A DNA stretch of 64,000 nucleotides from the IMG/VR virus record IMGVR_UViG_3300045454_000060, positions 1 to 64,000 of that record; one strand, written 5' to 3'. Positions 1-64,000 of this stretch are shown piece after piece; position 1 is the first letter of the stretch, and every line of letters starts with the position of its first letter. The notes under the pieces were generated by a model, which saw nothing but the letters and a program-made list of their open reading frames with translations, was not told the DNA's origin and did not search any database. The position numbers were made by a program, and so were the translations under genes. The stretch comes from a virus.

Positions 1-15
1 AGTAGGCGGGGGGGG

Positions 16-38
16 GGCGGCAGGAAACTGCCGCCTTT
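16..38 (+). terminator. Probable rho-independent terminator
   Basis: GGCGGCAG-GAAA-CTGCCGCC-TTT hairpin. Confidence 0.55.
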
Positions 39-94
39 CCCGTGCCTGGGGCGGGCCGCGGTGAGCCATGGCGCACCATGGCGTCTGTCACGGT

Positions 95-170
95 CAGGCG
101 TTCCTCGGCGCCAGGCGTTTCTCCCGTTCAGGCGTTTCGCGGCGCCAGGCGTTTGTGGCTGCCAGGCGTT
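95..170 (+). repeat. Five CAGGCGTT cores at an exact 17-bp period
   Basis: Copies start at 95, 112, 129, 146 and 163. Confidence 0.85.
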
Positions 171-358
171 TCGATCACCGCGGCGATCCATGGCGCGCCC
201 ATCGCATCAGAGGATCACATCAGAAACTCGCATCCAGCGCTGCCCAAGCCGCACTTCGCCTGAACATCGCCTGACTTCCCCGCTTGTCGTCCTACCTCAC
301 TGCTGACATAGTGTCGAACGTCAGCAATGACGCTGACACTGCCAAGGGACAAGCCGTC

Positions 359-715
359 ATGAGCAACGCTCTCGCCACCTTCGATGTCACGCTCGAATAC
401 AATCCGATCTCGGGGCGCATCGCCGCGAGCGTGAACGACGATCACATCGGCTACATCTGGCACGAGCGGCACCCGCGCTACGGCACGCCGCAGATCCGCT
501 TTCGGCACTCCCGTGCGGCGAGCTCGCGTGTGTTGAACGCACACTGGAACCTGTTCGATCTGAGCGACACCCCGAGCCCTGACGAGATCATGAAGATCGT
601 CGCCGAGCGCTTCGCCGGCAAGCTGATCTACGCTTGGCAGATCTACGGGGCCACCAAGCGCGTCGCCTTCGATCAGCCTGAGCATCGCGCGGGGCGGCAG
701 CGCAAGATCGCCTGA
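359..715 (+). CDS. Hypothetical protein
   Basis: ORF with phage-like codon usage, AAGGGA RBS-like sequence upstream and a terminator downstream. Confidence 0.7.
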   Translation: MSNALATFDVTLEYNPISGRIAASVNDDHIGYIWHERHPRYGTPQIRFRHSRAASSRVLNAHWNLFDLSDTPSPDEIMKIVAERFAGKLIYAWQIYGATKRVAFDQPEHRAGRQRKIA

Positions 716-721
716 CAGGGG

Positions 722-745
722 AGGGGCGGGAAACCGCCCCTTTTC
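722..745 (+). terminator. Rho-independent terminator
   Basis: AGGGGCGG-GAAA-CCGCCCCT followed by a T run. Confidence 0.7.
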
Positions 746-1589
746 GCTTATAGGGGTCACGCCGCGGTGCGCCATGGATCGCCATGGATCGCCACAAATC
801 GGCGAAATGGTTCGGCGCGGGCGGTTTTTAGGTTCGGCTGGCTTGAAATCCGGTGGCAAAGGACCGACCGTGGCGAGCCTCGGCGGGGTCGGGCCGCGGT
901 CAGGTTCGGCGACAATCCGCATTAGGAACCTAGGATTTTCCGCGTGCCTCCAGCGTCTACCACTTCTGGTAGCTTCATATGCTCGAATGCAACTAGGGGT
1001 TGAAACCCGCCGCGCGGCACGATTGCAATCCCTAGTTGCACGCGCATAGCGCGCAAGCATTGTGCAGCGCAGCATACACGCATTGCGTGTAACGCGGAAA
1101 GTTTCGCTACTCACTATTTCGTGATCTATGCTGCATCGCAGCATGCTAGACGATTGCGCTTGCGTTCCGACAAACGATAGCGTTGCGTGTGCGCAATCGT
1201 GCCGTTGCCGCGCTTGTTTCCTGCTAGCTGGTAGCATGCTGGCATCTCGGCATGTCGAGTCGTGATGCGTGATCCCTGCCGCGCGAGCGTGCGCGGCATG
1301 TGTTCCTGCCATCGTCCCTACCATCATGCCTGCCGCGTGCCGGCATGGCAGGGAACATCAACGCTAGTGCCGAAAATCTCGCGCTGGAACGCGATTGCCG
1401 CGCTGGCAGCTACCTACCTAGCGCAAACACGAAACCCCACTGTAGCGCGTTCCCAGGGGCTTCTAAGGGGTCCTTCACGAAATCGTGAGCAACGCTCATT
1501 GCTGACGAATCCCTATTGCCATTAACGCGGCAGGCATGATGTTGTCCCATGCATCGCGATGTTGCGATGCATGCCAAAGGGAAACGACG

Positions 1590-2198
1590 ATGACAGTCAA
1601 GATGAAGCATGACGCTACTCCCGACATGATCGAGGGGGCACGCGCGAATCTGATTCTGGCAATCGAGACGCGCGAGGCATTCGAGCGTTCCCTGATCACG
1701 GAAGCGAATGACAACGCTTCGATGATGAAGTTCCTCTCGCGCTACAAGCGCGAGGCATCGAAGCTTGACGCTTTCAGTCTCGCGTATGCTGCCGCGACGA
1801 ATTTCGATTTCGTCGCGCATTTCAACAGCACGCGCTATGAGGGGGCGCGCTTCAACATCTACGCTGCCCCGAAGCTTCACTTCCTGATGCGCGTGCTGAA
1901 CGGGGCAAACTGGCAGTCCCTGACTGACAGTGACTCGGCAACGCTTGCCGGCACGCTTGCCGCGCTGGAATCGGGGCACACGGAAGGCAAGCGCATTGCC
2001 AACGCGCTTGACGATTTCATGAACAGCATCGCGGGGCGCAGGGATTACAAGAGCGGGGGCACGCAAAGCGGCAGTAGCTTGCGCGCGCTTGAGGCACTCG
2101 GAATCGTGCGCAAGGCAAGCGCGCGCGCATGGGAAATTGCCGACAAGACGGCATTCAAGACGCTGGCACGCGCTGCCAGCAAGGCAACGCGCGAGTAG
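1590..2198 (+). CDS. Hypothetical protein inside the motif-depleted island; possible C-terminal winged-helix-like region
   Basis: 202-aa ORF with AAGGG RBS; C-terminus GTQSGSSLRALEALGIV; hairpin follows. Confidence 0.75.
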   Translation: MTVKMKHDATPDMIEGARANLILAIETREAFERSLITEANDNASMMKFLSRYKREASKLDAFSLAYAAATNFDFVAHFNSTRYEGARFNIYAAPKLHFLMRVLNGANWQSLTDSDSATLAGTLAALESGHTEGKRIANALDDFMNSIAGRRDYKSGGTQSGSSLRALEALGIVRKASARAWEIADKTAFKTLARAASKATRE

Positions 2199-2230
2199 CG
2201 GCAGGGGCGGGGCAGGGGCAATCCCTGCCC

Positions 2231-2246
2231 CGTTTCACGTGAAACG
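2231..2246. promoter_or_regulatory. Chromosomal-type parS palindrome
   Basis: CGTTTCACGTGAAACG matches the core of the bacterial parS consensus TGTTNCACGTGAAACA. Confidence 0.7.
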
Positions 2247-2273
2247 TCATCACTGACAGAAGGAACGCTTCCG

Positions 2274-2483
2274 ATGCTCAACCCCGAAACCCCGTATGCC
2301 GACATGCTGCGGCACGCGCAACGCTGGCAGGCAAGCATGCGCGCTGCCGTGTGCCGCAGCATGCATCGCGATTACATGACGCTCGCGCGCGTCTATCTCG
2401 CACAAGCGAACATGCGTTCCGCACACAACGCGCTGAATCGTGCCGCGTGTGCGCGCATGCTGTATTGCTACTTTAAGAGCTAG
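2274..2483 (+). CDS. Small hypothetical protein
   Basis: 69-aa ORF with AAGGAA RBS. Confidence 0.55.
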   Translation: MLNPETPYADMLRHAQRWQASMRAAVCRSMHRDYMTLARVYLAQANMRSAHNALNRAACARMLYCYFKS

Positions 2484-2597
2484 CAAGCGGCATGCCAAAT
2501 GGGGCGGAAACGATTCCGTCCCTCCCGCGCTCAAATCGAAGTCTTAACGATTTTTTCGGGGTCAGACCCGGATCCCGCCACATCCTCGCACTGCCAC

Positions 2598-2693
2598 CAC
2601 CAACCCTTGCAGCAAAATCCTCGCCCCGCCATCACCAACCCTTGCAGCAAAATCCTCACACCCCAGCCCCACCAACCCTTGCAGCAAAATCCT
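2598..2693 (+). repeat. Three exact 24-bp direct repeats CACCAACCCTTGCAGCAAAATCCT
   Basis: Copies at 2598-2621, 2633-2656 and 2670-2693; degenerate fourth copy near 2706. Confidence 0.9.
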
Positions 2694-2732
2694 GGCGCCC
2701 ACTCCCACCAACACCCTTGGAGGAAGAAGGGT

Positions 2733-3104
2733 CTAGATTTCCTTGTCCACCACCTGCAGCGCCGGCTTGCCCTCCGCCCTGGCGCGCTCGACCGCCTGCT
2801 GCACATATGCCTGCATCAGCACGTCCAGCTCCTCGAGTCTGGGAAGGCTGCCGTGCCTGCGACGGTGCATGACCATGAAGCCGAGCTGGCGCAGCGTCAC
2901 CGGGATTGCACCGAGCGCGATCGCCCGCTTCCTGACGCCGAGCGAGACATCGTAGTGGTCGCCCTGGAACCAGGCGCGCTTGAGCCCGAGCCTGTCGGCC
3001 ATCGCGTGCAGCTCGTCCTCGCTGTCGGCGATCATGTGCGACATCTTCATGGAGCGGAAGCGCCCCATGGGATGCCGATACATGTCATCAACATAGACTG
3101 TCAT
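2733..3104 (-). CDS. DUF4031-family protein
   Basis: MTVYVDD...SHMIADSEDELHAMADRLGLKRAWFQGDHYDV signature. Confidence 0.8.
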   Translation of the reverse strand: MTVYVDDMYRHPMGRFRSMKMSHMIADSEDELHAMADRLGLKRAWFQGDHYDVSLGVRKRAIALGAIPVTLRQLGFMVMHRRRHGSLPRLEELDVLMQAYVQQAVERARAEGKPALQVVDKEI

Positions 3105-3126
3105 CGCGCCGCCCCCGTCACCCGCA

Positions 3127-3228
3127 TCACACGTATCGAAGCGGCAGCGTGAGAATGTGGTAGACGCCGAACAGCCACGGCAGAACGCCACAGACGAACC
3201 ACAGAACCGTCTCGACCACCTTATGCAT
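3127..3228 (-). CDS. Possible 33-aa hydrophobic peptide
   Basis: MHKVVETVLWFVCGVLPWLFGVYHILTLPLRYV fills the gap between two co-oriented genes. Confidence 0.35.
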   Translation of the reverse strand: MHKVVETVLWFVCGVLPWLFGVYHILTLPLRYV

Positions 3229-3604
3229 GGGCATGAACGGAACCCCGTCTGATGACCTGGAGAACCAGCAGATCGCTGATCCCGGCGCGCTTGATCATGT
3301 CGTTGGTGCCGCGACCGCCCGGAAAGGCGGCGACGAGATGAGGCTTGCCTTCGTCGAGCATGCGCTGATTGCGCACGAAGCCGGCGCGCAGCCCGTAGCG
3401 CATCCAGTTGGCGCGGTAGATCTCGAGCTGAATGCGACGCATCAGCGCCCATTCGCCGGCGGCGGTATCGACCCCGCGAGCGCCACCATGGATCAGCACG
3501 GCGATCGGCTTGATGGCGTGCAGGCGATCGAGCAGGTGGAAGATCTGCTGGCGCTCGGACTCGACGAGTCCGAAATCACGACCGCCGCAGACCAGCACCC
3601 TCAC
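3221..3604 (-). CDS. SLOG-superfamily protein (DUF2493/YspA-like)
   Basis: MRVLVCGGRDF...LIHGGARGVD...AGFVRNQRML...AFPGGRGT motifs. Confidence 0.85.
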   Translation of the reverse strand: MRVLVCGGRDFGLVESERQQIFHLLDRLHAIKPIAVLIHGGARGVDTAAGEWALMRRIQLEIYRANWMRYGLRAGFVRNQRMLDEGKPHLVAAFPGGRGTNDMIKRAGISDLLVLQVIRRGSVHAHA

Positions 3605-3975
3605 AGGGGATCGCCCCGTCGTGCGATCTCGCGCAGCTCCTCGCGCGAGAGACGCCGCACATAGTCACGCGGATCACGCTCGGGCGAGCGCACGTCGCCG
3701 GGAACAATGCCGGCGGTGATTCTGGACATGTCCAGATGCGTCCGAAGATGCAGATCGCCCCGAGCGGTCGGGGCACTCCTGGGACCGACCAGCTCCTGCA
3801 TCGCGGCGTCCAGGCCGCGCCGCATGGACTCGAGACGCTGGGCGAGCTGCTGGCGTTCCTCGAGCAGCCCCTTCAGGAGCTCGACATCGCTCCAATGCAA
3901 GGCAAGCGGGCGCGTCTCGGGGTTCGAGACCACGCCAGCGAAACGCGCGACCAGATCCTGAAGTGCCGACTGCAT
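3601..3975 (-). CDS. Hypothetical protein
   Basis: ORF with a coiled-coil segment; stop overlaps the next start. Confidence 0.55.
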   Translation of the reverse strand: MQSALQDLVARFAGVVSNPETRPLALHWSDVELLKGLLEERQQLAQRLESMRRGLDAAMQELVGPRSAPTARGDLHLRTHLDMSRITAGIVPGDVRSPERDPRDYVRRLSREELREIARRGDPL

Positions 3976-4108
3976 GCGGGGTGCTCCATCACAACGGGGT
4001 GCGAGCGCGGGATGGAGGGAGGGAACTCCACGGGAAGTCTCGTGCCGGGCAGGAGGGGAGGGGACCCGGACACCCCGCGCTCGCAGTGCCATAATAGGCA
4101 GTCAGCGC

Positions 4109-4729
4109 TTACTTCGCAACGGAGACGCGCGAAGATTTTCTTGCCCTGGGGCGGGGTGTCCGAGACGCGGGCTTGCCGCGCGCGATCGGGGCGAGATGGA
4201 ACACACTCACGTCCATGCCGGAGTAGATGTCGAGCTCGATGGCGATGTCGAGCGTGCGGCGCACCAGGCGCTCGGGGTCGGGCTCGCTCTCGATCAGCGC
4301 ACGGCCGGCGGCGAAGGCGAAGTCGCGCCCCGAGCCGGCACCCCAGACGATGCCGGGCGGGACGGCGTGAATCGACAGATCCGAGCAGAACTCCCAGATG
4401 CCGAAGGGGCTGGCGAGCACGATCGTCATCTCGCCCCATTGCGAGGGGCCTGGTCCCTCCGAGTGCGCCTCGAAGCCGTTCTTGGCAAGCACCTCGCGCA
4501 GACGCTCGGCGAACTGCAGCGGGTGCTCGAGGTTGCGGAACAGGAAATCGCGCGCCGCCTGCATCGACACCAGCACGGCATACTGTCCGGCCGAGCCGGC
4601 GGCCCAACCATTGTCGCCCAGCACCCACTTCGAGACCGGGCCGAGCTTGAGACCGCCGGCGCTGATCATGCCGTCGGAGCCGACCCAGGTGCCGCGTTCG
4701 GGCAGATGGTAGGCGGCGAGGGTGGTCAC
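4109..4729 (-). CDS. Ntn-hydrolase, proteasome-beta/HslV-like protein
   Basis: N-terminal MTT nucleophile, GSDG, GAGSG..FA and D.YSG motifs. Confidence 0.7.
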   Translation of the reverse strand: MTTLAAYHLPERGTWVGSDGMISAGGLKLGPVSKWVLGDNGWAAGSAGQYAVLVSMQAARDFLFRNLEHPLQFAERLREVLAKNGFEAHSEGPGPSQWGEMTIVLASPFGIWEFCSDLSIHAVPPGIVWGAGSGRDFAFAAGRALIESEPDPERLVRRTLDIAIELDIYSGMDVSVFHLAPIARGKPASRTPRPRARKSSRVSVAK

Positions 4730-5382
4730 GACACGGCCTGCGCCGCCGGGGCCGGCTGCACTGGCTGCACTGGCGCGAAACCGAGCGTCTGCTCGAACAG
4801 CAGCGCGGCCTGCGCCTCGAAGTGACGCAGATCGCCCGCATTATCCAGCGTATAGTTCACCAGTGACGTATCATAGTGGTCGAAATCGTTCACCGGGACA
4901 TGGCCGGGGCGACGCACCTCGATCACGACGCCGCGGCGCTCGCGATAGGTCAGCCCCTGCGTCTTGCGCACCGAGGGGAAGACGAAGAAGGGGTGATCCC
5001 AGAGCTCGGTATCGGCGTGAAAGCGCCGCTGCAGCGCTCTGAGCGTCAACTCAGGGATGATCTGCTCGCCGTAGTGGCTCTCGAGCAGATTGCCGAGCTG
5101 GCCGAGGAGCTGACGATGATCGAACGTCCTGCCGCAGAGCTCGATCCGCTTCGCCTTGCCTTCCTGAGTCGTCACATCGTCCCAGGACAGCCCGTAGAGC
5201 GCCATCGCGGCGCGCCGCAGCACCTCGCCGTCATCGACCAGATGAGCGTTGTAGCGGCGTTCCAGGAACTCGGCGAGCGTGGTCTTGCCGGCCTTGGGCG
5301 CGCCACAGAGCGCGATCAGCGTGGGGCGGTGACCGGGGTGATGGCTGGGGCGGACATTCATGCGGACTCTCCGGATCGACAC
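4726..5382 (-). CDS. Deoxynucleoside monophosphate kinase-like P-loop kinase
   Basis: LIALCGAPKAGKTT; RQLLGQLG; C-terminal LDNAGDL. Confidence 0.7.
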   Translation of the reverse strand: MSIRRVRMNVRPSHHPGHRPTLIALCGAPKAGKTTLAEFLERRYNAHLVDDGEVLRRAAMALYGLSWDDVTTQEGKAKRIELCGRTFDHRQLLGQLGNLLESHYGEQIIPELTLRALQRRFHADTELWDHPFFVFPSVRKTQGLTYRERRGVVIEVRRPGHVPVNDFDHYDTSLVNYTLDNAGDLRHFEAQAALLFEQTLGFAPVQPVQPAPAAQAVS

Positions 5383-5421
5383 GACGTGAGAAGTTCATGG
5401 AAGATCAAAGCGATGATCCGC

Positions 5422-5835
5422 TCATCTGGACGGACATGGCGGGGTCTCGCCGACCGCGAGCACAGGGATACCCGGCGTCTCCGCCTCGTCGAGATGCGGA
5501 TTGATTAGATGCCCCGCGATCCGGCGCCCGCGCTCGGGGCCGAGCCCCAGCTCGCCGGCTGCGCGCACGACCGCCTCGTAGAACGTGAGATTATCCTCGT
5601 GATCGCGCAACAGAATCGCGGCGGCCGTGACCAGCACGGCAGTCACCTGCGTCGTCTCGCTGGCCGCGAGACGGTCATCGGCTGGGATTCTGAGAATCCC
5701 CGCCGAATGGCAGGGAAGCACGAAGGCTGCATCATCGGGCCCGATGATCACCGCGCGAATCCCGGCCCAGCGAAAGACCGGGTTGGCCAAACCGATCAGA
5801 GCCCGACGAAACCAATGCCGCATTGATCCACTCAC
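5422..5835 (-). CDS. Hypothetical protein
   Basis: ORF in the leftward operon. Confidence 0.5.
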   Translation of the reverse strand: MSGSMRHWFRRALIGLANPVFRWAGIRAVIIGPDDAAFVLPCHSAGILRIPADDRLAASETTQVTAVLVTAAAILLRDHEDNLTFYEAVVRAAGELGLGPERGRRIAGHLINPHLDEAETPGIPVLAVGETPPCPSR

Positions 5836-5901
5836 TGTTGACTGCCTAGTCTAGCATAGACCCCGCGCGCTGTGGAGCAACGCGCGACACAGACGGCCCG
5901 A

Positions 5902-6168
5902 TCAGGGGACACGAAACTTGACCGGCCTGCCGGGGCGTCGCGGCTTGAACCCCACCTGCTTGATCTCCTGCGCGATCTCGGCGACGGAGCGGGAAATCAC
6001 CAGATACTCGACCACGCTGGAGCGCGGCAACCCGCTCAGCTTGGAGATCTTGGCGAGCTGCTCGCGGGTCAGACTGCTGACCCAGATCGTCGTGCTGGTC
6101 CCCTCCGACCCGGTGCGCTTGGTGCGCCGCTTGACGGGGGTTTCGGATGTATTCGCCGCCTCGATCAT
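5902..6168 (-). CDS. Small DNA-binding-like protein (RHH/HTH-like)
   Basis: TTIWVSSLTREQLAKISKLSGLPRSSVVEYL pattern and a basic RRPGRP tail. Confidence 0.55.
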   Translation of the reverse strand: MIEAANTSETPVKRRTKRTGSEGTSTTIWVSSLTREQLAKISKLSGLPRSSVVEYLVISRSVAEIAQEIKQVGFKPRRPGRPVKFRVP

Positions 6169-6178
6169 GTTGTCGAGG

Positions 6179-7687
6179 CTAGGGGTGCTTCCATGACGTG
6201 TAGTCAAAGTCGCCTCCTTCCGGCAGGATGTTTTCGGCAAACCCAGGGGTCTGGAGCAGGATGGCGCGGCGCGTCAACGCATGCTCCTGCAGCGTGCGAT
6301 TGCCGGCATCGGCGAAATCCAGCACATGGCACAGATTGGGGCCGGTTTTCTTGGCCCTGAGGCCGCGCCCGATACGCTGGCGATGCGCCACCTCGGCCTT
6401 GCCGCCGCCAGCAAGCACGACCAGGCCGACCGCCGGCACATCCACCCCGACATCGAGAATGGTCGATCCGATCAGCGCCTGCAGCTCGCCCGAGGCAAGC
6501 GCACGCAGGGCGCGCTGACGCTCGTCGTTCTGGTGCTCGCCGAAGATGAAGGCCGTCTTGACCCCCGCATCCCTGAGCGCCCCGAGCAGGATTTCGCCGT
6601 GCTTGCGACGATTGATCAGAATGAGCGACGGCAGACCATAGGCGGCGGCGCGCCCCACCTCGAACACGATCACGCGATTGCGTTCCGGGTTCTCGACAAT
6701 GCCCAGGTCATAACAGGCGGGCCAGCGAGTTGAGCGCCGCAACCCTGGCGGGGCGGGCGCGTCGGCGATCTTGAAACGCGGCCGGGCCAGAATGCCGCGC
6801 TCGATCAGAAGCTGCTCCGAGACGTCGATGCCGATCGGCCCGAAACCCGCCATCAAACGCATATTCGCCTCGGCATCGGGGCGCATGAACGGGGTGGCGG
6901 TGAGCGCCAGACGGTAATGCGCGTTCAGGCAGTGCTGCAGGATCTCGAAATACTCGCCCCCGCCCGCCTCGTGCGCCTCCTCGCCGATCACGACCTCGAA
7001 GTAGCGCAGCAGCGCCAGCGTTCGCATGCGATCGGGGTGATTCTCCACCAGACGCGCGGCGAAGGTCTGCACCATGCCGATATTCACGCCGCGCCGCGGA
7101 TCCCACACCCCGTCGCCGATGAAGCCAGGGGTGAAGCCGGCGGCACGGAACCCCTCGGCCATCTGATGCGCAAGCACCGTGCGGGTGGTGAGGAACAGCG
7201 TCGGCCGGCGGATCGTGCCGACCGCCTGAACGGCGATGTTGGACTTGCCTCCTCCGGTCGCCACGCGCGCGATCATCCGCCCGTGCCGCAACAGCCTCCT
7301 GACCGTCTCAGACTGGTAATCATACCTGGGATCGAAGCCGAACCCCAGATAGTCCACGCTGCCGAGCACCGGGCCCAGGGGCTCAGGCGGAGGCTTCACC
7401 ACCACCCGCACGGAATGGCCGAGTCGGACCAATTCGCGCTCCACCACCGGCACAAACCCGGCCGGGAAGGTGCCGGTGCGGAAGTCGAAGAACGAGCTGC
7501 GCCCGTCCCAGCGGCGCGCCTTGAACGCCTCCGAGCGCTCATAGCCCTCGACCTGGTAGGAAAGCAGCTCGGAAACCGCGAGCTTCACCTCGCGCGAAGC
7601 GTCGAGCAGGCGCGCCGCGACCGCGTTGGCGGCCAGGCGCAGCGTCTCGCCGGTCGGCAGGGCTTGAGTGAGCGATGTCGGTTGCAC
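6179..7687 (-). CDS. SF2 (DEAH-like) helicase
   Basis: ATGGGKS Walker A, EEAH, TATP and QRIGRGLR motifs. Confidence 0.9.
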   Translation of the reverse strand: MQPTSLTQALPTGETLRLAANAVAARLLDASREVKLAVSELLSYQVEGYERSEAFKARRWDGRSSFFDFRTGTFPAGFVPVVERELVRLGHSVRVVVKPPPEPLGPVLGSVDYLGFGFDPRYDYQSETVRRLLRHGRMIARVATGGGKSNIAVQAVGTIRRPTLFLTTRTVLAHQMAEGFRAAGFTPGFIGDGVWDPRRGVNIGMVQTFAARLVENHPDRMRTLALLRYFEVVIGEEAHEAGGGEYFEILQHCLNAHYRLALTATPFMRPDAEANMRLMAGFGPIGIDVSEQLLIERGILARPRFKIADAPAPPGLRRSTRWPACYDLGIVENPERNRVIVFEVGRAAAYGLPSLILINRRKHGEILLGALRDAGVKTAFIFGEHQNDERQRALRALASGELQALIGSTILDVGVDVPAVGLVVLAGGGKAEVAHRQRIGRGLRAKKTGPNLCHVLDFADAGNRTLQEHALTRRAILLQTPGFAENILPEGGDFDYTSWKHP

Positions 7688-7737
7688 GGAATCTCCCCCG
7701 AGACTATAGTAAATCACCACTGATTGAACAACAACAG

Positions 7738-8424
7738 ATGACGATCACATCTCCGAACCCTCTCGCGGTCACGCTGCGCGACCCGCACACCCTCGTGCCG
7801 GCGCCGTGGAATCCCAATCGCGCCACCCCCGAAGACGAGCGGAAGCTGGACGAGAGCATCCGCCGCTTCGGCATGTTCAAGCCGGTGATCTGCCGCGAAC
7901 TGCCGACCGGCGCGCTGCAGATCCTGGGCGGGCACTACCGCGTGCAGGCAGCGCTGCGCCTCGGCATCAGCGAGGTGCCGGTGATCAATCTCGGCACGGT
8001 CGATGACCGTCGCGCCAAAGAGATCACCCTGATCGACAACGGCCGCTATGGCCGGGACGACACCATGGCACTGGCGGGGCTGCTGGAGGAACTCGGCAGT
8101 CCAACCGAGCTCGCCCTGTTCATGCCCTACGACCTGGTCGAGATCGACGCGATCTGCGCCGCCAGCAAGATCGACCTGGAGACGCTCGGGCTTGTCGAGG
8201 AGCCCGAGGAGAAGGCGATCGAGGACAAGCCCGCCCGGGCGCCCAAGACCCACGAAATCCTGCGTCTGAAGGTCGCGCTGGAGGATGCCGAACGGGTGCG
8301 CCGCACCCTCGAGACGATCATGCAGGCGCAGGGCTTCACCGACAGCGACGCGCTCACCAATGCCGGCGACGCGCTGGTCTGGCTGATCAATGACTGGCTC
8401 GAGCAGACAAAAGGCGAGGGGTGA
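7738..8424 (+). CDS. ParB/Srx-domain protein 1
   Basis: PWNPN...LDESIRRFGMFKPVI...ILGGHYRVQAA. Confidence 0.85.
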   Translation: MTITSPNPLAVTLRDPHTLVPAPWNPNRATPEDERKLDESIRRFGMFKPVICRELPTGALQILGGHYRVQAALRLGISEVPVINLGTVDDRRAKEITLIDNGRYGRDDTMALAGLLEELGSPTELALFMPYDLVEIDAICAASKIDLETLGLVEEPEEKAIEDKPARAPKTHEILRLKVALEDAERVRRTLETIMQAQGFTDSDALTNAGDALVWLINDWLEQTKGEG

Positions 8425-8639
8425 TGCGTCTCAAGTTCGAGGATTGCCGCGACTGCCGCCACCGCAGACGGCCAGCGATCTGCCGCGACTGCGACTATGG
8501 CGAGCTGTTCGAGGACCGCGAACGCATGACCGTGGACGAGCTGTTCAAGCAGACCACCGCGCGCTTCGGAGACTCAGTCATCCATGACGATGACACCCAG
8601 GACGACGATCTGCCGCAGGACGAGAACGACGATGAGTGA
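8421..8639 (+). CDS. Small Cys-rich (CxxC...CxxC) protein with an acidic tail
   Basis: CRDC...CRDC; overlaps both ParB-like genes. Confidence 0.7.
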   Translation: MMRLKFEDCRDCRHRRRPAICRDCDYGELFEDRERMTVDELFKQTTARFGDSVIHDDDTQDDDLPQDENDDE

Positions 8640-9303
8640 ACCCAACATCCGGCTGATGCCGCTCGAGTGGCTGCAGCCCTACGCCAAGAACGCCAAGCTG
8701 CACCCGCCGGAGGAGATCAAGCGTCTCGCCGCGACCATCAAGCGCTTCGGCTGGGATCAGCCGATCGTCGCCGAAGCCGACGGGACCATCATCAAGGGCC
8801 ACGGCCGTCGCCTGGCCGCGATCGAGCTCGGGCTCGACACGGTGCCGGTGTGGATTCGCAGCGATCTCAGCAGGGCCGAGGCCGATGCCGCGCGCATCGC
8901 CGACAACGCCGCCTTCGGCATGCGCTACGACACCGCGCTGATGCAGGAGGAGCTGCGCCGGCTGATGGCGGAGGCGCCGGAGATCTCGCTCGACGACCTG
9001 GCGCTTACCGACAAGGATCGCACCCTGCTCACCGAGCAGCTCGATCGCGCCGACGCCGACGCCATCCTCGACGAGATGGACAGCGAGATCGAGCGGCAGA
9101 AGAAGGAGGATGCCGAACGGGTCGAGAACGCGGATGCCGAGATGGTGCCGCTCGCCAAGGCGTTCGGCTTCGGCAAGATCCGCAAATCCGACGAGCGCGT
9201 GCTGATGAGCTTCATGGCCGAGGCCGAGGCGGCAACCGGCAAGGAAGGCTACGAGGCCTTCATCGGCGGGCTGAAGCTCGCCGCCGAGCGAGGGTTCGCG
9301 TGA
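8632..9303 (+). CDS. ParB/Srx-domain protein 2
   Basis: PYAKNAKLH...FGWDQPIV...IIKGHGRRLAA...RIADN. Confidence 0.88.
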   Translation: MSEPNIRLMPLEWLQPYAKNAKLHPPEEIKRLAATIKRFGWDQPIVAEADGTIIKGHGRRLAAIELGLDTVPVWIRSDLSRAEADAARIADNAAFGMRYDTALMQEELRRLMAEAPEISLDDLALTDKDRTLLTEQLDRADADAILDEMDSEIERQKKEDAERVENADAEMVPLAKAFGFGKIRKSDERVLMSFMAEAEAATGKEGYEAFIGGLKLAAERGFA

Positions 9304-9938
9304 TCTACACCATCACCAGGGGCTTCGAGACCCGCACCGAGCGCTCCGAGCGCGTGCTCGAAATCGCCGAAACCTTCGGCCTCGGGCTGAGCGACCGCCG
9401 GTTCTGGGTATTCCGCGACCTGAAGGTCGAGATCAGACAGGGCGAGGTGGTCTACATCACCGGCCAGTCCGGCAGCGGCAAGTCGCTGCTGCTGCGCGAA
9501 CTCTCGGCGCAGATGAGCGCCTCGGGGCTGCGCGTGACGAACATCGACCAGGTGGAGCTCGAGGATCGCGCCCTGATCGACCAGGTGGGCCGCTCGATGA
9601 GCGAGGCGATCGAGCTTCTGAGTCGCGCCGGCATCAACGACGCCTACCTGGCCATCCGCAAGCCGGCCGAGCTGTCCGACGGGCAGCGCTATCGACTGCG
9701 CCTGGCGAAGCTGATGCAGACCGAGGCGGATGTCTGGGTCGCCGACGAGTTCGGCGCCGTGCTCGATCGCGTCACCGCCAAGGCGGTGGCCTTCAACGCC
9801 CAGAAGCTCGCCCGCGCCCGCAAGGTGACGCTGCTGGTCGCCACCACCCACACCGATCTCGAAGAGGAGCTTGGACCCGATCTGCTGATCACCAAGCGCT
9901 TCCAGAACAGGGTTGAACTTGTCCGGAAGGATCAGTAA
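9300..9938 (+). CDS. Soluble ABC-family ATPase (no permease partner)
   Basis: GQSGSGKS, LSDGQ signature, VADE Walker B and TTH motifs. Confidence 0.88.
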   Translation: MIYTITRGFETRTERSERVLEIAETFGLGLSDRRFWVFRDLKVEIRQGEVVYITGQSGSGKSLLLRELSAQMSASGLRVTNIDQVELEDRALIDQVGRSMSEAIELLSRAGINDAYLAIRKPAELSDGQRYRLRLAKLMQTEADVWVADEFGAVLDRVTAKAVAFNAQKLARARKVTLLVATTHTDLEEELGPDLLITKRFQNRVELVRKDQ

Positions 9939-9941
9939 GCG

Positions 9942-10184
9942 ATGACGATCAAGCAGAGACTGCGCCGCTATCTCAAGGAAATCGGACGCGGCGGCTCGCG
10001 CCTGCTGAACGCGATGTTCGGCGGGCCCGGGGACGTGACCTTCTCGGCCTGGAGCTGGGAGCTGGTGCTGCGCGGCAGCGCCTGGGGACGCTGGCGCGTC
10101 CGGGTGCTGGACGCGATCAGCGGCGAGAACCACTGCTACGACGCCTGGATCTGGCACCGCACGCGGGGGCTGATCGTCCGATGA
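9942..10184 (+). CDS. Hypothetical protein
   Basis: 80-aa ORF in the operon. Confidence 0.6.
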   Translation: MTIKQRLRRYLKEIGRGGSRLLNAMFGGPGDVTFSAWSWELVLRGSAWGRWRVRVLDAISGENHCYDAWIWHRTRGLIVR

Positions 10185-10645
10185 ACCCGCAGGTCGTGAT
10201 CATGGACATCGACGGCACGCTCGCCAATGCCGATCATCGCCTGCACCACATCCGGGGCATGACCTCGGAGGAGGCGGAGCAGAAGGCGGAGGGCTGGCGC
10301 GCCTTCCTCGCCGCCGCCGAGCATGACTCGGTAAACGACGAGATCCGCTTCCTCAACAACGTGCTGCACGAGCACGCCCTGGTGTTCATCGTCACCGGGC
10401 GCAACGAGAACGATCGTGCGATGACGCTCGCCTGGCTGGCGCAGCACGGCATCCTCTACGACCGCATCTACATGCGCCGCGCCGACGATCGCCGCCCGGA
10501 CACCGAGGTGAAGCGCGAGGTGCTGGAACAGATCCGCGCCGAGGGGTTCAAGGTGCAGTTCGCGGTCGAGGACCGCGCTTCGGTGACCGCCATGTGGCGC
10601 GCCGAGGGGCTGCGCTGCCTGCAGGTCTGCGACGGCAAGTATTGA
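10181..10645 (+). CDS. HAD-family phosphatase (PNKP 3'-phosphatase-like)
   Basis: DIDGTLA, VTGR, MR..DD.RPD..VK and EDR motifs. Confidence 0.85.
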   Translation: MNPQVVIMDIDGTLANADHRLHHIRGMTSEEAEQKAEGWRAFLAAAEHDSVNDEIRFLNNVLHEHALVFIVTGRNENDRAMTLAWLAQHGILYDRIYMRRADDRRPDTEVKREVLEQIRAEGFKVQFAVEDRASVTAMWRAEGLRCLQVCDGKY

Positions 10646-10920
10646 TGAGCTGGGCCGACACCCTGCTGGTGTTCGCCAGCTCCTACGCGCTGGTGTTCCT
10701 GCTGGTGATCCAGCAGCGCACGATCCAGGCCTCGCGTTACCTGATGGCGTTCCTGTTCTCGAGCCTGATCGGCGTGGTCAACACGCTGATCGTGCGCGGC
10801 GCGGTCGGCGACGACCTGACCTGGTTCCTGATCGCGCACTGCCTGGGCGGCTCGTCCGGGGTGGTGTGCGCGATCTGGCTCTATGACACCGTGCTCGGCC
10901 ACAAGGACAAGAGCGCATGA
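10645..10920 (+). CDS. Small membrane protein
   Basis: Three hydrophobic segments; TGATG coupling with the upstream gene. Confidence 0.6.
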   Translation: MSWADTLLVFASSYALVFLLVIQQRTIQASRYLMAFLFSSLIGVVNTLIVRGAVGDDLTWFLIAHCLGGSSGVVCAIWLYDTVLGHKDKSA

Positions 10921-12062
10921 ATTGGCAATGGCCAGCACCAGTCAGTCCGGAATTGGCACAGCGTCAATTCGAGGCGCTGAAGCGATCCGATGGCACCATG
11001 GACGATGACCTGAGCGCGATCTTCAGCGGCTCAGACTGCGCCATCCGGCGTGTTCCCAAACCACGTGCGCGCTTCCCGCTGCTCGAGGAGATGTGGGTCG
11101 AGCGCGGCGATCGAGCGGATTGGGACCTGCTGCACGGGCTTCACTACAAGATGCAGTCCACGCCGGTCGGGGCGAAATACTGGCGCGTGCGCTTCCGCGG
11201 CGAGACCATCGGTGTCTGCGTGTTCGGCATGTCGCGCCCGCTCTTGAAGGAGCGCCACGCGATCTTCCCGCGCCTGACCCCGGGGCAGGACACGCAGCTC
11301 ACCAACATCCACCGCTACCGCTACATCAACGACAACTTCCGGGTGATCGGGCGGCTGGTGGTGGACACGATGTTCCGCTCCGCCGGCGTGGCCTACCGCT
11401 TCGCCAACCTGGCCTCGCGCATGACCGGCTTCACCTACATCGAGATCCAGTCCTCGATGTCGAAATACAACCTGTTTGCCCAGCGTGCCGGCTTCACCTT
11501 TGTTCGGCCGATCCGCTCGCCCAACTACGACAAGGGGCTGCGCTTCATGCGCCGCTTCTTCGCGGCGCATCCTGGCGATCAGGAAGCACTGATGGAGGAG
11601 TTCGCGCGTTTCCCGCCCGCCATGCAGAAGAAGGTCGAGCGGGAGCTGAAGGCCTTCTACTACGACCATTCGCCGCTGGAGAAGACCGGCTCGCGGCGCT
11701 TCTACAGCGATCGGGTGGTGGACAATTGGGGGGTGCGCCGCACCATCTCGAAGATCCAGGGGCTCTGCTTCGCCAGCCCGCTCTACGGGCTCTACAAGAA
11801 CCCCGACGCGGTCGGGCGCGCCGGCGCGAGCTGGGGCGGGGATCTGCCCGCTCGTCTGCCGCTGCTCGCCTTCGACCTGCAGGCGCCCGAACAGCCCCTG
11901 GCACTGGCGCGGCTCGACAAGGTTCCGGGTTGGGGCGAGCTGCAGGCGGCTCTCGCCACGCACCCTGAATGGGGTGCGCCGACGCGGCTCCCGGAAGGTT
12001 TCCTGGAGGCGGAGGACGATGGCGAGGAGCTGCAGGATCTGCAGGAGGTAAGTCATGCGTGA
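10917..12062 (+). CDS. GNAT-fold acetyltransferase-like protein (Mom-like; candidate DNA-modifying enzyme)
   Basis: N-terminal LHY motif, RLVVDTMFRSAGVA acetyl-CoA-binding loop, and ABC ATPase/ParB neighbours. Confidence 0.7.
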   Translation: MNWQWPAPVSPELAQRQFEALKRSDGTMDDDLSAIFSGSDCAIRRVPKPRARFPLLEEMWVERGDRADWDLLHGLHYKMQSTPVGAKYWRVRFRGETIGVCVFGMSRPLLKERHAIFPRLTPGQDTQLTNIHRYRYINDNFRVIGRLVVDTMFRSAGVAYRFANLASRMTGFTYIEIQSSMSKYNLFAQRAGFTFVRPIRSPNYDKGLRFMRRFFAAHPGDQEALMEEFARFPPAMQKKVERELKAFYYDHSPLEKTGSRRFYSDRVVDNWGVRRTISKIQGLCFASPLYGLYKNPDAVGRAGASWGGDLPARLPLLAFDLQAPEQPLALARLDKVPGWGELQAALATHPEWGAPTRLPEGFLEAEDDGEELQDLQEVSHA

Positions 12063-12095
12063 CTATCATAGTCTGGACGGGGTTGGAGAGGCAAC

Positions 12096-12344
12096 ATGAG
12101 CCCGAAAATGAAACGGGTGCTGAAGCTGGTGGCGGCGGCACCCTCTGGGAAGGAGCTGAGCCTTGATGATCTCATCAGGGTTCTGGGAGAGGGTGCCAGC
12201 AGGCAGGCGATGCAGTCCACCATCCGCTACCTGGAAGGGAAGTATCTCCTGGAGAGGGTCTATGAGACCCGTGGTGGCAAGGTTCGCATGGTGCTGAGGC
12301 CTACCCCGAGGGGAAGTGCCATGGCTGCCGCGCTGGAGAGGTAA
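12096..12344 (+). CDS. Winged-helix DNA-binding protein
   Basis: SRQAMQSTIRYLEGKYLLER...LRPTPRG wHTH pattern. Confidence 0.7.
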   Translation: MSPKMKRVLKLVAAAPSGKELSLDDLIRVLGEGASRQAMQSTIRYLEGKYLLERVYETRGGKVRMVLRPTPRGSAMAAALER

Positions 12345-12485
12345 TTCCTGGGGGAGATTCAATGAGTTAGAGAGCATGGTTTGCGATTCTTGTTGATTTT
12401 CCTGGGAGGGTGTTGAGATTCTTGAGTGTTTTCAATGGGTTGGAGAAAGATCGAAACCTTGGCTGCAACGATGTCTTCGGGCTAA

Positions 12486-12540
12486 GTTTGTAGTATTTAT
12501 GTATATATATTATATATATAATACTTATATATCTTACGTA
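12486..12540. other. Extremely AT-rich (TA)n tract upstream of the terminase genes
   Basis: GTAGTATTTATGTATATATATTATATATATAATACTTATATATC in a GC-rich genome. Confidence 0.8.
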
Positions 12541-12687
12541 GAAAGAGGGTGTTTGGCTTCAAGGGGCAGGGACGCAAAAATCTCACTTAGCGCTGAGTTA
12601 GCCCCTTGATGTGGCATTTCTGCCACAGGTATAGGTCAGTCAGCCGTGAGTGTGTTATGATGTTGCGCAGCAGCGCCAGAGAACGCA

Positions 12688-13332
12688 ATGAGTGACGCGA
12701 ACCAGGACAAGACCGAACTTGACGCGGGAGAGGGCAGGCCTGCCCGGCCCATGCGCAAGCTGTTCCCGAAGGAATGGCTCGAGATCGTCGGCATGGCCAA
12801 GTCCGGCGTGCCGGTCGAGAAGATCGCCAAGAGCTTCGGCGTCCAGCCTTCCACGATCTACAAGGGCCTGAAGCGGCGCAACATCACGATCGGCGCCTAC
12901 ACGCCCTCGGCCGCCGAGGTGCATGAGAGCGCCGAGCGGCGCGAACTGATCGCCAGGATCAAGGAGACCAAGGACAAGGACTACCGCTTCACCGAGTTCC
13001 TGCAGCGCCAGGTGGTCACTCTGATCGCCGAGCAGCAGAAGGAGAAGCGCCCCTTCGCCGCCGTGATCGACGACGTCAAGGCGCTCAAACTGGCGCTCGA
13101 CGCGGTGCGCTCCGGCACCGACAACAAGTGGAAGATCCTCGGGCTCGACAAGGAGAACGACGACGCCGACAAGGAGCTGCCGGAGCTGCCGCTGCGCGAG
13201 CTCACCGAGGACGAGATCGCCGCGATTCGCGACCGCCAGATCATGGAGGATGGCGGCGAGGCGCTCGAGGCGCTCGATGGCGAGGACGAGGGCGAGATCG
13301 TCGAGGAGTCCGGCGAGCCGGACGAGGACTGA
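12688..13332 (+). CDS. Terminase small subunit (putative)
   Basis: N-terminal HTH (VEKIAKSFGVQPSTIY); directly upstream of the large terminase. Confidence 0.7.
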   Translation: MSDANQDKTELDAGEGRPARPMRKLFPKEWLEIVGMAKSGVPVEKIAKSFGVQPSTIYKGLKRRNITIGAYTPSAAEVHESAERRELIARIKETKDKDYRFTEFLQRQVVTLIAEQQKEKRPFAAVIDDVKALKLALDAVRSGTDNKWKILGLDKENDDADKELPELPLRELTEDEIAAIRDRQIMEDGGEALEALDGEDEGEIVEESGEPDED

Positions 13333-14598
13333 ATGCCCGCGCTCGCCGCGCGTCCGGCCGTCGTCGGCCTGGCGCTCCATCCGCGTCAGAATCAGGTCTT
13401 CCAGGCGCCGCATCGCTTCAAGGTGGTGGTTGCCGGGCGGCGCTGGGGCAAGTCCAAACTCGCCCTTGCCGAGCTGCTGCGCGCCGCCAAGAAGCCGCGC
13501 CAGCTCGTCTGGTATGTCTGCCCGACCTACCGCATGGCGAAGCAGATCATGTGGGTGGATCTCATGGACACGATCCCCCGCGCCTGGATTCGCAAGTCCA
13601 ACGAGACCGCGCTCGAGGTGCTGCTGGTCAACGGCTCCAGGATCTGCCTGAAAGGTGCGGACAAGGCCGATACTCTCCGCGGCGTCGGCATTCACTACCT
13701 GGTCATGGACGAGATGCAGGACATCCGCCCCGAGGTGTGGGACGTGGTGCTGCGTCCTACGCTCGCCTCGACGCGCGGGCGTGCTCTGTTCGTCGGCACG
13801 CCGAAATCCTACAACCACTTCTACGAGCTCTATCAGCGCGGCCAGAAGGAGATCAACCAGAAGACCGGCCAGTGGAGGAGCTGGCAGTTCCCGACCATCA
13901 CCAGCCCCTTCATCCCGCTCTCCGAGATCGAGGCGGCGCGTGCCGACATGGACGAGCGCTCCTTCCGCCAGGAGTTCGAGGCGACCTTCGAGTCGATGTC
14001 CGGGCGGGTCTACTACAACTTCTCGCGCACGATGCATGTCGGGGATTACCCGTTCAACCCCAAGCTGCCGATCTGGATCGGTCAGGACTTCAACGTCGAT
14101 CCGATGTGCTCGGTCATTCTGCAGCAGCAGGTGAACGGAGAGATCTGGGCGGTGGATGAGATCTACCAGCCCAACTCCAATACCGACGAGGTGATCGACG
14201 AGATCGAGCGTCGCTACTGGCGCCACATGAAGCAGATCACGGTGTTTCCTGACCCTGCCGGCGCCAATCGCTCGACGCGCGGGCGAGGGGAGAGCGACAT
14301 GGACATCTTCCGCGAGCGCGGCATCCTGCGCCTGCGCTACCGCCGCAAGCACCCCTCGGTGACCGATCGCGTCAACGCGGTCAACCGCATGCTGCGCACC
14401 GCCGACGGCACGATCCGCCTGCGCGTGAACGGCGCCTGCCGGCATCTGATCGAGAGCCTGGAACAGACCCTCTACAAGAAGGGCTCGCCCGAGATCGACA
14501 AAAGCCAGGGGCTCGAGCACATGACCGATGCGCTCGGCTACCCGATCGAGCTGCTGTTCCCGCGCCGGCGCATCGAGCCTGTGGGCGTTTCGATCTGA
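13333..14598 (+). CDS. terL: Terminase large subunit
   Basis: AGRRWGKS, LVMDE, GTP, GQDFN and H..DALGY motifs. Confidence 0.95.
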   Translation: MPALAARPAVVGLALHPRQNQVFQAPHRFKVVVAGRRWGKSKLALAELLRAAKKPRQLVWYVCPTYRMAKQIMWVDLMDTIPRAWIRKSNETALEVLLVNGSRICLKGADKADTLRGVGIHYLVMDEMQDIRPEVWDVVLRPTLASTRGRALFVGTPKSYNHFYELYQRGQKEINQKTGQWRSWQFPTITSPFIPLSEIEAARADMDERSFRQEFEATFESMSGRVYYNFSRTMHVGDYPFNPKLPIWIGQDFNVDPMCSVILQQQVNGEIWAVDEIYQPNSNTDEVIDEIERRYWRHMKQITVFPDPAGANRSTRGRGESDMDIFRERGILRLRYRRKHPSVTDRVNAVNRMLRTADGTIRLRVNGACRHLIESLEQTLYKKGSPEIDKSQGLEHMTDALGYPIELLFPRRRIEPVGVSI

Positions 14599-14648
14599 CG
14601 TTGCGTCTTAGTCAGCGCTGAGCTATACTTCCCCCGGAGAGACGCATC

Positions 14649-16223
14649 GTGCCCTTTACCCTCCCAACCGAGCAGAAGGAGCTGCTGGCCCTCGTGGACC
14701 GGCGGCACCCGCGCTATGCCGAGCGTCTGGCGCACTGGCTGTTCTGCCGGGCGACGCATGACGGCGGGCGCGACTGGTTCCTGACCAACATCTTCCGCTA
14801 CCTGAAGGAAGGGAACCGGGAGTTCAGGGATCGTCTGAGGCGCGCCTATCGCTTCAATCACACGCGCGAAGTCGTGCGCCTGGTGACCAAATACATCTTC
14901 AAGTCGGGTGTCATCCGCAATCTGGAGGAGACGCCGAAAGAGCTTCGGCGCTTCTGGAAGCACACCACCGTGAAGGGCGCGGGGATCGACGAGTTCATGC
15001 GGCGCGCCTCGGATCTGGCGTCGATCTACGGTCGGGTCTGGCTGGTGGTGGACAGCGACGTGCCGGCGGATGTGCTCACCCGTGCCGATGAGCAGAGCGG
15101 GCGGTCGCGTCTGTTCGCCTACACGGTCACGCCCGAGGACATGCTGGACTATGCCTGGGACGATCATGGCGAGCTGCTCTGGGCGCTCTGGCGCGTGACG
15201 TATCGCGATGACGCCGATCCCGTGCTGTCCTCCGGCGCGGTGCTGCCGCGCTACATGCTCTGGACGCGCGAGGGTTTCGCCGTGCTGCAGGAGCATGCCG
15301 GGCGCCGGCGCGAGGAGCGCCAGATCGAGGTCATCCGCGTCGGCGACAACCCGATCGGCCAGGTGCCGCTGGTGCCGCTCGACGAGCAGGAATCGGACGA
15401 TCCCTACGATGTGCCGGGGCTGATCGCCGACATCGCCTATCTCGACCGCGCGGTCGCCAACTACGTTTCGAATCTCGACGCGATCATCCAGGATCAGACC
15501 TTCTCGCAGCTCGCCATGCCTGGCCAGGGGCTGCTGCCGGGCGAGGATGCCTACAACAAGGTGCTCGAAATGGGCACCAAGCGCGTGTTCATCTACGACG
15601 GCGAGGCCTCCTCCGGGCCCGAATACATCTCCCCCGACGCCTCGCAGGCGCAGGTCATTCTCGGCACGATCAACAAGATTATCGCCGAGATCTACCACTC
15701 GGTCGGGCTCGCCGGCGAGCGCACCAAGCAGGACAACGCGGTCGGCATCGACAATTCCTCCGGCGTGGCCAAGGCCTACGACTTCGAGCGGGTGAACAGC
15801 CTGCTCGCCGGCAAGGCGGATGTGCTGGAGCGCGCCGAGGATCGCCTGCTCGCTCTGGCCGCGCTCTGGATCGGCGTCAAGCTTCCCAGGGGCGAGGACG
15901 ACGAGGTCAAGGATCTGGTCAAGTATCCCGACAGCTTTGACGTGCGCTCGCTCTACGACGAGTTCGAGATCGCCGAGAATCTGGCTCTGCTCGAGGCCCC
16001 CGACGAGGTGCGGCGCGAGCAGATGCGCACCCTGGTCGCCAAGATGTTCCCGCGCCATCCGCGCGCGAAGCTCGAGGCGATGGAGAAGGACGTGGCGGCC
16101 TGGCCGCCACGGGCGGAGATCGCCCCCGCGGGATCGCCGTTCGATCAGCCGACGCCTGGGCGCCGTCCCGTCGGGTCCCAGCCCCGCCAGGGCCAGGTCA
16201 CGGCCGACACCGACACCGAGTAA
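14649..16223 (+). CDS. Portal protein
   Basis: 524 aa directly after TerL; SGVAKAYDF motif. Confidence 0.85.
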   Translation: MPFTLPTEQKELLALVDRRHPRYAERLAHWLFCRATHDGGRDWFLTNIFRYLKEGNREFRDRLRRAYRFNHTREVVRLVTKYIFKSGVIRNLEETPKELRRFWKHTTVKGAGIDEFMRRASDLASIYGRVWLVVDSDVPADVLTRADEQSGRSRLFAYTVTPEDMLDYAWDDHGELLWALWRVTYRDDADPVLSSGAVLPRYMLWTREGFAVLQEHAGRRREERQIEVIRVGDNPIGQVPLVPLDEQESDDPYDVPGLIADIAYLDRAVANYVSNLDAIIQDQTFSQLAMPGQGLLPGEDAYNKVLEMGTKRVFIYDGEASSGPEYISPDASQAQVILGTINKIIAEIYHSVGLAGERTKQDNAVGIDNSSGVAKAYDFERVNSLLAGKADVLERAEDRLLALAALWIGVKLPRGEDDEVKDLVKYPDSFDVRSLYDEFEIAENLALLEAPDEVRREQMRTLVAKMFPRHPRAKLEAMEKDVAAWPPRAEIAPAGSPFDQPTPGRRPVGSQPRQGQVTADTDTE

Positions 16224-16245
16224 CACATCGCAGAGAGTGGACGTC

Positions 16246-17229
16246 ATGCCGAGCATCACCCCGCCGATCGCCGTTCCAGGTTCCGGCTACAAGGACAAGG
16301 TTCCGGTCGCCCTGTCGGCCGAGTTTGCGCATCGTGGCCTGCGGGGCCTGATGGCCGACATGCTGCGCTACGGCGTGCGCTTCGAGCCGGAGAATGGCAG
16401 CGGCGGCGGCGTGTCCGATGTCGGCGACAACGCCGGTGATGCCGGCGACGACGGGCAGAGCGAGACTCAGAAGAAGCCTGTCAAGCAGGCGAAGAAGCCT
16501 GTCAAGTCATCCGACAAGAGCGACGGGGGCGATGATGGCGCGAGCGATGATGCGCGCGCCGCGCTCGAGCGTCAGATTCGCGATCTGAACGAGCGTCTCG
16601 CCGGCTACGGTGACGCCACGCCCGAGGAGATCAAGGAGCTGCGCGATCTTCGCCGGCGTGCCGACGAGGAGAAGGTCAAGCGTGACAAGGAGGCGCGCGA
16701 GGCCGAGGAGCGGCGTCTGCGCGAGACCGGCGATTTTGAGACGCTGAAGCAGCGCATGGCCGAGGAGCATGAGCGCGAGGTCGAGACGATCCGCAAGCAG
16801 GCGCGCGAGCTCGAGGGTCAGGTCGAGGCGTTGACTCGTCAGGTGCAGAACATGGCGCTCAGCTCGGCCTTCTCAGGGTCGCGTTTCATCGCCGAGGAGA
16901 CCGTGCTGACCCCAGGCAAGGCGCACAAGATCTACGGCGATCACTTCGAGGTCGAGAACGGCACGGTGGTCGGCTACGACGCTCCCAAGGGGGCGGAGAA
17001 GCGCACCCGGTTGGTGGACTCGCGCGGCCGTCCGCTGCTGTTCGACGAGGCGATGAAGCGTCTCGTCGAGACCGACGGCGATCGCGATCTGGTGCTGCGC
17101 GCGAAGCAGAAGCCGGGTTCCGGCGTAGTGCCTTCGGGCAGCAAGCCGGCCGAGAAGAAGTCGGCCGAGATCAGTGGCATCGCGCGCATCAAAGCCGGTC
17201 TCGGCGCGCTGATGGGCAGCGCCGACTGA
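16246..17229 (+). CDS. Capsid scaffold protein
   Basis: Coiled-coil charged protein between portal and capsid genes. Confidence 0.75.
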   Translation: MPSITPPIAVPGSGYKDKVPVALSAEFAHRGLRGLMADMLRYGVRFEPENGSGGGVSDVGDNAGDAGDDGQSETQKKPVKQAKKPVKSSDKSDGGDDGASDDARAALERQIRDLNERLAGYGDATPEEIKELRDLRRRADEEKVKRDKEAREAEERRLRETGDFETLKQRMAEEHEREVETIRKQARELEGQVEALTRQVQNMALSSAFSGSRFIAEETVLTPGKAHKIYGDHFEVENGTVVGYDAPKGAEKRTRLVDSRGRPLLFDEAMKRLVETDGDRDLVLRAKQKPGSGVVPSGSKPAEKKSAEISGIARIKAGLGALMGSAD

Positions 17230-17347
17230 TTCGGCTACCCACTCAGCATTGACTGAAAAAAGATGTTGGCGCGCGCCTTCATTCGTGGCAGAATATAAGT
17301 CACTGATGAGTGACGGCCTCGTGCCGATCTGAGAAAGAGGAACACCC

Positions 17348-18250
17348 ATGCCCCTGCTTCGCACCGAGGCCGAGAAGCTGTCGAACAACCATCTCGTCGC
17401 CGGCGTGATCGAGGAGATTCTCGACACCGACGAGATGTTCGCGCTGCTGCCGTTCGTCCAGGTGAACGGCAAGGCCTATGTCTACGACCGCGAGAACGCC
17501 CTCCCGGGTGCCGACTTCCTCGACCCGAACGACCCGATCAACGAGAGCGCGGCGACCTTCACCGAGGTGACGGCCAAGCTCAAGATCCTCGCGGGCGACG
17601 TGGACGTGGACAAGTTTCTCGCGCAGACCATGGGCGACACCAACGACCAGGTGGCTATTCAGGTCGCGGCCAAGGCGAAGGCGGTGGCGCGCAAGTTCTC
17701 GGCCACGCTCGCCGCGGGCGATGTGACCGTGGACGCCAAGAGCTTCGACGGCATCCCCAAGCTGGTCGCGGCCGGTCAGACCATCACCGCTGGCGCCAAC
17801 GGCGCGGCCGTGTCGCTGTCGATGATCGACGAGCTGAAGGACGCGGTGCCGCTGCGCCCGGACGCCTATGTGATGCGCAAGGGCACCTGGCGCGCGATCA
17901 AGGCGCTGCTGCGCGCCGCCGGCGGCAACACCGCCGAGACCATGATGCTCGAGAACTTCGGTCGCCCGGTGCCCGCGTTCGATGGCATCCCGGTGCTGGT
18001 GAACGACTTCCTGGTCGCCAACGAGGTGCAGGGCACGGCGCCCAACACCTGCTCGATCTATGCCGTGCGCTTCAACGAGGCCGACGGCCTGCACGGGCTC
18101 TATGGTGGGCCGAATGCCGGCATGGTGGTCGAGAACATCGGCACCGTCCAGAACAAGGACGCCAACCGCATCCGCGTGAAGTGGTATTGCGGTCTGGCGC
18201 TGAAGTCCACGCGCTCGATCGCGCGCATCAAGGGCATCACCAACATCTAG
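17348..18250 (+). CDS. Major capsid protein
   Basis: 300 aa, strongly biased codons, FDGI motif, C-terminal RVKWYCGLA...ARIKGI; terminator follows. Confidence 0.9.
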   Translation: MPLLRTEAEKLSNNHLVAGVIEEILDTDEMFALLPFVQVNGKAYVYDRENALPGADFLDPNDPINESAATFTEVTAKLKILAGDVDVDKFLAQTMGDTNDQVAIQVAAKAKAVARKFSATLAAGDVTVDAKSFDGIPKLVAAGQTITAGANGAAVSLSMIDELKDAVPLRPDAYVMRKGTWRAIKALLRAAGGNTAETMMLENFGRPVPAFDGIPVLVNDFLVANEVQGTAPNTCSIYAVRFNEADGLHGLYGGPNAGMVVENIGTVQNKDANRIRVKWYCGLALKSTRSIARIKGITNI

Positions 18251-18311
18251 TCATCGGTGAGTGCCTGACCACCCTGAAGGAAGGGCGGGGCGTGCCTTCC
18301 CCGTCTGAGTG

Positions 18312-18342
18312 AAGGGCGGGGCGCGCGCCCCGCCCTTTTTTT
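18312..18342 (+). terminator. Rho-independent terminator after the capsid gene
   Basis: AAGGGCGGGGCG-CG-CGCCCCGCCC followed by a T7 run. Confidence 0.85.
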
Positions 18343-18360
18343 CGTCACTGACACGGATTG

Positions 18361-18915
18361 ATGATGTCGGATCAGACTCCCGAGAACACGCCTGAGCAGC
18401 TCGAATCCCAGAGGTCGGGTGAGGTCAATCCCTTCCGCCCGCGACGGATTCGCATCATCGAGAGCGGCTGGGAAGGATTCACCGGCGATTTCGGCGTGAC
18501 GGCCTTCGTCGCCGGCGTGTCGGTGGATCTCGTGCCCTGGATCGAGCAGCAGCGCCTCGGCGGGCTGCTGCGCATCGAGTCCGCCGAGAGCGACGAGATC
18601 GAGGCCCAGCTTGGTCCCTCCGCCGAGCTGGTGCGCGGTCGCGCGCTTGCTGCTGACGATGAGCGCGTGGCGGCCGTCAATACCGGCGTTGCTGGCGTGA
18701 ACGGTGAGATGAGGCTCGCGATCGAGCGGTTCACCCGCGAGGATCTCGAGGACATCGCCGATCGCAAGGGCATCAACGGACTCCGCGATGTCGCCAAGGC
18801 CTGGGGCGTGAAGGGTCGCTCGATCGCCGAGCTGATCCACGAGATCCTCGAGGCGCAGGAAGCGGCCAACGCAGGCGCGGTGCCGGACTCCGCAACCTCC
18901 CGCGAGGTGAACTGA
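18361..18915 (+). CDS. Head-associated hypothetical protein
   Basis: Position after capsid; C-terminal helical GINGLRDVAKAWGVKG region. Confidence 0.7.
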   Translation: MMSDQTPENTPEQLESQRSGEVNPFRPRRIRIIESGWEGFTGDFGVTAFVAGVSVDLVPWIEQQRLGGLLRIESAESDEIEAQLGPSAELVRGRALAADDERVAAVNTGVAGVNGEMRLAIERFTREDLEDIADRKGINGLRDVAKAWGVKGRSIAELIHEILEAQEAANAGAVPDSATSREVN

Positions 18916-18916
18916 C

Positions 18917-19669
18917 ATGAGCTCCCTGACCGACACGGCGGAGACGCTGCTGCTGCAGTGGCTGCTTACCGCCAGTGCAGTGACGCGGCCGACCGTCTGG
19001 TATGTGGGCATCGGCTCGGGCGCGACCGAGGCGGGGTTGACGGGCGAGTTCGTGGGCAACGGCTACGCGCGCAAGGCGGTGACCTTCGGCGTTGTGAACG
19101 GGCTGGCGGAGAACAATGCGGCGGTGCTGTTCGACGCTGCCACCGGGCTCTGGGGCACCGGCTCGCATTTCGGCATCTTCGACGCGCTCACCGGCGGCAC
19201 CTGTCTGCTCAAGGGGGCGATGAGCACCTCGAAGACCTACGACACCGGCGACCGTCCGGAGTTCGCGGTCGGCGACATCGACGTCTCCTTCACCAACCTG
19301 CCGACCGATGCCGCCACGCTGGTGCTGCAGTGGCTGCTCACTGCCGTCGCGGTGACGCGCCCGACCGCCTGGCATGTGGCGCTCGGCACGGGCTCGGGTG
19401 TCGCGGGTCTGACCGGCGAGCCGGTCGGCAACGGCTACGCGCGCAGAAGCACGACCTTCTCGGTGTCGGGCAATGTGGGCTCGAACCCGTCCAGCGTGCT
19501 GTTCGACACTCTCACCGGGCCGATCGGCAGCATTTCGCATGGCGGGGTGTTCACCGCCGCCACCGCCGGCACCTGCCTGTTCGCGGGCGCGCTCGGTGCC
19601 GCCAAGACGTTCGATGCCAATGACCGTCCGGAGTTCGCCGCCGGCGCCCTGTCGCTGTCGCTCGACTGA
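18917..19669 (+). CDS. Virion structural protein with two tandem ~120-aa repeats
   Basis: LQWLLTA..VTRPT.W...GLTGE.VGNGYAR and DRPEFA.G each occur twice. Confidence 0.8.
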   Translation: MSSLTDTAETLLLQWLLTASAVTRPTVWYVGIGSGATEAGLTGEFVGNGYARKAVTFGVVNGLAENNAAVLFDAATGLWGTGSHFGIFDALTGGTCLLKGAMSTSKTYDTGDRPEFAVGDIDVSFTNLPTDAATLVLQWLLTAVAVTRPTAWHVALGTGSGVAGLTGEPVGNGYARRSTTFSVSGNVGSNPSSVLFDTLTGPIGSISHGGVFTAATAGTCLFAGALGAAKTFDANDRPEFAAGALSLSLD

Positions 19670-19709
19670 TGTTTTTGGTTAGCGCTGACTAATTCTGACG
19701 GAGAACGTC

Positions 19710-20216
19710 ATGGGTATTCCGATGGCATTGCGGCTGGTGCTCGAGCCGGCGAGCGGTTCCGAGTTCGAGCCTCCCAAGGCATGGCTCGAGGCCGCGCGTC
19801 ACGGCCTGGCGAGTGCCGCCGACCTGGCGGCTCTGGCCGCGCGTGTCATGCGGATCGAGGCAGACACCAATATCCGCGTGATCGTCGATCCCGACACCAA
19901 CGTGCTGAGGATCAGCGCGGTCGGCGGGGTGGCGTCTTACCGCACGGTGTCGGCTGATGCCGCGCTTGATCTCGACGACAACGGCCGCGTCGTCGAGGTG
20001 GATAGTGCTGTGCCGGTGACGCTCGCGCTGCCGACCGGCCTGCCGCGCGGCTGGGTCTGCCTGGTGCGCCAGGTCGGCGCCGGGACGGTGACGGTGCGGC
20101 GCGCCTCGGGCGTGCGCATCGCACCCGATGATGGCGATCTGGCGACGGCCGCCCCATGGCAGGAGATCGCGCTCGAGTCGCGTGGCGACGATCAGGTGAT
20201 CGGTCGCGTGGTGTGA
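19710..20216 (+). CDS. Putative fibre/accessory virion protein
   Basis: VTLALP..LPRGWVCLVRQVGAGTVTV motif typical of phage fibre domains. Confidence 0.6.
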   Translation: MGIPMALRLVLEPASGSEFEPPKAWLEAARHGLASAADLAALAARVMRIEADTNIRVIVDPDTNVLRISAVGGVASYRTVSADAALDLDDNGRVVEVDSAVPVTLALPTGLPRGWVCLVRQVGAGTVTVRRASGVRIAPDDGDLATAAPWQEIALESRGDDQVIGRVV

Positions 20217-20225
20217 CACCCTGAC

Positions 20226-21104
20226 ATGAGCTTCCGGCACGCACACGAGGCCACTGAGACCTCGAACACCACCAACCAGTTGAACGGCGCGGGCGCGCAC
20301 GTCACCGACGGCGTGGGTGTGATCGGGTCGGATCAGGCCGGCTCGGCGGTGCTGGTCAAGCGTCTGCCGCTCGGGGCTGAGCTGGAGATCGTCGAAGGGC
20401 GGCTGGGGAGGGTGCTGGAGCCCGCTTCGATCTACCGGGCGTTCCACGACTGCGATTGCTCTCTTGGCCTTCACAGCACTTTTTCCGCGGTCGCCGCCGG
20501 CACCGGTTCGGGCGTGACGGTGCCGTCCGGCTCGAGCGTGACGGCGTTGAATCGCTATGCCGGCTTGGCGCGTCTCGCCACCGGCACATCATCGACCGGC
20601 CATGCGCGCATCGTCAGCCATAGCGCAAATGGTGCCGCGTGGGTCAATGTGCGGCTTGACGACGCGCGGCGGCATATTGCCATCGCTCGCGCTGCGCCCG
20701 AGAACCTGCCGGATGGCACGAATGATTTCACGATCGCGTTCGGCTGGCGGCAGATCAACAACTATACCTCGCATGGGGTCGAGCTGGTGTGCGGTGCGGG
20801 TTTTCCGCTCACCAATCGCTGGTATCTGCGCACGCGCCGATCCGGCATTGAGACCCTGGTGGATACCGGCGTCAATGTCACCACGGTCAACACGTTCCAG
20901 CGGCTGCGGCTCGAGGTGCCGGCCGCTGGCAGTCAGGCGCTCGCTTATATCGACGACGTGCTGGTCGCGACCAGCACCAGCAATGTGCCGACCGACCAGA
21001 GCACGACCTACGGTGTCAATCTGGAGATCGTCAAGACGCTGGGGACTGCTGATCGTTTCCTGTGGTGCGACTGGATCGGCTGGCAGAGCGAGGGGGCACG
21101 CTGA
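20226..21104 (+). CDS. Putative beta-rich (lectin-like) virion protein
   Basis: Thr/Ser/Gly-rich, YIDDVLVAT motif. Confidence 0.6.
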   Translation: MSFRHAHEATETSNTTNQLNGAGAHVTDGVGVIGSDQAGSAVLVKRLPLGAELEIVEGRLGRVLEPASIYRAFHDCDCSLGLHSTFSAVAAGTGSGVTVPSGSSVTALNRYAGLARLATGTSSTGHARIVSHSANGAAWVNVRLDDARRHIAIARAAPENLPDGTNDFTIAFGWRQINNYTSHGVELVCGAGFPLTNRWYLRTRRSGIETLVDTGVNVTTVNTFQRLRLEVPAAGSQALAYIDDVLVATSTSNVPTDQSTTYGVNLEIVKTLGTADRFLWCDWIGWQSEGAR

Positions 21105-21580
21105 TGCGCGTGGTGGACATCCTCGCATGGCACGACAACAGCACTGGTCCGGCGGGCGTGCCGGCTCGCTGCGTTGAGCACGACGGATCGCGCCAGCTTG
21201 GCGCGGGCGAGACGCGCCTGACAGCGGACGAGTATCGCGCGCAGCAGCCGGTCTGGGCCGCGGCCTACGAGACATGGATGGCGCAGCAGCCGCCGCAGCC
21301 GTCGATCGAGCCGGTGCCGTTCGAGGTCACCAACTTCCAGGCGCGCGCGGTGCTGCTCAACATCCCGTCGTCGTCCGGCGTTCAGGGTCGCACGCTGTTC
21401 CACGACGTGGATGACGCGATCCGCTCGCTCGGGCCGACCGCTCCCGCCTACCAGGCGTGGGAGTATGCCAACACGATCACGCGCCATGGCGCCACGGTGC
21501 AGACCATGGCCACGCAGTTCGGGTTGACCGAGGCGCAGCTCGACCAGATGTTCCGCAACGCCGCGCTGATCGAGGCGTAG
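21104..21580 (+). CDS. Hypothetical (fibre chaperone-like) protein
   Basis: VTNFQARAVL...WEYANTITR...LTEAQLDQMFRNAA motif. Confidence 0.65.
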   Translation: MRVVDILAWHDNSTGPAGVPARCVEHDGSRQLGAGETRLTADEYRAQQPVWAAAYETWMAQQPPQPSIEPVPFEVTNFQARAVLLNIPSSSGVQGRTLFHDVDDAIRSLGPTAPAYQAWEYANTITRHGATVQTMATQFGLTEAQLDQMFRNAALIEA

Positions 21581-21582
21581 CG

Positions 21583-22542
21583 ATGGCCTGGTTTGCGCCA
21601 GGCTGGTTCCAGGCGGGCCATTTCAATACCGGCGGCAGCAGCGGGGCAATCTCGCTCGGCGTCGCTGCTGCTGCGACCACAAGTGCCCTGGTGCGGCGGC
21701 ATCGCGGGCTCACGCTGCAGGCGAGCGCCGCCGTCTCGACGAGCGCGACGGCGATTCGACGTCGTGATGTCGCGGCTTCCCAGGCGGTTGCCGGCTCGGC
21801 CGCTGTCGTCGTGGCGCGCCGGCGTGCGGTTGCGCTGGGCGCTGCTGCCGCCATCGACACTGCGGTTCAGGTGCAGCGTCGGCGTCCAATAGGCTGTGCG
21901 GCGAGCGTCGCGGCGGGGCTCGCCGCAGGTGCCATGCGCCGACGCGCGCTGCAGGCGCAGGTCTTGGCTTCGGCGCAGGCTTCGGCCATCCCGGCCGACC
22001 AGGGTTTCATCTCGTTGCAGATGGGCGCGGCGGTGACGCTTGGCGCCATCGTGCAGCGACGTCGCGCTCTGGGGGTCACGGTCGGTGCCGGCGTCGGCAT
22101 GACGGTGTCTGATCGGCGCAGGCGCCAGGTTTCACTTGCCTCCGCCCCGTTCACGAATCTTGCGGCTCAGCCCCGTCGTCGTCGCGCTGCCGGGCTGGCG
22201 ACGGGCGCGGCGGGCATGCTCGTCGTGGCGCAGCGGCGGCGACGGCATGTTGTGGTTCATGGTGTCGCCGCCGCCGGGTTGATCGGAGCGGCGCGTCGTC
22301 GGATGCCGGTTGTGCTGCCGGCCGCCGCTGCCGCCATGCTGGAGGGCCTGGTTCGACTGCCGTTCCGCGCGCCCCCGGGCTACCGGGTCGTCGCCTCGGA
22401 GACGCTGCAGGGCGGTGCGAGGGTCGCCGCTTCGGAGACTTTGCAGAATGGCGTGAGGGTTGTCGTCTCGCAGCCTGCGTGGACGCGCATCGTGACGAGC
22501 CAACCGCGTCTCTCCGATCGCAGTCCAGACAGTCTTCAGTAG
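21583..22542 (+). CDS. Ala/Val-rich repeat protein with RRR about every 20 aa
   Basis: Periodic RRR motifs separated by small hydrophobic residues. Confidence 0.6.
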   Translation: MAWFAPGWFQAGHFNTGGSSGAISLGVAAAATTSALVRRHRGLTLQASAAVSTSATAIRRRDVAASQAVAGSAAVVVARRRAVALGAAAAIDTAVQVQRRRPIGCAASVAAGLAAGAMRRRALQAQVLASAQASAIPADQGFISLQMGAAVTLGAIVQRRRALGVTVGAGVGMTVSDRRRRQVSLASAPFTNLAAQPRRRRAAGLATGAAGMLVVAQRRRRHVVVHGVAAAGLIGAARRRMPVVLPAAAAAMLEGLVRLPFRAPPGYRVVASETLQGGARVAASETLQNGVRVVVSQPAWTRIVTSQPRLSDRSPDSLQ

Positions 22543-22608
22543 CGGCCGGGTTTCGCGTGCGTTAGTCAGTCAGCTCGGACTATAATATGTGATCTGTGGA
22601 GAACCCGC

Positions 22609-22884
22609 ATGCCGCTGACCTGGCCCGCCAAGGATCCTGACGAGTTCCTTGATTACGGCATCGACTGGACCCCCCGGCTGGAGTCCAGCGAAACCATCGT
22701 GAGCGCGCTTTGGATCCCGCCGCCCGGGGTGACCACCTCGAACGCCTCCTGGGGTGACAAGGTGACTGTGATCTGGGTCGCCGGCGGCTCGCATGGCGTG
22801 ACCTATCTGTTCACTAATCGGATCACGACCAGTGCCGGGCGCATTCTCGAGGAGACCGCGAAGCTGAAGGTCAAGAACCGATGA
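22609..22884 (+). CDS. Small virion/adaptor-like protein
   Basis: KDPDEFLDYGIDW...GG..G.TY...NRITTSAGR motif. Confidence 0.7.
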   Translation: MPLTWPAKDPDEFLDYGIDWTPRLESSETIVSALWIPPPGVTTSNASWGDKVTVIWVAGGSHGVTYLFTNRITTSAGRILEETAKLKVKNR

Positions 22885-23672
22885 TCTGGCGTCACGCGCA
22901 GGCGCTTTCGCTCAAGTTCGCGCTTGAGACCGTTGGCGAGCCGGATGAGATCCTGGTCACACTCGAGGACGATCTTGGCGGCCTTGTCGCCACCGGCATC
23001 GGCGACGGCATCATCATCGACAGCGAGCTGAACAGCCTGCTGGTCACGATCGACGCGGCCAAGAACACGCTGCCGGGGGGCGTCGCCTCGGCGTTCCGGC
23101 TGCTGCGCGTGCGTTACCGCGCCGAGGACGAGTTTCCGGGCTGGAAGGAGCTCGAGTTCGGCTATGAGCTGTTCGCCCTGCAGGAGCTGCAGGTTCAGCG
23201 CAACAGTTTCCAGACCTACAACGAGGCTCTGGCGATCGCGCATGCCATGCACGACATCGCTCGCTTCCGCGCCGCCTCGCGCGAGGATCGCGTGCGCGTG
23301 CTGCGTCAGGCCTGGGAGGCGCTGGTGCATCTGCCGTTCGATCTGACGCTGGAGGATCGCCAGGATCGCCTCAGCGATGTGCCCTGGCGCCAGCCGGGCG
23401 ATCTGTCGCGCATGACGGCGGACGAGCTGCTGGCGCTCGATCCGCTGTTCGTGCGCGCTTTGCGGCGGGCCCAGGTGGTGGAGGCGGACGAGCTGCTCGC
23501 CGGCGACACCATCCACGCGCGCCGTCGCGACGGCCTGATGAGCTCCTCCGTGGGCGAGACCAGCCAGATGTATCGCCCGCGCAAGCCGCTCGACCTTGCG
23601 GTGTCCGTGCGGGCGCTGCGCGAGCTGCGCGGCTATGTCTCCTTCGCGGTGACACTCGGCCGCGGGGCATAG
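22881..23672 (+). CDS. Head-tail adaptor-like protein
   Basis: Position; C-terminal GLMSSSVGETSQMY motif. Confidence 0.6.
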   Translation: MIWRHAQALSLKFALETVGEPDEILVTLEDDLGGLVATGIGDGIIIDSELNSLLVTIDAAKNTLPGGVASAFRLLRVRYRAEDEFPGWKELEFGYELFALQELQVQRNSFQTYNEALAIAHAMHDIARFRAASREDRVRVLRQAWEALVHLPFDLTLEDRQDRLSDVPWRQPGDLSRMTADELLALDPLFVRALRRAQVVEADELLAGDTIHARRRDGLMSSSVGETSQMYRPRKPLDLAVSVRALRELRGYVSFAVTLGRGA

Positions 23673-23673
23673 C

Positions 23674-24432
23674 GTGGACGGTGCGGCGCTGACCCGGATC
23701 GCCGAGCGTGCGTCCGGGCGCTATTCCCTGTTGCTGGCCGGGTTCCGTGACGGTCTCGAGCGCGTGATCGGTTCCCATAGTCCCGGCACCGATCGGGCGC
23801 GTCGGCGTCTGCGCGAGGAGGTCTATGGCTATGCCAGGGTCTATCTCGGCGAGGAGGTGCCGATGCTGCGCGAGGAGATTCTGGCGATCGGCCTCGGCGG
23901 CATGGAGGCGACCGATGCCGCGATCGGCGGCGTGACAAGACAGGGCAGGGGCGATGACATCGACGCGCATCTCGCCGAGCTCGCCGCCGATCTCGAGACC
24001 GCGCTGCGCCTGCAGATCGAGCGTGACGTGTCCCTGACGATGCGCGCGCTTCGGGATACGGCACTCGCCGGTGCCATCGGCAAGCGTCTGGGGCCGTCCA
24101 GGGGTGCACGCGGGGGTGCTGCCGCATCCCGACGCGCGGCGCTCTCAGGGCTCGTCTTCGAGTTCGTCGATCGTGGCGGGCGACGCTGGCCCTCGCCGCG
24201 GCATGTGCGTGTGCTCTGGCGTCAGGCGCTCGTGCTGGCCTGGAACGAGACGGCACTGCTGCGCATGGCCGAGCTCGGCATCGCTGCCGCCGAGGTGAAT
24301 CACCCCGACCCCCAGCACGGCGAGACCGGCCGGCGTTTCGCCGTGGCCGACGGTGGCTTCTGGCAGGAGTTGCGATCGGAGGTGTTCCACCCCAACAGCA
24401 ATGCCTGGCTGATCCCGGTCACTCAGTCGTGA
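23674..24432 (+). CDS. Hypothetical morphogenesis protein
   Basis: FVDRGGRRW and C-terminal FHPNS motifs. Confidence 0.6.
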   Translation: MDGAALTRIAERASGRYSLLLAGFRDGLERVIGSHSPGTDRARRRLREEVYGYARVYLGEEVPMLREEILAIGLGGMEATDAAIGGVTRQGRGDDIDAHLAELAADLETALRLQIERDVSLTMRALRDTALAGAIGKRLGPSRGARGGAAASRRAALSGLVFEFVDRGGRRWPSPRHVRVLWRQALVLAWNETALLRMAELGIAAAEVNHPDPQHGETGRRFAVADGGFWQELRSEVFHPNSNAWLIPVTQS

Positions 24433-24444
24433 TATAATGACCGC

Positions 24445-24798
24445 ATGGCGATCCTGTTCCCCCAGCTCACGGTGAAGCTGTTCCCCCTCAAGGGGCATGA
24501 CAGCTACGGCAAGCCGCTGCTCGACGCGCCCAGGAGTGTGCGCGTCGGCGTGGTGCGCCTGCGCTTTGGCACCGCCAAGAGTTCGGTGCGCGCCGACAGC
24601 TCGGCCAGCCGTGGGCGGGTCGATGAGTCCAACGACGAGTCCGTGCTGCTGTTCGAGCCGACCGTCGCGCCGCGCCAGGGCGAGGTCGTCGAGTGGAACG
24701 GGGCCCGGCTCAGGGTCGTGCGTGTCGAGCCACGCTACACCCTCAGCGGCGAGCTGGCGCACTACCAGGTCGATCTCAGCGCCGCCGGGGCAGTCTGA
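24445..24798 (+). CDS. Head-closure-like protein
   Basis: Position; DSYGKP and SVRADSSASRG. Confidence 0.6.
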   Translation: MAILFPQLTVKLFPLKGHDSYGKPLLDAPRSVRVGVVRLRFGTAKSSVRADSSASRGRVDESNDESVLLFEPTVAPRQGEVVEWNGARLRVVRVEPRYTLSGELAHYQVDLSAAGAV

Positions 24799-25232
24799 TG
24801 CCGGCGCGTGTGAGCAGCGATTTTGGTGGGTTCGTGGGGCGCGTGCGCCAGATCGGCGGGCGCATTCGGCGCGCGGTCAACGATCAGCTCGAACGCGAAG
24901 CCAAGATCATTCAGGATTACGCGCGGCGCATGGTGCCGGAGGAGTTCGGCAACATGGAGCGTGCGATCAAGATCGCCTCCTCCGACTATCGCCGGAGCTG
25001 GGTGATCTATGTGGACGAGACTGTGCCCGACGACACGGGCCACTACACCGTCGGGGCCTATCTGACCTTCTTGCATGAGGGCGAGTATGCGCTCGGCCCG
25101 ATCAGCCGCGCCAAGCAGGGACAGGGGGTGCGCGTCGGCCCGAAGTTCCTCGAGCGCGCCTTCAACCGTGCTGTGCGCGAGGGCATGCGGCGGCGGATTG
25201 TCGAGGCGGCGCGGCGCGCGGGGGTGCTCTGA
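24798..25232 (+). CDS. Neck / HK97 gp10-like protein
   Basis: VPEEFGNMERAI...LHEG...GPKFLERAF. Confidence 0.7.
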   Translation: MPARVSSDFGGFVGRVRQIGGRIRRAVNDQLEREAKIIQDYARRMVPEEFGNMERAIKIASSDYRRSWVIYVDETVPDDTGHYTVGAYLTFLHEGEYALGPISRAKQGQGVRVGPKFLERAFNRAVREGMRRRIVEAARRAGVL

Positions 25233-25636
25233 TGCTGGTGATGGAGCAGGTGGCGAATCTTCTTGTTGCGGCCGGGCTCGGCACGCTCGGCAAGGATCTG
25301 TTCGTGCACGGGATGCCCGAGAGCGTGCCGGCGGGCCTGGTCGTGCTGAATCGCGTGGCTGCCAACGACATCGACTATGATCTCCCCGCCTGGCGGCGCG
25401 ACGGGTTCCAGGTGGTGGCGCGGCATGGCTCCCCGCTCGAGGCGGAGAAGCTCGCGCGTCGCGTCATGGCGGCGCTGCATTTCCACGGCTGGCGCCAGCT
25501 CGCCCCGGCCGGCGCGATGACGGTGCCGACCGACGTGCTGTTCATTCGTCCGCGCCATGAGCCGATCGTCTATCCCCGCTCCCCGGGCGATCTGCACGAG
25601 GCTTCCGTCAATTTCGACTATGCCTGCGCGGCCTGA
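25232..25636 (+). CDS. Tail terminator / minor capsid-like protein
   Basis: LGTLGKDLFVHGMP...FQVVAR...SVNF. Confidence 0.65.
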   Translation: MLVMEQVANLLVAAGLGTLGKDLFVHGMPESVPAGLVVLNRVAANDIDYDLPAWRRDGFQVVARHGSPLEAEKLARRVMAALHFHGWRQLAPAGAMTVPTDVLFIRPRHEPIVYPRSPGDLHEASVNFDYACAA

Positions 25637-25689
25637 TATGGCATAATAGCTAAGCACTGACTGAACACCCCTAGGAGACCATTGCACCG

Positions 25690-26553
25690 ATGGCAAACGA
25701 CCCCAAGAACATCCGTCTCGGCCCCTGCCGCGTGCTCTGGGGTGGCGTGGATCTCGGGCTGACCAAGGGCGGCGTCGAGGTCGAGGTCACCACCTCCACC
25801 AAGGAGGTGATGGTCGATCAGTTCGGCGAGACGCCGGTCAACGAGTATATCACCGGGCGCAAGCTGTCGGTGCGCTGCCCGTTCGCCGAGACCGATCTGG
25901 ACACGCTGTATGCGCTGATGAAGGACGCTGGCGCCACGCTGGTCGATGACGGCATCAAGGCCTCCGGCACGATCCAGGTCGTCGCGAACCCGGTGACGAA
26001 TGACACGCTGACCGTGAACGGCACGGTGTTCACCTTCAAGACCACCGGCCTGACCGGCGTGCGCGACGTGAAGATCGGCGCCAATGCCGCGGCCACGGCG
26101 CAGAGCCTGCTGGCTGCGCTGCAGTTCTCGACCGACGCCAACGTCGTCAAGGCGAACTATGCTCTGGATGTGGCCGTCAACACCACGATCGTGGTGACTC
26201 ACGCCAAGACCGGCACCGAGGGCAACACCTTCACGCTCGCCCGCACCGGCACCGCGCTCACGGTTCCGGCCACCCTGACCGGCGGCACGGCGTCCACGCG
26301 CCGGCGCATCGAGATGAGCTCGGGCATCGGCCTGTCGCTGCTCGACAAGGCGAAGGAGCTGGTGCTGCGTCCGGTCGAGAAGGCCGACAACGACTATACC
26401 GAGGATTTCGTCGTGCCGCTCGCCGGCACCTCGGGCGCGATCCAGTTCGCCTATCAGCAGAACGAGGAGCGCCTGTTCAATCTCACCTTCGTCGGCTACC
26501 CGAACCCGACCACCAAGGTGATGTTCCTGTATGGCGACAAGCGCTCGGCGTAA
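25690..26553 (+). CDS. Major tail tube protein
   Basis: LGPCRVLWGGVDLGLTKGGVEV N-terminus; position before the chaperone and tape measure. Confidence 0.8.
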   Translation: MANDPKNIRLGPCRVLWGGVDLGLTKGGVEVEVTTSTKEVMVDQFGETPVNEYITGRKLSVRCPFAETDLDTLYALMKDAGATLVDDGIKASGTIQVVANPVTNDTLTVNGTVFTFKTTGLTGVRDVKIGANAAATAQSLLAALQFSTDANVVKANYALDVAVNTTIVVTHAKTGTEGNTFTLARTGTALTVPATLTGGTASTRRRIEMSSGIGLSLLDKAKELVLRPVEKADNDYTEDFVVPLAGTSGAIQFAYQQNEERLFNLTFVGYPNPTTKVMFLYGDKRSA

Positions 26554-26665
26554 TCCGGTGCGCGCCGGCGCTGCGTCGGCTATGATTGTTCAGCGGTGAG
26601 TGTTCCCCTCCCTCGCGGGAGGGGAACGCCGCTGGAACACATGTTTTGTGAGGACGAAAGCCAAC

Positions 26666-27007
26666 ATGGCGCAGAAGGTCATTCCGCTCAATCTGGACGA
26701 GCTGACGGTTCCCACCAAGACCATTGTGCTGGATGGTGTGACGCACGTGATGCGCGAGCTCACCGTGCAGGAGTTCATCGAGCGCAGCCGCCAGGCCCAG
26801 GAGGTCGAGGCGCAGGACGCCGATCTCACCATGGCGCAGAAGATCGAGAAGATGGTCGAGGTGATCCATGACGCCTTCCCGACGCTCGCCAAGGAGCGCC
26901 TCGGCAGGCTCAGCCTGACCTACCTGACCAAGATCATCGAGTTCACCCTGAAGGCTCCCGAGGAGATCGAGCGCGAGGTCGAGGCGCAGACCAAGGGAAA
27001 CGCCTGA
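26666..27007 (+). CDS. Tail assembly chaperone (gpG-like)
   Basis: Position; slippery G GGA AAC just before the stop. Confidence 0.8.
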   Translation: MAQKVIPLNLDELTVPTKTIVLDGVTHVMRELTVQEFIERSRQAQEVEAQDADLTMAQKIEKMVEVIHDAFPTLAKERLGRLSLTYLTKIIEFTLKAPEEIEREVEAQTKGNA

Positions 27008-27333
27008 CGGGTGACCCCGACGGGGCAGGGGGCGCGATCGAGGTCGATTTCGCCTTCCTGTTCTGCCGGGTGGTCGCCCATTACGCGCTCGACCCCGAGC
27101 GCATCCTGGTGATGCCGCTGCGCCTGTTCTGGGTGCTGGCCTCCAATATCGACCGGATGCGCGCCCAGGATCAGATCGAGCTCCTCGACCTGATGATCGT
27201 CGCTCAGGCGGGCGATGTGAAGGCGAGGGGGGACATGCATCAGGCGCTGCGCGAGCGGCTCGGCACGCCGGTGCGTCATGTGAAGCCGCGCTCGTCCCGA
27301 ACCGAGATTCTCTCGGTGATCCAGGAGCTGTGA
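26995..27333 (+). CDS. -1 frameshift extension of the tail chaperone (gpGT-like)
   Basis: GGGAAAC at 26995-27001; the -1 frame is open and continuous with the 27070-27333 ORF. Confidence 0.8.
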   Translation, partial: GKRLTGDPDGAGGAIEVDFAFLFCRVVAHYALDPERILVMPLRLFWVLASNIDRMRAQDQIELLDLMIVAQAGDVKARGDMHQALRERLGTPVRHVKPRSSRTEILSVIQEL

Positions 27334-27358
27334 AAGGGCCCGTCAGGGTTAGACGTCG

Positions 27359-30300
27359 ATGTCGTCGGTCGGAAGTCTGAGGGTTGAGTTGGAGCTGAAG
27401 GACGGCTCCTTCACCACCCGCGTCATTCGCGCCGGAACGACGCTGAAGCAGCTCGAAGCCCAGGTCGGCGGCACTGTGGTCGCGGTGCGTCGGCTTGATA
27501 CCGTCATGGCCAGCCTGGGCGAGCGTGTGCGCAATGTCGTGCTCACGCTCGGTCTGGCGCGCGCCGCGGTCGAGAATCTTCACTCGGTCTTCGGCGCCTG
27601 GGCCGTCAACATCATCAAGATCAACGCCGAGCTCGAGCGCTCGGAGGTGCTGCTGCGCGGGCTCTCGAATGCGGCCACCGAGGCCGGGCGAGCCGCCGAG
27701 GCAGCGCGGGGTGTGCAGGATCTGCTGACCCTCGCGTCCCAGTCTCCGTTTGGTCTGACGGGGTTGCAGGACGCTTTCGTCAAGCTGCGTGCGGCCGGGA
27801 TCGAGCCGACCAGGGATGCACTGGTCTCCCTGGTCGATGCCGTGGCCGCCGCCGGCGGCACCGAGGAGCAGCTCAAGCGTGCCGCCATCGCCATGCAGCA
27901 GATGGCGGGCAAGGGCGTGATCTCGATGGAGGAGCTGCGCCAGCAGCTCGGCGAGGCGGTGCCGCGCGCGGTCGAGCTGATGGCGCGGTCGATGAACATG
28001 TCCATCGGCTCCCTGGTGGACAAGGTGTCCCGCGGCCAGGTTGAGGCCAAGGGAGCCCTGGCCAGCTTGGCGGCCGAGTTCGAGCGCACCTTCGGGGGTG
28101 CTGCGATCGAGCGCATGGATACGTTCGACGGCAAGCTTGCTCAGCTCGACGTGGCCTGGAAGCGCTTCGCACTCGAGTTCGGTCGCAATGCCGAGAACGG
28201 CGGCTTCTTCCAGTCCGTGAAGGATGCAATCGACGAGCTGATCGACGGGCTCGGGTCGAATCAGGCTGCGGTGTTCGCGCGGGAGCTGAACGAGACGCTC
28301 GAAGGTCTCGTCGAGGGCTTCGTCAGCGTCACGCGCACGATGATCGCCTGGCGGGAGGAGATCGCGATCGCCGGGCGCGCTTTGCTGGTCTTTTTCGCCA
28401 TCACGCGGGGTTATGCGGCCCTTGTCGGTCTGCTGACTGCCCTGCGTGCGGTGACGCTGGCCTTTGCTGCGCTGCCGGGTCGCATTGCCGCCGCGACCAC
28501 CGCACTGTCCGCGTTCCGCGTGGCGGCAGCCGGTGCTGCGGCACCGGCCGCAGTCGGTGCCATCGCTCAGATGGCCTCCAGCCTGACCAGTCTTGGCGGC
28601 GCGGCGCTCGGCGCGTTCAATCGCATGTCCATGTTTGGCCGGCTGATGTTCACGTTCAGTTCGGTTGGTCTGGTTATCGGGGGCCTGAGCCTTCTGGCTC
28701 AGGCGCTGGAGTGGATCGGCATCACGGCCGATCGCTCGGCCGAGGCGATCGAGCGCCTGAAGATGGGCGCGAATGACGACGAGACCGTGCGCAGGGCAAG
28801 TGAGCGCGCTGCCGCTCTGGCGCGCGATATCGACAAGCTGACGAAGGCCGAGAAGGGTTACGATGAACTTGTGAAGGCTCGCGCCCAGAGCACTTTTAGT
28901 GCACCGGGTGTCGGTGATCTTGAAACGAGTTCATTGACGATATATGGCGGTGTGAGGCGCGGTCTAAGCACGTTTGAACAAAGTCGCGATCGCATCACCG
29001 CCGAGCTTGAACGACTTCGGCGCGAGCGCGCTCAGCTTATGGCTGATATCGAAGGTGCAAACAGTGCGCGCGAGGATCAGCGCGCGGAGGTGATCGCGCA
29101 GCGTCGCATCGCGGCGGTGCGGCGCGAAAGCCGTTCGGTCATTGCCGCCTACGATCAGATGTTCAAGGAGATTCAGGAGCGGCGCAACCAGTTCGAGCGC
29201 GAGGACAAGACGACCGATTCCGATCGCATCCTGGCGCTCAATGCCGAGGCGATGGAGAAGCGCGCGCAGTTCTATCGTGACATGATCGCGATCGCCGAGC
29301 GCGCCTTGAACGAGGAGACCGAAAAGCAGCGACAGGCGCTTGAGAGAAGGGATGAGCTTGAAGCATCCCATCGGGGCCGGTCGATCGAGCGTTTGAATGA
29401 GTATATCGCCGACATTCGTCGCAGGCAGGAGGCGGCGAATCTGGAAGGCAACCCGGCGATGCTGACGGGCGCCAATCAGCGGCAGATCGACGAGGCCGAG
29501 CGTCGCATCGCGTTCATGAAGGCTCGCATCGAGGAGCTGCGCGCCGAGATCACTCGCGGCAATCCCGAGCTTGCCAAGGCGCAGACGCTGCTCGCTGAGC
29601 TCGCCAAGATGCAGGGTCTGCCGGACAGGACCAAACAGAGCTTCATCGAGGTCGCGACCGAGCTCGGCGAGGTTGAGCAGGCGGCCAAGCTCGCACGGCG
29701 CGAGATGGTGCTGATGCGTCAGATCGACAGCGGGCTCGATCGCGCGCGTGCCGATGTCGAGCGCTATACCGCGGCGCTGACTGATCCCACCTTGCCGGAG
29801 GCGCAGCGCAACTTCATCACCTTCGAGCGGCAGATGATCGCTGTGCTGCGCGAGCTTGGCACCGTGCTGGATGTCGAGAGCGAGAAGTTCAAGGAGGCCG
29901 CCGACAGGATCAACGAGGCGGTGCGTCTGGCGCGCACCGCAGCGAATCTGAGCACTGTCGAAAGCTATCTGAGTGGCGCGGACAGCGCTCGCGCCCGTGC
30001 GGCCGAGCGGGGGCCCGAGCGCGCCGCGATCCAGCGTCGACTCGCCGAACAGGCGCGCGATCGTGCGCTCGAGGCCAATCTGCAGGCCGTGCTGGACGGC
30101 GGCGTGAACAAGGCCAAGGAGATTCTGGGCGCCTTCCATGACTACATCGCTGCGATCGAGGCCGATTCCAGTCGCGCCCTGGCCTCCGCCGGAGCTCGCC
30201 TGGAAAGCCATCTGACGCGCCTGCAGGGGCGCCTGGCCGATCTCGCCGACGAGGTGCAGGGCGGGGCGGGCGAGTGGGCCAAGTTGAACGCCCAGCTCAG

Positions 30301-31639
30301 CGACGCCCAGAAGGCCACCGCGGCCGGCCAGCAGATCCTGATGCTGGCGCGCCAGGTCGATGACATGACCAAGCATGTCGAGGCGGCGCGCAGTGCCTGG
30401 TCGGCGCTCGAGGAGGTGCAGCGCTCCGGCGCTCAGGCGCAGTTCCGCTTCGCCGAGTATTTCGCCCAGCTCCAGGACCCCGGCGCCTCCGAGGACAGCC
30501 GGCAGATCATTGCCATGCGGGCGCGCACCAGCATGGCGCTGCAGGAGTTGCAGCGCCTCGGCGTGGCCGAGAGCGTTCTGGCGGATCAGCGCCGCTCCAA
30601 CGAGGAGGCGATCACGCGCCTGACGGCCGAGTATGCCGCTCGGCAGGCGCTCGCGCATCGCGACAAGGAGCGCCAGATCCGGCAGGCGATGGCCGGCACG
30701 CTGGAGGAGCGCCGCGCGCTGGCGCTGCAGGAGCTGCAGTTCGAGGAGCAGCAGGGCCTCCGCCTGATCGAGCTCGCCAAGGTTCATGCTGATGAGCGCG
30801 CTGAGTTGGAGCGCAACCTGCAGAACTACATCGCGGCGCGCCGCGAGCAGGCGCTGCGGGAGACCGAGGGTCCGCTGGCGCGCTTCTTCCGGCAGACCGA
30901 GAGCTACGCACATCAGCTTGAGAACGTCTTCGTCAGCGCGTTCGATCGCATGGGCGATGCCCTGGCCGAGTTCGTCGCCACCGGGAAGCTCGACTTCAAC
31001 AGTCTCGCCAATGCGATCATCGCCGATCTGATTCGGATGCAGATTCGTGCTGCGGCTTCGGGCCTGTTCGGCATGCTCGGCAATCTGATCGGGCCGCTCT
31101 TTGGCGGCGGCCTGTCCGCGACCGGCTACACCGCCGGGATTCGCGGCGGCTTCGGAATGCTGGTTGGCGGCGTGCATGAGGGCGGCATTGCCGGGCGCGA
31201 GGCGACGTTCTGGCGCGAGGTGCCGGAGGCGTTGTTCGCGGGCGCTCAGCGCTTCCACACTGGCGGCTGGCTGCGCGACGACGAGGTGCCGGCCATCCTG
31301 CAGAGGGGCGAGGCGGTCTTCACGGCCGAACAGCTTGCCGCGATCGGCCGCCTGAACCACTCCTACGAGCTGGTCGAGGCCGCCGTCGTGCGCATCGCCA
31401 CGGCACTTGCCAGAATGCCCGAGGAGGCGGTGCCGAGCGTCGGCGTGGCCCCCGTGGCATCGGGTGGCCCCGGTGCGCGCGGTGGGGTGACGGTCAATCT
31501 GATCAACCAGTCCGGCCAGCAGCTCGAGGCTAATGCCGCTCCGCCGCGCTTCGATTTCGAGGGCATGGTGGTCGATGTGGTGATCCGCAACGCACAGCGT
31601 CCCGGGGCGCTGCGCGACACGCTGAAGGCGGTGGTCTGA
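27359..31639 (+). CDS. Tape measure protein
   Basis: 1426 aa helical protein; QMAGKGVISMEELRQQLGE tape-measure motif; lambda-like C-terminus. Confidence 0.92.
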   Translation: MSSVGSLRVELELKDGSFTTRVIRAGTTLKQLEAQVGGTVVAVRRLDTVMASLGERVRNVVLTLGLARAAVENLHSVFGAWAVNIIKINAELERSEVLLRGLSNAATEAGRAAEAARGVQDLLTLASQSPFGLTGLQDAFVKLRAAGIEPTRDALVSLVDAVAAAGGTEEQLKRAAIAMQQMAGKGVISMEELRQQLGEAVPRAVELMARSMNMSIGSLVDKVSRGQVEAKGALASLAAEFERTFGGAAIERMDTFDGKLAQLDVAWKRFALEFGRNAENGGFFQSVKDAIDELIDGLGSNQAAVFARELNETLEGLVEGFVSVTRTMIAWREEIAIAGRALLVFFAITRGYAALVGLLTALRAVTLAFAALPGRIAAATTALSAFRVAAAGAAAPAAVGAIAQMASSLTSLGGAALGAFNRMSMFGRLMFTFSSVGLVIGGLSLLAQALEWIGITADRSAEAIERLKMGANDDETVRRASERAAALARDIDKLTKAEKGYDELVKARAQSTFSAPGVGDLETSSLTIYGGVRRGLSTFEQSRDRITAELERLRRERAQLMADIEGANSAREDQRAEVIAQRRIAAVRRESRSVIAAYDQMFKEIQERRNQFEREDKTTDSDRILALNAEAMEKRAQFYRDMIAIAERALNEETEKQRQALERRDELEASHRGRSIERLNEYIADIRRRQEAANLEGNPAMLTGANQRQIDEAERRIAFMKARIEELRAEITRGNPELAKAQTLLAELAKMQGLPDRTKQSFIEVATELGEVEQAAKLARREMVLMRQIDSGLDRARADVERYTAALTDPTLPEAQRNFITFERQMIAVLRELGTVLDVESEKFKEAADRINEAVRLARTAANLSTVESYLSGADSARARAAERGPERAAIQRRLAEQARDRALEANLQAVLDGGVNKAKEILGAFHDYIAAIEADSSRALASAGARLESHLTRLQGRLADLADEVQGGAGEWAKLNAQLSDAQKATAAGQQILMLARQVDDMTKHVEAARSAWSALEEVQRSGAQAQFRFAEYFAQLQDPGASEDSRQIIAMRARTSMALQELQRLGVAESVLADQRRSNEEAITRLTAEYAARQALAHRDKERQIRQAMAGTLEERRALALQELQFEEQQGLRLIELAKVHADERAELERNLQNYIAARREQALRETEGPLARFFRQTESYAHQLENVFVSAFDRMGDALAEFVATGKLDFNSLANAIIADLIRMQIRAAASGLFGMLGNLIGPLFGGGLSATGYTAGIRGGFGMLVGGVHEGGIAGREATFWREVPEALFAGAQRFHTGGWLRDDEVPAILQRGEAVFTAEQLAAIGRLNHSYELVEAAVVRIATALARMPEEAVPSVGVAPVASGGPGARGGVTVNLINQSGQQLEANAAPPRFDFEGMVVDVVIRNAQRPGALRDTLKAVV

Positions 31640-32010
31640 TGCCCATTCCCGCGCTTGACGCCACGGGTTTCCTTGCGCGCGAGGACAGCCAGTTCTTCAA
31701 GGAGGCGCCGGCTGATCCTGCCATGCGCAAGGAGATCGAGGGCGGGTTCGCGATCACGCGCCCGCGCTACACGCGCGCCCCGCCGATCACCTTCACGACC
31801 GGCTGGACCGACATTTCCGATGCCGACAAGAAAAGACTCATGACCTTCTACGCCAATCAGCGTGGCGGATCGAACAGCTTTGACTATGTTCACCCCATCG
31901 ACGGTCACACCGTGCAGGTGCGCTTCGTCGGCAAGGTCGAGCCGGAATATGCGGGCTTTGGCGGCAATCATCGCTGGAACATCAAGAACGTCACTCTGGA
32001 GATCGTCTGA
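31639..32010 (+). CDS. Distal tail protein (lambda gpM-like)
   Basis: Position and size after the tape measure. Confidence 0.7.
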   Translation: MPIPALDATGFLAREDSQFFKEAPADPAMRKEIEGGFAITRPRYTRAPPITFTTGWTDISDADKKRLMTFYANQRGGSNSFDYVHPIDGHTVQVRFVGKVEPEYAGFGGNHRWNIKNVTLEIV

Positions 32011-32012
32011 CC

Positions 32013-32639
32013 GTGCCAACCCATATTTCCATCGGCACCGCCATCGACAAGTCGCGTCTCGCTTCCAACGTCACCTATATCGACTTGCTTGAGGTCGATA
32101 TCATGAATCGCACCAATTGGACGGTGATCGACACGCTGCGGTTCGCGCATAACAGCGAGAATTACGTGTTCCGCGGGCAGACCTATGTGCGCGCATCCTT
32201 CACGTTCGACATTTCCCGCGGGAAGGGCGAGTTGCCCCAGATCACCATCGAAGTGGTGGACGTGGCCCAGGTGCTGCAGGCCATGCTGCAGGAGCATCAG
32301 GGCGGGACGGATTTTCCCATGCGTCTGCTGATGGTCGCCAGCACCAACACTGCTGCGCCTGAGCTCGAGGAGCGCTTCACGATCCTCTCTGCGCGAGCAA
32401 GCTCCGATCATCACATCGTCTCGCTTGAGCTTGGCGCGGAAAACCCGCTGCTGCTGCGCTTTCCGACCCGCCTGACGTCGCGCCGGCGCTGCACGTTCAG
32501 CTATCGCGACGCGGATTGCGGCTACACCGGCCCCATGCCGAGCTGCGACTATTCGCGCGACGGGCCGAACGGCTGCAAGGCGCACAACAACATCGCCAAT
32601 TTCGGCGGCTTCAGCGGGATTCGTCGCGTCGGCGCATGA
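32013..32639 (+). CDS. Minor tail protein (gpL-like)
   Basis: C-terminal Cys motifs CTFSY...CGYTG...C...C...NFGGF. Confidence 0.8.
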   Translation: MPTHISIGTAIDKSRLASNVTYIDLLEVDIMNRTNWTVIDTLRFAHNSENYVFRGQTYVRASFTFDISRGKGELPQITIEVVDVAQVLQAMLQEHQGGTDFPMRLLMVASTNTAAPELEERFTILSARASSDHHIVSLELGAENPLLLRFPTRLTSRRRCTFSYRDADCGYTGPMPSCDYSRDGPNGCKAHNNIANFGGFSGIRRVGA

Positions 32640-33034
32640 CGGATCTCGCCCCCCGCTTCTGGGCGGATCTGATCGGTCTGCCGTTCCGGCCACTGGCGCG
32701 TGGTCCGGAGGCCTATGATTGCTGGGGGGTTTTCTTGGAGATCTTCCGCCGTCGTGGTATAGTCATTCCTGACTGGACTTACCCCGATGACGAGGGGGCG
32801 CATGCGGATGCGTTGCTGGCCGGGCTCGCGCGCGGCGGCTGGCGCGAAACCGAGGTCAGCCCCGGTGTCGGGCTGCTGTTCCGCTCCCGGCAGAGCCTGC
32901 TGCCGCAGCATGTCGGGGTGGCGATCGACGGTGATCGCTTTGTTCACGCAACGGTTGATCGCGGGCAGGTCTGCATTGAGCGGCTGTCGCGCGGTTTCCG
33001 CCCATTCCTGCTGAAAGCCTACGAGCCGATCTGA
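32636..33034 (+). CDS. NlpC/P60 tail assembly protein (gpK-like)
   Basis: GPEAYDCWG...HVGV...FVHA. Confidence 0.85.
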   Translation: MTDLAPRFWADLIGLPFRPLARGPEAYDCWGVFLEIFRRRGIVIPDWTYPDDEGAHADALLAGLARGGWRETEVSPGVGLLFRSRQSLLPQHVGVAIDGDRFVHATVDRGQVCIERLSRGFRPFLLKAYEPI

Positions 33035-36000
33035 TGCCGTTTGACGGTGTGCCGAGCGATCCGATTCCGCCGCGCCAGCTTGGTGCGGTGCGCGCGATCG
33101 TGTTCTACAACCCGCTCGATCCGAAGGATCGCACGATCGCGGATCTCGATTGGGCGCCGAACAAGACGGTTGCCGAGTATCTTGCGGGTCTGCCCGAAGG
33201 CGTGGAGTGGGCGGTCGCGGCGGCCGGCAGAATGCTGCCGCGTGAGCAGTGGGCAAGCACCACGCTGCTCGAGGACGACGTGATCATCCTGAGCGTCCTC
33301 CCCCAGAAGGGGTTCGGTCGTATGTTCGGGATGGTGCTGATGCTGGCACTTGCGGTGGCCGCACCGTATATTGCAGGTGCGATCCTCGGCCCGACCGGCA
33401 CGCTGTTCGGTCTGAGCGCGGCGGCATCCAAGGCACTGCTCTCCAGCATTATCACCATCGGCGGTTCGATGTTGATCTCGGCGCTGTTGCCTGCGCCGAA
33501 GCCTGATTTGCCGGATCGCAGAACCTCGGATTCCAGCTCGAGTCCGAGCTACGGCATCGACGGGCCGAAATCGACGGCGCGCGAGGATGCGCCCGTTCCG
33601 GCCGTCTATGGGACATTTCGCGTAGGCGGCAATCGCATCAACTACTACGCCGAGAACACCGACAACGGCAAGGCGCAGGATCTGTTCATGCAGTTTGCCG
33701 TGTCGGAGGGGCCGATCGACGCCATCTCCGACATCCAGATCAACAACCAGCCGATCAGCAATTTCAAGGGCGTCGAGACCGCTGTCCGCATGGGCGAGCG
33801 GGGCCAGCAGCCGCTCGCCTGGTTCAACGACACCATCACACCCTATTTCGACGGCCGCACCGTCACGACATCCGACATCCTCTACACCACCATTGAGAGC
33901 GTGGACCGGATTCGTCTCGACTTCAATTTCCCCAACGGGCTCTACGAGATCGTCAAGGAGACCGGTGACCGCCGGTCTCGCACGGTCGGGATCGAGGCTT
34001 ACGCCGAGCCGCTCGGCGGCGGCGGGCTGATCCCCTTCCGGGGCGAGAAGTGGGAGGCAGCGCAGATCAGCGGCACCGGGCTGGTGGTCATCCCGAGCAC
34101 CAGCACGGCGCGGGTCGGGCAGCGCATTCGCGTCACGGTGACCGTCAATGGCAGTGCCGGGGCAGCGCCGACGACCCCCTACAGCGTGCGCACTCAGGTC
34201 TGGTCGAACGGCACCAAGACCGGCGCGCCGCTGTTCGACAAGACCGAGTCCGGCGCGATCGTCAATCTCTACCGCAGTGACGGCAATTGGGCCGCCGGCA
34301 CGATCACGCACTCCTACGAGATTGACTCGAACAGCAGCACGGCGATCACCTGGTCGGCCCAGATCGACGGCGGCACCGCGTTCGTGCAGGTGCTGCAGAT
34401 CAACGCCGGCACCGCGGTCACGTTCAGCGATCGCAACTCGGTTCGCTTCTCCCTCAGCAGTCCGCCGCTGGCGCGCGGCCGGTATGTGGTCAGGGTCAAG
34501 CGCACCACACCGCAGGCCGTGTCCGACTACATCTCGGATCAGCTCGTGCTGTCCGAGATCAACGAGATCACCGCCGATGCGGTGAACTACAACCGCACCG
34601 CGTATTACGCGGTCAAGGTGCGCCTGACCGAGCAGCTCAGCGGCGAGCCCAATGTCAGCGCTCTGGTGCGCGGGCGCAAGGTCTGGCGCTACGACCGCAA
34701 CGGCAATCGCTCCGACTTCTCCTGGTCCGACAACCCGGCCGACATCGCGCTCGACATCCTGCTGTCCGAGGACTGGCGCCGCCCGCTGCTGCCGAGCCGC
34801 ATCGATTTCCCGGCGTTCCATCGCTGGCGGCAGTTCTGCGAGAGCAACAGCCTCAAGTTCAACGGCACCTTCGACTTCCTGACCAATGTCTGGGATGCGC
34901 TCACCACCGTGATGCGCGTCGGTCGCGCCTCCCCGGTGATTGCCGGGTTGAAGTGGTCGGTGGTGATCGAGGGGCCCGACGCGCCGGTGATGCTGTTCGG
35001 CGCGCAGAACATGCTCGCCGGCAGTTTCGAGGTGTTCTGGCAGGGTCGCGCCGATCGCGCCAACTCGATCGAGGGGCAGTTCTACGACGAGACCGACGGC
35101 TATCGCCGCAAGAGCGTCTACGCGATCGACGAGGCCGCGCTGGCTCGGGGTGAGCCGCTGCGTCAGGTGAGCGTCAATCTGCTCGGCGTGACCAGGGCTC
35201 AGCAGGCCAAGGCCGAGGTCGATCTGCAGCTTAGGCTGAACCAGCTTGTCGTGCAGGGCTGCAAGTTCCAGGCGCATGTGGATGCAATCGGCTCCGTGGT
35301 CGGGGACCTGATCTACGTTCAGCACGACATGCCCAAATGGGGCTGGGCGGATCGCCTGGCGGGTGTCACCGGCAGCGGGATCGGCGCCACGCTCGCGCTG
35401 CACAACCCGCTGTCGAGCCAGGATGGCGGGGTCGAGGGCGATCCCATGCCGGACGGCGACTGGCGCGTGCTGGTGCTGAAGCCTGCGGTGGAGCGGCTGA
35501 CGCGCACGATCACGGCCGCATCCGGGGTGATGATCTCCGTCGCTCTGGTGGACAGTGCGACGCGCATCACCCGCGTCATGATCAACGGCCAGGACTACCA
35601 GGTGACGGATCGGGTCGATACCAGCGTGACGACCTTCACGCTGGATCGCGACCCCGGCAGTGTCGTCGGGCTGACGGCCGGGCTGTGGCAGACCGACATG
35701 ATGATCGAGGGCACGATCGCCCGTCCGAATGTCGGCGCCAGCAGCGTGACCCTGACCGGCTGGTCGCACAGCGTGATGCCCGCGGCTGGTGATCATGTGC
35801 TGATCGGCCGTGTCGGCAAGTTCAAGAAGATCTTCCGGGTCATGAAGATGACCCGCGATCACGAGAAGGTCTGCACGCTCGAGTGCGAGGAGTATGTCGA
35901 GGCGGTCTACAACCCTTCTGGCGAAAGCCCGGTGGTCGAGACCGAGCTGCAGATCTTCCCGTTGCATGTCGTCAATCTGCGCACCGAGCAGTTCACGCGG

Positions 36001-37425
36001 AGCGTTCAGGGGGGCGGCGTTCTCTACTTCGCGCGTGCGATCTGGACCCGTCCGCTGAACGACATCCGGGGTCATGCCGGCGCGCATGTCTGGGTGGCGC
36101 GCGGTGATGGCGATTTCGAGTTCCACGAGAGCGTCGGCGAGGGGCGGCGCGAGAGCGTGGTCGAGACCGCGGTTGGCGAGGTTGTCCGTTTCCGTGTGAT
36201 CGCCTTCGATCGCAACGGCTTCATGGCACCGACGATCTCGGCGCCGACGGCGGCGATCACGATCGGCGCGCGTGTGCGTGCTCCCCTGAAGCCGGTCGGC
36301 CTGACTGCCACCGGCGGGGTGCGGCTGATCGGGCTGCGCTGGGATCGCCCCGCCGATCCGGACGTGAAGCTGTTCGAGGTGTTCGAGAACACCTCGAACA
36401 ACGTCAATACGGCCTACAAGATCGTCGAGACGGCCTCGAACGCCTACACTGTCGCCGGGCTGATGCCGAATGTGCAGCGCTGGTATTGGGTGCGCTCGGT
36501 GTCCTATGCCGGGGAGTTCTCCGGGTTCGAGGGCCCGGTGAACGCCACAACCAGTCTGCTGGTCGCCGACGACATCCAGAACGGCATTCTCGAGACGGCC
36601 AAGTTCGCCTCCTCGATCCGCCCCGTTGCCACGCCGGCGACGCAGGCCGAGCTGGTGGCCGCGAAGTCGAACCAGCAACTGGTGTTCCCCCAGACGGCGC
36701 TGACCGATCCCGTCACGCTGCAGGCGCTGCAGGCGCAGCGGCTCTACAGGTGGGACGGGTCGGCGTGGCGCGCCGTGGTGTCGGCGAACGATCTCGAGGG
36801 CCAGATCGGGTCGGGCGGCATTGCCGATGGCGCGATCGTTGCCGGCAAGATCGCCGCGGGTGCGGTGAGTGCCAACGAGATCGCCGGCTCGGCCGTCAGA
36901 GCCGTGCATCTGGCGTCCGAGACGATCATCACGCAGACGATCCAGATCGGCAATGCGGTGATCGGCGCGGCAAACATTCAGGATGGGTCGATCGGCACGG
37001 CGAAGATCGGCGACGCCGTGATCACGACCGCCAAGATCGGCGATCTGCAGGTTGACACGATCAAGATCAGGAACGGCGCCGTCACGGAGTCGGCCAGCGT
37101 TTCCGGCAGCACCACACACCCAACGCAGACAATAAACCTATCTTTCTATTCCGACGGCACGTCTCCGATTCTTGTTTTGGCGCAACAGTATCACTCGGGG
37201 GCGTGGGAAAACACCAGTGATAATTCAAGTTATTTTCCGTCTGGCGGTTCGGTTTCCAGGGGAGGGGTTGCTGTGGGAAATGTTGGCGATGGGGGTGGCG
37301 CCATTGTCGCTCGCGACATCGCCCCCATTGGTTGGCACACTTACTCGATGCGAGGCGGGCATCAGGGCACCACGTCTCACAGCGGTATGAGTGGCACAAT
37401 GGCTCTGATTACGCTCAAGAGGTGA
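33034..37425 (+). CDS. Central tail fibre / host-specificity protein (gpI+gpJ-like)
   Basis: 1463 aa; VPAVYG, SEGPI, WSDNPA, FN3-like region and ITTAKIGD repeats. Confidence 0.9.
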   Translation: MPFDGVPSDPIPPRQLGAVRAIVFYNPLDPKDRTIADLDWAPNKTVAEYLAGLPEGVEWAVAAAGRMLPREQWASTTLLEDDVIILSVLPQKGFGRMFGMVLMLALAVAAPYIAGAILGPTGTLFGLSAAASKALLSSIITIGGSMLISALLPAPKPDLPDRRTSDSSSSPSYGIDGPKSTAREDAPVPAVYGTFRVGGNRINYYAENTDNGKAQDLFMQFAVSEGPIDAISDIQINNQPISNFKGVETAVRMGERGQQPLAWFNDTITPYFDGRTVTTSDILYTTIESVDRIRLDFNFPNGLYEIVKETGDRRSRTVGIEAYAEPLGGGGLIPFRGEKWEAAQISGTGLVVIPSTSTARVGQRIRVTVTVNGSAGAAPTTPYSVRTQVWSNGTKTGAPLFDKTESGAIVNLYRSDGNWAAGTITHSYEIDSNSSTAITWSAQIDGGTAFVQVLQINAGTAVTFSDRNSVRFSLSSPPLARGRYVVRVKRTTPQAVSDYISDQLVLSEINEITADAVNYNRTAYYAVKVRLTEQLSGEPNVSALVRGRKVWRYDRNGNRSDFSWSDNPADIALDILLSEDWRRPLLPSRIDFPAFHRWRQFCESNSLKFNGTFDFLTNVWDALTTVMRVGRASPVIAGLKWSVVIEGPDAPVMLFGAQNMLAGSFEVFWQGRADRANSIEGQFYDETDGYRRKSVYAIDEAALARGEPLRQVSVNLLGVTRAQQAKAEVDLQLRLNQLVVQGCKFQAHVDAIGSVVGDLIYVQHDMPKWGWADRLAGVTGSGIGATLALHNPLSSQDGGVEGDPMPDGDWRVLVLKPAVERLTRTITAASGVMISVALVDSATRITRVMINGQDYQVTDRVDTSVTTFTLDRDPGSVVGLTAGLWQTDMMIEGTIARPNVGASSVTLTGWSHSVMPAAGDHVLIGRVGKFKKIFRVMKMTRDHEKVCTLECEEYVEAVYNPSGESPVVETELQIFPLHVVNLRTEQFTRSVQGGGVLYFARAIWTRPLNDIRGHAGAHVWVARGDGDFEFHESVGEGRRESVVETAVGEVVRFRVIAFDRNGFMAPTISAPTAAITIGARVRAPLKPVGLTATGGVRLIGLRWDRPADPDVKLFEVFENTSNNVNTAYKIVETASNAYTVAGLMPNVQRWYWVRSVSYAGEFSGFEGPVNATTSLLVADDIQNGILETAKFASSIRPVATPATQAELVAAKSNQQLVFPQTALTDPVTLQALQAQRLYRWDGSAWRAVVSANDLEGQIGSGGIADGAIVAGKIAAGAVSANEIAGSAVRAVHLASETIITQTIQIGNAVIGAANIQDGSIGTAKIGDAVITTAKIGDLQVDTIKIRNGAVTESASVSGSTTHPTQTINLSFYSDGTSPILVLAQQYHSGAWENTSDNSSYFPSGGSVSRGGVAVGNVGDGGGAIVARDIAPIGWHTYSMRGGHQGTTSHSGMSGTMALITLKR

Positions 37426-37427
37426 TC

Positions 37428-37853
37428 ATGCCTGGATTCGTGGTCTACGACGCCGATGGGCGCATCCTGCAGACGGGTCGAATCCCGTCCACCTGGGACT
37501 GGAACGCCTGGGCCACGCACCAGCTTGCCGGCTCCGGCAACGCCGTCGCTCCCGTCGTGAACCCGGAGAATCTCTCGCCCGAGACGCATTATGTTTCTTC
37601 CGGCGAGCCGCAGCTCCGCCCTCAGCTTGCGTCGAGCTGGTCCAAGCTGACCGTGATCGCGAACGGCACGGACGAGGCGGTGCTGTCCGGACTGCCGGGC
37701 AATGCGGAGGTGCGCATTGACGGCGGCGCCTGGACCGCGGTGCTGAACGGCACTCTGGTGTTCGCGTCCGACATGCCGTCGTCCTACCGTGTCGAGTTCC
37801 GTGCCTGGCCGTATCGCGACGAGACCTGGACCCTGCAGGCGATCGCCCCATGA
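37428..37853 (+). CDS. Tail-associated hypothetical protein
   Basis: Follows the J-like gene; FVVYDADGRILQTG. Confidence 0.65.
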   Translation: MPGFVVYDADGRILQTGRIPSTWDWNAWATHQLAGSGNAVAPVVNPENLSPETHYVSSGEPQLRPQLASSWSKLTVIANGTDEAVLSGLPGNAEVRIDGGAWTAVLNGTLVFASDMPSSYRVEFRAWPYRDETWTLQAIAP

Positions 37854-38257
37854 CCCGAGTGCTGGCGACCAAGACTCTCGCGCCCCTGAAGGCCGCGGCG
37901 ATCCGCAAGATCGACATCGAGGCCGAGCAGGTGCGCCTGCGCGTGTTGACCCCAGGCGCAGGACAAGCTTTGGTTTACGAGGCAAAGCGTCGCGAGGCGA
38001 GCGAGTTCAAGCACGCTCACGACACCGGCCAGAATCCCAATGTCGCGCAGTATCCGCTGGTGCAGGCCGAGATCGGCATCACCGCTCCGACCGCGATCGA
38101 GGTTGCTCAGACCATTCTCGCTCTTGCCCAGCAATGGTCGAGCTTTGCCGGGCTGATCGAGGCTGCGCGGCTGGGCGCCAAGCGCGCGGTCGAGCTTGCC
38201 ACCACGCCGGCTGCGATCGAGACCGCCAGCACTGTGAGCTGGCCCCAATTGCCGTGA
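37850..38257 (+). CDS. Tail fibre assembly-like protein
   Basis: TPGAGQALVYEAKRREA...IEAARLGAK motif. Confidence 0.65.
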   Translation: MTRVLATKTLAPLKAAAIRKIDIEAEQVRLRVLTPGAGQALVYEAKRREASEFKHAHDTGQNPNVAQYPLVQAEIGITAPTAIEVAQTILALAQQWSSFAGLIEAARLGAKRAVELATTPAAIETASTVSWPQLP

Positions 38258-38298
38258 TCTGCTATGCTAGTCAGCGCTGACGAATTAAGGGCGATGCG

Positions 38299-38691
38299 AT
38301 GACTCTCATGAGCGATTCCTTCAGGGAGCCGACGACCATAGTCGGTCGAACCAGCAGCTCAACCGAGCACCAGCTCGGCGAGATCGTTGGCACGCTGCGC
38401 ATGACCGTCACGGCCGTCGAGAATCTGCGCGTGACGGTCGAGCGCCTCGCCAACACGGCGGTTCTCAAGGTGGATCTCGACGGCCATCGCGCGATGATTC
38501 GCGACGAGATCGCCACCCGTTTGCAGGCGAGTTCCGAGCGCGAGACGCGCCTCCTGAAGCAGCTCGAGGAGCTGCAGGCCAAGGTCGGCTCCGTGCAGCG
38601 ATGGATGTGGATGCTGATGGGCGGCGGCACGACGCTGATGCTGCTCTCGCGGCTGGTGTCCATCCCCGTGAAACTCACGATCGGCGGTTGA
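38299..38691 (+). CDS. Coiled-coil protein with a C-terminal TM helix (lysis cassette)
   Basis: Hydrophobic C-terminus; lies upstream of holin and endolysin. Confidence 0.6.
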   Translation: MTLMSDSFREPTTIVGRTSSSTEHQLGEIVGTLRMTVTAVENLRVTVERLANTAVLKVDLDGHRAMIRDEIATRLQASSERETRLLKQLEELQAKVGSVQRWMWMLMGGGTTLMLLSRLVSIPVKLTIGG

Positions 38692-38692
38692 T

Positions 38693-39196
38693 ATGATCCC
38701 AGGCATCGAAACCCTGCTCGGCGGCGCGCTTGGCGGACTGTTCCGGCTCGGCCAGGCGTTTCTCGAGACGCGCGAGAAGCAGCGCGACCGCGACCACGAG
38801 TTCCGCATGATGGAGCTGCAGGGTCGGCAGGCGGTGGCGGCCGCCGAGGCCCGGCTGCGCGAGGTCGCAATCGACGGGCAGTTCAAGCTGGAAGCGACCG
38901 ATGTCCAGGCGATCATGGAAGCGACCAAGGCGCAGGCGCTCGAGGCCTCCACCGCCGGCGGCTGGGCGGCGTTCCTCTCCGCCACCGTGCGCCCCGTTCT
39001 CACCTATCTCCTGGCGCTGCTCTATATCGGCCACAAGATCGCTCTGATCGGCGCCGCGCTGATGGTGTCCGGCGACCCGCTGCCTTCGGTGGTTCTCGCC
39101 TTCACCGAGGCCGATCATGCGATCCTGTCCTCGATCCTGTCCTTCTGGTTCGTCGATCGTTCGCTCCGCAAGGGGCGCAGTCCGATCACCAGCTAG
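38693..39196 (+). CDS. Putative holin
   Basis: TM segments, VRPVLTY and FWFVDRS motifs; directly before the lysozyme. Confidence 0.6.
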   Translation: MIPGIETLLGGALGGLFRLGQAFLETREKQRDRDHEFRMMELQGRQAVAAAEARLREVAIDGQFKLEATDVQAIMEATKAQALEASTAGGWAAFLSATVRPVLTYLLALLYIGHKIALIGAALMVSGDPLPSVVLAFTEADHAILSSILSFWFVDRSLRKGRSPITS

Positions 39197-39202
39197 ACGA
39201 TC

Positions 39203-39802
39203 ATGCGCACGCCTGACGAGGCCAAGGCGCTGATCAAGCGTGCCGAGGGGTTCCATCGACGCCTGCCGGATGGCCGTGCCGCCCCCTATCTCTGTCCCGC
39301 CAATATCTGGACCATCGGCTGGGGCTCGACGCGCGATCTTCAGGGGGCGCCGATCACTCGCGACACGCCGCCCGTCACGGTCGAGGAGGCCGAGCTGCTG
39401 TTCGGGCGCGATCTGCGTCTGTTCGAGGAGGGAGTGCGTCGGCTGGTCAGCGTGCCGCTCACCAACAACCAGTTCGGCGCTCTGGTGTCTTTCGCCTACA
39501 ATCTCGGGCTCGGTCGGCTGCGCAGTTCGACGCTGCTGCGCCGGCTGAACGCCGGTCGATATGAGGATGCGGCCAACGAGTTCCCGAAATGGGTGATGGC
39601 GGGCGGCCGACGCCTGCCCGGGCTGGTCATCAGGCGCGAGCAGGAACGAGTGCTGTTCCTCAAGCCGGACAGCGCAGGCCCGCCCGCTGATTCGGCGACA
39701 GACCGCCATGCAACCACCGGAGATGGCGGAAGCTGGATCAGCCGTTTTCTGAGGGCGTTTCAGCGCGGCGCCGAAGGATCGGTCTGGGCTGGCCGCTTCT
39801 AA
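39203..39802 (+). CDS. Endolysin, GH24 lysozyme
   Basis: EG...YLCPANIWTIGWGST, ALVSFAYNLG, GLVIRREQE. Confidence 0.92.
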   Translation: MRTPDEAKALIKRAEGFHRRLPDGRAAPYLCPANIWTIGWGSTRDLQGAPITRDTPPVTVEEAELLFGRDLRLFEEGVRRLVSVPLTNNQFGALVSFAYNLGLGRLRSSTLLRRLNAGRYEDAANEFPKWVMAGGRRLPGLVIRREQERVLFLKPDSAGPPADSATDRHATTGDGGSWISRFLRAFQRGAEGSVWAGRF

Positions 39803-39898
39803 TCTGTGGTATAAGTCACCACTGATTACTATAAAAGCTACAACTGAATCTAGTTTCGCTTGACAGTGGGCTTCGCCCAGCCCGAGACGGAGAAAGTG

Positions 39899-41068
39899 AT
39901 GGCGGTCAGTAAGAAACCCGATGCTGCAGCTCAGCGCGCCGAGGTTCCGTTCTCGGAAGATGCCTCCAAGCTCACTGTGGCATCGCGCCGGGAGCTGATC
40001 GCCGATCTGCGGCGGCTCGTGGAGGCCGAGCCCACGCGGGTGATCAGCCGGAATTACTACCGGGTGAACGGCCGCTACGCCGAGAGCGCCTGGACCGGCG
40101 TGTTCGGGACCTTCGCGGAGTTCAAGAAGCAGGCCAATGTCACGCCGTCGCGGCACGTGCAGGCGCTGGAGAAGCAGGTCGCCAAGCACGCCTCGGTCGA
40201 GCGCATTCGCGTGCTCTCGGAGGAGCGCAAGGGCTATGCCGAGCGTTACCTGATTCCGGACAAGCGCCGCTTCCAGACGCATGTGGTCGTGTCCGACATC
40301 CATGATCGCAGAGCGGATCCGTTCGTGGTCCGGGTGCTGCTCGACACCCTCGAGCGCATCCAGCCCTCGCGCTTCATCGAGGGCGGCGACACCTTCGACC
40401 TTCCCGAGTTCGGCAAATACGCCATCGACCCGCGCGAGTGGGATGTCACCGGGCGAATCCAGTGGGTGCGCGAGTTCCATGCCGAGGTGCGCCGGCGTTG
40501 TCCGAACACGCAGATCGACGTGCTGGAGGGCAATCATGAGCATCGCCTGCTGCGCCATCTGGCCGAGGCCTCGCCGGCGATGCGCGCGGTGCTGGCCGAT
40601 CTGCACGGCTTCACGGTTCCGAAGCTGCTCTGCCTCGACGAGTTCGGCATCAACTACGTGGCGCGTTCCGATCTCGCCACCTTCACTCAGGCCGACGTCA
40701 AGCGCGAGGTGGCGAAGAACTACCTGATCGTCGATGGCGCCTTCCTGGTGCACCATTTCCCCGAGGGGATGGCGATGGGCTTCCCGGGCATGCACGGGCA
40801 TCACCACAAGCACATCGCGTGGCCGCACTACAGCCCGGTCTTCGGGTCCTTCACCTGGCACCAGCTCGGCTGCGTGCATCGTCGCGAGGCGTCCTACTGT
40901 GCCGGCGAGAAGTGGGCGAACGGCTTCATGATCGCGCATGTGGACACGCTGAAGAAGCACACCGCCCTCGAATATGTCGAGTTCCAGGAGGATCACGTGG
41001 TCGTCGGCGGCAAGTGGTATGAGCGTTCCGAGAGCGAGCGATTCGTCCACGTCAAGCAAAAGGTGTAA
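39899..41068 (+). CDS. Calcineurin-like metallophosphoesterase
   Basis: SDIH, GGDTFD, EGNHE and GHHH motifs. Confidence 0.85.
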   Translation: MAVSKKPDAAAQRAEVPFSEDASKLTVASRRELIADLRRLVEAEPTRVISRNYYRVNGRYAESAWTGVFGTFAEFKKQANVTPSRHVQALEKQVAKHASVERIRVLSEERKGYAERYLIPDKRRFQTHVVVSDIHDRRADPFVVRVLLDTLERIQPSRFIEGGDTFDLPEFGKYAIDPREWDVTGRIQWVREFHAEVRRRCPNTQIDVLEGNHEHRLLRHLAEASPAMRAVLADLHGFTVPKLLCLDEFGINYVARSDLATFTQADVKREVAKNYLIVDGAFLVHHFPEGMAMGFPGMHGHHHKHIAWPHYSPVFGSFTWHQLGCVHRREASYCAGEKWANGFMIAHVDTLKKHTALEYVEFQEDHVVVGGKWYERSESERFVHVKQKV

Positions 41069-41135
41069 CTGACAATCAGTCATCGCTGAGATATGCTAGT
41101 GTTCGCCATTGAATAGGCGACACAGGAGCATACCG

Positions 41136-41951
41136 ATGAGCAAGTCCCTTCGCGGTTCCCGGCGTGAAAACGCCAAGAACAAGAGGGAGGGACGTGGTGT
41201 GCTCCCCCTCACGTCCTCTTGCGAGGACGCATTGCGCGACTTTCCTGCCGCGCGCGAGACTGCATTCCGACCCATCAACACCTCCCAGGCGCGCTATGCC
41301 GGTTTGATCGGCTCGATGGAGCTGGTCTTCGGGCTGGGCCCGGCCGGCACCGGCAAGACCTATGTCGCCGGGATGCTGGCCGCCGAGGCGCTGCTCGAGG
41401 GCAGGGTGAAGCGCATCATCGCCACGCGGCCGATCGTCGAGGCGGGAGAGGAGCTCGGCTTCCTGCCCGGCGAGCTCGAGGAGAAGACCGCCCCTTATTT
41501 CCGCCCGCTGCGCGAGGTGCTGGAGCGGCGTCTCGGCCGCGGCCATGTCGAGGCGCTGATCAAGGGGCGCAAGATCGAGATGCTGCCGCTCGCCTTCATG
41601 CGCGGGCACTCCTTCCAGGACGCCTTCGTCATTCTCGACGAGGCGCAGAACACCACCCCGACGCAGATGAAGATGTTCCTGACCCGCCAGGGGGAGGGGT
41701 CGGTCGTGGTGGTGGACGGCGACAGCACGCAGAAGGACATTCCCGGCCCGTCCGGCCTGGTCGATGCCGTGCGTCGCCTGCGCGATCTGCCGAGCGTCGG
41801 CGTTCATCGCTTCACGCGCGAGGATATCGTGCGCTCCGGGCTGGTGCAGGCGATCGTGGAGCGCTACGAGGAGCCCGACGAGGCCTTCGAGGCCGAGGTC
41901 GAGGATGCCACGGCGGGGTTGCAGCGGGTGCTGGATCTGCGTCGCCCTTGA
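41136..41951 (+). CDS. phoH: PhoH-family ATPase
   Basis: GPAGTGKT, LGFLPG, FMRG, ILDEAQN and DIVRS motifs. Confidence 0.93.
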   Translation: MSKSLRGSRRENAKNKREGRGVLPLTSSCEDALRDFPAARETAFRPINTSQARYAGLIGSMELVFGLGPAGTGKTYVAGMLAAEALLEGRVKRIIATRPIVEAGEELGFLPGELEEKTAPYFRPLREVLERRLGRGHVEALIKGRKIEMLPLAFMRGHSFQDAFVILDEAQNTTPTQMKMFLTRQGEGSVVVVDGDSTQKDIPGPSGLVDAVRRLRDLPSVGVHRFTREDIVRSGLVQAIVERYEEPDEAFEAEVEDATAGLQRVLDLRRP

Positions 41952-41976
41952 AAATCCCGGGCGGGGCGGGCATATT
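41948..41976 (+). promoter_or_regulatory. Sigma70-like promoter
   Basis: TTGAAA-17 nt-CATATT. Confidence 0.55.
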
Positions 41977-41983
41977 GCCGGAG

Positions 41984-42240
41984 GCCTGGAGCGGGAGCGA
42001 TCCCGCCCCAGGCGCCGTCCGGTAGGCTACCCGGCGGTTCCGAATTGCACTCGGAACCGCCACCTACCGAACCGGACTTCCAGATACACCCTCACGAGCA
42101 TATCTGTTCTCCGGTTGGTGTGGCGTGATTGCCACACCCTTCGGGCGTCGTGACGCCCGAAGCCCGAGCGCGAGGTGCATCCCGCGTCGTGCCGTGATGC
42201 TAGCAGATTCTCCCGGAGAGCGGGGCATCTCCTGCCCCGC
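41984..42240 (+). ncRNA. Candidate structured RNA or leader with 6-7 consecutive hairpins
   Basis: Stems at 41984-42013 (GCGA loop), 42020-42069, 42070-42116, 42117-42138, 42139-42162 and 42220-42240. Confidence 0.55.
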
Positions 42241-42257
42241 GCGACTATGCTTGCCGC

Positions 42258-43061
42258 ATGACGAGACTGAGCGATCTGACGTGGTGGGAGGCCGACTTCC
42301 CCGGCAAGTCCCTCGACCGCGACGCCTGCGAGGCGCTGTTGTTCGACCGCTGGCCCGAGCGTGAGCGTCGGCGCGAGCCGGAGCTGATGGGCACCAAGTG
42401 GTGGGATGTGCGCCTGCTGCACCCTGTCCAGGCGACCTATTGGTTTGCGCATCTGCTCACGTTCGAGGTGCGGCGGATCATTCGCGAGCATCTCGACGAC
42501 CGCGCGCCCTCGCTCAGCGCGTCCGGGCGCGTGCTCGACTGGCACCCGATCAAGAGCGGTGACGTGTTCGAGCCGCCCTTGGATGAGCGCCGGCGACCCT
42601 ACTGGAAGCGCAAGATCATCGGTCTGATTCGGGCACGCCAGGCAGCCGATCTCGACGGGGTGCCCTACGAGGTGTTTGTCGCCTCCGGCCTCAAGCATTT
42701 CTATTTCGGCCGCGGCGCCTATGTGCTGGCACGGTCGGCGGTGAAGATGCCGGAGCCCAATCTGCTCTACGGCGAGAACTGCCTGGCGCAGATCCGCGAG
42801 GACTGGCTCGCGCAGCTCCAGGTGCGTCCCTGGGCGGCCAGGCACGGGCGCTATCGCCTCGCGCATGATGACGGCCATCCCGATCATCGCGCGCATCGCG
42901 ACTGGCTGGTGCAGCAGCTCTCCCTGCGCTCCCAGCCCGAGCTTGCTGCGGCGCGGCTGGTGCGCGACGGGCTGCTGTCGCGCCCTGAGGCCGAGAAGGT
43001 CTGTCTTGCGCGGGGGCGATCGGTGTTGACGCGGTTCAGCCGCGCCCTGGAAGGGGCGTGA
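42258..43061 (+). CDS. Hypothetical replication-module protein
   Basis: 267 aa upstream of DnaB; KWWDVRLLHPVQATYWF. Confidence 0.75.
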   Translation: MTRLSDLTWWEADFPGKSLDRDACEALLFDRWPERERRREPELMGTKWWDVRLLHPVQATYWFAHLLTFEVRRIIREHLDDRAPSLSASGRVLDWHPIKSGDVFEPPLDERRRPYWKRKIIGLIRARQAADLDGVPYEVFVASGLKHFYFGRGAYVLARSAVKMPEPNLLYGENCLAQIREDWLAQLQVRPWAARHGRYRLAHDDGHPDHRAHRDWLVQQLSLRSQPELAAARLVRDGLLSRPEAEKVCLARGRSVLTRFSRALEGA

Positions 43062-43121
43062 AAACGCGCTTGCCGGTCAGTCATACGTGACTTATGACTC
43101 TGTGAGCGCTGATGGGATCAG

Positions 43122-44465
43122 GTGATGACGACGCCGGTTTACGAGTTCGACGCCGAGACACAGACCGAGATCTGCTCGCTGCTGATGTGGGACCATGATT
43201 TCGCTCGTCGCACCGATGGGCTGATCAAGCCTGCCTATCTGGAGAACGATGTCGAGCGCGGCTTTGCGCGGCTCGCGATCGCCTTCTTCCGTCGCTATGG
43301 CGAGGTGCCGTCGCGCACTGCCTGGGTCGAGCTGGTCAAGGATGGCTTCAAGCTGAAGCCGCCGATCTGGCGCGAGGATCAGAAGAAGGACGTGGTCGAG
43401 AGGCTGGCGCTGACCGCGCGGCTGACCGTGCGCTCCCGCCAATTTCTGCTCGACAAGATCGCCGAGTTCGCGCAGCAGCAGGAGATCACCCAGGCGATGA
43501 TCTCGGCGGCGGCCGAGCTCGGTAAGACGCACGACCCGGAGCGCTTCGCGCGCATCAAGGACAGGCTCGGCCAGGCCTTCGCGGTCGGGCTGCGCGACGG
43601 CGACGAGGATTACGACTTCTTCGAGCGGATCGAGGAGCGCACGGAGGATCGCCTTGCGCGTGCCTCGGGTTCCCTGCCGCGCACCGGCATCACCACCGGG
43701 ATCAGGGAGCTTGATGGTCTGCTGACCACGCATGGCGGCTGGGGCCGCAAGGAGCTCAGCCTGTTCATGGGGGCGATGAAGGCCTCCAAGAGCTTCCATC
43801 TCACGAGTGCGGCGGCGGCGGCCGTGATGGCCGGCAAGAACGTGCTGTTCGTCACCTGCGAGAACGCGATCGACATCCAGGCCAGGCGCATCGACGCCTA
43901 CATGTCCGACATCGCCATGTCGGATTTCCTGCGCAGTCCGCATACCGTGCGCGGCGCGGTCGAGGCGGTGGCGGTCTCGGGCAGAGTCGGCAAACTCAAG
44001 ATTCGCGAGTTCCCGACCATGCAGTTCCGCCCCCGCGACCTCGAGCGATTGATCGAGGAATACAAGACCAAGGGGCTGATCTTCGATCTGGTCGTGATCG
44101 ACTATCTCGACCTGATGACCTCCGACATGCCGATCGAGAAGGACACCGAGCGCTCCAAGCACATCTATGCGCGTTGTCGCGGCATCGCCATGAAGGAGGG
44201 GTTCGCGCTGCTGAGCGCCACCCAGACCACGCGCCAGGGGGCGAAGGCCGCCGTCGCCACTGCCACCGATGTTGCCGAGGACATCAATCGGGTGCGCATC
44301 GCCGATCTCGTGATCTCGATCAATCGCACGGAGGAGGAGCGCGCGAACGGCAAGGCACGCCTCTACATCGCGGCGGCACGCAATGAGCGCGACGGTGTCA
44401 CCCTGTTCATCACGCAGGATCTTGATCGTGGCAGGGCGGTCAAGGACGTCGAGGCGGTCGAGTGA
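43122..44465 (+). CDS. DnaB-like replicative helicase
   Basis: GITTGI..LD, deviant Walker A GAMKASKS, VVIDYLDLM and SATQ motifs. Confidence 0.88.
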   Translation: MMTTPVYEFDAETQTEICSLLMWDHDFARRTDGLIKPAYLENDVERGFARLAIAFFRRYGEVPSRTAWVELVKDGFKLKPPIWREDQKKDVVERLALTARLTVRSRQFLLDKIAEFAQQQEITQAMISAAAELGKTHDPERFARIKDRLGQAFAVGLRDGDEDYDFFERIEERTEDRLARASGSLPRTGITTGIRELDGLLTTHGGWGRKELSLFMGAMKASKSFHLTSAAAAAVMAGKNVLFVTCENAIDIQARRIDAYMSDIAMSDFLRSPHTVRGAVEAVAVSGRVGKLKIREFPTMQFRPRDLERLIEEYKTKGLIFDLVVIDYLDLMTSDMPIEKDTERSKHIYARCRGIAMKEGFALLSATQTTRQGAKAAVATATDVAEDINRVRIADLVISINRTEEERANGKARLYIAAARNERDGVTLFITQDLDRGRAVKDVEAVE

Positions 44466-45553
44466 GGGGCGAGCTCGAGGCGCTGATCGCTGACCTCGAT
44501 CTCGAGGCGCTGCTCGATCACTTCGGGGTGGATTACCGGCGCACCGGCGGCGGCTCGAATCTCAACCTGCGCGAGTGCCCGTTCTGCCATGACGATCGCT
44601 GGCGCGCCTATATGAGCGTCGAGAAGAAGCTCGGGCTCTGCTTTCACGCCGACTGCCAGAAGCGCTGGAACCTGTTCTCCTTCGTCCGCGCCAAGCTCGA
44701 GACCGATGCGCGCGGGGCGATCAGATTCCTCGAGGATTACGGCAGCCAGGTGCTGGGCAGATCGACCCGCGCCAGCCTGGCGCGTGGCCAGGCGAGGCTG
44801 CCGACCGCATGGGAGCTGCCGGCGTCGGTGCCGCTGCCGACCGATGACGGCATGACGCATCCCTACCTGGTGACGCGGCGCATCCTGCCCTTGACGCAGA
44901 GCCTGTTCGGGCTGCGCTGGTGCGAGGACGGCATCTACAGCTACGAGGACGTGGACGGGCGGGCGCGGCGCATGTGGTTCGGCGGGCGGGTGCTGCATCC
45001 GATCTGCGATCTCGACGGCACGGTGGCGACCTTTGTCGGTCGCGATGTCGGTGGCGCCTCCACCGTTCGCTACCTGTTCCCGCCCCTGCTGCCGGCGGCC
45101 GGGCGCTACCTTTACGGGGGCGAGCGTCTGTCCGGTTTTGCGCATGTGGTGCTGGGCGAGGGCCCTTATGACTGCCTGGCGATTCACCAGGCGATCGTCG
45201 ACCACCCGGATTTTCGCGATACGGCCGCCGCGGCCACATTTGGCCTGTCGATCGGACATGCCGATCCCGAGAGCGGGAACGACCAGCTCGGGAGGCTGCT
45301 GCGCCTCAAGGAGACGGGTCTGCGGCGCGTGACCTTCCTCTGGGATGGCGAGAGGAACGCGCTCAAGGCGGCGCTCGAGGCGGCCGAGCTGGTGGCTGCG
45401 CATACCGGGTTGCACGTGCGCATCGGTCTTCTTCCCGGGGGCAAGGATCCGGCCGAGCTGGAGACCAGGGAGGTGCGTGCTGCGATCGGCCAGGCCAGAC
45501 CGTTCGAGCCGCGTCTCAAGCTGCTGTGGAGCCTGAAGAACCCCTATGATTAA
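44462..45553 (+). CDS. DNA primase (Zn finger + TOPRIM)
   Basis: CPFC...CFHADC, EGPYD, WDGE and KDP motifs. Confidence 0.85.
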   Translation: MRGELEALIADLDLEALLDHFGVDYRRTGGGSNLNLRECPFCHDDRWRAYMSVEKKLGLCFHADCQKRWNLFSFVRAKLETDARGAIRFLEDYGSQVLGRSTRASLARGQARLPTAWELPASVPLPTDDGMTHPYLVTRRILPLTQSLFGLRWCEDGIYSYEDVDGRARRMWFGGRVLHPICDLDGTVATFVGRDVGGASTVRYLFPPLLPAAGRYLYGGERLSGFAHVVLGEGPYDCLAIHQAIVDHPDFRDTAAAATFGLSIGHADPESGNDQLGRLLRLKETGLRRVTFLWDGERNALKAALEAAELVAAHTGLHVRIGLLPGGKDPAELETREVRAAIGQARPFEPRLKLLWSLKNPYD

Positions 45554-45632
45554 TCACGGGTGAGTGTTGACGCCTGCGCGCGTCTGAGCGATAGCGTCGT
45601 GTGCAGTGGGGCGCTGAGAGGAGGGCGGGGAC

Positions 45633-46211
45633 ATGGGGCTGTATGTTGTGCGCGGCACAGTGATGACCCGGAGGAACGGGGATGTCTGGCGCGCCGCGCT
45701 CTGCCAGGCTGTCGGGCTCAGGCTGGACAAGGCCATCCTGGTGCGCTCCTGGGCAAGCCGGAAGCACCCGCCCGGCGCCGCTGTCATGACGGGCACTTAC
45801 CACGGCATGCACTCCAAGTTCGTCGAGGCGGTCGAGACCAAGACCTTCTCTGGATATGAGTCCATCTCCGATCGTCGTGCCGATGATCTGGAGGTCTCCC
45901 TGCGGGATCTGATCACGGGCGGCACTCACAGGACCTCCTGGATCTTCAACGAGACTGCGGCGGAGGAGCTTGATCGTCTGGCGAAGGCTTTTGTTTCGAT
46001 CGAGGCGATCTTGGCGCCGGAGAATCGCGATCAGTTGTCGCTGGATGCTCTGGCTCTGATTTCGGCCGGAGCGTCGCTCATCGACGCGCAGGCGATGCTG
46101 CGGGGTCATGTTCGGGATGTGGACGCGCCGATCGAGCGGCGGATCGAGCGGGAGATCGCGCCGGGCGTGCCGATGGAGGAGTTGATCCCCGCCTGGGGAT
46201 CCTGGGCATGA
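45633..46211 (+). CDS. Hypothetical protein
   Basis: ORF with GAGGAGG RBS. Confidence 0.6.
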   Translation: MGLYVVRGTVMTRRNGDVWRAALCQAVGLRLDKAILVRSWASRKHPPGAAVMTGTYHGMHSKFVEAVETKTFSGYESISDRRADDLEVSLRDLITGGTHRTSWIFNETAAEELDRLAKAFVSIEAILAPENRDQLSLDALALISAGASLIDAQAMLRGHVRDVDAPIERRIEREIAPGVPMEELIPAWGSWA

Positions 46212-46224
46212 GGGAGAACAGGGC

Positions 46225-46749
46225 GTGAACAAGACCTCGATTGTGGGCAGCAACCGCTACACCTTTCACTGCCCCGTGGTGGACAGGAACGAGCGGTTCC
46301 TGGCCTGCGCGTTCCGCAAGCACCGCAAGTGGCGCGGCGAGTCGATCGACGCGGAGGACTGCTCGGTGGTCATGAACGCCTCCAAGTGTCCGGCGGTGCA
46401 TATGCTCGAGCTGGAGCATCGCGAGGGCAGGGCGATGTTTTTCGATTCGGCCGCCGACGAGGTGCACAAGCTGCCGTCAGCGATTCTGGATCGGATCGCG
46501 CGTATTCTGGTGTTGCCGTTCCACGGCATCGGCACAAAGATCGACCCGGAGACGCTTTCGGCGTTGGTCGGGCGCAAGGTCGAGCTGCCGGAACGGCAGG
46601 CGGCAGGTTCTGCCGAGACGGCACGCAAGGTGCCGCGTTCGGCGGCACGGGGTGCCGGCGGCAGGGGGTCGCAGGCGGAGCGCGGCAGTGTGCTCGATCA
46701 CGTGGAGGGCGATGTGGCGAAGCAGATCAACAAGGCGATCGGGTCATGA
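46225..46749 (+). CDS. Hypothetical Cys-containing protein
   Basis: GGGAGA RBS; FHCP...C...C...KCPA. Confidence 0.65.
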   Translation: MNKTSIVGSNRYTFHCPVVDRNERFLACAFRKHRKWRGESIDAEDCSVVMNASKCPAVHMLELEHREGRAMFFDSAADEVHKLPSAILDRIARILVLPFHGIGTKIDPETLSALVGRKVELPERQAAGSAETARKVPRSAARGAGGRGSQAERGSVLDHVEGDVAKQINKAIGS

Positions 46750-46931
46750 TGATGGTGCGCTGGGTGTTGCGGGGGCTGGGTGGTCTGGCTCTGCTGCTGT
46801 GGGGATTCGCGATGGTGGCGATCTATCGGGAGTTCGACATCAACTCCACGATGATGATGTTCCTCGTCTCCACGGTCGGGATGACGGGCATTCTGCTGCT
46901 CTGTGGCTCGTTTCTGGGGCAGAGGGAATGA
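46746..46931 (+). CDS. Small two-TM membrane protein
   Basis: Two hydrophobic segments; ATGA overlap with the upstream gene. Confidence 0.55.
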   Translation: MMMVRWVLRGLGGLALLLWGFAMVAIYREFDINSTMMMFLVSTVGMTGILLLCGSFLGQRE

Positions 46932-47155
46932 GCACCCCCTACCTTGTGCTGCGGGGTGATCTGGCCGATGACGACGAGTCGGAGGCGGTCTGGCTCGAGC
47001 GGCATCCGAACGCGATCCTGTTCGGGGTCGATGACGGCATCGTCGCGGCGTTCACCGATCCGAACATCGCCGCCGCATGGCTGATCGGGATTCTGCTGGG
47101 CGACGACATGCCCGAGCACGTCGAGGAGTGGTGCGCCTGGGCACGCGCGGAGTAG
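46928..47155 (+). CDS. Small acidic hypothetical protein
   Basis: ATGA overlap with the upstream gene. Confidence 0.5.
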   Translation: MSTPYLVLRGDLADDDESEAVWLERHPNAILFGVDDGIVAAFTDPNIAAAWLIGILLGDDMPEHVEEWCAWARAE

Positions 47156-47178
47156 GGTGTCGTGGGTTGTTCCCCGGA

Positions 47179-47194
47179 TGTTCCACGTGAAACA
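47179..47194. promoter_or_regulatory. Chromosomal-type parS site
   Basis: TGTTCCACGTGAAACA is an exact match to TGTTNCACGTGAAACA. Confidence 0.75.
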
Positions 47195-47211
47195 GAGTCC
47201 GGGAAGGTATA

Positions 47212-48210
47212 TTATGACAAATCTTGGGCCTGGGTGATCAGCCGGAAGCCCTGCATCTGGGTGCGCGGCACCGCCGCTGGCGACGGCTTCAGCGTCAGCC
47301 CGTATGAGCCGCACTCGATCTGCGCGTCGGGATAGACCGCCAGCACGTCCGGCAGCACCTGACGGATGCGCTGCGCCAGGGACGAGACACGCGCATCGCC
47401 GGCGCCGAGCTGGGCGCGCAGCGTGCCCCAGCGGAGATGCAGCGGCGTGGTGAGGCGTGGCAGCCGGTAGGCGAACAGGGCGTAGAGATCGAGCCCCAGC
47501 GAGTTGTCGGCCAGGTAGGCGATTGCACGTCGATCCAGCGGCACGGCGTGCTCGCGCAGATGCGCGTGGAATCGATCGGAGAGCTCCACCGTCTGTGCCC
47601 AACGCCCCTCGCCGCGTTCGGTCCAGAGCTCGAGCCCCTCGACAATGCGGCTCTCCTGGACGAGCGTTCGCGTCTCTCCGTTCGCACCTGCAGCATCCCA
47701 TTGCAGCGTGAACGAGCACCGCGCGATTCGCAGCGCCTGCTGCCGCACGGCCTGGATCGAGCCTCGCGCCCCGCCGGTGACCGGCAGTCCGAGCGAGCGA
47801 ATCCAGGCGCTCATGGAGGGTCCGAGCTGGACGATCTTGTCCTTCAGGCCCTCGGTCTGGAGATAGATCAGGATCAGGCGTGCCTTGGGGCCGTAGGGCA
47901 CGCCGACGCGCACCGCCTTCCCCTCCTCCACGATCGCCCCGGGGCTGACCAGCAGATGGAACCGTCCCGCACTGCGCTGCCAGATGGCGTTGTCGTTCGG
48001 CGGGCGGCTGTGCGGCAGGAAGGTCTGGCAGAGCCCGGAATGCAGAAAGGCGAGCTCCTCGGCATTCGGCAGATCGGACAGGATCTCGTGCGCGACCTCG
48101 ATTCGCTGGCGAAGTTGACGCTGCTTCGTCGGGCTCGGTTCGGCCGCGACGGCGTTCAGGCTCGCTTCGAGACCAATCAGCTCGAGCTGGCTTCGCTGTG
48201 TGCGACTCAT
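47212..48210 (-). CDS. repA: Plasmid replication initiator RepA (RepA_C family)
   Basis: FLHSGLCQTFLPH and GVPYGPKARLILIYL motifs; adjacent iteron array. Confidence 0.88.
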   Translation of the reverse strand: MSRTQRSQLELIGLEASLNAVAAEPSPTKQRQLRQRIEVAHEILSDLPNAEELAFLHSGLCQTFLPHSRPPNDNAIWQRSAGRFHLLVSPGAIVEEGKAVRVGVPYGPKARLILIYLQTEGLKDKIVQLGPSMSAWIRSLGLPVTGGARGSIQAVRQQALRIARCSFTLQWDAAGANGETRTLVQESRIVEGLELWTERGEGRWAQTVELSDRFHAHLREHAVPLDRRAIAYLADNSLGLDLYALFAYRLPRLTTPLHLRWGTLRAQLGAGDARVSSLAQRIRQVLPDVLAVYPDAQIECGSYGLTLKPSPAAVPRTQMQGFRLITQAQDLS

Positions 48211-48254
48211 GGGCACCTCCGCCGACGCTGATACAGGATTCGGCGACGGGGGCT

Positions 48255-48550
48255 ACGCTGAATCGCCTACCTTTCGGCGTTGAGCCACAAGATTTTGTGT
48301 CCCCTGCCCTTCCTGAATGCCGGATGTGAGGGTCGCGCGGTTGCTCACGAACCCGTGACGCTGAATCGCCTACCCTGCGCCGCCTATAGGAGAAAGGTAT
48401 AGGTTTTATATAGGGTTGGGTTGGCGATTCAGCGTGGATAACGCGAGTCGCGGTCGGCGATTCAGCGTGCGACTCGGCCGTGCCCGGTAGGCGATTCAGC
48501 GTAGCTCGGTCGGCGATTCAGCGTGGATAACTCGCCGATGCTGTGGATAA
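48255..48550. promoter_or_regulatory. Plasmid origin: six 13-bp iterons, an AT-rich spacer and DnaA boxes
   Basis: ACGCTGAATCGCC at 48255 and 48358; inverted copies at 48423, 48456, 48490 and 48512; TGTGGATAA at 48542 and CGTGGATAA at 48433 and 48522. Confidence 0.88.
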
Positions 48551-48551
48551 C

Positions 48552-48935
48552 TCAGAACCCCAGATGGCGCAGATATCGGTCAAGCGCCTCCTCGACGATG
48601 GCCTGCTTTTCGCGCCGCGCGTGGAACGCGGCCTGGCGCAGACGCTCCTGCAGGCTCGCGGGCAGACGCACCGAGACGGTGATGCGGGGTTCGATCGGTG
48701 CCGGGTCGGGCGCTGCCGCGCGTGCCCCCTCCCCCCCGCGCGCCCTGGATGTGGGGTTGTGGGGCTCGTAGAGTGCCTCTGGTGCGTCCGCGCGGGTTGT
48801 CCCCTCCCCTCCCCCATCGTGTTCCAGCAGCACTCTGGGCGCTTCCTGGGGCAGTGCTGGCACGGGAACCGCAGCGCCCTTGGTGGCGCGCGGGATGGCG
48901 AGATCCTCGAGGGTCGGTCGCTTGCTGGCGCTCAT
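48552..48935 (-). CDS. RHH partition adaptor (ParG/CopG-like)
   Basis: ITVSVRLPASLQERLRQAAFHARREKQAIVEEAL; coupled to parA. Confidence 0.8.
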   Translation of the reverse strand: MSASKRPTLEDLAIPRATKGAAVPVPALPQEAPRVLLEHDGGGEGTTRADAPEALYEPHNPTSRARGGEGARAAAPDPAPIEPRITVSVRLPASLQERLRQAAFHARREKQAIVEEALDRYLRHLGF

Positions 48936-49603
48936 GCCGGCACCTTCCTGTTGACGAGCTGGCTGGCTGGCAAGCTGGCGGGCTTGCCGTTCAGACGGTT
49001 GCTCAGATAGCGCCACAGCTCGGCGAACTCCCGTGCCGGCGTGCCCTTCGGGTCGATTTCGACCGCGGTGCGACCGTCGATCCCGCTCTCGCGGATCTTC
49101 GTGCTGAGCGAGATGATCGCTGGGGCGACCGTGCCGTGCTGGCTGAGCTTGATCGCGGTCTGTGCGGTCAGCCTGGCGCGCCGATTGGCGCCGTTGATGA
49201 TGAACACCACGGGTTTGCCTTCGCTCTCCACCAGGTCGATCGTGCCGCCGACCGCCCGCAGGTCGTCCGGTGAGGGCAGTGTTGGCACCAGCACCAGGTC
49301 GGCCAGGTGGATCATCGCGCGCACCAGCTCCGAGGCTTGCGGCGGCGTGTCGATCATGGCGTAGCGGTAGCCGCTCTGGCGCAGGCGGGCCAGGATCGCG
49401 GGCATCTCGGCGAGGCTGGACTGCACGAAATCCGGCCGCTCCTCCGCCCTGGCGTTCCACCACTGCGACAGCCCGCCCATCTCGTCGGCGTCGATCAGGG
49501 CGACCGGCCCCTCCCCTGCCCTCTCCGCCTCGACCGCCAGATGGCGCACCACGGTCGTCTTGCCCGCGCCACCCTTGCGGCAGGCCACCACGATGGTCTT
49601 CAT
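48932..49603 (-). CDS. parA: ParA partition ATPase (type Ib)
   Basis: KGGAGKTT deviant Walker A and IDTPP; no N-terminal HTH. Confidence 0.92.
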   Translation of the reverse strand: MKTIVVACRKGGAGKTTVVRHLAVEAERAGEGPVALIDADEMGGLSQWWNARAEERPDFVQSSLAEMPAILARLRQSGYRYAMIDTPPQASELVRAMIHLADLVLVPTLPSPDDLRAVGGTIDLVESEGKPVVFIINGANRRARLTAQTAIKLSQHGTVAPAIISLSTKIRESGIDGRTAVEIDPKGTPAREFAELWRYLSNRLNGKPASLPASQLVNRKVPA

Positions 49604-49629
49604 CTGCGACTCCGTGTGCGACTCCGTGC

Positions 49630-50065
49630 CAACCGGCAGGCAACCTGGCATGCCGCGCGGCTGGCAGGCAAGTCGAGTGCGCGGCTGGCAGGCTGGTCAG
49701 CGGGACGGATGGGCGAGGGGGCAGCTTGCGGGCCGTTCGGCTTGGCGCGTGGCTGGCTGGCGGGAAAGCGGACTGCGCGGCGAGAGGGCCAGCAGGCGGG
49801 CTTAAAGGCGGACGGGCTGACGGACAAGCTGGAAGGCGGGCAGGCCGGCTGACGGGTGGGGTGACCAGTCAGCGGGCGGGCGGGCTGTTTGGCAGGCAGG
49901 TGGCACGGCCTGCTGTCAAGTCTGCCGTCAAGCCGGGCGTCAAGCCGGACGGCAAGCAGAGCAGTGGTGTGGCTGGCGGGCTGCGCGCCTGGGCAGCGGC
50001 GTTGCTGTCTGAGCGGTCATGTTGGAAGCTTGCTAGTCAGCATGCTTGCTGGCAGAGCAGCAAAC
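49630..50065. repeat. Degenerate GGCTGGC/GGCAGGC/GGCAAG repeat field; candidate centromere
   Basis: Dense short repeats upstream of parA and again at ~48957-48990. Confidence 0.55.
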
Positions 50066-50116
50066 AAGAAGGGCCGCTCGCGATGGAGCGGCCCTCTCGG
50101 CGGCGCGGCAGCAGGA

Positions 50117-50551
50117 TCAATGCGCGCTCTTGCCCCGACGCTTGGCGAGCGGCTTCAGCGCGTCCTCGACCACCTCGTCGAAGGGCGGCAGGCTCTCCGG
50201 GAACATCGTGCGGAGCCCGGTCAGCCACTCCCGCTCGACCTTCGAGACGGTCGGGTCCATGTATTCGTCCAGCACGCGCAGGATCTCCGGCGCATACTCG
50301 CTCATCCAGAGCCGCAGCATGGCGGTGGGGTCCGCCTCGAGCGCCTGGGCGAGCGCGGGCACCTTGTCGAGCGGCACGCGGGTCACGCCGGTCTTGAACA
50401 TGGAGATGATGTTGGCGCGCTCGTAGCCGAGCGCTTCGGCGATCTCGCGCTGCGTCATGCCGCGCGCATTCGCCTCCACAAGCAGTCGCTCCAGGTGTCG
50501 CACGAACTTCGCACCCAGTCGTCGCGCCTTCGTTGCCTGGGTCATGTCCAT
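50117..50551 (-). CDS. XRE-family HTH repressor
   Basis: MTQREIAEALGYERANIISMFKTG..RVPLDKVPALAQAL; divergent from the replication operon. Confidence 0.85.
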   Translation of the reverse strand: MDMTQATKARRLGAKFVRHLERLLVEANARGMTQREIAEALGYERANIISMFKTGVTRVPLDKVPALAQALEADPTAMLRLWMSEYAPEILRVLDEYMDPTVSKVEREWLTGLRTMFPESLPPFDEVVEDALKPLAKRRGKSAH

Positions 50552-50584
50552 CCTTTGCACCCCCTCCTTGGGGTGATCAGCCCT

Positions 50585-50800
50585 CACTGACCACCCTCAC
50601 CCACGTCCCCGTGACGCGGATTTCACTTATGACTTACTTAATAGATAGTGATTAGTCAGTGTCAACGGATATTTGTGCGTGGGCGCGTGTCATTTTTTAA
50701 TACCATGGTAGTTATCTAGACTCTGATCATTGGTGTCACAAAAACTCTGGAATCGCGTTGCGCCCCCCGAGTGCCTACGCTAAGTAAGCGCTAACGTGGG
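50585..50800. promoter_or_regulatory. Divergent immunity/control region with clustered operator-like motifs
   Basis: AT-rich; TCACTTATGACTTACTTA at 50623 and TAAGTAAGCGCTAAC at 50781. Confidence 0.65.
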
Positions 50801-50864
50801 CACTCGGTCGGGCGCTGCGCGTGGGTTGCGTTTTGATGTTCATCCTGTAACGAAGGAGCAAGCG

Positions 50865-51122
50865 GTGCGCGTGGATGCGGTGAATCTGGATGAGGCGGCT
50901 CTTTTGGTCGATGAGCTGTCAAAGAACGGCGACGCGAAGATGGTGGATCTCGGCGATTTTGCCGTCACCACATGGGTGGACGAGGGTCAGATTCGAGCCG
51001 TTCTGGTGCAGGGGGTTCTGGCCGGGGTCAGTCTGCTGGTGCAGCAGGTGGGGCGGACTCTGGTGGACGTGGATGCGTTTCTCGCGAAGGAGTCGGCCGT
51101 TCAGCTCGAAGCTGCCGGCTGA
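50865..51122 (+). CDS. Hypothetical protein
   Basis: AAGGAG RBS before a GTG start. Confidence 0.55.
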   Translation: MRVDAVNLDEAALLVDELSKNGDAKMVDLGDFAVTTWVDEGQIRAVLVQGVLAGVSLLVQQVGRTLVDVDAFLAKESAVQLEAAG

Positions 51123-51233
51123 GCTGATCGTTCGGGCGGCATCGCCGGAACAAAGTCGAGGCGGGCGACTTGTCGCCCGCTTCTGCTTTTGCGAGTATGC
51201 GTCTGTCAGCACTGAGGTAGGAGGGGCAAGGGA

Positions 51234-53588
51234 ATGAGCAGGGCGGGATTGTCGAGGGTCGCTGAGTTCCGTGCCACCGTCGATAAGGTGGTGACGATGT
51301 TGATCGAGCGTGGCCTGAAAGTCACGCAGCAGGGCATTGATGCCAAGGTGCTCTACGACCAGGACGGGATGCCGATCTTGGTCAATCTGCCCCAGATCCC
51401 GGATGACGCCGACGAGGCCTTCATCTCGGCGATGCGGGGCTTCATCGACCATGAATGCGCGCATGTGCTGGAGACTGACGGCCCCGTGATGGTGGCGGCC
51501 GTGCGCAAGAACCCAAAGATCAGGAACCTGCTGAACGTCATCGAGGACGTGCGAATCGAGCGCGCCATGCGCCGGCGCTTCCCGGGCTCGGCGGGGCATC
51601 TCGAGGATCTCTGGGGTTTCGTGTCCGAGCGCAGCATCCTGCCGGCCGCGCAGAAGGCGGCGAACGAGCGCGAGCTGTTCGGCGCGCTGCTTCCGACCAT
51701 CCTGCATGCCTGGTCGGGCAAGCGCGCCTCCCAGGAGCTGATGGACAAGCATCATCTCTGGCCGGCGGTCGAGAAGCTGACCAGGGTTCTCGAGCCGTTG
51801 CGCGAGGGGCTGGCGGACGGGGCGCTGAAGTCGAGCGAGGATGCGATCCTGCTCGCCGAGCGCATGCTGAAGGCGCTGCAGGAGGCCGAGCAGCCGGAGA
51901 AGCCCAAGCCGCCGCCCATGCAGGAGGGTGACGAGGGTGAGAAGGACGAGGGTCAGTCTGGCGAGCCCGACGATTCGGGCGATCGGTCGGAGCCGTCCGA
52001 GGGGGAGGGGGCTGCCGGCTCGGAGGGTTCCGAGAACGAGGGCGCGGGAGAGGACGAGCGTTCTCAGGACGAGCGTTCTCAGGACGAGCGTTCTCAGGAC
52101 GAGCGTTCTCAGGACGAGCGTTCTCAGGACGAGGGCGACGAGCAGGATCGGGGTTCCGAGGACGAGGGTGAGGGTTCCGAGGACGAGGGTGAGGGTTCCG
52201 AGGACGAGGGTGAGGGTTCCGAGGACGAGGGTGAGGGTTCCGAGGGCGAGGCTTCCAGGGAGAATGACCAGCGTTCCGAGGGCGCGGGAGAGGACGAGCG
52301 TTCTCAGGACGAGGGCGACGAGCAGGACGAGCAGGATCGGGGTTCCGGTGACGACGGCGATGGCCAGGGCGCTGAGGGTGACGATCGGGGTCAGGACGAC
52401 AGCTCCGACAGCTCCGAGGGGCTCGGGGGTGGCGAGTCCGATCCTGCCGAGGAAGCTCGGGAAGGTGAGGGGGATTCCTCCGATGATCCCGCGGGGGAGT
52501 CGGCTGTTGAAGGTGCGTTGATCGACAGCACCGACTTCCTGGATGAGATGCGCCAGCTCGAGGATCACGCGGTGGAGGCGCTGCGCAAGGGCGTGCTGCA
52601 TGCCCTGACCGACGCGGCCTACATCCCCTACACCACCGATTGGGACACCTGGGTGACGCTCAACCCACATCCGGGCACGGAATCGGCGGTTGAGCGCGAG
52701 GCTGCCAAGATGGACGAGCAGACCCGGGCAATGGTCGGTCAGCTCGCCAATCAGTTCCGGCGTCTGTTCGCGCAGAAGGAGATCTCGGTTCCGATTGGCG
52801 GGCTGCGTGCCGGGCGGCTGCATGCGCCAGCGTTGCATCGCCTGATGGCGGGCGACGATCGCGTGTTCTTCCGCCGCGAGGAGCACAATGCGACCGACAC
52901 CGCCGTGACGCTGCTGGTTGATTGCTCCGGCTCGATGAACGGGCACGGCAAGATGGATCTGGCGCTGATCGCCGCCAATGCCTTTTCGCAGACGCTGGAT
53001 CTGGTGCGGATCGCGCATTCCGTGTGCGGCTTCACCACGCGCTCCGACATGGATGACCATTACATTGGCATGTTCCATCCCAGGTCGCGCAAGACGCCGC
53101 TTCTCACCGACAAGGTGAGGGAGGAGATCGGCGCTCAGCAGGACAAGATGGGTCGGCAGTTCAGTCGGATCGAGCCGATCGCCATGCTGCGATTCAAGGG
53201 CTTCGAGGAGAGCTACCGCGTGGCGCGACCGCGTTTCGCGGCGATGCGCCAGTCGCTCGGGGATCATCGCGCCTACCCGATGGTCTCGAATGTCGATGGC
53301 GAAAGCGTCCAGTATGCCGCCAGGGAGCTGCTGGTGCGGCGCGAAAAGCGCAAGGTGATGATCGTCTTCTCCGACGGCTACCCGGCGGCGATGGCGCAGG
53401 CCAGTCACCTGCAGTCGCACCTCGTCGAGACCGTGAAGCGGCTCGAGAAGGCGGGTGTCGAGATGCTGGGTATCGGTATCCTGTCGGATGCGGTGCGACG
53501 CTACTACAGCAAGCATGTGGTGCTGACGAATGCCGCGGAGCTGCCGACCACGACCATGCGCGAGCTGACCAGGATGCTTCTGCGCTGA
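51234..53588 (+). CDS. CobT-like VWA protein with an N-terminal HExxH region and an acidic repeat linker
   Basis: DHECAH, NVIEDVRIE, DCSGSM MIDAS and FSDG.P motifs. Confidence 0.88.
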   Translation: MSRAGLSRVAEFRATVDKVVTMLIERGLKVTQQGIDAKVLYDQDGMPILVNLPQIPDDADEAFISAMRGFIDHECAHVLETDGPVMVAAVRKNPKIRNLLNVIEDVRIERAMRRRFPGSAGHLEDLWGFVSERSILPAAQKAANERELFGALLPTILHAWSGKRASQELMDKHHLWPAVEKLTRVLEPLREGLADGALKSSEDAILLAERMLKALQEAEQPEKPKPPPMQEGDEGEKDEGQSGEPDDSGDRSEPSEGEGAAGSEGSENEGAGEDERSQDERSQDERSQDERSQDERSQDEGDEQDRGSEDEGEGSEDEGEGSEDEGEGSEDEGEGSEGEASRENDQRSEGAGEDERSQDEGDEQDEQDRGSGDDGDGQGAEGDDRGQDDSSDSSEGLGGGESDPAEEAREGEGDSSDDPAGESAVEGALIDSTDFLDEMRQLEDHAVEALRKGVLHALTDAAYIPYTTDWDTWVTLNPHPGTESAVEREAAKMDEQTRAMVGQLANQFRRLFAQKEISVPIGGLRAGRLHAPALHRLMAGDDRVFFRREEHNATDTAVTLLVDCSGSMNGHGKMDLALIAANAFSQTLDLVRIAHSVCGFTTRSDMDDHYIGMFHPRSRKTPLLTDKVREEIGAQQDKMGRQFSRIEPIAMLRFKGFEESYRVARPRFAAMRQSLGDHRAYPMVSNVDGESVQYAARELLVRREKRKVMIVFSDGYPAAMAQASHLQSHLVETVKRLEKAGVEMLGIGILSDAVRRYYSKHVVLTNAAELPTTTMRELTRMLLR
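52053..52244 (+). repeat. In-frame VNTRs: 5x15 bp (DERSQ) and 4x21 bp (GSEDEGE)
   Basis: GACGAGCGTTCTCAG x5 at 52053-52127; GGGTTCCGAGGACGAGGGTGA x4 at 52151-52234. Confidence 0.92.
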
Positions 53589-53686
53589 CCGGAAAAGTTC
53601 AGTCACGGATGACTTGCGTTCGCGCGCGGGATGCAGCATAAGCATCTTGCGCACGGGGCGCGGGATACGAGGGAAAGGAGGGGCAT

Positions 53687-54862
53687 GTGAGCGACCACGA
53701 CGATCACGATCATGGCGACGGAAAGATCGCGTGCGCGATCTGCGGCGAGCGGGTGCACGTGATGAAGCTGCATCTGCAGGAGGCGCACCCCAAGGTCACG
53801 CTCGAGGCCTACAAGGTCAAGTTCCCCGATGCGCCGGTGCTGTCGCCGACGGCGCTTGCCAAGCTCGAGGAGGCCCGTCGCAAGACGGCCTCCGCTCCCG
53901 CACCCACCGGCATCCCGACCGACATCGAGACCGGGCAGGGGGCTCTCCACGAGGTGTTCCGGCTCGGCACCGTGAAGGCGGCGATGAACGCGCGCACCGG
54001 CGCGCCGCTTCCGATCACGGTCTATCGCGCGCCGCCGGCGCTGCGCCACTTCGTTCCCGAGGTGGACCCCGCCTACATCTTTCCGATCGACCTGCTCAAG
54101 ACCGGCGTGATGGCGCTGGAGATGCGCATGCCCGCGTTGTTCTGGGGGCACGCGGGCACCGGCAAGTCCTCCATGTGGGAACAGATCCACGCCAATATCG
54201 GCAAGCCGATCATCCGCATCCAGCACACGCGCAACACGGAGGAAAGCCACGTGGTCGGGCAGTGGGTGGTGCGGGACGGCCGCACCGTGTTCGAGCTCGG
54301 CCCGCTCGCCTTCGCCATGAAGTTCGGGCTGACCTATCTCGCCGACGAATACGACTTCGCCATGCCGTCCGTGCTCTCGGTCTACCAGCCGGTGATGGAA
54401 GGCAAGCCGATGGTGATCAAGGAGGCCGACGAGGCCAATCGGATCATTCGCCCGCATCCGCTGTTCCGCTTCGTCGCCACCGGCAACACCAACGGGACGG
54501 GCGACGAGACCGGGCTCTACCAGGGCACGCTCTTGCAGAACGCCGCCAACTACGAACGCTTCGCGGTCGTCGAGGAGGTGCGCTACATGGATCGCAAGAC
54601 CGAGACCCAGGTGGTGGCGGCGCAGGCGCAGCTCTCGAAGGAGATCGCCGAGAAGCTGGTCAACTTCGCCAATCAGTGCCGCGAAGCCTATGCGCAGCAG
54701 AAGCTCGGCGTGCCGCCCAGCCCGCGCGCGATGATCCATGCCGGCATCATCGGCCGGCTGCGGGGTGACATGACGGCGGGGTTGCGTCTCGCCTACATCA
54801 ATCGCCTGCCGCGTGTCGATCAGGAGGCGGCGAACGAAGTGCTGCGGCGCATCGTGTTTTGA
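53687..54862 (+). CDS. CobS/MoxR-like AAA+ ATPase
   Basis: N-terminal CxxC..H Zn motif, GHAGTGKS, LADEYD and ATGNT motifs. Confidence 0.9.
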   Translation: MSDHDDHDHGDGKIACAICGERVHVMKLHLQEAHPKVTLEAYKVKFPDAPVLSPTALAKLEEARRKTASAPAPTGIPTDIETGQGALHEVFRLGTVKAAMNARTGAPLPITVYRAPPALRHFVPEVDPAYIFPIDLLKTGVMALEMRMPALFWGHAGTGKSSMWEQIHANIGKPIIRIQHTRNTEESHVVGQWVVRDGRTVFELGPLAFAMKFGLTYLADEYDFAMPSVLSVYQPVMEGKPMVIKEADEANRIIRPHPLFRFVATGNTNGTGDETGLYQGTLLQNAANYERFAVVEEVRYMDRKTETQVVAAQAQLSKEIAEKLVNFANQCREAYAQQKLGVPPSPRAMIHAGIIGRLRGDMTAGLRLAYINRLPRVDQEAANEVLRRIVF

Positions 54863-54867
54863 GACCG

Positions 54868-55512
54868 ATGCAACAGTCATCGGTGAGCGATTGTGCGATC
54901 AGATTCGAGGACTACGAGAAGCTGACGCACTGGTTGAGCCGGCGTCTGGTCGCGCGCGGGCAGGGTGAGGGAGTCGCCTTGCCATATGGGGACGTGTTCC
55001 AGGAGCTCGTCCTCGTATGGCTGCGCTGCAGGGACGGTTTCGATCAGGCGGTCGGGGTCAAGTTCTCGACCTATTACGTGCGCGCGGCTGTGTGGGAATA
55101 CCGCAACATCAAGCGGGCCCTGGCGGGGCAGTATGCACGACACATGGTCAGCCTGAGCGACCAGGTCGGTGGGGCGGGCGAGGAGTCGCTCGATTGGATC
55201 GACGTCATCCCGGATCTGTCCGCCGAGAACCCGGAAGCTCAGGTCGCGCTGGCCCAGAGTGTCGAGCAGGAGATGGCGATCAATCCCGCGTTGCACCGCC
55301 TGACGGAATTGGCTGCCAATCCGCCGCCCGAGCTCGCGCGGGAGCTGGAGGCGCTCGCGGCCCAGGCGGCGTGGGCGAAGCATCTTGGGGTTGTGCAGCC
55401 CGAGACGATGCCGACCGCGCTCACGCCGATGATGCTGCGTCGGCTGTTCCGGCTGAACTGGCGGCAAAGGAAGCTTTCTCTGCCGCGTGCCGAGGCGTTT
55501 TCTGGAGCGTGA
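54868..55512 (+). CDS. Sigma70 region-2-like protein
   Basis: DVFQELVLVWLRCRDGFD...VKFSTY motif. Confidence 0.6.
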   Translation: MQQSSVSDCAIRFEDYEKLTHWLSRRLVARGQGEGVALPYGDVFQELVLVWLRCRDGFDQAVGVKFSTYYVRAAVWEYRNIKRALAGQYARHMVSLSDQVGGAGEESLDWIDVIPDLSAENPEAQVALAQSVEQEMAINPALHRLTELAANPPPELARELEALAAQAAWAKHLGVVQPETMPTALTPMMLRRLFRLNWRQRKLSLPRAEAFSGA

Positions 55513-55513
55513 C

Positions 55514-56080
55514 ATGATCCACGATGAGGCGTTCCGTCCTGGTTGCTTCGGCAGCCCGCTGTGCCATGGGGATTCGCGGCTGCCCTGCACGGTTTGCCCG
55601 CATTCCAAGTCCTGCGGTGAGGAGGCCGAGCGTCGTGCCGAGGCGCTGCGCGTGAAGTTCGGTCTTGATGCGTTGCGTGCCAAGCCGACGCGCTCGGCGC
55701 GCGTGATGCGGGTGGCGGGGTCGCGCGAGTCCGCTGCGGCACCAGGCCAGCCGCCTGCGGCGAGTCTCGATCTGCCCAAGAAGTCGCTTGAGCTCAAGGC
55801 GCGGCTGGAAGGCAAGGGGATCGACCTCCTGCGTGCGGCGCGCCGGCGCGCCAACCCGTTCGAGCCCGATCGGCCGCCGGCGTTCATGCGCATCCTGTTC
55901 CGGATGCTGCTCGAGGGCTCGCTGACGCGCGGCGGCGCAAGTGCCGCCCTGCAGCGCGAGCTCGGCTGGTCGAAGGCGAGCGCGGACAGTCACGTGGCCC
56001 TTGCCATGCCGCTGCTGCTGGCGAGCGGGGCGGGGGTTGCCCTGCCGGACGGACGGATTCGTCCCTGCGAGGAGTGCTGA
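55514..56080 (+). CDS. Hypothetical protein with an N-terminal Cys cluster
   Basis: PGCFGS...CTVCP...C. Confidence 0.7.
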   Translation: MIHDEAFRPGCFGSPLCHGDSRLPCTVCPHSKSCGEEAERRAEALRVKFGLDALRAKPTRSARVMRVAGSRESAAAPGQPPAASLDLPKKSLELKARLEGKGIDLLRAARRRANPFEPDRPPAFMRILFRMLLEGSLTRGGASAALQRELGWSKASADSHVALAMPLLLASGAGVALPDGRIRPCEEC

Positions 56081-56081
56081 G

Positions 56082-59000
56082 ATGAGTTTTCCTTGGCTGA
56101 ACGCGCGCTCGCATTTCTCGGTCGGCGAGAGTCTGGCGGAGCCTGCAGCCCTGGCGAAGACGGCCGATCAGCTCGGCCTGTCGGGGATTCTGCTGTCCGA
56201 CACGATGAGCGTGTCCGGCATGCCGGAGCTGTTCACGTCAGCCAGCAAGCTGGCTTGCAAGCCCATGATCGGGGTCCGCCTGCGCGTCGTGCGCGGGCTC
56301 GAGAAGGACAAGGCTGCCGCGAAGAAGGATCAGCCGATGTTCCTGCGCGCGCTGGTGCTTGATCAGCGCGGCTGGGATGCCACGCTCGGGCTGCTCTCGC
56401 GTGCCTTCGACGACGACCATTTCTATAGCGTGCCGCGTCTGCTGCTTGCCGACGTGATCGCGGCATATGCCCCCGGGGGCGCAGCATTGACGCTAGGGGA
56501 TACCTACGGGGCGTTGTCGCAGGGGAGGGGGGCGGAAGTTGTCAAGGCATGCAGGGACGCGGGAATCCCGCTCTATGCCGAGACCACCCTGACCCCGACA
56601 CCCCTGGGCGTGCGCCTGTTCCGGGATGCGCTGTTCCTGCAGAGCTTCGGCGTGCCGACGCTGATCGCGCCGCTGGCGCTCTACGATGATGCCTCCCAGG
56701 CCGACACGTTGGATCTGATGGCGTCGATCGCGCGCAACATGCCGCTGGATGATCTGAGTCCGCGGCATCCGTATCGCGAGCACCACCTGCAGGAATGGGA
56801 GCGGCTGCGCCGGCGCCTGGCGGTGATGGTGAAGCTGGCCTCCGCTCGCTACGGGGCGGGCATGGACTGGACTGAGCGCGTGCGTGTGGCGATCGAGAGC
56901 ACGCGGGCGTTCCCGTCGCTGGTCAGTTTCGCCTGGCGGAAGATGCCGGTGTCGCTGCCGAAGATGGCCGATGACGAGTTTGCCGAGCTGGTCGGTCGTT
57001 GCCGGCAGGGCTGGCGGTCCCGCTTCGCGGGCGAGGTGTTCGGGCACCGACCGACGCTGGCAGAGCAGGGGCTCTATGCCGAGCGTCTGGCGCACGAGCT
57101 GAAGGTGATCAGGTCGCTCGGATTCGCCGCCTACTTCCTGTTGGTGGCCGATGTGGTGAATTGGGCCAAGTCGCAGGGGATTCGCGTCGGCCCGGGGCGG
57201 GGCAGCGTGGGCGGCAGCCTGATCGCCTATCTGATCGGCATCACCGATGTCGATCCGATCCGCTTCGGGCTGCTGTTCGAGCGCTTCATCAATCCGGAGC
57301 GCATCGACCTGCCCGACGCCGATCTTGATTTCGCTTCTTTGCGGCGCGACGAGGTCGTGCGCTACCTGAAGGATCGTTTCGGCGAGGACTATGTGGGCGG
57401 CGTGGTCAACTACAACAGCATGCAGGCCGCCGGGGCGCTGAAGGATGTGTGCCGCATGCTGGGGGTCGAGAACACCGGCCCCGCCTTCTCCAAGATCGTG
57501 CCGAAGGAGCACGGCGAGTCCTGGTCGATCGAGCAGGCGATCGCGGAGGTGCCGGAGCTCGCGGCTTTCGCCTCGCGTCATCCCGAGGTGATCCAACATG
57601 CCAGGGCTCTCGAGGGCAAGGTGCGCGCCTTCGGCAAGCACGCGGCCGGCATGATCGTCGCCGGCGTGCCGCTGCGCGAGCGTGCCGTGGTCGAGCGCCG
57701 CAACGGCGATGCCGTGATCAATTGGGATAAGCGTCTGGCGGAGGATTTCGGGCTGGTGAAGCTCGACGTGCTCGGCCTCTCCACGCTCGACATGCTGGAC
57801 ATCTCCCTGAGGCTGATCAGGGGGCGGCGCGGTCGATCGCTCGACCTCCTGACGATCCCGCTGGACGACGCGAAGACGCTGGATGCGTTCGGGCGCGGCG
57901 AGACGGTGGGCGTGTTCCAGTTCGAGAGCGCCGGCATGCGTCGGCTGCTGTGCGATCTCGCGGAGGGCGGCCGGCTGAGCTTCGAGGATCTGGCGGTCGC
58001 GACCGCGCTCTACCGTCCGGGCCCGATGGATTCCGGGCTGATGGAGGACTTCATCAAGATCCGCCAGGGCAAGAAGGTCGAGACCTACGACCACCCGTCG
58101 ATGCGCGAGGCGCTGCGCGAGACCAGGGGGGTGATGGTCTACCAGGAACAGGTCATGCAGGTCGCGCGCGACTTCGCCGGCTTCTCGATGCCCGAGTCGG
58201 ATACGCTTCGCAAGGCCATGGGGAAGAAATCGAAGGATCTCATGGCAAAGTTTAAGGAGAAGTTCCTGGACGGCGCCGTGCTCATGCATGGCGTGCCCGC
58301 CGCGCTCGCCCAGGAGGTGTTCGATCGGATCGCCAAGTTCGCGGCATACGGGTTCAACAAGAGCCATGCCGTGGAGTATGCGCTGATCTCCTACCAGACC
58401 ATGTATGTGAAGCAGCACTACCCGGTGGAGTTCTGGGCCGGGGTGCTGACGATGGTCAAGGAGGATCGGCGCGACGCCTGCCTGGCCGATATGGGGCGGA
58501 TGGGAATCCGGCTGCTGCCACCCGACGTGAACAACTCCGGGGTCACGTTCGTGGCGCTGAACGATGCCGTGCTGTTGGCACCCTTCTCGGCGCTCAAGGG
58601 GCTGAGCGATCGCACGGCCGCCGCCATTGTGCAGGCGCGCGAAAGCGGCGGACCCTTCCAGTCGATGCAGGACTTCGAGGAACGCTGCGGCGGACGCAAC
58701 TGCACATCCCGACAGCGCGAGATCCTCGACAGGGTGGGTGCCTTCGCGCGCATCGAGCCGGGGCAGAAGCCGGCGGATGATCCGTCGCGGCGGGCGGACC
58801 AGGTGGAGTTCCTGCAGGGTCTGGTGAGCGAGGCCGTGATCGTCGATCGTCCGCTCGATCTGAGCGACAAGGCGATGGAAAGCCTGGACGATCTGGTGAA
58901 CGGCTGGAGGGGCTGCACGCTTTGCGAGCTGGCCGGGAAGTGCCATCCCAGATCCTATCTCAATGGCCCGGCGCGCGTGATGCTGGTGGTCGATGGACCG

Positions 59001-59432
59001 AACTATCGCGAGGAGGCCGATGACGAGCTCGGGCGTGGCTCGCATGTCGCGGCGCTTGAGCAGGCGCTCGAAGGGGTCGGCCTGACGCTGAACGAGACCT
59101 ATCTGACGGCGCTGATCAAGAGCCCGAAGCCGGAAAAGAGCAAGGTGTGGCCGACCAAGACGCTCGCCGAATGCCCCGTCTGGCTCGAGCGGGAGATCGA
59201 GGTTCTGAAGCCGCCGGTGGTCGTCGTGCTCGGCAGTTTGACCTTCAAGCACTTCTTCCCTGGCATGAAGGGCGGGATCAACGAGCATGCCGGGCGGGTG
59301 ATCTACGACAAGGGCAGGAAGCTCAACTTCCTGATCGGCATCAACCCGAACGCGATTCACTTCGACGCCTCGAAGCAGAATATTTTGAACGGAGTGATCG
59401 CGAAACTACCTGACATCCTGCCTTTCGCTTGA
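56082..59432 (+). CDS. dnaE: DNA polymerase III alpha subunit with a C-terminal UDG-like domain
   Basis: PHP-like N-terminus, GPGRGSVGGS, PDADLD, KLDVLGL and GFNKSHA; C-terminal CTLC...LTALIK...CPVWLEREIEVLKPPVVVVLG. Confidence 0.93.
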   Translation: MSFPWLNARSHFSVGESLAEPAALAKTADQLGLSGILLSDTMSVSGMPELFTSASKLACKPMIGVRLRVVRGLEKDKAAAKKDQPMFLRALVLDQRGWDATLGLLSRAFDDDHFYSVPRLLLADVIAAYAPGGAALTLGDTYGALSQGRGAEVVKACRDAGIPLYAETTLTPTPLGVRLFRDALFLQSFGVPTLIAPLALYDDASQADTLDLMASIARNMPLDDLSPRHPYREHHLQEWERLRRRLAVMVKLASARYGAGMDWTERVRVAIESTRAFPSLVSFAWRKMPVSLPKMADDEFAELVGRCRQGWRSRFAGEVFGHRPTLAEQGLYAERLAHELKVIRSLGFAAYFLLVADVVNWAKSQGIRVGPGRGSVGGSLIAYLIGITDVDPIRFGLLFERFINPERIDLPDADLDFASLRRDEVVRYLKDRFGEDYVGGVVNYNSMQAAGALKDVCRMLGVENTGPAFSKIVPKEHGESWSIEQAIAEVPELAAFASRHPEVIQHARALEGKVRAFGKHAAGMIVAGVPLRERAVVERRNGDAVINWDKRLAEDFGLVKLDVLGLSTLDMLDISLRLIRGRRGRSLDLLTIPLDDAKTLDAFGRGETVGVFQFESAGMRRLLCDLAEGGRLSFEDLAVATALYRPGPMDSGLMEDFIKIRQGKKVETYDHPSMREALRETRGVMVYQEQVMQVARDFAGFSMPESDTLRKAMGKKSKDLMAKFKEKFLDGAVLMHGVPAALAQEVFDRIAKFAAYGFNKSHAVEYALISYQTMYVKQHYPVEFWAGVLTMVKEDRRDACLADMGRMGIRLLPPDVNNSGVTFVALNDAVLLAPFSALKGLSDRTAAAIVQARESGGPFQSMQDFEERCGGRNCTSRQREILDRVGAFARIEPGQKPADDPSRRADQVEFLQGLVSEAVIVDRPLDLSDKAMESLDDLVNGWRGCTLCELAGKCHPRSYLNGPARVMLVVDGPNYREEADDELGRGSHVAALEQALEGVGLTLNETYLTALIKSPKPEKSKVWPTKTLAECPVWLEREIEVLKPPVVVVLGSLTFKHFFPGMKGGINEHAGRVIYDKGRKLNFLIGINPNAIHFDASKQNILNGVIAKLPDILPFA

Positions 59433-59472
59433 TATACACTGCCAGTCAGCACTGAGCTATGGAGCAAAGACG

Positions 59473-59931
59473 ATGACGGTTGAGATCACTCTCGACCACG
59501 AGAGGTTCCATCGGGACGTCGCCATCGACGGCAACGACCTGAACAGGGGTTTCCTGGAGCATGCCGGGCTGTTCGCCTACTACGCCTCCGCGCATGTGAA
59601 GGCGATGCGCGCGGAGGGCCAGGCCAAGATTCGCGTCGAGCTGACCGAGTCGAAGGTGGGCAAGGCGCTGCGCGAAAAGGCGCTCGCCGACGGGACGAAG
59701 ATGACCGAGAAGCAGCTCGAGGAGCTGGTCAGCCTGGATGCCGAGGTCATCAAGGCGCGTCTCGCCTATGTGAACGCGAAGGCGACCACGCAGCTCGCGC
59801 AGCATGCGGTCGAGGCCTTCCGGCAGCGGCGCGACATGCTGATCCAGATCGGCGCGTCGGCGCGCGAGGAGCTGAAGGGGGATGTGCGCGCGGCGAATGT
59901 CGAGCGTCTGCGCGGCATGATCGGCGCCTAG
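59473..59931 (+). CDS. Coiled-coil protein (UvsY-like recombination mediator candidate)
   Basis: KMTEKQLEE...AFRQRRDMLIQ; located next to SSB and RecA. Confidence 0.5.
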   Translation: MTVEITLDHERFHRDVAIDGNDLNRGFLEHAGLFAYYASAHVKAMRAEGQAKIRVELTESKVGKALREKALADGTKMTEKQLEELVSLDAEVIKARLAYVNAKATTQLAQHAVEAFRQRRDMLIQIGASAREELKGDVRAANVERLRGMIGA

Positions 59932-60081
59932 GATTCGCGACGCGGCACCTGAAGAAAGTCGGGGAGTATAACTCACGGCTGAGCTATAATATGGGGCGAG
60001 CGTGCCTTCGGGCAGGTTCATGAACGGAAGCACTGCAAGCACCGCAAGGACAGCAAGCACAGAAAGGACCAGGTAGCACCA

Positions 60082-61044
60082 ATGGACATGAACAAGCTGA
60101 TGGCGATGGTCAAGGCGCGACAGGCCGAGATCGACGCCAGGAAGACCGCCGGGACGCAGTTCGCCGAGATCCCGCAGGGCCAGTCCCGCTGGCGCATTCT
60201 CCCGGGCTGGCGCAAGGATGCCCCGGAGGTCTACTTCCACGATTTCGGGCAGCACTGGATCAAGGACGAGAACGGCAAGCCGATCGCCGTCTATGTCTGC
60301 GACTGGGATACCTTCGCGCGCCCGTGCGAGATCTGCGAGGTGGTCAAGACCGCGATCCGCGCGACGAAGGACGACAAGACGCTGCAGGCGCTCAAGGAGA
60401 TGGCGAGCAAGCGGCGCGTGCTCGTCAACGCTCTGCAGATCCAGGGGCCGAATGCTGATCCCGGCAAGCCCGTGCTGGTGGCGCTGCCCTATTCGATCGG
60501 CACGCGCTTCCACGAGCTGTTCGCCGCTCGGCTCGGTGACGAGATCAACATGCTCGACCTCAGCGACGGCCGCGACATCATCATCAACCGCACCGGCTCG
60601 GGCTTCAACACCGAGTATTCGCTGACCGACGCGGCGAAGAACACGGCGGTCGATCCGGCGGTGATGGCCAAGCTGATCGACATCGACGCCTTCATCGAGG
60701 CTGAGCGCAACAAGGGGCTGCAGAAGGGCACGGCGCCGGTCAACAACGCGATCCGCTCCGTGCTCAAGGGGCTGCTCGCCGGCCCCGCTGGGCGGAGCTC
60801 GCTGGTCGCGGCGGCGGCGCCGGCGATCGCCGCCCCGAGCCCTCTGCTCGAGAGCCCGGTCGCTGCCCCGGTCGTCGCGGTGGCCGCTCCGACACCGGCT
60901 GCCGCTCCGACACCGGCTGCCGCTCCGACACCGGCTGCCGCTCCGACACCGGCACCCGCTGCCGCTGCTGCCGCTGCTACCGGGTTCGGTGAGGTGCTGA
61001 GCGACCAGGAGCTGATGAAGCTGCTGGGCGAGATCGGCTCCTGA
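60082..61044 (+). CDS. ssDNA-binding protein (gp32-like)
   Basis: RWRILPGW, HW, C...PCEIC Zn motif and GRDIIINRTG...TEY; flexible tail. Confidence 0.7.
   Translation: MDMNKLMAMVKARQAEIDARKTAGTQFAEIPQGQSRWRILPGWRKDAPEVYFHDFGQHWIKDENGKPIAVYVCDWDTFARPCEICEVVKTAIRATKDDKTLQALKEMASKRRVLVNALQIQGPNADPGKPVLVALPYSIGTRFHELFAARLGDEINMLDLSDGRDIIINRTGSGFNTEYSLTDAAKNTAVDPAVMAKLIDIDAFIEAERNKGLQKGTAPVNNAIRSVLKGLLAGPAGRSSLVAAAAPAIAAPSPLLESPVAAPVVAVAAPTPAAAPTPAAAPTPAAAPTPAPAAAAAAATGFGEVLSDQELMKLLGEIGS
60883..60953 (+). repeat. 4x18-bp in-frame repeat (AAPTPA)
   Basis: GCCGCTCCGACACCGGCT tandem copies. Confidence 0.9.
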
Positions 61045-61080
61045 CGGGGAGGGGAGGGGCCCTATGGCCCCTCCCATGCC

Positions 61081-62007
61081 ATGAGGACGTTTCCGCGTTC
61101 GGTTGTGCTGATCGACGGCAACAACCTGGGGTTCGCTGCGCAGATGAGCGGCGGCGCCAGGTTGTCTGTCGGCGCACTGGAGACCACAGCCCTCTATGGC
61201 TTCCTGCGCGCCTTGCGCAAGCTGCGCGAGGAACATGCGGGCAAGCCGATCGTGCTCTGGGATGGGCGTTCCTGGCGCTACGAGGAATACCCGGATTACA
61301 AGGCCGGGCGCGACGACAGACCTGAGATGCGCGAATTGAGGCAGAGCTGGAGTGCGGCGCGACCGATGGTGGCTGGCGCGCTGCGCGATCTCGGGGTGAG
61401 CCAGGTGATCGCGGCGAATATGGAGGCCGACGACATGGCCGCCAGGATGCGGCGTGTCTATGCCGATCACGGCACGACGGTCACGCTGATTTCGTCGGAT
61501 CACGACTGGCTGCAGCTTGTTGGCGAGGGCGTGTCCCTGTTCGATCCCCGCAAGGCGCGGCATGTCACGCTTGCGAGCTTCGAGGATCACGTGAAGCTGC
61601 CGAGCCCGATGGCGCTTGCCGAGATGAAGGCGTTGGTCGGCGACAAGTCGGACAACATTCCCGGCGTCGGCGGCATCGGCGAGAAGACCGCGCAGGCCAT
61701 TCTTGCGCGATGGGGGTCGGTGCCGGCCTTCGTGGGCGCGCTGCGGGACAATCTTGATCTTCGTCTCGACTGTGATCGTCGCCAGCTCAGTCTGGTTGAT
61801 GACCCCGACAAGATGGCGCGCTTCGCGCGCAACATGCGCCTGATCTGGCTCGATCATGTGGATGCCCCGGAGACCAAGGGTGCGCGGCATATCGGCGGTG
61901 CGCTCAATCGCGAGGCATTCGCGCGATGCTGCGAGGAGTGGGCCTTCGTCAGCATCCTGAAGTCCCTGGACGAGTGGGTTCAGCCCTTTGCCCGAAAGGA
62001 TCACTGA
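61081..62007 (+). CDS. 5'-3' exonuclease / flap endonuclease (PolI N-terminal-like)
   Basis: LIDGNN, YPDYKAGR, EADD, SSDHDWLQL and GDKSDNIPGVGGIGEKTA. Confidence 0.92.
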   Translation: MRTFPRSVVLIDGNNLGFAAQMSGGARLSVGALETTALYGFLRALRKLREEHAGKPIVLWDGRSWRYEEYPDYKAGRDDRPEMRELRQSWSAARPMVAGALRDLGVSQVIAANMEADDMAARMRRVYADHGTTVTLISSDHDWLQLVGEGVSLFDPRKARHVTLASFEDHVKLPSPMALAEMKALVGDKSDNIPGVGGIGEKTAQAILARWGSVPAFVGALRDNLDLRLDCDRRQLSLVDDPDKMARFARNMRLIWLDHVDAPETKGARHIGGALNREAFARCCEEWAFVSILKSLDEWVQPFARKDH

Positions 62008-62010
62008 CGA

Positions 62011-64000
62011 ATGACTGACTTCGCCAAGCTGGCTGCGGCGCTCGAGAAGGCCGCCGGCGGCAATGACGAGACGCAGGGGCCGATCGCGCTTCTGGATTCC
62101 GGCTTCGCGCCGCTGAACTACGCCATCTCCGGGCGCTGGGATGGCGGATTCCCGAGCGGCCGGATCGTAGAACTGTTCGGTCCCGAAAGCTCTGGGAAGT
62201 GCCTGACTGCCGGCACCTACCTGCTCGGCGAGCATGGTCTGGCGACCATCGAGGAGCTCTGGGGGCTGCGCGGCTTCACGGCAAGCTCGCGTCAGCACGA
62301 GGAGCCGGTGGTTCATCATCTGCTGAATGAGCTGGGCGAGCTGGAGCCGACCAGCCACTTCGTCTGGAACGGCCGGCGTCGGTTCCTGCGTCTCGTCACG
62401 CGCTCCGGGCGTGTGCTCGAGGCGACTGCGCGGCATCCCGTGCGGGTGATGAATGAGCGCGGGCGCATCGTCTGGCGGCATGCCGAGAAGGTCAGGGTCG
62501 GCGATCATCTGCCGACGCTGCGCGGGCAGAAGCTCGGCGGGTCCGGGACGCTTGAGACCGACGAGGCGCGCATGCTCGGCTACCTTGTTGCCGACGGCTA
62601 CTACGGCGACACGGGTCGGTTCTCGCTGTCCAACTCCGATCCCGAAATCGTGAATGACTGTCGGGCGTTGCTTCGTCGCTATCTGGGCGTCGACCCCAAG
62701 AGCACGCCGCCGCGCGAGGACAGCGCTTCGGTCGAGCATTGGGTGTATTCCGTCGAGTTGCGGCGGATTCTTCACGACCGCTATGGGCTGAGGCCGGTTC
62801 TGTCCAAGGACAAGATCGTGCCGCTGGCAGTTCGCGTGGCGAGCATCGAAGCGCAGCGTGCCTTCATTCGCGCCTACGTGGAATGCGAGGCTGCGATCAA
62901 TCCGGGGACGTGCATCGAGGTGTGCTCGGCGTCCCATGAGCTGCTGCGCCAGATTCAGTTGATGCTGCTCAACCTGGGCGTGTATGCGACCGTGCACGAC
63001 AAGCCTGTTGCGGGTCGCGAGCATGTCTATCGTCGGCTTGCGATCAGTGGGGCCGACTATGACCGCTACGGGCAGGAGATTGGCTTCGGCACGACTGCTC
63101 GCCAGGCGCAGTTCCGATCGCGCAGTGTCGCGATGGAGCGCACTTATTCGGACTGCATCCCGAATCTCGGCGGCATTCTGCGCGATCTTTTCGAGGCATC
63201 CGATACGGATCGCGAAGCCTCCTCGCTGCTCGAAGGCTACATGGGCGAGGGTGCGACGGCGATCGGGCGGGATCGGCTGCAGCGGGTGATCGCCTATTTC
63301 GGCGGGCGTCCCAATGCCTTCAATGTCGGTCTTGTGGCGTATCTGCGTCAGCTTGCGGCGCTGAACTATGCCTATGACGAGGTGGTTGCCGTCGAGGAGG
63401 GCGATGCGCCCACCTTCGACGTGGCGATGCCGGGGACGCACTCGTTCTGGTCGAATGGCTTCATCAGTCACAACACCTGGCTGGCAACGCAGGCGATGAT
63501 CGCCGCGCAGCGTGTGGGCGGTGTCGCCGGCTTCCACGATCACGAGCGCAGCTTCGTCTCGGCGGTCGCCGAGCGTCTCGGGCTCGATCTCACGCCCGGC
63601 CGCTTCTTCTTCAAGACCCCGGAGAGCTACGAGCAGTCGGTGGTGCACTTCATCAAGGCGACCACGGCCGTGCGCGAGGCGAAGGTGCTCGATCCCAAGA
63701 CGCCGCTCTGCTGGGTGTTCGACAGCCTGGCCTCGATGGTGCCGCAGCAGCGCATCGCCAAGGATGCGACCGAGCTGAACATGAACGACACCACGGCACT
63801 CGCGCGCCTGACCTCGACCACCTTCCCCTCGATCGCGCAGATCGCCGAGAAGAACAACGTGCTGGTGCTGGTGCTGAATCAGATCCGCCTCAAGCCCGGT
63901 GTCGTTTATGGCGACCCCACCACCACCCCGGGCGGCAACGCGCCAAAATACTACGCCTCCGTGCGCATCCAGCTTGCTGCCTCGCGTCTGATGAAGGACG
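62011..64000 (+). CDS. recA: RecA-like recombinase interrupted by an intein; truncated by the window end
   Basis: GRIVELFGPESSGK|T, VFDSLASM, LNQIR and YGDPTTTPGG motifs; absent from the ORF track because it has no stop in the window. Confidence 0.9.
   Translation, partial: MTDFAKLAAALEKAAGGNDETQGPIALLDSGFAPLNYAISGRWDGGFPSGRIVELFGPESSGKCLTAGTYLLGEHGLATIEELWGLRGFTASSRQHEEPVVHHLLNELGELEPTSHFVWNGRRRFLRLVTRSGRVLEATARHPVRVMNERGRIVWRHAEKVRVGDHLPTLRGQKLGGSGTLETDEARMLGYLVADGYYGDTGRFSLSNSDPEIVNDCRALLRRYLGVDPKSTPPREDSASVEHWVYSVELRRILHDRYGLRPVLSKDKIVPLAVRVASIEAQRAFIRAYVECEAAINPGTCIEVCSASHELLRQIQLMLLNLGVYATVHDKPVAGREHVYRRLAISGADYDRYGQEIGFGTTARQAQFRSRSVAMERTYSDCIPNLGGILRDLFEASDTDREASSLLEGYMGEGATAIGRDRLQRVIAYFGGRPNAFNVGLVAYLRQLAALNYAYDEVVAVEEGDAPTFDVAMPGTHSFWSNGFISHNTWLATQAMIAAQRVGGVAGFHDHERSFVSAVAERLGLDLTPGRFFFKTPESYEQSVVHFIKATTAVREAKVLDPKTPLCWVFDSLASMVPQQRIAKDATELNMNDTTALARLTSTTFPSIAQIAEKNNVLVLVLNQIRLKPGVVYGDPTTTPGGNAPKYYASVRIQLAASRLMKD
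62200..63474 (+). mobile_element. Intein with a LAGLIDADG homing endonuclease (425 aa) in the RecA P-loop
   Basis: Starts CLTAGT after GK; TARH block B; LGYLVADG and FIRAYVECE; ends SHN followed by Thr. Confidence 0.92.

Follow-up and report, generated by a model that had tools for sequence, protein, structure and literature searches.

Among the closest described systems is phage T5, in which sites within the first-step segment are cleaved by EcoRI and CRISPR-Cas, whereas sites elsewhere in the genome are shielded by a pre-early function; how the first-step segment itself withstands the degradation of host DNA is not known (10.1101/866236; PMC10644984). The likeness to the locus described here is that a large siphovirus genome has a single short early segment, complete in itself, without the nuclease targets that are common elsewhere. 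The differences are substantial: the T5 segment spans about 10 kb within the terminal repeat, compared with 0.7-2.3 kb for the islands across the clade that we describe; T5 avoids the 6-bp palindrome of one host enzyme, whereas here two to five degenerate bases, expected every 12 bp, are avoided; the purge of the island alters amino acid content; and two-step entry, a feature of T5, would be hypothetical here. No homologs of the T5 pre-early proteins A1, A2 or dmp were identified among the island proteins by Pfam/PHROG, because no family in these collections matches them. In the avoidance of restriction sites and the depletion of CRISPR PAMs, selection likewise eliminates a short word that some agent recognizes at the DNA level, but that depletion is genome-wide, partial and statistical (for example, PMC4246573), whereas here there is none in the bulk genome and total depletion in one island.

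A different parallel is offered by the cytidine N4-acetyltransferases TmcA and NAT10, in which an ATPase works with a GNAT domain and whose cytidine target would fit a CC-centred word. However, the ATPase is fused and of the helicase type in these enzymes, compared with a separate gene for an ABC-type ATPase here, and their substrate is RNA whereas the substrate proposed here is DNA. Mom of phage Mu, a GNAT-fold enzyme, modifies adenine in S-A-S-N-Y. Here, too, a GNAT-fold gene lies nearby, its product matches the Mom structure (8bv8), and the word is degenerate and five bases long, with N at the fourth place. Unlike in Mu, the GNAT protein has two ParB/Srx proteins and an ABC-type ATPase as partners and the word is centred on GG/CC rather than on A; moreover, no unmodifiable island is known in Mu, and no Mom-family sequence match is found here. 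Finally, the nicking enzyme CviPII of a Chlorella virus and its companion methyltransferase read CCD. Virus-encoded readers of short words thus exist, in this case of CC followed by a non-C base, the core of the word V-N-CC-D considered below, although CviPII belongs to a eukaryotic algal virus in which no word-free island is known.

The window analysed here comprises 64,000 nucleotides, positions 1 to 64,000 of the IMG/VR record IMGVR_UViG_3300045454_000060, which represents the 102,455-bp genome of a phage-plasmid. An earlier note on this DNA had described a 1.55-kb island at 1012-2564 with sharp edges, in which genes and non-coding DNA alike are purged of H-G-G-N-B on either strand, the sole exception being AGGAC on the minus strand near 1470, and our counts bear out this description throughout. 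We took as the banned word H-GG-N-B without HGGGG, which comprises H-GG-H-B and H-GGG-Y and reads V-N-CC-D on the opposite strand. Between positions 1013 and 2568, there is a single site with both strands counted, the same AGGAC (1470..1474, minus strand), compared with 153 +/- 13 sites (minimum 114) across 490 other 1553-bp windows of the genome. The flanking banned sites closest to the island lie at 1008 (left) and 2569 (right), so that the edges are indeed sharp. The 104 G runs in the island consist of 69 GGHA, 16 GGGA, 18 runs of at least four G and the one exception, and GGCC, CACC and ACCG are each absent against 17-22 expected occurrences. In the bulk genome, the word is not avoided: HGGHB occurs 8384 times, about once per 12 bp on both strands, compared with about 8100 expected by base composition. 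The genome has no second such island, its next largest site-free gap being 195 bp, and no site-free gap longer than 190 bp was detected in 19 unrelated viral loci that were matched in a search with the right-edge 16-mer and served as negative controls.

No composition model that we tried comes close to explaining the depletion. From the composition of the island itself, mononucleotide shuffles predict 135 sites, and Markov models of the first, second and third order predict 99, 65 and 24, respectively; at every order, none of 1000 simulations yielded one site or fewer. Thus, against the Markov background that the earlier note had proposed as a yardstick, the depletion is significant (24 sites expected at the third order, 1 observed). 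When the island protein is recoded with the codon usage of the genome, 55 +/- 5 sites appear compared with 0 observed, and a paralog in the same genome that is 65% identical carries 51 sites compared with 0 in the island gene. Relative to this paralog, every kind of substitution contributed to the removal of the sites (20 G to C, 15 G to A and 11 G to T). The purge affects both strands and both coding and non-coding DNA and hence points to a DNA-level reader of a five-base word; we consider it very probable that the island is an escape cassette made by selection.

Islands are present at the same place in about 45 of the 80 helicase-anchored relatives, a large clade that includes SSU5, RHEph10 and Nickie-type phages. 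They fall into three classes: those in which GG/CC is wholly absent, those that keep only GGT, and those that keep only GGNA and runs of at least four G. Most of the island-bearing relatives ban GG/CC altogether, and therefore the proteins encoded in these islands contain no Gly, Pro or Trp. The GGNA/G-run class consists of this genome and two other lineages; in each of these three independent lineages, 0-1 banned sites are found compared with 150-190 expected, together with 100-110 permitted G runs. Near-identical phages can differ in word class, and in a pair of phages with 93% DNA identity, 8 of the 10 newly gained GG are GGT. The word has been removed by selection, the position of the island is conserved across the clade, and the banned word varies from lineage to lineage. 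The purge is weak in SSU5, and three complete genomes of the clade (G002, G004 and BUCTxx99) lack an island. No gene of this genome is common only to island-bearing genomes, and in a comparison of three island-bearing with two island-less complete genomes, only shadow frames differed in gene content. Near-identical DNA was not found in phage and plasmid collections, and a literature search turned up neither such islands nor DNA acylation for this clade; a paper on a 'nick motif' deals with another phage group.

The GGNA/G-run rule is a new variant among word-free islands and the most informative so far: the word that it bans has no G before GG and no A three bases after the first G, which fixes the positions that the agent reads, giving a concrete signature for nanopore, mass-spectrometry and enzyme assays. 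Some 150 copies of the word would be expected in this working gene unit, yet it is missing there, and in relatives even Gly, Pro and Trp are given up. This absence, together with the amino acid cost, requires a strong DNA-level agent with a specificity of two to five bases; to our knowledge, no agent of this kind has been described for bacteria or their phages.

The island has a compact layout. An inverted repeat (988..1040) with 18-nt arms that are 89% complementary spans the left edge (hairpin of -16.6 kcal/mol, z -4.3), and the block GGAACCTAGGA lies just outside it on the plus strand (925..935); arrays of 8-9 copies of this block are found to the left of the islands in two relatives (L008 and L009). 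Inside the island, a word-free leader of 577 bp (1013..1589, plus strand), part of which (1347-1471) is homologous to two intergenic blocks elsewhere in the genome (at 99465-99560 and at 82659-82712), precedes the main gene (1590..2198, plus strand), a recoded duplicate of the gene at 98307-98981 in the genome. Directly 3' of the gene is a GC-rich hairpin (2207..2233, plus strand; -16.4 kcal/mol, z -4.2), its 11-bp stem made of permitted G4 runs. A word-free open frame of 69 codons for amino acids follows (2274..2483, plus strand); it is not conserved, and other islands of the same class have different small genes in this place. At the right edge is a conserved block (2538..2586, plus strand) that consists of GAAGTCTTA, a spacer of about 25 nt and GATCCCGCCACATCCT; GAAGTCTTA occurs once in the genome, and the order GAAGTCTTA-spacer-GATCCCGCCACATCCT is common to L007, L008 and L009. 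Just outside the island are four direct repeats of about 36 bp (2577..2725, plus strand; CCCTTG[CG]A at 2604, 2639, 2676 and 2714), and equivalent arrays flank the islands of the same three relatives. A scan of the island region against Rfam yielded only a sub-threshold osmY match (2212-2276), and a promoter and terminator consensus scan gave nothing above shuffled sequences.

The main gene encodes a protein of 202 amino acids that is predicted to have a helical domain at its N terminus and a winged-helix DNA-binding domain at its C terminus (pLDDT 96); the model of the latter includes the helix-turn-helix and the beta-hairpin wing. Residues 106-202 match the winged helices of Cdc6/Orc1, AspA, PadR, MarR and RTP (Z 8-9.2; rmsd 2.1-3.1 over 75-91 residues). 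The N-terminal half has no clear structural match; the protein has a 'double winged helix' neighbour in the Atlas at TM 0.50. Iteron-type initiators (RepA, RepE, pi) are characterized by two winged-helix domains and by flanking iterons to which the protein binds; here, repeat arrays flank the island and a winged helix is recognizable in the C-terminal half. Neither island protein matches any Pfam or PHROG family, nuclease families included, at E <= 0.01; the whole main protein has no Foldseek match among solved structures at E <= 0.001, the family profile matches no sequence of a solved structure, and a scan of viral contigs with the single protein found nothing. The family itself has about 178 representatives and diverges fast; every island carries one of its members, and genomes without an island retain an ordinary one.

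Near the island, adjoining the gene for the large terminase, is a conserved block that encodes, in this order and all on the plus strand, two ParB/Srx-domain proteins of the candidate DNA-marking module (7675..8424 and 8584..9303), an ABC-type ATPase, a phosphatase and a GNAT-fold protein. The soluble ATPase occupies the C-terminal half (residues 212-420) of an open frame at 8667..9938, the N-terminal half of which overlaps the second ParB frame and is probably not translated. The PNKP-type HAD phosphatase (10181..10645) is present in only some of the relatives. The GNAT-fold protein (phrog_886; 10917..12062, with the true start probably internal, near 10998) is the candidate writer. Its model is moderately confident (pLDDT 72) and has many GNAT structural matches at probability 1.0, the best being NAT10 and TmcA (9j3c, 2zpa and 9b0e; E 1.5e-4 to 8e-4), with an alignment that is good in the GNAT part only (TM by query 0.26-0.29), and it also matches Mom of phage Mu (8bv8_B, E 1.8e-3). 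No Pfam match to the Mom family was found at E <= 0.01, and there was no match to the sequences of solved structures. The Mom-like GNAT module of the earlier note is therefore Mom-like in fold, with NAT10/TmcA and Mom (8bv8) among its structural neighbours, but not by family membership.

We propose that the island is a 'blank' expression cassette, composed of a recoded duplicate of a winged-helix gene and a small variable gene, that would offer no target to a DNA-level agent that recognizes a GG/CC-centred word in the double strand. As the candidate agent, we consider the ParB-ParB-ABC ATPase-GNAT block that the clade itself encodes next to the terminase; the block would acylate C, or the paired G, within the word on phage DNA; as an acylating agent, it is suggested by the likeness of fold to ATPase-assisted cytidine N4-acetyltransferases (TmcA, NAT10) and to Mom. 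The cassette would stay unmarked and so remain accessible to binding and transcription when the incoming DNA is marked; the ordinary paralog, in our reading a conserved early winged-helix DNA-binding gene, would serve once unmarked copies exist. As the earlier note suggested, the island might be read first after injection, or it might be a packaging mark.

We name this block, tentatively, as the leading candidate. It is conserved beside the terminase across the clade and encodes a GNAT-fold protein, and the genome contains no classical writer, that is, no TGT/DpdA, no C5 methyltransferase and no N4/N6 methyltransferase. Against this candidate, the block was found in every clade member examined, including the weakly purged SSU5: the comparison of relatives that the earlier note had proposed did recover the 45 or so islands, but the block is present in the island-less G002, G004 and BUCTxx99 as well. 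Furthermore, no residue in ParB1, ParB2, the ATPase or the GNAT protein tracks word class better than columns of the terminase and helicase, the trees of all six proteins (the four of the module and these two controls) each imply the same four class changes, and, as noted above, no gene is specific to island-bearing genomes. Thus, of the proposal that the GNAT module modifies HGGNB, the DNA-level reader is supported by the purge on both strands of coding and non-coding DNA, but the link between module and word is not. In its fullest form, the proposal is possible but decidedly speculative: a machine of the clade (candidate: a ParB-loaded ABC ATPase with the GNAT protein, possibly producing N4-acyl-cytosine) would write or cut at a GG/CC word of two to five bases, with a specificity that drifts among GG, GGV and H-GG-N-B, and each phage would have one 'epigenetically blank' starter cassette, recoded despite the cost in Gly, Pro and Trp, that works when the other DNA is marked. 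If true, such a machine, whether it writes or cuts, would be previously unknown; if the agent is the ParB-ABC-GNAT block, it would represent a new kind of DNA modification.

The main rival explanation is nuclease escape on the first-entering DNA, which we regard as rather unlikely. The cassette, on DNA exposed first or alone as in T5, would lack the targets of an endonuclease with a very short GG/CC word, either the phage's own host-DNA-degrading enzyme or a defence of the host or a competitor, and an early product would later protect the remainder of the genome. Complete intolerance of the word on either strand, even within coding sequence, is more naturally explained by cutting than by marking, and the sharp edges and the coverage of a whole expression unit also fit the avoidance of cutting. 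T5 is a precedent, in that its first-step segment alone is sensitive to EcoRI and CRISPR-Cas (10.1101/866236; PMC10644984). The surroundings of the island are a variable early/anti-defence region with an array of cassettes that share intergenic blocks, and in L104 the island adjoins an Acb2/Tad1-type gene. Differences in class between near-identical phages are to be expected if the agent comes from outside and varies with the host, and the relatives without an island would simply not be exposed to it. An end within 1.5 kb beyond the island is found in ten of the 46 contigs that bear one, in this record and in a 105-kb record, but this signal is confounded because the repeat arrays on both flanks could break assemblies, and a packaging start close to the terminase genes would place the island some 10 kb away from that end. 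No nuclease with a GG word of two to five bases was found here, the absence of Pfam/PHROG matches extends to nucleases, and we know of no such enzyme in bacteria or their phages. If the agent is a nuclease, this would explain how the first-entering phage DNA survives during the breakdown of host DNA.

It is improbable that the agent is instead a DNA binder to which its own gene is invisible. A member of the winged-helix family, or a partner, would bind or coat the banned word, its own word-free gene would never be silenced or blocked by the product, and the word would shift as the protein diverges. The presence of a member of a fast-diverging DNA-binding family in every island, the similarity of its fold to spreading or centromere-type winged helices (AspA) and to Cdc6/Orc1, and the repeat arrays around the islands are compatible with such a binder. 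However, a word that recurs every 12 bp in both phage and host genomes is no operator, the flanking arrays carry it only at the genome-average density, the non-island paralog in the same genome has 51 sites, and island-less genomes keep an ordinary family member.

A zone free of CRISPR PAMs, in which the banned words are host PAMs (CC of type I-F, NGG-type of Cas9) removed where targeting works, appears still harder to defend and is very improbable. In length and degeneracy, the words resemble PAMs, and they differ between lineages, and a Cas9 of Streptococcus thermophilus uses NGGNG. Furthermore, CRISPR can target T5 only in the first-step segment (10.1101/866236). Yet, known PAMs neither require a non-G before GG nor exempt GGGG, the hosts of the clade span many CRISPR types or none, and selection on each PAM is weak without a spacer, a poor fit to the complete purging of 1.5 kb in dozens of lineages.

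The chance that the island has no function is negligible: its GC content is below that of the genome (0.59 vs 0.66), but a composition artefact is ruled out by the Markov and shuffle expectations (even a 4-mer model of the island expects 24 sites), a deaminase or other mutational footprint by the substitutions of every kind, without transition bias, a recently acquired foreign segment by the closest homolog of the gene residing in the same genome, and all three by the conservation of position and trait across the clade at protein identities down to 20-40%.

In uncultured phages, word-free cassettes could mark early genes. Another feature of the island itself is a palindrome, CGTTTCACGTGAAACG (2231..2246), that resembles parS, agreeing with the chromosomal parS consensus in 14 of 16 positions. 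A second copy of this putative parS-like element is located at 47179 in the window, and perfect parS 16-mers lie inside the islands of three relatives (L047, L048 and L082).

The island at 1013-2568 of the window is nearly devoid of the word H-GG-N-B on both strands. When the word is counted on both strands, with the region 800-2800 read directly, H-GG-N-B occurs 5-9 times per 500 bp in 1001-2500 vs 38-74 times everywhere else, and all but one of these residual matches sit within runs of at least four G. With such runs exempted, the banned word (H-GG-H-B plus H-GGG-Y) has a single site between 1008 and 2569, a minus-strand AGGAC at 1470, so that the depletion reported in the earlier note for 1012-2564 is borne out together with the sole exception named there. 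In 490 further windows of equal length, there are 153 +/- 13 sites (minimum, 114). The window makes up the first 64 kb of the 102,455-bp virus record, which harbors 8384 HGGHB sites alone and in which the next longest word-free gap is 195 bp. When sequences were simulated from the mono-, di-, tri- and tetranucleotide content of the island itself, 135, 99, 65 and 24 sites were expected, respectively, and none of the 1000 simulations got down to one. Apart from the one exception, every G run in the island conforms to a single rule: GG is followed by H and then A (69), GGG by A (16), and runs of at least four G are unrestricted (18). The bulk of the genome does not avoid the banned word, the observed count being close to that predicted from base composition. 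Among other short words in 1012-2564, GATC is scarce (8, where the rest of the window predicts 37), and enrichment is 6- to 10-fold for CTAG, GCTA and TTAA (12 vs 0.7, 19 vs 2.8 and 6 vs 0.3, respectively). Because palindromes (GCGC and CATG, for example) occur often there, general restriction-site avoidance was ruled out as the cause.

A paralog with 65% identity to the island gene (1590-2198; 202 aa) lies at 98307-98981 of the same genome, which rules out import from elsewhere. Across 615 aligned bases, banned words number 51 in the paralog and 0 in the island copy; recoding the island protein with the codon usage of the genome gives 55 +/- 5 expected sites vs 0 observed. The word-removing changes are of mixed kinds (G to C, 20; G to A, 15; G to T, 11; plus changes of flanking bases), and a deaminase or other mutational footprint is thereby excluded as well. 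The island is a real feature and the product of strong selection. Genomes without an island encode one ordinary member of this family, whereas those with an island encode an ordinary and a purged copy, so that the island gene is a recoded duplicate. Its product is a real protein, with about 178 family representatives in a library of 1.8 billion proteins and an AlphaFold model of pLDDT 96. The C-terminal half (residues 106-202) is a winged helix that matches Cdc6/Orc1, the AspA centromere binder, PadR, MarR and RTP (Z 8-9.2); the N-terminal half is helical, without a clear structural match.

In this window, a hairpin (988-1040) spans the left island edge and is separated from the island gene by a 577-bp word-free leader. 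The gene is followed by a GC-rich hairpin built of allowed G4 runs (2207-2233), a parS-like palindrome (2231-2246, a 14/16 copy) and a 69-aa open frame that is not conserved, its place being taken by other small genes in islands of the same class. At the right edge, GAAGTCTTA, GATCCCGCCACATCCT and four 36-bp repeats, each containing CCCTTG[CG]A, follow one another, an order that recurs in L007-L009, metagenome loci encoding relatives of the island protein. Arrays of GGAACCTAGGA lie to the left of the islands in L008 and L009, and a single copy is found at 925 in this genome. In L008 (6370-6790) and L009, the left part of the island is taken up by a 60-bp AT-rich unit that is based on CATATGAACA palindromes and repeated in tandem about seven times, resembling the iterons of an origin or centromere. 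The second island gene of L008 (7947-8531) encodes a 194-aa protein with two similar halves (SVPGVG.F.SLHT.AYDL ... ESQETP), unrelated to the 69-aa frame. A second parS-like copy (15/16) lies outside the island at 47179-47194, and perfect chromosomal-type parS 16-mers (TGTTTCACGTGAAACA) occur within the word-free islands of three relatives (L047:13487, L048:13998 and L082:12298). Because parS is present in only 5 of the 51 island loci, it is an optional passenger.

The islands of the metagenome relatives (34-39% protein identity) follow the same rule, with 0 banned sites vs 177 expected in L007, 188 in L008 and 152 in L009. L008 and L009 are 99% identical and were therefore counted once; together with this genome, the rule is shared by three independent lineages. 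Synteny was found between the record and a complete viral genome of 112 kb, G001, in which there is likewise exactly one island. Anchoring on the neighboring helicase recovered 80 viral loci; in about 45 of them, an island strongly purged of its word lies 3.5-8 kb past the helicase. As judged from these comparisons, the island characterizes the clade, and the word that it lacks depends on the lineage. GG and CC are entirely missing over 0.6-1.5 kb in about 28 loci, among them G001, a further genome (G006) and RHEph10, a cultured Rhizobium phage; CG and GC are elevated in compensation, and the encoded proteins contain no glycine, proline or tryptophan. No published description of such GG/CC-free cassettes was found in the literature searched. 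At one edge of the G001 island, there is a (GCATGT)n run of pure purine-pyrimidine alternation (L006:13061-13160). In some 14-18 loci, GGT is the sole GG word retained; the class of the present genome retains GGNA and runs of at least four G. This window adds a new word variant and defines the positions that the reading agent inspects. Some complete relatives (G002, G004 and Stenotrophomonas phage BUCTxx99) lack the island, and SSU5 shows a weak dip only. On the helicase tree, the word classes are clustered, yet at least four switches are required; in one phage pair with 93% identical DNA, one island is GG-free and the other has gained ten GG, 8 of them GGT. L073-L075, of the GGT class, are placed among GG-free phages on this tree, yet the residues of their terminase, ParB and GNAT proteins are partly those of the main GGT clade, as would be expected if a block had been recombined.

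The earlier note proposed the genes at 7.7-12 kb as a DNA-marking system. This block was confirmed to encode two ParB/Srx proteins, an ABC-type ATPase and a PNKP-type phosphatase, and the GNAT fold of the protein at 10917-12062 (model pLDDT 72) holds up: its best structural matches are NAT10 and TmcA, both cytidine N4-acetyltransferases, and Mu Mom is among the matches. Given this fold, a DNA-base acylation machine beside the terminase is plausible, and cytidine as the target would fit the CC-centered word. However, the block is found in every clade member, with or without an island; word class is tracked no better by any block residue than by residues of the terminase or helicase; trees of the block proteins need the same number of class changes as those of the controls; and gene-content comparison detected no gene specific to island-bearing genomes. 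The link is, therefore, one of plausibility only, and the phage's own GNAT block, although the leading candidate for the agent reading the word, is less likely than not to be that agent. No TGT, C5 or N4/N6 methyltransferase was found in the genome. The frame at 8667-9938 (423 aa) is conserved only in residues 212-420 (63% identical to a G001 protein of 240 aa), and its first half overlaps the ParB2 frame, so that the true start is probably near 9300. Between the GNAT and terminase genes, 12000-12750 has a GC content of 0.50-0.55 vs 0.65 and a GC skew of +0.26 to +0.31, a candidate packaging or regulatory region.

Alternatively, the island might be kept free of cut sites, allowing the first-entering DNA to escape a nuclease. 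That no site is tolerated on either strand, coding DNA included, is easier to account for by cutting than by marking. Phage T5 offers a genuine precedent, since EcoRI and CRISPR-Cas act on its first-step segment and on no other part of its genome; the mechanism by which this segment survives the breakdown of host DNA is not known (10.1101/866236; PMC10644984). The island also lies within a variable early/anti-defence region, and an Acb2/Tad1-type gene adjoins it in L104. Many contigs end just past the island, but these ends could stem from flanking repeat arrays that break assemblies; furthermore, no nuclease candidate was found, and we consider nuclease escape unlikely. All readings other than the GNAT block and nuclease escape receive smaller odds: a DNA binder whose own gene is free of the word that its product reads fits less well, and a PAM-free zone is a poorer fit. 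In L104, the minus-strand gene at 14608-15078 encodes a protein with the hairpin domain of Acb2/Tad1 (E 6.6e-10), a family of sponges for defence signalling nucleotides; L103, 93% identical to L104, has about 3.3 kb of different genes in place of this variable stretch.

A block of the leader (1347-1471) is also present in two other intergenic regions of the same genome and is shared with the intergenic modules of an array of small genes at the far end of the record (97.8-102.4 kb). In L009, a homolog of a gene at 101 kb stands just before the island. Together, these observations indicate that the ends of the record probably adjoin each other in the actual genome.

Follow-up and report, generated by a model that had tools for sequence, protein, structure and literature searches.

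Gene content of the locus

The window (the whole 64,000-nucleotide stretch of viral DNA that was analysed) carries a densely packed operon on the + strand at 7738-12062, just upstream of the terS/terL genes. All seven genes that an earlier note had named there are present, as confirmed by coordinates, family matches and junctions, together with a short open reading frame (ORF) that it had missed. The features of the operon and its surroundings are as follows.

6179..7720, - strand: divergent SF2 helicase of the UvsW/ResIII type (Pfam ResIII 2.6e-12, Helicase_C 1.7e-10, UvsW_N 4e-4; phrog_16 7e-86)
7738..8424, + strand: ParB1 (Pfam ParB_N 5.9e-10; phrog_723 3e-57)
8421..8639, + strand: CxxC...CxxC zinc-ribbon-like protein, 72 aa, with two CxxC pairs and an acidic tail
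8632..9303, + strand: ParB2 (phrog_930 5e-61; ParB_N 6e-5, below the Pfam cut-off)
9300..9938, + strand: soluble ABC ATPase, 212 aa (ABC_tran 6e-15)
9942..10184, + strand: basic protein, 80 aa, pI 11.3 (phrog_3342 2e-10), the ORF missed earlier
10181..10645, + strand: HAD phosphatase of the PNKP type (PF25109 HAD_PNKP 1e-26 over 1-143 of 143 profile positions; phrog_415 3e-42)
10645..10920, + strand: holin-like membrane protein, 91 aa, with three hydrophobic segments by hydropathy (phrog_7045 'holin' 4e-13)
10917..12062, + strand: GNAT-fold acyltransferase-like protein, 381 aa (phrog_886 1e-104; AF2 pLDDT 86)
12096..12344, + strand: 82-aa basic protein, pI 10.5, between the GNAT gene and terS (phrog_900 6.5e-7)
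12688..13332, + strand: TerS-like DNA-binding protein, directly 5' of TerL (phrog_867 1e-24; Pfam HTH_7 8e-6)
13333..14598, + strand: TerL, terminase large subunit (phrog_2 1e-51; Terminase_6N 1.4e-7, Terminase_6C 9.5e-9)
14649-16223, + strand: portal gene, downstream of TerL

The genes of the operon are translationally coupled, their junctions being overlaps of 1-8 bases or a spacing of 3 bases. For instance, in the GTGA at 9300-9303, a junction read directly, the GTG start of the ABC ATPase overlaps the stop of ParB2. No terminator-like site was found on the + strand between 7300 and 13400. The description of the ABC ATPase as lacking a permease also holds, since the operon contains no permease gene and the membrane protein, at 91 aa, falls far short of the size of one. 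The HAD phosphatase is a stand-alone protein with a DIDGT motif and no kinase domain, and the zinc-ribbon-like protein has no match in Pfam, PHROG or NCBIfam. The element itself is a phage-plasmid with RepA and ParA, both encoded about 37 kb from the module.

A conserved four-gene unit with lineage-specific inserts

The order ParB1, ParB2, ABC, GNAT, TerL is kept in all of the 80 related viral contigs that are long enough, as well as in SSU5 and nickie, and ParB1 was detected by phmmer in 69 of the 80 loci. The zinc-ribbon-like protein occurs in 12 of these loci, the 80-aa ORF in only 2, the HAD phosphatase (in the same slot) in only 4 and the holin-like protein in 6. At the zinc-ribbon position SSU5 has no gene and nickie a 53-aa ORF, and in about 20 relatives the ABC and GNAT genes are directly adjacent with nothing between them. 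The gap between ABC and GNAT is a variable slot, which here holds the 80-aa ORF, the HAD phosphatase and the holin-like gene. These three and the zinc-ribbon gene are lineage-specific inserts or cargo and not machine parts, and the conserved unit consists of four genes only, encoding ParB1, ParB2, the ABC ATPase and the GNAT-fold protein. The earlier view of the whole operon as one machine is thereby retained for ABC-GNAT, a single polypeptide elsewhere, and for ParB, through fusions and adjacency, but not for the four inserts.

The SF2 helicase lies upstream of the module in every related viral locus long enough to show it; beside archaeal fused ABC-GNAT genes it is absent, with 2 weak matches only. 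It is a syntenic neighbour inside this phage lineage and stands outside the conserved unit. The 82-aa basic protein was detected in 11 of 80 relatives, and a small ORF stands at its position in SSU5 and nickie.

Because the 80 viral loci represent one phage lineage, their synteny is not independent evidence, which rests instead on the archaeal, Gordonia and polymerase-fusion cases. ParB-ABC-GNAT triple fusions are found at three Bathyarchaeia loci, and at three Nitrososphaeria loci ABC-GNAT is followed by ParB, then one gene, then TerL. Gordonia phage BiggityBass encodes ParB (gp1), ABC-GNAT (gp2), a methyltransferase (gp3) and a terminase (gp4) in succession. A fusion with a family B DNA polymerase (PolB-ABC-GNAT) occurs on 12 contigs. 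Moreover, among 80 archaeal loci, TerL is no more than one gene away from ABC-GNAT in 37 and no more than three genes away in 45, and the fused gene is a neighbour of TerL in five or more distinct arrangements. That ParB domains belong with ABC-GNAT in one unit is supported by their fusion or adjacency to it in unrelated viruses, and a tie of this unit to DNA transactions is supported by terminase proximity and the DNA polymerase fusion.

The ABC ATPase and the GNAT-fold protein

In the ABC ATPase, which has no coiled coil, the Walker A, LSDGQ signature, Walker B and H-loop elements are invariant across 29 homologues. The split ABC family aligns with the N-terminal half of fused archaeal proteins (hhalign E 5e-84, probability 100), and the split GNAT family with their C-terminal half (E 1e-38), both with contiguous coverage. 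Additionally, ABC_tran stands directly N-terminal to a GNAT-like region in 10/10 distant relatives tested, and single-polypeptide ABC-GNAT proteins are present in archaeal proviruses, Gordonia phages and others. The two genes can be identified, on these profile comparisons, as the split halves of one ABC-GNAT enzyme, and the GNAT-fold protein works with an ABC ATPase because both form one polypeptide in many other viruses.

The product of 10917..12062 has no Pfam match of its own, and some fused ABC-GNAT relatives match Pfam GNAT models directly. All matches to its AF2 model listed by Foldseek/VIA are GNATs or proteins with GNAT-type domains (best Z 10.5); the recognition of the protein with LHY and FRSAGVA as a GNAT was correct, and its modelled fold is solid. 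The core, with a pI of 10.7, spans approximately residues 52-200 plus a strand at 289-294, and its last two strands are separated by a helical insert of about 85 aa (204-285). Conservation is lost in the first 39 and the last 45 residues of the protein. H76, Y77 and K78 are invariant, and so are motif A (R154-x-x-G157-x-A) and motif B (N185..F187..A191-G192-F193). Both motifs, together with a number of Arg, His and Tyr residues, are invariant between the split and fused families as well. The label 'Mom-like' given earlier is apt for the shared fold but not beyond it: Mom (Z 9.8-10.0) is tied with ordinary GNATs (Z 10.4-10.5), and hhalign finds no sequence relation between Mom and this family (probability 0.15%). 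The GNAT fold alone cannot separate DNA from protein, RNA or small-molecule acceptors.

The ParB proteins

In ParB1, an acidic linker joins a ParB/Srx N-terminal domain to a helical C-terminal one. No HTH domain was detected in this protein, and its box II motif GG(E)HR is conserved across 29 homologues. Its paralogue ParB2 (33% identity over 92 residues) has a ParB/Srx nucleotide-binding domain with GHGRR as the box II motif, followed by an acidic linker and a C-terminal domain that is conserved. Its invariant residues are N20, K22, H24, G56, H57 and R59. The best Foldseek matches of its AF2 model (pLDDT 90) are Noc, PadC and the ParB proteins of M. xanthus and C. crescentus bound to CTP/CDP (E 1e-6). 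Furthermore, ParB2 matches phrog_498 'DNA methyltransferase' (2e-29) and, over positions 13-160, PADLOC MTase_II (8.5e-18). As judged from these profile matches, ParB2 belongs to the type of ParB module that forms the N-terminus of fusions between ParB and DNA methyltransferases.

Proposed function and alternatives

With the fold, the ABC-GNAT coupling, the ParB membership and the DNA links supported, a DNA-modifying role is the best reading of the unit. In its full form, to which about an even chance may be given, it would be an enzyme that acylates DNA around the time of packaging, driven by ATP and assisted by ParB; the DNA substrate, acyl transfer, timing and protection are what we infer from the observed domain identities, split/fusion relation, ParB and polymerase fusions and recurrent terminase proximity. 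In other DNA-handling ABC ATPases, ATP-dependent dimerisation holds the proteins on DNA. The ABC domains here may dimerise on ATP and clamp the enzyme on double-stranded DNA, where the GNAT domain, which is strongly basic and bears the helical insert, would move an acyl group onto a DNA base. The donor would most simply be acyl-CoA, because the CoA-binding motifs are intact. The ParB-like proteins, which keep the nucleotide-binding box and have no recognisable DNA-binding HTH, may load or activate ABC-GNAT on double-stranded DNA; possible models are the ParB of phage thymine dioxygenases and the ParB module of ParB-methyltransferase fusions. The module genes would be read as one unit with terS/terL, so that marking would take place late, on DNA soon to enter packaging, and might protect that DNA in the next host. 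Chemical instability is reported for simple N-acyl groups at N6 of adenine (PMC13219725), and a mark consisting of acetyl only may thus be lost. The chemistry, the target base and the anti-restriction effect lie beyond the reach of sequence.

Iyer, Zhang, Burroughs and Aravind reportedly stated the prediction of DNA modification by ABC-coupled GNATs in NAR in 2013 and restated it in Viruses in 2021. An uncharacterised acyl modification of a DNA base is predicted for such proteins by Iyer et al., with phage pT24 as an example (PMC7824862). The DNA-modifying role, as the best reading, agrees with this published prediction; pT24 is matched by the fused ABC-GNAT family, and related SSU5-like records carry the MK0520 label. 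The searchable literature yielded no report of a modified base in SSU5-like, nickie-like or RHEph10-like phages and no experimental test of any ABC-GNAT family member. The module is widespread, and if the reading is true, it would place a chemical mark on viral DNA.

Acetylation of a protein (TerS, TerL, portal or a host protein), with ParB only bringing the enzyme to a DNA-bound target, seems unlikely. Most structural neighbours are indeed protein or small-molecule N-acetyltransferases (NatA/Naa, RimI, Gcn5, HP0935), terminase proximity in many arrangements equally fits a packaging-protein substrate, and phage GNATs acetylating host proteins are known, e.g. Rac (cited in PMC7824862). However, the polymerase fusion speaks for DNA, as does the kinship with the ParB part of DNA methyltransferases; across its bacterial, actinobacterial and archaeal arrangements the unit has no conserved companion that could be the target; and an ABC ATPase is of no obvious use to a protein acetyltransferase. 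An ATPase-coupled RNA acetyltransferase of the TmcA/NAT10 kind, shielding, for example, tRNA from host anticodon nucleases with the PNKP-type phosphatase as an RNA-repair companion, appears quite improbable. These cytidine acetyltransferases, each an ATPase plus a GNAT, rank 3 and 6 in Foldseek, but they fall outside the 50 best by Z, their alignments have rmsd 15-27 A, and their ATPase is helicase-type and not ABC. The phosphatase inside the operon is shared with 4 relatives and missing from about 95% of the relatives. The tRNA genes a few kb upstream in nickie and a 'tRNA-methyltransferase' downstream of the fused gene in a Gordonia phage also fit RNA, whereas the ties to ParB, polymerase and terminase concern DNA.

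A similarly small chance is accorded to a device without modifying activity, which would organise DNA, initiate packaging or act as a second partition system of the phage-plasmid, with a ParB clamp and ABC ATPase resembling ParB-SMC and a structural or regulatory GNAT. Recruitment of an ABC ATPase (SMC) to DNA by ParB is an established theme, and the recurrent place beside terminase and the RepA and ParA of this element suit such a device. Against it, the invariant GNAT motifs and Arg, His and Tyr residues suggest catalysis, the ABC protein lacks a coiled coil, the plasmid genes are distant, and the examined portions of the nickie and BiggityBass records hold no plasmid replication or partition gene. 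Finally, the notion of all eight genes, including the zinc-finger, HAD phosphatase and membrane proteins, as one modification machine targeting the motif avoided at 1012-2564 is very improbable. Every gene is translationally coupled, and the island is real and GGNA-biased (19 HGGNB sites, compared with a window median of 167). However, the extra genes are missing from most relatives, and the expected co-occurrence of module and motif-poor island failed to appear: none of 80 module-bearing relatives has a comparable GGNA-biased island within 10 kb of the module (lowest fraction 0.46, against 0.15 here), a comparison that more distant or other-motif islands would escape. The earlier suggestion of DNA base modification survives as the best reading, through the ABC-GNAT/ParB fusions and the terminase and polymerase links, but not for the eight-gene operon, and that of the avoided motif as its target is not borne out.

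Comparison with known systems

The closest counterpart is the ABC-coupled GNAT (COG2401 or 'MK0520' type, 'ABC-type ATPase fused to a predicted acetyltransferase domain'; PMC7824862). It agrees with the genes here in its two domains and their order, in the profile-profile homology of both halves and in the predicted role, whereas the enzyme here is split, with three unrelated ORFs between the halves and two ParB paralogues in front.

Mom of phage Mu (PDB 8bv8), a GNAT proven to modify dsDNA (PMC13219725), shares the fold, and its structural alignment is longer than that of any other match (166 residues, Z 10.0, rmsd 3.9). In each protein the last two strands of the fold flank an insert; that of Mom is essential and about 35 aa long, and the one here measures about 85 aa. 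Mom acts alone, without ATPase or ParB, and uses Gly-tRNA and not acyl-CoA; the com/mom translational control is absent here.

The phage thymine dioxygenases (5mYOX + ParB activator; PNAS 2026, PMC13229309) offer a parallel for the ParB proteins. In both systems, a small ParB-like protein with a nucleotide-binding N-domain, a C-terminal domain and no evident DNA-binding domain is encoded beside a DNA-acting enzyme, often near terminases. ParB is proven there to be required for dsDNA activity, whereas ParB activation here would be a matter of analogy, and the partner is an Fe/2OG dioxygenase there, against ABC-GNAT with two ParB paralogues here. The ParB-domain DNA methyltransferases (phrog_498; PADLOC MTase_II PDLC03229) share their N-terminal module with ParB2 and likewise adjoin packaging genes, but the methyltransferase domain is absent here and the enzyme served is ABC-GNAT. 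In TmcA/NAT10, by the same logic, an NTPase is paired with a GNAT, which acylates a base within a nucleic acid chain (cytidine N4, RNA); a helicase-like ATPase, an RNA substrate and alignments of very high rmsd set them apart.

Genetic organization of the operon

Eight ORFs that are translationally coupled on the plus strand occupy positions 7738–12062 of the window. All the genes which the earlier note had described for this interval were found there, along with one basic ORF absent from its gene list. The operon and its divergent neighbour comprise the following genes.

Genes of the operon and its upstream neighbour
6179–7720 (−): SF2 helicase, divergent from the operon
7738–8424 (+): ParB1, ParB_N match
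8421–8639 (+): 72-aa CxxC...CxxC protein (Zn-ribbon)
8632–9303 (+): ParB2, ParB_N match
9300–9938 (+): soluble ABC ATPase, 212 aa, ABC_tran 6e-15
9942–10184 (+): basic ORF, 80 aa, absent from the earlier list
10181–10645 (+): stand-alone PNKP-type HAD phosphatase, PF25109 1e-26
10645–10920 (+): holin-like protein, 91 aa, three hydrophobic segments
10917–12062 (+): GNAT-fold protein, 381 aa, no Pfam match

The GNAT gene is followed by an 82-aa basic ORF, a TerS-like HTH protein, TerL, and a portal gene. The operon junctions are overlaps of 1–8 bases or a spacing of 3 bases, and the GTGA junction at 9300–9303 was confirmed by direct reading of the sequence. At the left end, the longest ParB1 ORF, starting from 7675, would overlap the helicase, whose annotated start lies at 7720 (GTG). 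Homologue alignment favours a ParB1 start at 7738, and only 17 bases then remain to the helicase gene, which forces both promoters into coding sequence. The scan detected no plus-strand terminator-like site ahead of the terminase genes, and the promoter and terminator scan of the locus gave no signal above shuffled controls. The only sizeable gap is a 344-bp non-coding stretch at 12344–12688 that separates the 82-aa ORF from the TerS-like gene. A late promoter or packaging site could lie in this gap, and a consensus scan of it returned no match.

The phage-plasmid and its ParB proteins

The window originates from contigs of a groundwater metagenome, and the contig of the element is 102 kb long. 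Two of its genes relate to plasmid maintenance.

Replication and partition genes
47212–48216 (−): RepA_C replication protein
48932–49651 (−): ParA-like ATPase beside RepA, the only ParA-like gene found

The element is a phage-plasmid since it carries RepA_C and the ParA-like ATPase at 47212–49651. It is of the SSU5 type, and its gene order agrees with that of Salmonella phage SSU5, Pseudomonas phage nickie, and the Rhizobium RHEph10 group. No plasmid genes were seen in the examined parts of the records of nickie and of Gordonia phage BiggityBass.

ParA and RepA lie about 37 kb from the terminase-side ParB genes, in a separate partition locus. ParB1 and ParB2 are therefore unlikely to be partition proteins of the plasmid, and this distance also speaks against a plasmid-partition reading of the module. 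The two ParB proteins are paralogues in which box II GxxR is kept (GGHYR and GHGRR are conserved), and no HTH family was detected in either of them. The structural model of ParB2 (pLDDT 90) matches CTP/CDP-bound ParB, Noc, and PadC structures. At the sequence level, ParB2 matches the module that ParB-DNA methyltransferases carry as their ParB part (phrog_498, 2e-29; PADLOC MTase_II, 8.5e-18).

Conserved unit and variable genes

Wherever they are long enough, 80 related viral contigs preserve the order helicase (−), ParB1, ParB2, ABC, GNAT, (TerS), TerL, portal. The earlier note had viewed all of its listed genes as one machine. That view is not supported, as phmmer searches recovered the Zn-ribbon in just 12, the 80-aa ORF in 2, the HAD phosphatase in 4, and the holin-like membrane protein in 6 of the 80 related loci. 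All four are cargo that occupies a variable slot. Between ABC and GNAT, the relatives contain from no ORF (about 20 loci, where the genes abut) up to five small ORFs. The interval 9938–10917 of the window, like the same gap in the relatives, is thus a hot spot for the insertion of small genes, among which a PNKP-type HAD phosphatase recurs in 4 lineages and a holin-like protein in 6. The HAD phosphatase matches PF25109 over positions 1–143 of 143 and bears DIDGT at residues 9–13. A kinase domain is absent from it, and it is therefore not a full PNKP.

ABC ATPase and GNAT as halves of one enzyme

The ABC ATPase displays GQSGSGKS, LSDGQ, a DEF Walker B, and H184, which are invariant in 29 homologues. 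Relatives of the GNAT protein were sought by a profile search over 1.8 billion representatives. Many of them are 440–560 residues long with the GNAT-like part starting from about residue 200, and ABC_tran directly precedes the GNAT-like region in all ten such relatives tested. Several of these fused relatives match Pfam GNAT models. By hhalign, the split ABC family aligned to the fused family with E 5e-84, and the split GNAT profile aligned to columns 218–474 of the fused profile with E 1e-38 and a probability of 99.95; coverage was contiguous in both. In the window, ABC (9300–9938) and GNAT (10917–12062) are separate genes with three ORFs between them. The profile alignments identify them as the predicted split variant of a single ABC-GNAT enzyme. 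Records of related phages are already annotated as 'MK0520, ABC-type ATPase fused to a predicted acyltransferase domain'.

An ABC ATPase without a permease, as described in the earlier note, was borne out: neither the operon nor any of the relatives encodes a permease, and the sole membrane protein is the 91-aa holin-like ORF. An ABC transporter reading was rejected because of this absence, and the database labels 'ABC transporter' for the ABC gene are misnomers.

The AF2 model of the 381-aa protein was built on 37 homologues (pLDDT 86), and the Foldseek and VIA matches listed are, without exception, GNATs or proteins with a GNAT-type domain. Searched against PDB sequences, the GNAT profile returned GNATs only, at an insignificant level (E 1.4). 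Motif A (R154-x-x-G157-x-A) and motif B (N185, F187, A191-G192-F193) are invariant or nearly so, and H76, Y77, K78, and several arginines are also invariant. As judged from these residues, the acyl-CoA-binding motifs A and B of the GNAT superfamily are present in the predicted enzyme. Its GNAT core is strongly basic, with a pI of 10.7.

Independent contexts of the ABC-GNAT pair

The 80 viral loci represent one lineage, and further contexts were therefore examined. Relatives of the fused protein are encoded at no fewer than 570 sites in prokaryote genomes. The best 80 of these were examined, and nearly all of them are archaeal (Bathyarchaeia, Nitrososphaeria). The large terminase is the commonest neighbour at the archaeal loci, with tail-tube and HK97-gp10-like genes close by; these loci are therefore proviruses, which make up most of the best 80. 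Among the same 80, TerL lies at most one gene away in 37 and at most three genes away in 45. Three Bathyarchaeia loci (L110:5611–7527, L142:2663–4576, L145:1448–3391) have ParB_N, ABC, and GNAT joined in one polypeptide of about 640 residues. At three other loci, ABC-GNAT is followed by ParB, one gene, and TerL.

The left end of the BiggityBass genome (L173:1–4196) encodes a ParB-like gp1, a fused ABC-GNAT gp2, a methyltransferase gp3, and a terminase gp4. Furthermore, a virus of 34% GC possesses a 1260-aa protein that joins ABC-GNAT to a family B DNA polymerase containing both an exonuclease and a polymerase domain; this fusion occurs on 12 contigs (e.g. L164:8001–11783 and L165:8001–11783). 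ParB, ABC, and GNAT thus accompany one another, beside DNA-handling enzymes, in at least five arrangements.

In BiggityBass, gp2 is annotated as 'ATP binding cassette-like protein' and gp3 as 'tRNA-methyltransferase', with a second putative nucleic-acid-modifying enzyme in the operon. Viruses related to the polymerase-fusion virus have polymerases of 790–1160 aa with other C-terminal additions.

The motif-poor island

The earlier note had proposed that the target of modification may be the motif avoided at 1012–2564. The motif-poor island itself is real. It spans 1.55 kb, nearly every GG in it has an A two bases on, and ORFs lie within it at about 1590–2198 and 2274–2483. Counted on both strands, HGGNB is found 19 times vs 167 in the median window of equal size, and the corresponding figures for HGGNA are 85 vs 37. 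Its link to the module is unsupported, because none of the 80 relatives has a comparable GGNA-biased island within 10 kb of the module. This test covers 10 kb around the module and this motif, and islands farther away or of another motif would escape it.

Proposed function and its significance

The observations behind a mechanism are the domain content, the split/fusion relation, the fusions to ParB and to a polymerase, and the proximity to the terminase. We regard it as an even chance that the module encodes an ATP-driven DNA acyltransferase that is assisted by ParB and produced together with the packaging proteins. DNA would be the acceptor and acyl-CoA the donor, and both the timing of the reaction and a protective effect are presumed. 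Somewhat more tentatively, a ParB-loaded, ATP-driven ABC-GNAT may place a new acyl-type mark on bases in double-stranded viral DNA shortly before it is packaged. The interpretation in the earlier note is partly supported: the GNAT, its ABC partnership, and the links to DNA have support, and a kinship with Mom beyond the fold, the eight-gene machine, and the link to the island motif do not.

Other readings of the module carry less weight. Acetylation of protein by the ABC-GNAT is unlikely. RNA acetylation of the TmcA kind is decidedly unlikely: TmcA and NAT10 were considered for their Foldseek ranks but fall outside the best 50 by Z. A non-catalytic role in packaging or in organising DNA has similarly poor prospects, and the residues equivalent to motifs A and B are invariant in the fused family too. 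An eight-gene machine tied to the island, with its four extra genes so rare among relatives and no comparable island within 10 kb of the module in the 80 relatives, is hardly credible.

If the DNA acyltransferase reading is true, the module would represent a new and very widespread class of post-replicative DNA hypermodification. At least 260 IMG/VR stretches encode a relative of the GNAT protein, and carriers include SSU5-type phage-plasmids of Salmonella, Klebsiella, and E. coli. The mark would then be common to tailed viruses of Proteobacteria, Actinobacteria, and Archaea and to enterobacterial SSU5-type phage-plasmids. It would join Mom as a second GNAT-based way to mark DNA and would add a second class of enzymes dependent on a ParB-like helper. 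Additionally, it would explain genes now labelled 'ABC transporter' or 'partition protein' in databases, and a new DNA-acylating enzyme could serve as a tool. The value of the window itself is modest, as it provides a further copy, with slight decoration, of a module predicted in the literature.

Comparison with known systems

An ABC-ATPase-coupled GNAT was predicted by Iyer et al., 2013, as cited in PMC7824862, to place an acyl modification on a DNA base. The fused family matches phage pT24 at the gene pair named by Iyer et al. (PMC7824862), and the module of the window is a split, decorated copy of this computationally predicted kind. The searchable literature yielded no experimental work on the ABC-GNAT module, nothing on COG2401, 'ABC-type ATPase fused', or SSU5 ParB/ABC/terminase, and nothing relevant on restriction-resistant SSU5 DNA. 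As to the ParB component, a ParB-like protein of phage origin that lacks a DNA-binding domain is the activator of a thymine dioxygenase, an effect specific to dsDNA (PMC13229309 and preprint).

Mom is a GNAT that aminoacylates dsDNA from Gly-tRNA (PMC13219725). The earlier note had called the 381-aa protein Mom-like and suggested comparing the two. In the structural comparison, Mu Mom (Z 9.8–10.0) ties with the best matches, which are ordinary GNATs (Z 10.4–10.5), and gives the longest alignment (150–166 residues). The hhalign comparison of the split GNAT profile with Mu Mom gave a probability of 0.15% over 10 aligned columns, which is a weak test because Mom entered as a single sequence. The identification as a GNAT stands, and with ordinary GNATs tying and no sequence relation seen, 'Mom-like' is shown for no more than the common fold and the position of an insert. 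Mom depends on an essential insert between strands 6 and 7, on catalytic R111, S124, and R151, and on Gly-tRNA as donor. The GNAT model of the window has a helical insert of about 85 residues (204–285) between its last two strands, at the same topological place as that of Mom.
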